A DNA stretch of 18,112 nt from Pseudobacteriovorax sp. GTDB lineage: Bacteria; Bdellovibrionota_B; Oligoflexia; Oligoflexales; Oligoflexaceae. The position numbers were made by a program, and so were the translations under genes. Below, piece after piece: positions 1 through 18,112 of the stretch. The stretch lies in assembly GCA_050293845.1 (NCBI GenBank), contig JBNKNM010000105.1, forward strand, positions 1-18,112, read 5' to 3'. The notes beneath the pieces were generated by a model. It ran no database searches and was not told the DNA's origin. It saw nothing but the letters and a program-made list of their open reading frames with translations. The first letter of the stretch is position 1. Every line of letters starts with the position of its first letter.

Positions 1-1258
1 ACTTTTGTCGATAAGCGAAAGCTAACTGCGCGGTCCAAATAACAGCTTCAGGGTCATCAGCATTAACATGAAAAACCGGCGCTCTCACAATTTTTGCAAT
101 ATCAGAGCTGTAGTGACAAGAACGGCCTTCCTCGGGATCGGTTGTGAAGCCAACTTGGTTATTGGTGATCACATGGATAGTCCCACCAGTTTTGTAAGAG
201 TCTAATGCCGACAGATTTAAGGTTTCTGCCACCAGTCCCTGGCCAATAAAGGAAGCATCCCCGTGGATCAAGAGTGGTAACACATTCACCTGATCCACAT
301 CGTCAAGCATGAGCTGCCGCGCTTTGACAAAGCCTTCAACCACAGGATTCACTGCTTCCAGATGACTCGGATTAGGGCTTAAATACACCCGCAGCTGCTC
401 TCCAGCAAAAGTATCAATATTATTGGCAAAACCCTTGTGATATTTCACATCACCATCGATACCATAAGATGCGGTATCGCTACCTTCGAATTCCTTCAGC
501 ATCAATTCGTAAGGCTTACCCATAAAATTAGCAAGAACATTGAGACGACCGCGATGAGCCATGCCCACACAGAGTTCCTCTACGCGAGCCATCTTAGCTT
601 CACTAGCGACTGCATCGAGTAAGGGAATCAGGGATTCCAGACCCTCTAAAGAAAATCTCTTTTGCCCAAGATAGCGATCTTGCAGGAATTTTTCAAAACC
701 CTCCGCATGAATCAGCTTTTCTAAAATACGCTTCTTAAACTGATTCGATATTTTGGGCTTATTCCGACAGGACTCCATCCTTTCTTGAAACCACAGAATT
801 TCTTCGATCTCGTTAATATCGCGGAAATCTGCACCAATCTTCCCACAGTAGGTTTCATGAAGCAACTTATTGATTTCACTAAAAGTAGTAGGAGATTTTA
901 TGGTTAAATTAACGGGATGAAATTCCTGATTAGGATTCACGTTGCCCAACCCATGATCGGCTGGGTCTAGAGACTCCTTCGGCGAAGGTTCTTCCTCAAG
1001 AGGATTAAGGTGAGCATTCAGATGACCTAATCGGCGGTACAAATTGATAAAAGCCTCTACCTTTGCTTCACCTTCATCTCCACCAGCTGCTAAATTTGAC
1101 TTTGTGCTTAAGGCAAACTCATAACCTTCAAAAAATTGTTTCCAAGTTACATCAACACTGTTCGGGTCGTTGCGGTAGTCTTGATATAACCCCTCCACAA
1201 ACGAGGCATTTGTTCCATTGGCAAATGTGAACTTTCCTCCGTCAATCACACCTTTCAT
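1..1258 (-). CDS. sucA: 2-oxoglutarate dehydrogenase E1 component (5' part; runs off the left edge)
   Basis: Not in the ORF track. Manual minus-strand translation from ATG at 1258 gives MKGVIDGGKFTFANGTNASFVEGLYQDYRNDPNSVDVTWKQFFEG, with E1o motifs YRRLGH, TYCG, QKRFSLEG, GMAHRGRLNVL, GDVKYH, NPSHLE, HGDASFIGQG and HVNADDPEAV in one frame down to the edge. AAGGA/AAGGT RBS upstream. Confidence 0.97.
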   Translation of the reverse strand, partial: MKGVIDGGKFTFANGTNASFVEGLYQDYRNDPNSVDVTWKQFFEGYEFALSTKSNLAAGGDEGEAKVEAFINLYRRLGHLNAHLNPLEEEPSPKESLDPADHGLGNVNPNQEFHPVNLTIKSPTTFSEINKLLHETYCGKIGADFRDINEIEEILWFQERMESCRNKPKISNQFKKRILEKLIHAEGFEKFLQDRYLGQKRFSLEGLESLIPLLDAVASEAKMARVEELCVGMAHRGRLNVLANFMGKPYELMLKEFEGSDTASYGIDGDVKYHKGFANNIDTFAGEQLRVYLSPNPSHLEAVNPVVEGFVKARQLMLDDVDQVNVLPLLIHGDASFIGQGLVAETLNLSALDSYKTGGTIHVITNNQVGFTTDPEEGRSCHYSSDIAKIVRAPVFHVNADDPEAVIWTAQLAFAYRQK

Positions 1259-1288
1259 CTGAAAGACCTTTCCTTAGTTCCGCGATTT

Positions 1289-2683
1289 TTATGCGTGTAG
1301 CGACTTTTTATCGACACCTAAAGCCGCTTCTTTAATGACTTCAGCTAAAGTTGGGTGGGCATGGACCGAGCGACCAATATCCTCAGCACTTGCCGTATAT
1401 TCAACACCAATGGCAAGTTCTGCAATCAGCTCCGAAGCAGAGGGGCCAACGATATGAGCACCAATGATAGTATCGGTACGTTTATCAGCAATTATTTTAA
1501 CAAAACCATCAGTTTCGCCCATACACTTAGCGCGACCATTGGGAGCAAAAGGAAATTTTCCGATTTTGATTTCTATTCCCTGATCCTTACACTCCTGCTC
1601 ACTCAATCCTATGGTAGCCACTTCAGGCCAGGTATATACTACATTCGGGATAGCCTTGTAGTTGACATGGCCAGCTTTGCCTGCGATCAGTTCCACACAA
1701 GCCACACCTTCTTCCTCAGCCTTATGGGCAAGCATGGGACCGTCAATAACATCGCCAATTGCGTAGACATTTGGAATTGCAGTGCGGTAGTGCTCATCTA
1801 CAGCTATCTTACCATTCTTCTCCGTTGTAAGCCCTACAGCTTCCAGCCCGAGACCATCTGTATAAGCCCGTCGCCCTACAGCGACTAGCAGTTTATCACA
1901 GGGGATTTCCATTGTTTCATTACTTTTTTCACAGATGACTGTGAGCTCCCGAGGCTTTTTCTTTAATGCAGTAAAGCGGGTTTTCTCATGGAACTCTAGA
2001 CCCTCTTTACTTAGTACCTTTTTCATGGTCCTAATGACATCTTTATCCATCATGGGGAGTATGGAATCCATTGCTTCAATGACAGTGACCTTGGCCCCTA
2101 GTCGGGCCCAAACACTTCCTAACTCCAAGCCGATAACTCCGCCACCAATCACTACCAGGCGCTTAGGAACTTTATTAAAGTTTAAGGCCCCTGTGGAGTC
2201 GACTACTGTGTCACCATCGAAGGGAGCCATAGGGAGTTCAATAGGCGCACTGCCAGTAGAAATAATGACATGTTTTGCGTTTAATACCACTTCTTTTTCG
2301 CCCCGGACTTTAATTTTTCCAGGACCCGTGAAGCTGCCTACACCTTTGAAGTAGCTGATTTTATTTTTCTTAATTAAATAATCGACACCGTCCACTAGTT
2401 GCTTTACAACGCTGTTTTTATGGCTGTGGATCTTTTCGAGATCGAACCCTACCTTGCTATAGGTAACCCCTAGACTTTCTACTTTGTGGAGAGCTTGATG
2501 GTAAGCCTCACTGGATTGCAACAGCGCCTTACTGGGTATACAGCCCACATTAAGACAGGTGCCCCCCAGAGTGCCACGGCTTTCAATAAGGGCTGTTTTA
2601 AACCCTAGCTGGGCAGCCCGGATTGCTGCGACGTATCCGCCTGGACCACCTCCAATAATAGTAATGTCGAATTGTTCAGACAT
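1289..2683 (-). CDS. lpdA: dihydrolipoyl dehydrogenase (E3)
   Basis: FAD-binding IGGGPGG, redox disulfide GGTCLNVGCIPSK, NAD-binding GGGVIGLE, C-terminal HAHPTLAE; lies between sucB and sucA. Confidence 0.97.
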   Translation of the reverse strand: MSEQFDITIIGGGPGGYVAAIRAAQLGFKTALIESRGTLGGTCLNVGCIPSKALLQSSEAYHQALHKVESLGVTYSKVGFDLEKIHSHKNSVVKQLVDGVDYLIKKNKISYFKGVGSFTGPGKIKVRGEKEVVLNAKHVIISTGSAPIELPMAPFDGDTVVDSTGALNFNKVPKRLVVIGGGVIGLELGSVWARLGAKVTVIEAMDSILPMMDKDVIRTMKKVLSKEGLEFHEKTRFTALKKKPRELTVICEKSNETMEIPCDKLLVAVGRRAYTDGLGLEAVGLTTEKNGKIAVDEHYRTAIPNVYAIGDVIDGPMLAHKAEEEGVACVELIAGKAGHVNYKAIPNVVYTWPEVATIGLSEQECKDQGIEIKIGKFPFAPNGRAKCMGETDGFVKIIADKRTDTIIGAHIVGPSASELIAELAIGVEYTASAEDIGRSVHAHPTLAEVIKEAALGVDKKSLHA

Positions 2684-2687
2684 ATTC

Positions 2688-3917
2688 CTACACTCCTAGT
2701 AATAATCGAGACGGATCTTCGATATTTTCTTTGATTTTGACAAGAAAGCTCACAGCTTCCTTGCCATCGACAATGCGGTGATCGTAAGATAGTGCCAAAT
2801 ACATCATGGGCCTGACAACAATTTCTCCATTGACTACCATAGGTCGTTCCTGGATTTTATGCATGCCCAGTATTGCACTTTGGGGTGGATTTAAAATGGG
2901 TGTCGATAGTAAGGAGCCAAAAACACCACCATTGGAGATAGTAAACGTTCCCCCAGAAAGATCGTCCACTGAAATTTTGCCATCCCTACCTTTTTTTGCA
3001 TACTCTAAGATAGCATTCTCAACACCAGCAAAGCTAAGCTTGTCGCAATCGCGAACCACAGGAACCATCAACCCGCGGTTGGTAGAAACGGCGATACCTA
3101 TATCATAATAGTCATGATATATTATGTCTGTCCCATCTACATAGCCATTTATGGCGGGAAATGCTTTCAAAGCTTCAACAACAGCTTTCACAAAAAAGCT
3201 CATAAAGCCTAGCCCCACACCATGGACTTCTTTGAAGTTATCTTTGTACTGCTTACGGATGCCCATGACTGCGGACATATCCACTTCATTGAAGGTGGTA
3301 AGCATAGCTGCAGTATGTTGCGCTTCCACCAGTCTTTCGGCAATCCTTTGTCGCAGGCGAGTCATTTTTTCTCTGCGTATCCCACGATCGCCGGATGCTA
3401 CAGGGGGTTCAGAGCTTGTGGGATTAGTGCCTATGTGACCCTGTGTAGAGGGTTGACTCTGGTGATTGATAAGATCTGCTTTTGTCAGCCGACCTCCGCG
3501 ACCAGAACCCAGAATAGCAGCAGAGTCTATATTTTCTTCTTTAACCATACGCGCCACAGCTGGGCTTTGGGGCCTGGGATCGTGGGAAGCTGCTCCGACA
3601 CCAGACTCTTCAGATTGCGGCTGAGTTACCGGAGCACTTGGCTCTCCAGTTTTACTAGTATCAGCGTCAGCAGGCTTTTGTGCATTGGTATCAATTTCCG
3701 CAAGTAGGTCGTTGACGGTAACCGTGTCACCTTCGGCAACTTTTAAGGAAATAACACCTGAAGCCTCGGCAACGATCTCCACGGTTGCTTTATCTGTTTC
3801 AAGCTCAACGAGAACGTCGTCTAGCTCAACATAATCCCCGTCACTCTTATGCCACTTGTAAACTTCACCTTCCTGCACTGACTCTCCAACTGCGGGAACG
3901 CGCACTTCAAAGGCCAT
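2688..3917 (-). CDS. sucB: 2-oxoglutarate dehydrogenase E2, dihydrolipoyllysine-residue succinyltransferase
   Basis: Lipoyl domain (ETDKA), subunit-binding domain (SPAVARM...[13 protein letters not shown]), catalytic DHRIVDG. Start moved from 4001 to ATG 3917 (MAFEVRVP), which follows an AGGAG RBS. Confidence 0.96.
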
Positions 3918-4197
3918 ATCAACAACTCCTAAATTTTTAATCTGTGGCCAGCACCAGTGGTGATACCAGCGGTAGTTATGGTCTGAAATCCATACAGACA
4001 CACTGCCATTTCAGAACGCAACTAGGACTATCATACTCTAACTTATATAAGCGCGGTCAGGAACAAATTGCCCTAATGGCCCGTAGCCCTAGACCGCAGC
4101 TATCTATCGATATATGGAACTATTGGCCAAATGTTGCAACCGTTATTGGTGAAATGAAACGATTTAATTGTCACCAGATGGGGGAGGGAACGAATAC

Positions 4198-5031
4198 TCA
4201 GGGTGCACTATCGGTGGCAGACTCTGTAAATCTCGCGAAGAATTTCAATGCATCGTTTATCATAGTCAAATGCCCTTGACTGTCAAACCCTTGTCCCTCA
4301 GACGAGAAGGTCTTACGGGTCACTCGTATCTGACTTGCTGCTAAGGTTTCCGTAAAAGCTTTAGCCTGTTTTTTAATATCCGCAGGGCTGGAATCTGCGT
4401 AATATACATAGACTAGCGATGGTAATCCATCGTAATCCCAAGCCAAAGACCTTTTTTCCAAAGCCTCTCCCTGCTCAAGCTGCTGCAAGTGCAACAGCGC
4501 CTTTTGCAGCTCCTGATGGGTGCCTGAACTGATTGCCAACTCCATATCAAAGAGACCTTCTGAAAAAATAACCCAGTTAGTGTCAATGGACTTAGCCAGC
4601 CGCCCGGCCATAATTGAGGATGTACCATGGGCCCAAAGCCCTGCAATGGGTGTGTCGAAGCTATCTAGATTGACAACAAAAGCTTCGAGCGCATGATCAC
4701 TACCAAAACTTCTTGCATTGCCATTCTCCTGAGGTTCTTCTATCTCAATAGTAGAATAACCTTTAGTTAAAAAGGCTTGTACGTGAGGATCATCGCAAGC
4801 GCTAGCCGATAGCTCTTTAGGAGCATATATCAGCAAAACTGTCTCGCCTTTCCCACCCGGGGAACACTTGCGCCATAGTTGCTTAACACCATCTTTTTCC
4901 AAAGTGCCACTCTTCTGGGTAAATGCAACTTTCTTCCCGGTCACCTGCTCCTTGATTAATTTACTTCTTTGGTAGTCAGTTTGATTTGTAGTACAGGCCA
5001 CTATAGCTAACAAAAAAAGAATTAACGGCAT
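4198..5031 (-). CDS. putative lipoprotein with a degenerate alpha/beta-hydrolase-like fold
   Basis: Signal peptide with lipobox-like IVA-C (MPLILFLLAIVAC). Segments resemble hydrolase elements: AFLTKGYSTIEIE, IAGLWAHGTSSIMA, IFSEGLFDM, TFSSEGQGF. Confidence 0.65.
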   Translation of the reverse strand: MPLILFLLAIVACTTNQTDYQRSKLIKEQVTGKKVAFTQKSGTLEKDGVKQLWRKCSPGGKGETVLLIYAPKELSASACDDPHVQAFLTKGYSTIEIEEPQENGNARSFGSDHALEAFVVNLDSFDTPIAGLWAHGTSSIMAGRLAKSIDTNWVIFSEGLFDMELAISSGTHQELQKALLHLQQLEQGEALEKRSLAWDYDGLPSLVYVYYADSSPADIKKQAKAFTETLAASQIRVTRKTFSSEGQGFDSQGHLTMINDALKFFARFTESATDSAP

Positions 5032-5045
5032 AATACGCTCTATGA

Positions 5046-5378
5046 CTAATAAGGATTTTCATAAAATATATAGTTCGTCCCATAATCGCTTATCTCGAAA
5101 TAGATCTTTTTCTCATCAGGATCCTTGGTAAAGTTCATATTTTTATCAAAAACCCCATATCCAAAACGATAAGGACGGGCCCCAGTTCCAGAGGTCGCTG
5201 TAGCTGTTGTCAGTTTATCAATTTCGATAAACCGATACATGACCTTTCCCTCACTAACCACGTCCAGAACACCATTGGTACCAGTCCAGTTCTGAACACT
5301 TCTAGAAATCTTATTTTGCATCTCTTGCGTACAGGAAAGACTAAAAAGCAGCAAAAAGCAAAGTATAATACGTATCAT
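5046..5378 (-). CDS. small putative lipoprotein of unknown function
   Basis: Start moved to ATG 5378 behind a GGAGG RBS. MIRIILCFLLLFSLS-C is a lipoprotein signal; the mature part is beta-rich and about 95 aa. Confidence 0.75.
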   Translation of the reverse strand: MIRIILCFLLLFSLSCTQEMQNKISRSVQNWTGTNGVLDVVSEGKVMYRFIEIDKLTTATATSGTGARPYRFGYGVFDKNMNFTKDPDEKKIYFEISDYGTNYIFYENPY

Positions 5379-5395
5379 CTTGGAACGCCTCCCTG

Positions 5396-5429
5396 AAAAA
5401 TTTACCATCACTTCTATGAACGATGGCGA
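5396..5429 (-). terminator. possible weak intrinsic terminator or hairpin after the bactofilin gene
   Basis: Minus strand GCCATCG-TTC-ATA-GAA-G-TGATGGT followed by AAATTTTT, just after the bactofilin stop. The U-tract is not directly adjacent to the stem. Confidence 0.3.
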
Positions 5430-5441
5430 GAAAAATCGAGC

Positions 5442-5957
5442 TTAAACTTCAGCAGTAACTTCGCGCGACTTGATATTCACCTCAGGAAGTGATCCATTTG
5501 CGGCGTGAATATCCTCAATGTCAGGCTCCGCAACATCATCGTTAGCAAGCTTGACAGGTTGGTAGCTGGTATCAACATCGACTTCGTTTTCCATTGTGGA
5601 GCGTCCACTAAACTTAGCTCCTTCCTCAATGACCAAAGACGGTGCCACAACATCCCCTATAAACGTACAGGTACGACTCATTTCGACGCGCGTTTTCGCT
5701 TTAATAGTTCCTGTTATTTTGCCCTGCAGAACAATCTCTTCACAGGTAATTTTGGCATTCACAACGGCTTCCTCTTCCAAAATCAGTAGTCCTTCGGAGA
5801 TGATTTCCCCTTCGACACGCCCCCCGACACGAGTCGAGCCTCGGCAGTACATTTTACCAGCAAAGTGGCAGCCGCTAGTCAGAATAGTTACCGCGTAATC
5901 CTTTGATTGCTCTTTCTTAACCTGCTTCACAGTAGCCTTCTTTTGATTATTAAACAA
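5442..5957 (-). CDS. bactofilin (polymer-forming cytoskeletal protein, CcmA family)
   Basis: Beta-helix repeat pattern VTILTSGCHFAGKM...RVGGRVEGEI...VLQGKITGTI...FIGDVVAPSLVIEEGAKFSG. Probable TTG start at 5957 (MFNNQKK) 5 nt after GGAGG; acidic low-complexity C-terminal tail. Confidence 0.9.
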   Translation of the reverse strand: MFNNQKKATVKQVKKEQSKDYAVTILTSGCHFAGKMYCRGSTRVGGRVEGEIISEGLLILEEEAVVNAKITCEEIVLQGKITGTIKAKTRVEMSRTCTFIGDVVAPSLVIEEGAKFSGRSTMENEVDVDTSYQPVKLANDDVAEPDIEDIHAANGSLPEVNIKSREVTAEV

Positions 5958-6069
5958 GTTAGCCTCCAAACCAATTATCAGTCATTAGTTTCATTGCCTG
6001 TCTTAATGAATCTACCGCGAAAATCATCATATAATAGGAGAATGAACCACAGAAAAGAGCATCAACTAA

Positions 6070-6720
6070 ATGACTAAAACTATTATAACACCAATACCAG
6101 ATCTAAAAGTGCCTAGCTCCCCCTTATATTGGATCGGAAAAGATTCGTGGCCCCCTATTGCCCACCAGTTTTACCTGAACTCTACCAGAGCTTTTTCATC
6201 CTTGACTATAATGAAAAGACCGCCCATTTACAAATACGAGAAGTCCAGATGGCAACACCAGGTTTTTGAATTTATCCTAAAAGGGGAAAATCAGCTGTTG
6301 TCCTGGTGCGAAGTCCAGTTATTTGGTGGCAAAATAAGACAGGGTTTGTTTTTTTCTAACCTTGCGGATTTCAGTGCCGGTGATAAAAACACCACGATAG
6401 GCCTGCTCATTACAGCAGCAATAATCAATTATGACATTGATATTATTAAGATAATGGATGAATCTTTAAGCTTTCCCCTAGGCGAGTTAAAATCATACTT
6501 AACCTTCAGCCGAGGAAGTCAACGGCCCCTTCGTAAAAATTATCTAGAACTTAGCCGTGAGCAGTGGATGGAGCGATTTCAGGGGGAAGACTTTGTTAGA
6601 TCCTTGCGCTTTCTACAGATACGCAAAATACGCCAAAAAAACACGAAAAAAAACCCTCCTAAGAAAAGAGGGCTTATCGCTAGAATTTTTCGTCCCCGTA
6701 TTGAGGACTCAATTTTTTAA
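6070..6720 (+). CDS. hypothetical protein, possibly a degenerate RimJ/RimL-type GNAT fold with a basic amphipathic C-terminus
   Basis: 216-aa ORF filling the gap between the bactofilin and the 6752-7054 gene. TATAAT at 6030-6035 upstream. Similarity to GNATs judged by eye only. Confidence 0.6.
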   Translation: MTKTIITPIPDLKVPSSPLYWIGKDSWPPIAHQFYLNSTRAFSSLTIMKRPPIYKYEKSRWQHQVFEFILKGENQLLSWCEVQLFGGKIRQGLFFSNLADFSAGDKNTTIGLLITAAIINYDIDIIKIMDESLSFPLGELKSYLTFSRGSQRPLRKNYLELSREQWMERFQGEDFVRSLRFLQIRKIRQKNTKKNPPKKRGLIARIFRPRIEDSIF

Positions 6721-6751
6721 AAGCTGTCTAACCAGAGCTTTAGTCGATATT

Positions 6752-7054
6752 TCAAGCATTATCCTCTTCTTCGGTCGGGAACCAATTCTGGAGAGCTTTA
6801 ATGATATCCTTACCTTGCTTAGCACTTGAAATATTAAACTTGCTCTGCTGCCGATAGACACCGTTACGCTTCTGATACCGACGAATAGACACCTTCTGAG
6901 GCCCATATTCTTCAGTCTTCTTATCAAGCTCCTGATATAGGAACATGATAGTTGTCCAACTGCCTCGGGTAAGTACATGCTTATCAAGCTGCTTTATGAT
7001 GACTTTATCATCTTCAACATACTCAATTTCTATATCGTCAATAGTTTCAGCCAT
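6752..7054 (-). CDS. conserved hypothetical protein, possibly PC4-like ssDNA-binding fold
   Basis: 100 aa, AAGGA RBS upstream. KVSIRRYQKRNGVYRQQSKFNISSAKQGKDIIKAL resembles the PC4/YdbC beta-hairpin-plus-helix pattern. Confidence 0.75.
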   Translation of the reverse strand: MAETIDDIEIEYVEDDKVIIKQLDKHVLTRGSWTTIMFLYQELDKKTEEYGPQKVSIRRYQKRNGVYRQQSKFNISSAKQGKDIIKALQNWFPTEEEDNA

Positions 7055-7131
7055 ATCACGCGGTCCTTATCATTAGAATGCGACGGCAAACATACGCCAA
7101 ATTAACTCTACAAAATAATTGTAGCGCGAAT

Positions 7132-7521
7132 TTACCGCTTAGAAAACTGGAAGCGTGCCCTTGCACCCTTTTGCCCATAAAGCTTGCGCTCTTTCTTACG
7201 GGCATCTCTGGTAATTAAACCATTAGATTTTAGTACTTTACGATTATCAGGGTCGATTTCAGCCAATGCACGACTAATAGCATGGCGGATAGCTCCGGCT
7301 TGCCCTGACAACCCACCTCCGCAAACATTAACCAAAATATCAAACTTGCCAACACTGTCGGTAAGCTCTAGAGGTTGATTGATTACCATTTTGGATGTCG
7401 CTCTAATGTAATATTCGTCAATATCACGACTGTTAATAGTAATTTTCCCTTGGCCGGGCTTAACATAGGCACGCGCTATGGATGTTTTTCTTTTTCCCAC
7501 AGTATGAATAGCTTTTGACAT
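7132..7521 (-). CDS. rpsI: 30S ribosomal protein S9
   Basis: [29 protein letters not shown]-terminal [10 protein letters not shown]. Confidence 0.99.
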
Positions 7522-7533
7522 GATTCTTCCTTC

Positions 7534-7971
7534 CTAAGCAAGTCTAGATGGTGCTGGGACTGGCTTTTGTGCTTCATGAGGATGCTCGCTACCCGCATAG
7601 ACTTTAAGGTTACCTAAAACCTTTCGTCCTAATTTGTTATGCGGCAGCATGCCCTTGACAGCAATACTTACCAAACGATCTGGGTAAGTATCGAGCATAT
7701 CTTTAGCTACTGTTGATTTGATTCCACCGATATAGTTGGTATGACGGTAGTAAAATTTAGCATCCCACTTATTACCCGTCAAAGATACCTTATCAGCATT
7801 AACCACAATAACATTATCCCCACAATCGAGGTGAGGTACAAATGTTGGCTTGTGTTTTCCTCTTAGAAGTCTTGCAACTTCACTAGCAACGCGTCCTAAA
7901 GATTTATCTTTCGCGTCTACAAGTAGCCACTGCTTGTTTATATCAGATGGCGTCACGCTTTGTGTTTTCAT
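7534..7971 (-). CDS. rplM: 50S ribosomal protein L13
   Basis: WLLVDA, LGRVASEVARLLRGKHKPTFVPHLDCGDNVIVVNA, VKGMLP, HPHEAQKP; canonical rplM-rpsI operon. Confidence 0.99.
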   Translation of the reverse strand: MKTQSVTPSDINKQWLLVDAKDKSLGRVASEVARLLRGKHKPTFVPHLDCGDNVIVVNADKVSLTGNKWDAKFYYRHTNYIGGIKSTVAKDMLDTYPDRLVSIAVKGMLPHNKLGRKVLGNLKVYAGSEHPHEAQKPVPAPSRLA

Positions 7972-8034
7972 TACTTAAATTCTCTCCAGAATACTTTCTT
8001 TTTGTCTATTGACAAATTCAACATAGAGGGCCGG

Positions 8035-8064
8035 ACTATATATGATATTTCAAACTGTCGTCAA
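8035..8064 (-). promoter_or_regulatory. sigma70 promoter of rplM-rpsI with a GC-rich discriminator
   Basis: Minus strand TTGACG (8064-8059), 18-nt spacer, TATAGT (8040-8035), then CCGGCCC, as typical of stringently controlled ribosomal promoters. Confidence 0.7.
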
Positions 8065-8227
8065 TAGCTTGTTACAATTCTTCATGCCCCAGATCCGAAA
8101 TTTTCCCCTGACTCACCACGGTTTCGAAAAAAAGTGTCCTCATTAGCTATGGTTAACTCCGGGAGTTTTTTTTCTCCTACATGAATGACGATGGGAGTGA
8201 AGAACCTGTTCGTCAACCAGCTTTTAG

Positions 8228-9613
8228 CTAAAACTCAATGTAATTAGGAGCTCGCGGAAAAGGGATGACATCCCGAATATTGGCCATGCCTGTGACATAC
8301 TGAACTAAACGCTCAAATCCAAGCCCGAAGCCCGCATGTTTGCATCCGCCATACCTACGCAAATCAAGGTACCATTTTACCTCCTCTGCTGGAACCTTCA
8401 TTTCCGCCATGCGCCTTTGCAACACATCTAAGCGCTCCTCACGCTGAGACCCGCCTATGATTTCACCAATGCGAGGTGCTAGAACATCCATGGCTGCCAC
8501 AGTCCTATCATCGGAGTTAAGACGCATATAGAATGCTTTAATAGTTTTGGGGTAATCTGTCACAATAACAGGTCTTTTAAAAACTTCTTCCGATAGAAAC
8601 CGCTCATGTTCAGTCTGTAAATCAATTCCCCACTTCACCTTAAATTCAAAGTCTCTCCCCGCCTGAGATAATTCCTTGATAGCCTCTGTATAGGAAATAC
8701 GGCCAAAGGAGTGGGTACCAAGGTCCGATATCTGCTCTTTTGTCATACCTTTAAAGTGCCTCGACAAAAAATCTAACTCATCGGGACAGCGCTCTGAAAT
8801 TTCACGAAATAGGTAACCTAAAAACTCCTCTGCCAGTACACTGTCATCATGCAAGTTAGCAAAAGCCATCTCCGGCTCAATCATCCAGAATTCAGACAAG
8901 TGCCTGGTTGTGTTTGAATTTTCAGCGCGAAAGGTAGGACCAAAGGTATAAACATCACCAAATGCCAAGGCTAGAGCTTCTGCATTAAGCTGTCCCGATA
9001 CCGTGAGATTCGCTGGTTTACCAAAAAAATCTTCGCTCCAGTCTATGGCCCCATCCGCTGTTTGGGGGAAATTGTTGAAGTCCAGAGTTGACACCTGAAA
9101 CATTTCTCCCGCCCCCTCACAATCAGAAGCTGTCAGAATAGGGGTGTGGGCCCACATAAAACCCCGATCTTGGAAGAATTTATGTACCAGGGCGGCTAGC
9201 TCATTGCGAACGCGAAACACGGCGCCAAAAGTATGGGATCTTCCTCGTAAGTGAGCAATTTCTCTTAAAAATTCTAAGGAATGCCCCTTCTTTTGCAACG
9301 GGTAATCTTCATCAGCCTTAGCCTCTATATCTAGACGATCGACATGGACTTCCCAAGCTTGCCCCTTCCCCGGGGATGCCTTCAACACACCATCCACCCT
9401 AACCGCGGCACCTGTGGAGCATTCGGATAGTGAGTCATAAGCAGAAGTACCGGCATCGGCGATGCACTGCAGATCTGATTGGCAAGATCCGTCATTGATT
9501 ACTAGGAAGGCTACATTTTTGTTTACTCTTTTCGACCTTATCCACCCACATACGGTGACCGATTCGCCCTCTTTTTCCATGCCAGTGAGTACGGAACTAA
9601 TTCTAGATCTCAC
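8228..9613 (-). CDS. asnS: asparagine--tRNA ligase
   Basis: N-terminal OB fold (VCGWIRSKR, INDGS), YPLQKK, LTVSGQL, motif 2 FGPTFRAENSNTTRHLSEFWMIEPE, motif 3 GFGLGFERL; GTG start. Confidence 0.98.
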   Translation of the reverse strand: MRSRISSVLTGMEKEGESVTVCGWIRSKRVNKNVAFLVINDGSCQSDLQCIADAGTSAYDSLSECSTGAAVRVDGVLKASPGKGQAWEVHVDRLDIEAKADEDYPLQKKGHSLEFLREIAHLRGRSHTFGAVFRVRNELAALVHKFFQDRGFMWAHTPILTASDCEGAGEMFQVSTLDFNNFPQTADGAIDWSEDFFGKPANLTVSGQLNAEALALAFGDVYTFGPTFRAENSNTTRHLSEFWMIEPEMAFANLHDDSVLAEEFLGYLFREISERCPDELDFLSRHFKGMTKEQISDLGTHSFGRISYTEAIKELSQAGRDFEFKVKWGIDLQTEHERFLSEEVFKRPVIVTDYPKTIKAFYMRLNSDDRTVAAMDVLAPRIGEIIGGSQREERLDVLQRRMAEMKVPAEEVKWYLDLRRYGGCKHAGFGLGFERLVQYVTGMANIRDVIPFPRAPNYIEF

Positions 9614-9654
9614 AATAGACCCCTGTTGGTTATTCAGCTTGAAACATTTATATC

Positions 9655-10881
9655 TTATAGCTGGACTTTAACGCGTTGCATTCTGTTTTGCTCTAAAAAG
9701 TACCTTTCTTTCTCGACTAAAGCCTTCCAAGCTTCAAGACTTAAGTGAGATTCACGGTTTTTACCTTTCACTCCACTATAGACTTCGTAATATACTCCGA
9801 GGATATTTCTTGCAACCCTGTACCAATTGAATTTTCTCACCTGATCCCGTCCTTTTTGTCGCATCGAATCTTGGAGCTGGGGAGATGTGATCACCCGTGC
9901 TAAGGTCGCAGCGAGCTGATTAGTATCGTAAGGGCTGACCAATAACGCTGCATCGCCTACAACCTCTGGAATGGAGCTGGTGTTGGAGGTGACAACCGGA
10001 GCTCCACTGGCCATAGCTTCCAAAGGGGGTAAGCCAAACCCCTCGTAGAGACTGGGGTAAGCTACAACCTTAGCCTTGCGGTAGTACGCTCTCAGCAGAT
10101 CATCTGAAACGAAACCTTTAAAGATAATATCGTCTTTAAAATTTTTTATTTGCAATTGATTGTCAGCGAATAAAGGACTTTCGCCTCCAATGAGCACTAA
10201 TTTAGTGCTAATACTGGGGTTCTGCACTCTTAGTCGCTCATAAGCCTTAACGAGTGTGGAGATATTTTTGCGTGGCTCCAATGAACCCACATAAAGAATA
10301 TAATCATCCTCTTGAATCTGACTGAGACTCGCTACCTTCGGAAACTGATGAAAAGTATCGTCGACGGCCCAGTAAATTAACCGCACTTTCTCAGAGTCCA
10401 CATCGCAAAATTGCAGCAAATCATTCCGTGAGTTATTGCTGTTGGTGATGACCATAGTTGATTTTTTGGCAAGTCGCGGAATAATAAAGTTATAGACGCG
10501 GTGGAATGTGTAGCTGTACCACTGAGGATTCACAACAAAACAGAGATCATGGATATGGACAATCGATTTTCCTCGATATAATATTGGTGCCATGTTAGCT
10601 GGGGAGTGTAAAATATCGACCTGGTATCTCTTGGCCAAGCGGGGTAGTGAAAACTGCTCCCAAAGATGGTTGCGAAAACTCTCTCCTTCCCTGATGGAAG
10701 AAGCAACAAGGGATACATTAGGAAAGTTCCATTCAGGATTATCGAGTTGGCTCTTGCCGGTAAACAAAAAGTATTCGTTATCTCGATCCACCTCAAATAG
10801 CGTTTTAATTAAGTTAAACGCAGCGCGCTGCACTCCTGTTTGCTTCGCTACCAAAAACCGACCATTGATCCCTATTCTCAT
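9655..10881 (-). CDS. glycosyltransferase family 4 (mannosyltransferase-like)
   Basis: [43 protein letters not shown]; start overlaps the upstream stop (ATGA). Confidence 0.93.
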
Positions 10882-12008
10882 ATTGCATCGACTCCTAAAG
10901 GTCTGCTAGCTACTCTTTTTTGACAACGCTCGTAAACCTCAAGAGTTTGTTCTGTCATTTTGTTCCAGCAAAACTTCTTAGCATGGTTTAATCCATCCCT
11001 TCTGAGACGGCGTCGTAGGTTCTGGTCTTTTATACCTAGTTCCAAGGCTTCGGCAATAGCTTTAAAGTCATAGGGATTGGCAAAAATTGCATGGGGTCCT
11101 ACCACTTCGGGCAAACTAGAAGAACGGGCTACTACAACGGGAGTACCACAGGAGAGGGCTTCCAGGGGAGGTAAGCCAAAACCTTCATATGTGGAAGGGT
11201 AAACAAATAACTCAGTCATAGAATAAAAAGCTGGGAGATGCCGCTCTTCGACAAATTTTGAAAAGTATAATAAGTGCTTTTTTCCGTAGTTCTCAGCGAT
11301 ATATATAAGACTTCGGTCAACAGGACATGCCAAAACAAGAGGAACACTAATGTCAGAGTAGCAGTACGCTCGGACCAATTGCTGAACATTTTTATGGGGC
11401 TTGTTATTAGAAACACAAAGGATAAATTTTTCAGGCAGGCCATAAATGTCCCTTACATAGCGGATATACTCTACATCGAGAATAGGACGATACCTCGAAG
11501 AAACTCCGTTGTAGGTCACAAAAATTTTGCTGGCATCCAAACCCAGGGTACGCACAATTTCCTTCTTACTAAAATTACTTACCGTCAAAATATACTGGGA
11601 TCTCTGGATACTGGCACGCACGATAATTTGATAATAGAACTGGTGAATCAAGGTGTAAAACTGAGGCAATACCATATGATTGAGGTCATGGATGGTCATG
11701 ATCATTTTACAGGGAACAAACATGGGCGCTACAAAGGAAGGAGCGTGGAACAAGTCAGCTTTGACCTTGCGCAGAAAAGTGGGGATTTCTTTTTGCTCCC
11801 GCAAGCTGATCCATTGGGAGTTCAGCTTTACTAACTCAATATGATCAGGCCACTCTATAGCCTCTAAGGGCGAATCACGATTTACCAGGACATAGTAGGT
11901 ATGGCGATGGTCCATAGAGACCAAACCCTTGAGCAGTTGAAAAACATACCTTGCAATCCCATGCATACTTCCAGGTCTGATCATCCTTGCATCGATGGCT
12001 ATTTTCAA
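10878..12008 (-). CDS. glycosyltransferase family 4 (mannosyltransferase-like)
   Basis: [43 protein letters not shown]. Probable TTG start at 12008 (MKIAID) behind GGAG; the ORF track starts at 12032. Confidence 0.92.
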   Translation of the reverse strand: MKIAIDARMIRPGSMHGIARYVFQLLKGLVSMDHRHTYYVLVNRDSPLEAIEWPDHIELVKLNSQWISLREQKEIPTFLRKVKADLFHAPSFVAPMFVPCKMIMTIHDLNHMVLPQFYTLIHQFYYQIIVRASIQRSQYILTVSNFSKKEIVRTLGLDASKIFVTYNGVSSRYRPILDVEYIRYVRDIYGLPEKFILCVSNNKPHKNVQQLVRAYCYSDISVPLVLACPVDRSLIYIAENYGKKHLLYFSKFVEERHLPAFYSMTELFVYPSTYEGFGLPPLEALSCGTPVVVARSSSLPEVVGPHAIFANPYDFKAIAEALELGIKDQNLRRRLRRDGLNHAKKFCWNKMTEQTLEVYERCQKRVASRPLGVDAI

Positions 12009-12048
12009 AATCTTCTCCGTTCCAAACCTCAAGATTCGCTATTTATTA

Positions 12049-12076
12049 AGGCTAGATCATAGGCTTGTTTTGTCAA
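12049..12076 (-). promoter_or_regulatory. putative sigma70 promoter of the GT4-GT4-asnS unit
   Basis: Minus strand perfect TTGACA (12076-12071), 16-nt spacer, TAGCCT (12054-12049); lies just downstream of a minus-strand terminator. Confidence 0.45.
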
Positions 12077-12098
12077 TTTGACTTTTCCATGGGATACC

Positions 12099-12127
12099 AA
12101 AAAAACCAGACGCTACCTGCATCTGGC
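12099..12127 (-). terminator. intrinsic terminator (minus strand)
   Basis: Minus strand CCAGATGC-AGGTA-GCGTCTGG followed by T7. The 8-bp stem has one G-U pair that forms only on the minus strand. Confidence 0.75.
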
Positions 12128-12144
12128 TTTTAAAAGCTTTTTTT

Positions 12145-12329
12145 AAATCCCGGATGTGAAAAATAGCCCTGTTCTAGGTTACTTCAGCAAAAAATCGTCC
12201 CCATTAACGGGGTGTGGCGAATTATTTTGCTTTGCGCCTTCATGAGGTGCATGTTTTTCATCCGTTCGCACTCAAAGTTATGGAAGTATTCTGGGAATTT
12301 CTAAGCTGAATTTTTCAGATCCCGGTTAA
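12145..12329 (+). ncRNA. candidate structured RNA, 6S RNA (SsrS)-like rod
   Basis: About 185 nt, intergenic. Ends pair (CCCGGATGTGAAAAAT 12149-12164 with ATTTTTCAGATCCCGG 12310-12325). Also TACTTC/GAAGTA, an unpaired central region, upper stem GGGTGTGGCG/CGTTCGCACTC and apical hairpin TGCGCCT/AGGTGCA. Most wobble pairs work only on the plus strand. Confidence 0.45.
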
Positions 12330-12346
12330 TCTCCCACACGTGCCTT

Positions 12347-13000
12347 TTAAAATGCCATACCTACTTCTATACCAGGCTCTAGCGAACTCATCAAACGCCG
12401 TGATAGACTCTCCAGGTCATTTTCAGGGGTCTTTAGGCTATTACGGTTGCCCTCCCTGTCCTCTATGGTGTTTTCAAAATGCCTCACCCCCAGGTAGGCC
12501 CCGATGGAAATGGGCAATACGGAAGCCACATAGCGATATCCTACTCTTATGTGGCCTGTAGCTCCTTTTGCTATTACACTGTGTATGATTTTACCATCGC
12601 TATCAAAATAAACCTCGGAAGGAACAAAGTCTTCCTCTGGAGATCGGCGCCAATCTGCCTCAACCTGCTTATAGCCAAGACCTAGAGCAAAATAGCCTCC
12701 TGACATCATAGCATCATTCGCATACTTAGAATAAGTTAAGATTACTCCGCGGCCTTTTGCAAGGATAGAGTCTCCATTTCTTTCTTGTATTTCATCGTCA
12801 GTATAGAGCTCTGTTTCTCGCTGGATCGCAACTTCAAGACCAATACTTCCCTCTCCTTTTAGGTTATATTCCACCTTTCCCACAGCTTCCCCTCCTATGG
12901 AAATTATGGGAAGATTAACGACTACGGTTCTCTGGTTTCCCAAGGCTACCATGCTACATAGAGTTAGTAAAAACACCTGTGCAAGAAGGATAGTTTGCAT
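12347..13000 (-). CDS. putative outer-membrane beta-barrel protein
   Basis: Start moved to ATG 13000 behind GGAG. Signal peptide MQTILLAQVFLLTLCSMVALG, alternating amphipathic strands (YFALGLGY, IRVGYRY, ISIGAYLG), C-terminal beta-signal IEVGMAF. Confidence 0.75.
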   Translation of the reverse strand: MQTILLAQVFLLTLCSMVALGNQRTVVVNLPIISIGGEAVGKVEYNLKGEGSIGLEVAIQRETELYTDDEIQERNGDSILAKGRGVILTYSKYANDAMMSGGYFALGLGYKQVEADWRRSPEEDFVPSEVYFDSDGKIIHSVIAKGATGHIRVGYRYVASVLPISIGAYLGVRHFENTIEDREGNRNSLKTPENDLESLSRRLMSSLEPGIEVGMAF

Positions 13001-13097
13001 TAATTGTTCTCCAGATAAAAATATTCTTAAGACATTCTTGCACACATGGCCACAAGACACCATGAGGAGACACACCAACCCCACACAAGGAGCAAAG

Positions 13098-13823
13098 ATG
13101 ATCAGTATCGGTCATCGCGGATCACCGGTAGAGTGCCTTGAAAATTCCATGGCCTCATTTCAAAAAGCAATTGCTACCGGCGCAAAACGCATCGAATTAG
13201 ACGTACAGTTAAGTGCGGATAAAATCCCTTATGTTCTTCACGACGAGACGTTAGACCGCACCAGTCAAGGCCAAGGTCTAATAAATGCCTTAGAATCTAA
13301 ACAGTTAGACAAGATTAAATTAAAAAACAATGAGCCACTCCCTAAGCTTGTTCAGGTCGTAGAAATGATGCTGCCGCGGATAGAGCTAAACATCGAACTT
13401 AAGGGCAACATCCCAGAAACGGTTCCAGCTGTACTCCACACACTACCTCCTTTAGAGAGACGTCCCCATAGAGTAATCATATCCAGCTTCCACATGGAGT
13501 TCCTCCAGGACGTAAATAGCCGCGCTCCCCATGAAGAGGTCGCTTTGCTCTGGGACAAGCCCATCAGTATTCTAGAAGTTACCGCAGCTATGGAGACCTG
13601 CCAAAGCCACATTTTTCACCCTGAAGCTGGGGCTGTCGATGCTAAGCTAATGAGTTTAGCACAGCAAAAACACTGGGAGGTTTTCCCCTGGGTATCGCTC
13701 CTAAAAGAGCAAGCCAAGAAAACATTATGGCGTAGACTCTACAGCCTAGGAGTTGATGGCTTGTGCACCAACTACCCCGCTGAATTAACAGCTTTTTTGG
13801 AGGAACAAGAACAGTATGTCTAG
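13098..13823 (+). CDS. glycerophosphodiester phosphodiesterase (GlpQ/UgpQ family)
   Basis: True start ATG 13098 (MISIGHRG) behind AAGGAG. ENS, IELDVQLS, HDETLDRT, NIELK, GVDGLCTNYP; no signal peptide. Confidence 0.93.
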   Translation: MISIGHRGSPVECLENSMASFQKAIATGAKRIELDVQLSADKIPYVLHDETLDRTSQGQGLINALESKQLDKIKLKNNEPLPKLVQVVEMMLPRIELNIELKGNIPETVPAVLHTLPPLERRPHRVIISSFHMEFLQDVNSRAPHEEVALLWDKPISILEVTAAMETCQSHIFHPEAGAVDAKLMSLAQQKHWEVFPWVSLLKEQAKKTLWRRLYSLGVDGLCTNYPAELTAFLEEQEQYV

Positions 13824-14751
13824 CACTCCACGTAAGAAGAGTCATAGTAAGAAAGGACGTATCAAAGCTAAGGATCATACGCTCCTAAGCTACCAGATCA
13901 TCGCACCGCAAAAGCCGCAGTCTTACCTACTTTTCCTGAACGGACGCTCCGAGTGGTCAGAAAAATATGGTGATATTCACGAAAGACTTGGCATTGCCCC
14001 CTCTTGTGCCGTTATTACCTGGGATCACCGTGGTCAGGGTGAGTCTGAAGGTGAAGCAGGTCATATTGATAATTATAAAATCTTTGTGAGTGATGCCGAA
14101 ACCATAGCTAGCTCCTGCATCCCCCCTCACACCAATTATGGCCTGCTGGCCCATTCCATGGGGGGGCTCATCGCCCTTTTGGGCATCCTAAACGAAAAAC
14201 TTAGACCCGAGTTTATTATCCTAAGCGCTCCCTTACTGCGGCTACCGAATACTCCTCTCAAAAGGCCCGTGGCCAGAAAAATAGCCCACACCATGACCCA
14301 CATAGGTTTAGGCCGCCTACCTGTTGGTATCAGCCACGATAAAGTCGACTTTGGCCAAAACACTTTGACTCACTCCTATCATCAGTTTTCTAGGCTGGTA
14401 AGCAACCCGAGGCCCCACAAATCCCCTAGTTTTGGCTGGTTAGCTGCCACTTTCAAAGCCACCGAAGAAGTTTTCAATTGTGAAAAGTTAAAAAAGCTCT
14501 CTACACCTATACTGGTCTTAGGTGGCTCCGAAGAGGCCGTGGTGGATTATCATGGCTTCCCGTGCTGGGTTCGCAAAGCTCTAGGTGTCGTAAAAACCCC
14601 TGTAGAATATATAAAAATTCATGGAGCCCGCCATGAGCTTTTCAATGAGACTCCTCGCCTACTCCATGAAGTGCGCAACCAGATCCGTATCTGGATTAAA
14701 AAAAATAATATCCCTTCAAGCCAATTTGAAATTGATGGTGTAGGAAACTAG
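13816..14751 (+). CDS. lysophospholipase L2-like alpha/beta hydrolase (PldB family)
   Basis: NGRSEWSEKY, WDHRGQGES, nucleophile elbow AHSMGG, GARHELFNE; overlaps the phosphodiesterase stop by 8 nt. Confidence 0.88.
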   Translation: MSSTPRKKSHSKKGRIKAKDHTLLSYQIIAPQKPQSYLLFLNGRSEWSEKYGDIHERLGIAPSCAVITWDHRGQGESEGEAGHIDNYKIFVSDAETIASSCIPPHTNYGLLAHSMGGLIALLGILNEKLRPEFIILSAPLLRLPNTPLKRPVARKIAHTMTHIGLGRLPVGISHDKVDFGQNTLTHSYHQFSRLVSNPRPHKSPSFGWLAATFKATEEVFNCEKLKKLSTPILVLGGSEEAVVDYHGFPCWVRKALGVVKTPVEYIKIHGARHELFNETPRLLHEVRNQIRIWIKKNNIPSSQFEIDGVGN

Positions 14752-15342
14752 GTTGTGGTATTCATGGGCCACCTCAAAGCCATGCCGCCGAAAAATTTTC
14801 TTCATCCTTCGGGCAGGAATGTAGCAAGGGTCCGGTAGAACCTCTGTAACGGAGATCAGCCCCTCCTTGGCTAAAGCCATTTTTAATCTTGGGATGATAC
14901 CTTCATATTGAGGGATTTCACCAAGGACTGTAATCAGCAGGATTCTATCAAAGGCTGCTGAGGGAAAGTTCATAGTCCTTACATCACCCTGAAGAGCCTC
15001 GATATTCTCTAACCGGAGCCGCTTGCGCTTATTGTGCAGCAAACGAAGCATATTCTTTTGGCAATCAACACCATATACGATCGAGGGTGCCAACCGCTGG
15101 GCAGCAGGGATCAGCACCCGACCAGCTCCACAACCCAGTTCTAAAACCTGCTGCCCTGGAGTTAGCTTGGCAAGCTTCAATAGCCTTTGTGGGTGGGAAA
15201 AAATTATCATATAGGGATTTTCCAACCAAAACGCCAGCCAATAGGGCCATGGAATACAATAATACTGACAAAGCCAACGCCAAAGAAAGCATGGCAAACC
15301 AACAATAGCTACTATTATTATTAATGTAGTAAAATCTAGCAT
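14716..15342 (-). CDS. class I SAM-dependent methyltransferase with an N-terminal membrane anchor
   Basis: Motif [39 protein letters not shown]; hydrophobic N-terminus; start overlaps the sdaA stop. Confidence 0.88.
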
Positions 15343-16715
15343 TCTGTTACATTCACAGCTAAACCACCCCGAGATGTTTCTTTGTATTTTGTTTTCATAT
15401 CCATACCGGTTTGCCTCATCGTAGCTATCACCGAGTCTAAGGATACAAAATGAACTCCATTTCCCCTGAGGGATATACGGGCGGCATTAATAGCTTTTAT
15501 GGCTCCCATGGCATTCCGTTCAATACAAGGAATCTGTACCAAGCCTCCCACAGGGTCACAGGTCAGACCTAGATTATGCTCCATTCCCACTTCAGCAGCC
15601 TGCTCAATCTGTTGGGGACTGCCATTCATAGCGGCCACTAATCCGGCTGCAGCCATACTGCAGGCAACACCAACTTCCCCCTGACACCCTACCTCTGCCC
15701 CAGAAATGGAAGCATTCTCAGCGAAGAGTATCCCAATCGCTCCTGCAGTGAACAAAAATTTTCGAATCCCCACTTGATCGGCTCCTGGTACAAAATCCTC
15801 ATAATATCTTAGTACAGCCGGTATGATACCAGCAGCACCATTTGTAGGTGCGGTCACGACACGCGATCCTGCTGCATTTTCCTCATTAACTGCAAAAGCA
15901 TACAAATTAACCCAATCTAAAACACTTAGGGGATCTTTTAAAGCTGCTTGTGGTCGCGTGGAAAGCTCTTGATAGAGGCTGGGGGCTCTTCTTTTTACCT
16001 TTAAACCACCAGGTAGAATACCATCCGTACGACATCCACGATCAATACAAGCCTTCATGATGTTCCAAACGCAGTCGATCTGCTTCATTATTTCTTCCTG
16101 GGATCGCCAGCAGAGCTCATTTGCCAATACGATTGCATCTATGCTCATCCCATGTGTCTCGCACTGTCGCAGTAAGTCCGCTCCAGACGCAAAGGGGTAG
16201 GGGAGCTGGGTCATGTCTTTTTTTAGAGCATCTTTTTCAGCTGTTTCCTCATTTACAACAAAACCACCGCCTATGGAGTAATATATCCGCTGATGAATAA
16301 CCTGCAAGTTTTGATCATAAGCAATAAACTTCATCCCATTGGGGTGGAGGGGGAGGCTTTTTCGACGCAAAAAGATCAGGTGTTTTTTAGGGTCAAACCG
16401 GATCGTTGATCCTCGCGATAACTGCAGTTGCTTACTAACTTTTACTTGTTCTAGCTTGTCTTCTATAAGCTCAGGATCCACCGCACTCGGGGTCTCTCCC
16501 AGAAGTCCTAAAATAATAGCTTTATCTGTGCCATGACCAATGCCGGTTAAAGCCAGCGAACCATATAACTCTATGCTGATGCTTGCCACCTGAGCAAGTT
16601 CACCAGCTTCCTCCAAACCCATCAAAAAACGGTTTGCAGCACGCATGGGGCCTACTGTGTGGGAACTCGAAGGCCCGATACCCACCTTAAACATGTCAAA
16701 TATACTTATAGCCAA
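15336..16715 (-). CDS. sdaA: L-serine ammonia-lyase (Fe-S dependent, single chain)
   Basis: [68 protein letters not shown]. Probable TTG start at 16715 (MAISIFD) behind GGAG; the ORF track starts at 16760. Confidence 0.96.
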
Positions 16716-17034
16716 TTTTTCTCTCCACTCGTCTTTTGATTTCAATTTCGCAACAGGCAACCATCAACTAGCATATCTTCCCCGACATCTACAGCTATCT
16801 TCCTTAGCCCTATTAGATCTTATGCGATCTTGCAACCAATCAATGGTAAAACTATGCCTGAAAAAGTGTGGTATGTAAGATACTAACATCATTAGTAGTA
16901 CTAGAACTCTACGCATGATATTTGATGGAAATGCACAAAAAACTGGAAAACTCAAACCGGATCGATCAATTTTGTCTGATCAGGGAAATCCTATTGGAGT
17001 CGGCACGAGACGAAAAACCATTACATGATTTACA

Positions 17035-17922
17035 TCAACTTTTTTCTGGTTTGCGAGAGAATATAACCATTCCAATACCACCTAATATGATGATTAATGC
17101 AATAACTAAGCGCATAGTCAAAATCTCATCTAGAAACAAAACTCCACCAGCAGCTGCAATAATAGGAACCAGAAGTTGTAGGCTGGCCGCTTGGGTTAGG
17201 GTCAGACCAGATAAAGCATAGTACCAAATCACATAGCCACCAGCCGAAGCTAGACTCCCTGATAAAATTGCGTATAAAATGCCTGACGAGGTATAGATAA
17301 ATCTCCCCCAAAGGAATGTCAAAGGGATTGCTAGCAATGACCAGGGTACGGCCCAAGTAAAGTTTTGTGTAGTATCTTTGACAGGATTTTTGCTCACCCT
17401 CCCCGAATCGGTATAAAGGCCCCAAGAAACACCGGAGCCAATCATAAGAATAAATCCTAAAAATGAGGGCGTAGACAGGGTTGGGTAGAGCAAGTAAAGC
17501 AGGCCAGTAAACGCGACAATCACACCGAAACCCTCGATGAAGGACAGTCGCCGCCCCCGCCAGTAAGTCAAGCCAATCAGGGTAATTTGAACGGTTCCAA
17601 AGAGCACCAAAGCACCGGTTCCCGTATCTAGACTAACGTATGCTAACGAAAAACAAATGGCGTACAAAAAGAGCCAAAAACTTGGCAGCTTGCTTTTCGA
17701 CACTATCAATGAAACATTCTGCTTAGGCTTGGATTTTAAAAGAAAGAAAATTCGTAATACCAAAAACCCTGAAAAAATTCTAATCATCGTAAAAAGGCTT
17801 GGATCTATACTGCCATCGGCCAAAGCTAGCCTACAAAATACTGAGTTACCAGCAAATGCAATGAGGGAAAAAATCGTTGCCATGACAATATTCCATGGGA
17901 TGTTTCTATTGGCTTGTAGCAT
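17035..17922 (-). CDS. DMT/EamA family membrane transporter
   Basis: About 10 hydrophobic segments in two repeats; AFAGNSVFCRLAL, YAICFSLAYVSLDTGTGALVLFGTVQ, GYVIWY, QLLVPIIAAAGG. Confidence 0.9.
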   Translation of the reverse strand: MLQANRNIPWNIVMATIFSLIAFAGNSVFCRLALADGSIDPSLFTMIRIFSGFLVLRIFFLLKSKPKQNVSLIVSKSKLPSFWLFLYAICFSLAYVSLDTGTGALVLFGTVQITLIGLTYWRGRRLSFIEGFGVIVAFTGLLYLLYPTLSTPSFLGFILMIGSGVSWGLYTDSGRVSKNPVKDTTQNFTWAVPWSLLAIPLTFLWGRFIYTSSGILYAILSGSLASAGGYVIWYYALSGLTLTQAASLQLLVPIIAAAGGVLFLDEILTMRLVIALIIILGGIGMVIFSRKPEKS

Positions 17923-18008
17923 TAGCAGATCTACCTCAAAGCTTTAGCAAAACAATTTATAGCGAAGCCAAAGCTAGCTTGAAAGCTAAACAGTTGATTT
18001 GTTTTCAT

Positions 18009-18112
18009 CAAACTTCTCCAGGAAACCCGGTCTCGTTAGGGCCGGGAGGAATGGAGAAGCCCTGCGGCGAGCATCGAATCGTTGATTCGAAATCCTCCAT
18101 TGCGGTTAAGGT
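18009..18112 (+). mobile_element. left end of an IS200/IS605-superfamily element (IscB- or TnpB-type); continues past the right edge
   Basis: Target tetramer TCAT (18005-18008), then GAAA (18022-18025) at the 5' foot of the imperfect hairpin CCCGGTCT-CGTT-AGGGCCGGG (18026-18046), enclosed by CTTCTCCA/TGGAGAAG (18013-18020 / 18052-18059). No transposase or nuclease gene is visible in the window. Confidence 0.7.

Follow-up and report, generated by a model that had tools for sequence, protein, structure and literature searches.

A probable left end of an IscB-type IS200/IS605-family element at the end of a Pseudobacteriovorax contig, and the repeat family to which it belongs

The closest described systems are the iscB elements of G. 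stearothermophilus and IS608 of H. pylori. According to PMC10055086, the iscB elements of G. stearothermophilus mostly occur without tnpA, and one TnpA moves several element families in trans. The tested transposon-adjacent motif (TAM) of GstIscB (ISGst5) is TTCAT, the omegaRNA scaffold comes from the right end and its guide lies outside the element. In that paper TAM and DNA guide covary, so that their joint change is already published for ISGst1-5, and miniature derivatives are found beside full copies. For IS608, PMC3201880 gives TTAC, TCAA, AAAG and the pairs C-3/G-35 and T-4/A-34, together with base triplets at positions 3' of the hairpin.

The window, meaning the whole stretch of DNA that was analyzed, is the entire contig C105 (18,112 bases) of a 6.68-Mb draft genome (G000; 741 contigs, GC 41%). 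We conclude, with a probability of about 0.93, that positions 18009-18112 form the left end of an IscB-type element, non-autonomous and belonging to the IS200/IS605 family, and that TTCAT at 18004-18008 is its target site. "Left end" (LE) is used in the sense of the top strand cut by TnpA. An IS200/IS605 left end had been proposed here in the initial annotation, and a direct check of the sequence found all the pieces listed there in their places. The features are as follows.

18004..18008, plus strand: TTCAT, target site / TAM, which precedes 37 of the 38 left ends in the genome
18009..18112, plus strand: first 104 nt of the element, to the contig end, with near-identical copies at 32 contig ends and 6 internal sites
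18009-18021, plus strand: linker CAAACTTCTCCAG, 13 bases, read from the sequence
18013..18059, plus strand: compound stem-loop, in which an outer helix (18013-18020 with 18052-18059) surrounds the guide, the hairpin and AGGAAT (fold and covariation)
18022..18025, plus strand: GAAA, DNA guide tetranucleotide (+14 to +17), which abuts the hairpin foot on its 5' side (IS608 rule, joint change in relatives)
18026..18046, plus strand: subterminal imperfect hairpin CCCGGTCTCGTTAGGGCCGGG (fold; foot 100% paired across 31 elements)
18047-18052, plus strand: AGGAAT, read from the sequence
18047..18048, plus strand: AG immediately 3' of the hairpin; the corresponding IS608 positions make base triplets with the guide and the cleavage site
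18053-18059, plus strand: GGAGAAG, read from the sequence
18074..18090, plus strand: second hairpin TCGAATC-GTT-GATTCGA (sequence, fold, nearest relatives)
18011..18112, minus strand: last 34 iscB codons (TLTAMEDFESTIRCSPQGFSIPPGPNETGFPGEV), 33/34 identical to residues 409-442 of the 442-aa database protein P0001
18008..18010, minus strand: iscB stop codon TGA (direct reading, with the frame taken from the P0001 match)

The hairpin at 18026-18046 consists of a CCCGG/CCGGG foot, an unpaired T18031, CTC/GGG and the loop GTTA, and is presumed to be the TnpA binding site. Cleavage by TnpA would fall after T18008, and by analogy with IS608 the AG at 18047-18048 may take part in a base triplet. Read on the minus strand, the TAM is ATGAA and stands 3' of the IscB target. 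The iscB stop codon TGA is made up of the last two bases of the element (TG) and the first base of the TAM (A), and a second in-frame TGA follows within the TAM.

This element has in common with ISGst5-type elements the TTCAT 5' of the left end, a right-end omegaRNA scaffold with an external guide, the absence of its own tnpA, guide/TAM covariation and miniatures. It differs in its host and in the number of left ends (at least 38 here), and activity was shown there whereas here it is inferred. With IS608 it shares the imperfect hairpins near both ends, a guide of 4 nt on the 5' side of the foot that selects the cleavage tetranucleotide, purines in the triplet positions after the hairpin, and apparent insertion 3' of the target without duplication. 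IS608 has TTAC as its target and encodes tnpA and tnpB on the top strand, whereas here iscB lies on the opposite strand and its stop codon is completed by the TAM. With IS608 as the comparison, a further feature of the present element is the outer helix that encloses guide and hairpin.

When the last 163 bases of the window were compared with the genome using BLAST, similarity starting at 18002-18004 was observed in more than 40 contigs, mostly within their final 70-115 bases. A stricter count gave at least 38 left-end starts, 32 of them no more than 115 bases from a contig end and the other 6 inside contigs. Other copies following TCAT had been predicted, and TTCAT indeed stands before 37 of the 38 starts with a variable base in front of it; only a diverged C208 copy departs from this. 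The window copy is 98-100% identical to young copies. Target duplication was absent in both complete copies checked (2/2). It is the repeat nature, together with the covariation described below, and not the fold energy, that places the left end above chance.

Two of the starts are broken, in C221 after 132 nt and in C19 after 38 nt. They are precedents for a solo left-end remnant, in which case unrelated DNA would follow soon after 18112. We consider such a remnant improbable for the window copy, since it is clear in just 2 of the 38 starts and the readable part of the window copy shows no break. Very small elements (about 50 bases), with the left-end start fused to the right-end tail, were also seen in C17 (~54631-54686), C7 (~32358-32411) and C103 (~2251). 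In the C17 hybrid the join lies inside both hairpin loops, which have CTTTAGG in common.

The element stands upstream of an EamA-type transporter gene (17035-17922, minus strand), 86 bases from its start codon, and iscB has the same direction. Transcription leaving the element could reach this gene; a search for promoter-like sites in 17700-18112 found none. A stretch that folds into hairpins 86 nt upstream of a gene start might also be an ordinary terminator or a small RNA of the neighbouring genes. This explanation has hardly any probability left, as the stretch recurs in 38 or more places whose flanks are unrelated, a search of 17700-18112 gave no terminator-like site, and Rfam at gathering scores gave no matches over the whole window. 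The HEARO part of the element is outside the window. The ARAGORN scan of the window for tRNA and tmRNA found no genes.

The contig stops at 18112 because the repeat could not be assembled. The window copy has a private G at 18035 (hairpin loop, element position 27), where most copies have T and only C192 and C374 also have G. The break at 104 bases into the element fits a 77-mer assembly limit counted from this G, and therefore the contig end is uninformative about the sequence beyond it. The two element-end sequences explain why the window contig and about 60 other contigs of the assembly terminate.

The opposite end of the element was found via older copies inside contigs. It recurs at about 30 places, always terminating ...GGGGGTAATTGAC, and all 30 right ends examined finish with TTGAC and are followed by variable, unrelated sequence. 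The right-end hairpin that had been predicted is present (CCCCC-T-CC-TTTA-GG-T-GGGGG) and resembles that of the left end (CCCGG-T-CTC-(G/T)TTA-GGG-CCGGG); in the nearest relatives the left- and right-end hairpins are identical. Both ends thus carry subterminal, imperfect hairpins of like form, and terminal inverted repeats are lacking.

The initial annotation had also predicted an omegaRNA/HEARO cassette, and a HEARO, encoded by the iscB strand, indeed makes up the other end. The Rfam model RF02033 (HEARO/omegaRNA; gathering score 83) matched three copies above that score, namely C10:101-338(-) with 119.7 bits, C275 with 99.1 and C14 with 98.4, and scored 77.5 in C387. In the three copies the matches span the full model (positions 1-211). 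They start exactly at the right-end boundary and open with GUCAA, the complement of the TTGAC end. In C10, the iscB start codon lies about 70 nt downstream of the match. An omegaRNA directly upstream of iscB and reaching the element boundary is therefore a property of the repeat family (C10, C275 and C14). Most copies are cut by contig ends, and the window's contig stops before this part of the element.

As for the protein, a minus-strand iscB to the right of the window had been postulated, and C462, which extends an identical left end, reads directly into an IscB-like C-terminus on its minus strand. An N-terminal IscB piece in C321 (RRXRR domain, 189 bits) was used as the search query and led to P0001. 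The tie of P0001 to this genome rests on the identity of its ends: its N-terminus equals the start in C10 (MLAFVLNRHGK), and its last 34 residues match, at 33 of 34 places, the codons of the window, where the frame is open across the whole visible left end. P0001 is 90% identical to the C321 piece and matches C462 at 99% over residues 297-434. P0001 scores 342.7 bits against the NCBIfam model guided_IscB (NF040563; cut-off 175) and contains the Pfam domains RRXRR and HNH. An IscB (RRXRR, HNH) whose 3' end lies at the left end is thus established for the repeat family, and the window holds the last 34 codons of such a gene. The end of a TnpB element, which had been left open as an alternative, is excluded, since the ORF next to the left end runs on the opposite strand and encodes IscB, and the RNA of the other end is HEARO.

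OgeuIscB, whose TAM we take to be other than TTCAT, is among the IscBs with solved structures. Over its RuvC and HNH parts P0001 matches the solved chains (OgeuIscB 7XHT, 7UTN and others) with E-values between 1e-35 and 1e-37, and it has 442 aa compared with about 495 aa in these proteins. Residues D58, E156, H217/H218, H305 and D308 of P0001 are invariant in a 29-protein alignment of its relatives and presumably occupy the expected catalytic places. In GstIscB, residues D58/H209/H210 are named in PMC10055086. For the left-end DNA that encodes the iscB tail, P0002 and the copy at G000 C2:17056-17380 use a different reading frame (..LAAGLLHSSRP), so the tail looks constrained as DNA structure and not as protein.

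No full-length iscB was found in the assembly. The family models find pieces only, the best match being a 173-aa N-terminal piece, and P0001 residues 194-296 have no tblastn match. The iscB copy of C462 (L001; 1013-1090, 1513-1589) is interrupted near residue 297 by a Tn3-family terminal repeat, which is also present at C8:1855-1930 beside a Tn3-type transposase and inside an IS3-type gene. An assembly walk from C462 ran into this inverted repeat (C8) and not into the iscB interior, and no contigs overlapping C10 or C31 were found.

Among 18 genomes of the same taxonomic family, 8 have IscB genes; these belong to one genus and their products are about 32% identical to P0001. The window's genus is represented by one further genome (94% complete), in which the search gave no IscB. 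The nearest relatives of P0001 (72-79% identical) are from metagenomes, and because of this and the distance to the relatives in the taxonomic family, the element family looks acquired and then multiplied in this genome. The empty site anticipated in relatives did not turn up, as 0 of 30 relatives matched the flank (16900-18003) at the DNA level. In the other genome of the genus (G001), the EamA orthologue has 45% identity and a different neighbourhood. A 348-aa TnpB-like ORF (G001 C71:48570-49613, L032) is located upstream of this orthologue, with relatives in C56, C220, C106 and C258 of G000. Because this ORF adjoins the orthologue in G001, the right-hand partner contig of the window could not be named.

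The cleavage and guide tetranucleotides of IS608 (TTAC with AAAG, and TCAA with GAAT, which we take to be its guide) obey a common rule. The first two guide bases pair crosswise with the first two cleavage bases (guide 1 with cleavage 2, guide 2 with cleavage 1), guide base 3 is an A opposite A, and guide base 4 is complementary to cleavage base 4. The present element shares this rule at both ends. At the left end GAAA predicts TCAT, as had been claimed in the initial annotation, and the rule extends to the right end, where CAAG stands directly before the hairpin and the element ends with TGAC.

For comparison with relatives, 160 IscB loci from public genomes and metagenomes were scanned, of which 88 were parsed. 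The parser looked for a hairpin whose foot had 4 bp or more, together with a guide-like tetramer, a purine-rich 3' motif, a short outer helix and fixed flanking motifs. An earlier hairpin finder had given many false parses and was dropped in favour of this one, which is anchored on the flanking motifs. The rule was obeyed by 82 of the 83 plausibly parsed left ends, a count in which the parser fixes part of the pattern, many of the 160 loci are related copies and not independent events, and element boundaries are independently known only in genomes with several copies. The predicted tetranucleotides, searched 11-19 bases upstream, were found as follows.

guides GAAA, GAGA and GATA: predicted TCAT, found in 67/67
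guides GAGC and GATC: predicted TCAG, found in 6/6, with TCAT there in none
guide GAGT: predicted TCAA, found in 1/1
guide AAAA: predicted TTAT, found in 8/9

Guide bases 4 and 1 therefore shift jointly with the TAM (TCAG/GAGC, TCAA/GAGT, TTAT/AAAA). The five remaining parses and the one AAAA miss were taken as false, being AT-rich hairpins away from the gene end. Among those loci, L042, L061 and L075 have a regular left end in another scan, and L091, which did not parse in an earlier scan, has only TTCAT-spacer-GGAAAC. The hairpin is followed by ATGAAT (second base T) in the TTTAT class and by AGGAAT (second base G) in the TTCAT class. The TTTAT class thus differs at three positions at once, as expected under the base-triplet model of IS608. 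TTTAT, guide AAAA and ATGAAT were seen at L066, L067, L071, L087, L092, L095, L105 and L179. The comparison of the 160 loci shows a natural co-change of TAM and guide in IscB elements, in agreement with mutation work on ISGst and IS608.

When the 109 nt were folded as single-stranded DNA, both hairpins and the 8-bp outer helix (18013-18020 with 18052-18059) were obtained. The fold energy was -20.1 kcal/mol (z -2.30); among 200 shuffles 4 were as good, which makes the fold only modest by itself. Covariation was analyzed in 31 left ends (4 from this genome and 27 relatives); C275 and C14, which the parser missed or misplaced, and elements with long hairpins were left out of the set. Over the outer helix, the foot and the inner two pairs, 88.0% of the cells were paired compared with 58.9% in shuffles. 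None of 500 shuffles reached the observed value, and slid partners gave 39-51%. The hairpin foot was 100% paired with two-sided changes in 4/5 pairs, a pairing that is partly due to parser construction, and the outer helix was 79.8% paired with two-sided changes in 7/8 pairs. The outer helix is kept by covariation in elements from bacteria to archaea (Methanosarcina). In the case of the second hairpin, compensatory changes retain it in the nearest relatives only (73.6% paired, 5/7 pairs two-sided).

Wobble pairs in the hairpin (9 G.T and 0 A.C) favour the top strand. In the outer helix, G.T pairs on the top strand number 21 and A.C pairs, which would be G.T on the bottom strand, 8, a difference that is not decisive as 9 of the 21 come from the weak terminal pair. 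The iscB frame passes through the outer-helix structure and has its stop codon supplied by the TAM. The outer helix pairs the linker between TAM and guide with bases 3' of the hairpin and so, if formed, should compete with TAM-guide pairing. It could then set the timing of end cleavage or, as RNA, shape the 3' end of the iscB message. We think it rather unlikely that the left end of IscB elements holds a conserved switch outside the IS608 picture, built on the covarying outer helix, in a family that burst to about 40 copies and is perhaps active.

Beyond 18112, either a full 442-codon iscB with its omegaRNA (about 1.6-1.7 kb as estimated, and not assembled) or a shortened derivative would follow. 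That the window copy is full length has near even odds, slightly in its favour. A shortened derivative of the same family (a PATE-like miniature, an omegaRNA-only form or an internally deleted iscB) would be a variant within the main reading and no contradiction to it, and we give it somewhat less than an even chance; the initial annotation had allowed for a non-autonomous derivative as well. Every copy resolved inside a contig is shortened or broken, and the iscB interior was not assembled. C275 and C14 are about 890 bp long with a common deletion of residues 68-307, C99 joins a left end to a right end in about 210 bp, C387 has a left end and HEARO without iscB, and C17, C7 and C103 hold the tiny hybrids. 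The resolved copies are, however, the diverged, older ones (85-92% identity) and were assembled because they are diverged, whereas the window copy has the high identity to young copies given above and a frame open over 34/34 visible codons. In addition, the contig behind P0001 has 1530 bases, which is about what a full-length repeat collapsed in assembly should give. Parts of the stretch were present in nine sequencing runs, available as contigs only.

The two deleted copies (C275:453-1333, L002, and C14:43952-44837, L003) have about 84% identical DNA. Their deletion removes RuvC-II, HNH and RuvC-III and leaves open frames of 193-197 aa beside full HEARO. A working mini-protein was considered for these copies and rejected: over 184 codons dN/dS amounts to 0.82, and the frames contain in-frame indels. 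Both copies look like derivatives in decay.

The genome has 23 matches to PF01797 (Y1 TnpA), at least 7 of which cover nearly the whole domain. No TnpA was found beside any copy of the element, and no identical left end was found at the TnpA loci examined. A tnpA (Y1) element at C31:71-535, C232:7835-8269 and C23:45311-45388 has a left end built on a like plan, with TTTAT, the guide AAAA and the hairpin CCTGCTCCTTCAGGTGCAGG. Its tnpA is antisense to the top strand with the 3' end at the left end, and at least three of its left ends lie at or near contig ends. The diverged IscB left end in C387 has a hairpin nearly equal to CCTGCTCCTTCAGGTGCAGG. By this likeness, the tnpA is a candidate gene for the transposase that would move the IscB elements in trans.

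Starting from the two ends, the dispersed copies, the C-terminal IscB frame, the omegaRNA and the guide/cleavage match at both ends, the following course can be proposed after the IS608 and ISGst work. A Y1 (HUH) TnpA encoded elsewhere would bind the subterminal hairpins on the single-stranded top strand and locate TCAT| via the guide GAAA and TGAC| via the guide CAAG. The top strand would be excised as a circle and inserted 3' of another TTCAT without target duplication. IscB would be translated from the minus strand and loaded with an omegaRNA, for whose 5' guide the sequence next to the right end would serve as the template. The donor site left empty (flank + ATGAA) might then be cut by IscB, and recombination would copy the element back into it. 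The TAM ATGA(A) predicted in the initial annotation agrees with this, as ATGAA is the reverse complement of TTCAT, the experimental TAM of the ISGst5 IscB in PMC10055086.

The element is of a known kind of mobile element and leaves the current understanding of such elements unchanged. It adds a compact IscB (442 aa) with a defined TAM (ATGAA), an omegaRNA scaffold and element ends. Its recent multiplication in one genome hints at an active nuclease-transposase pair.
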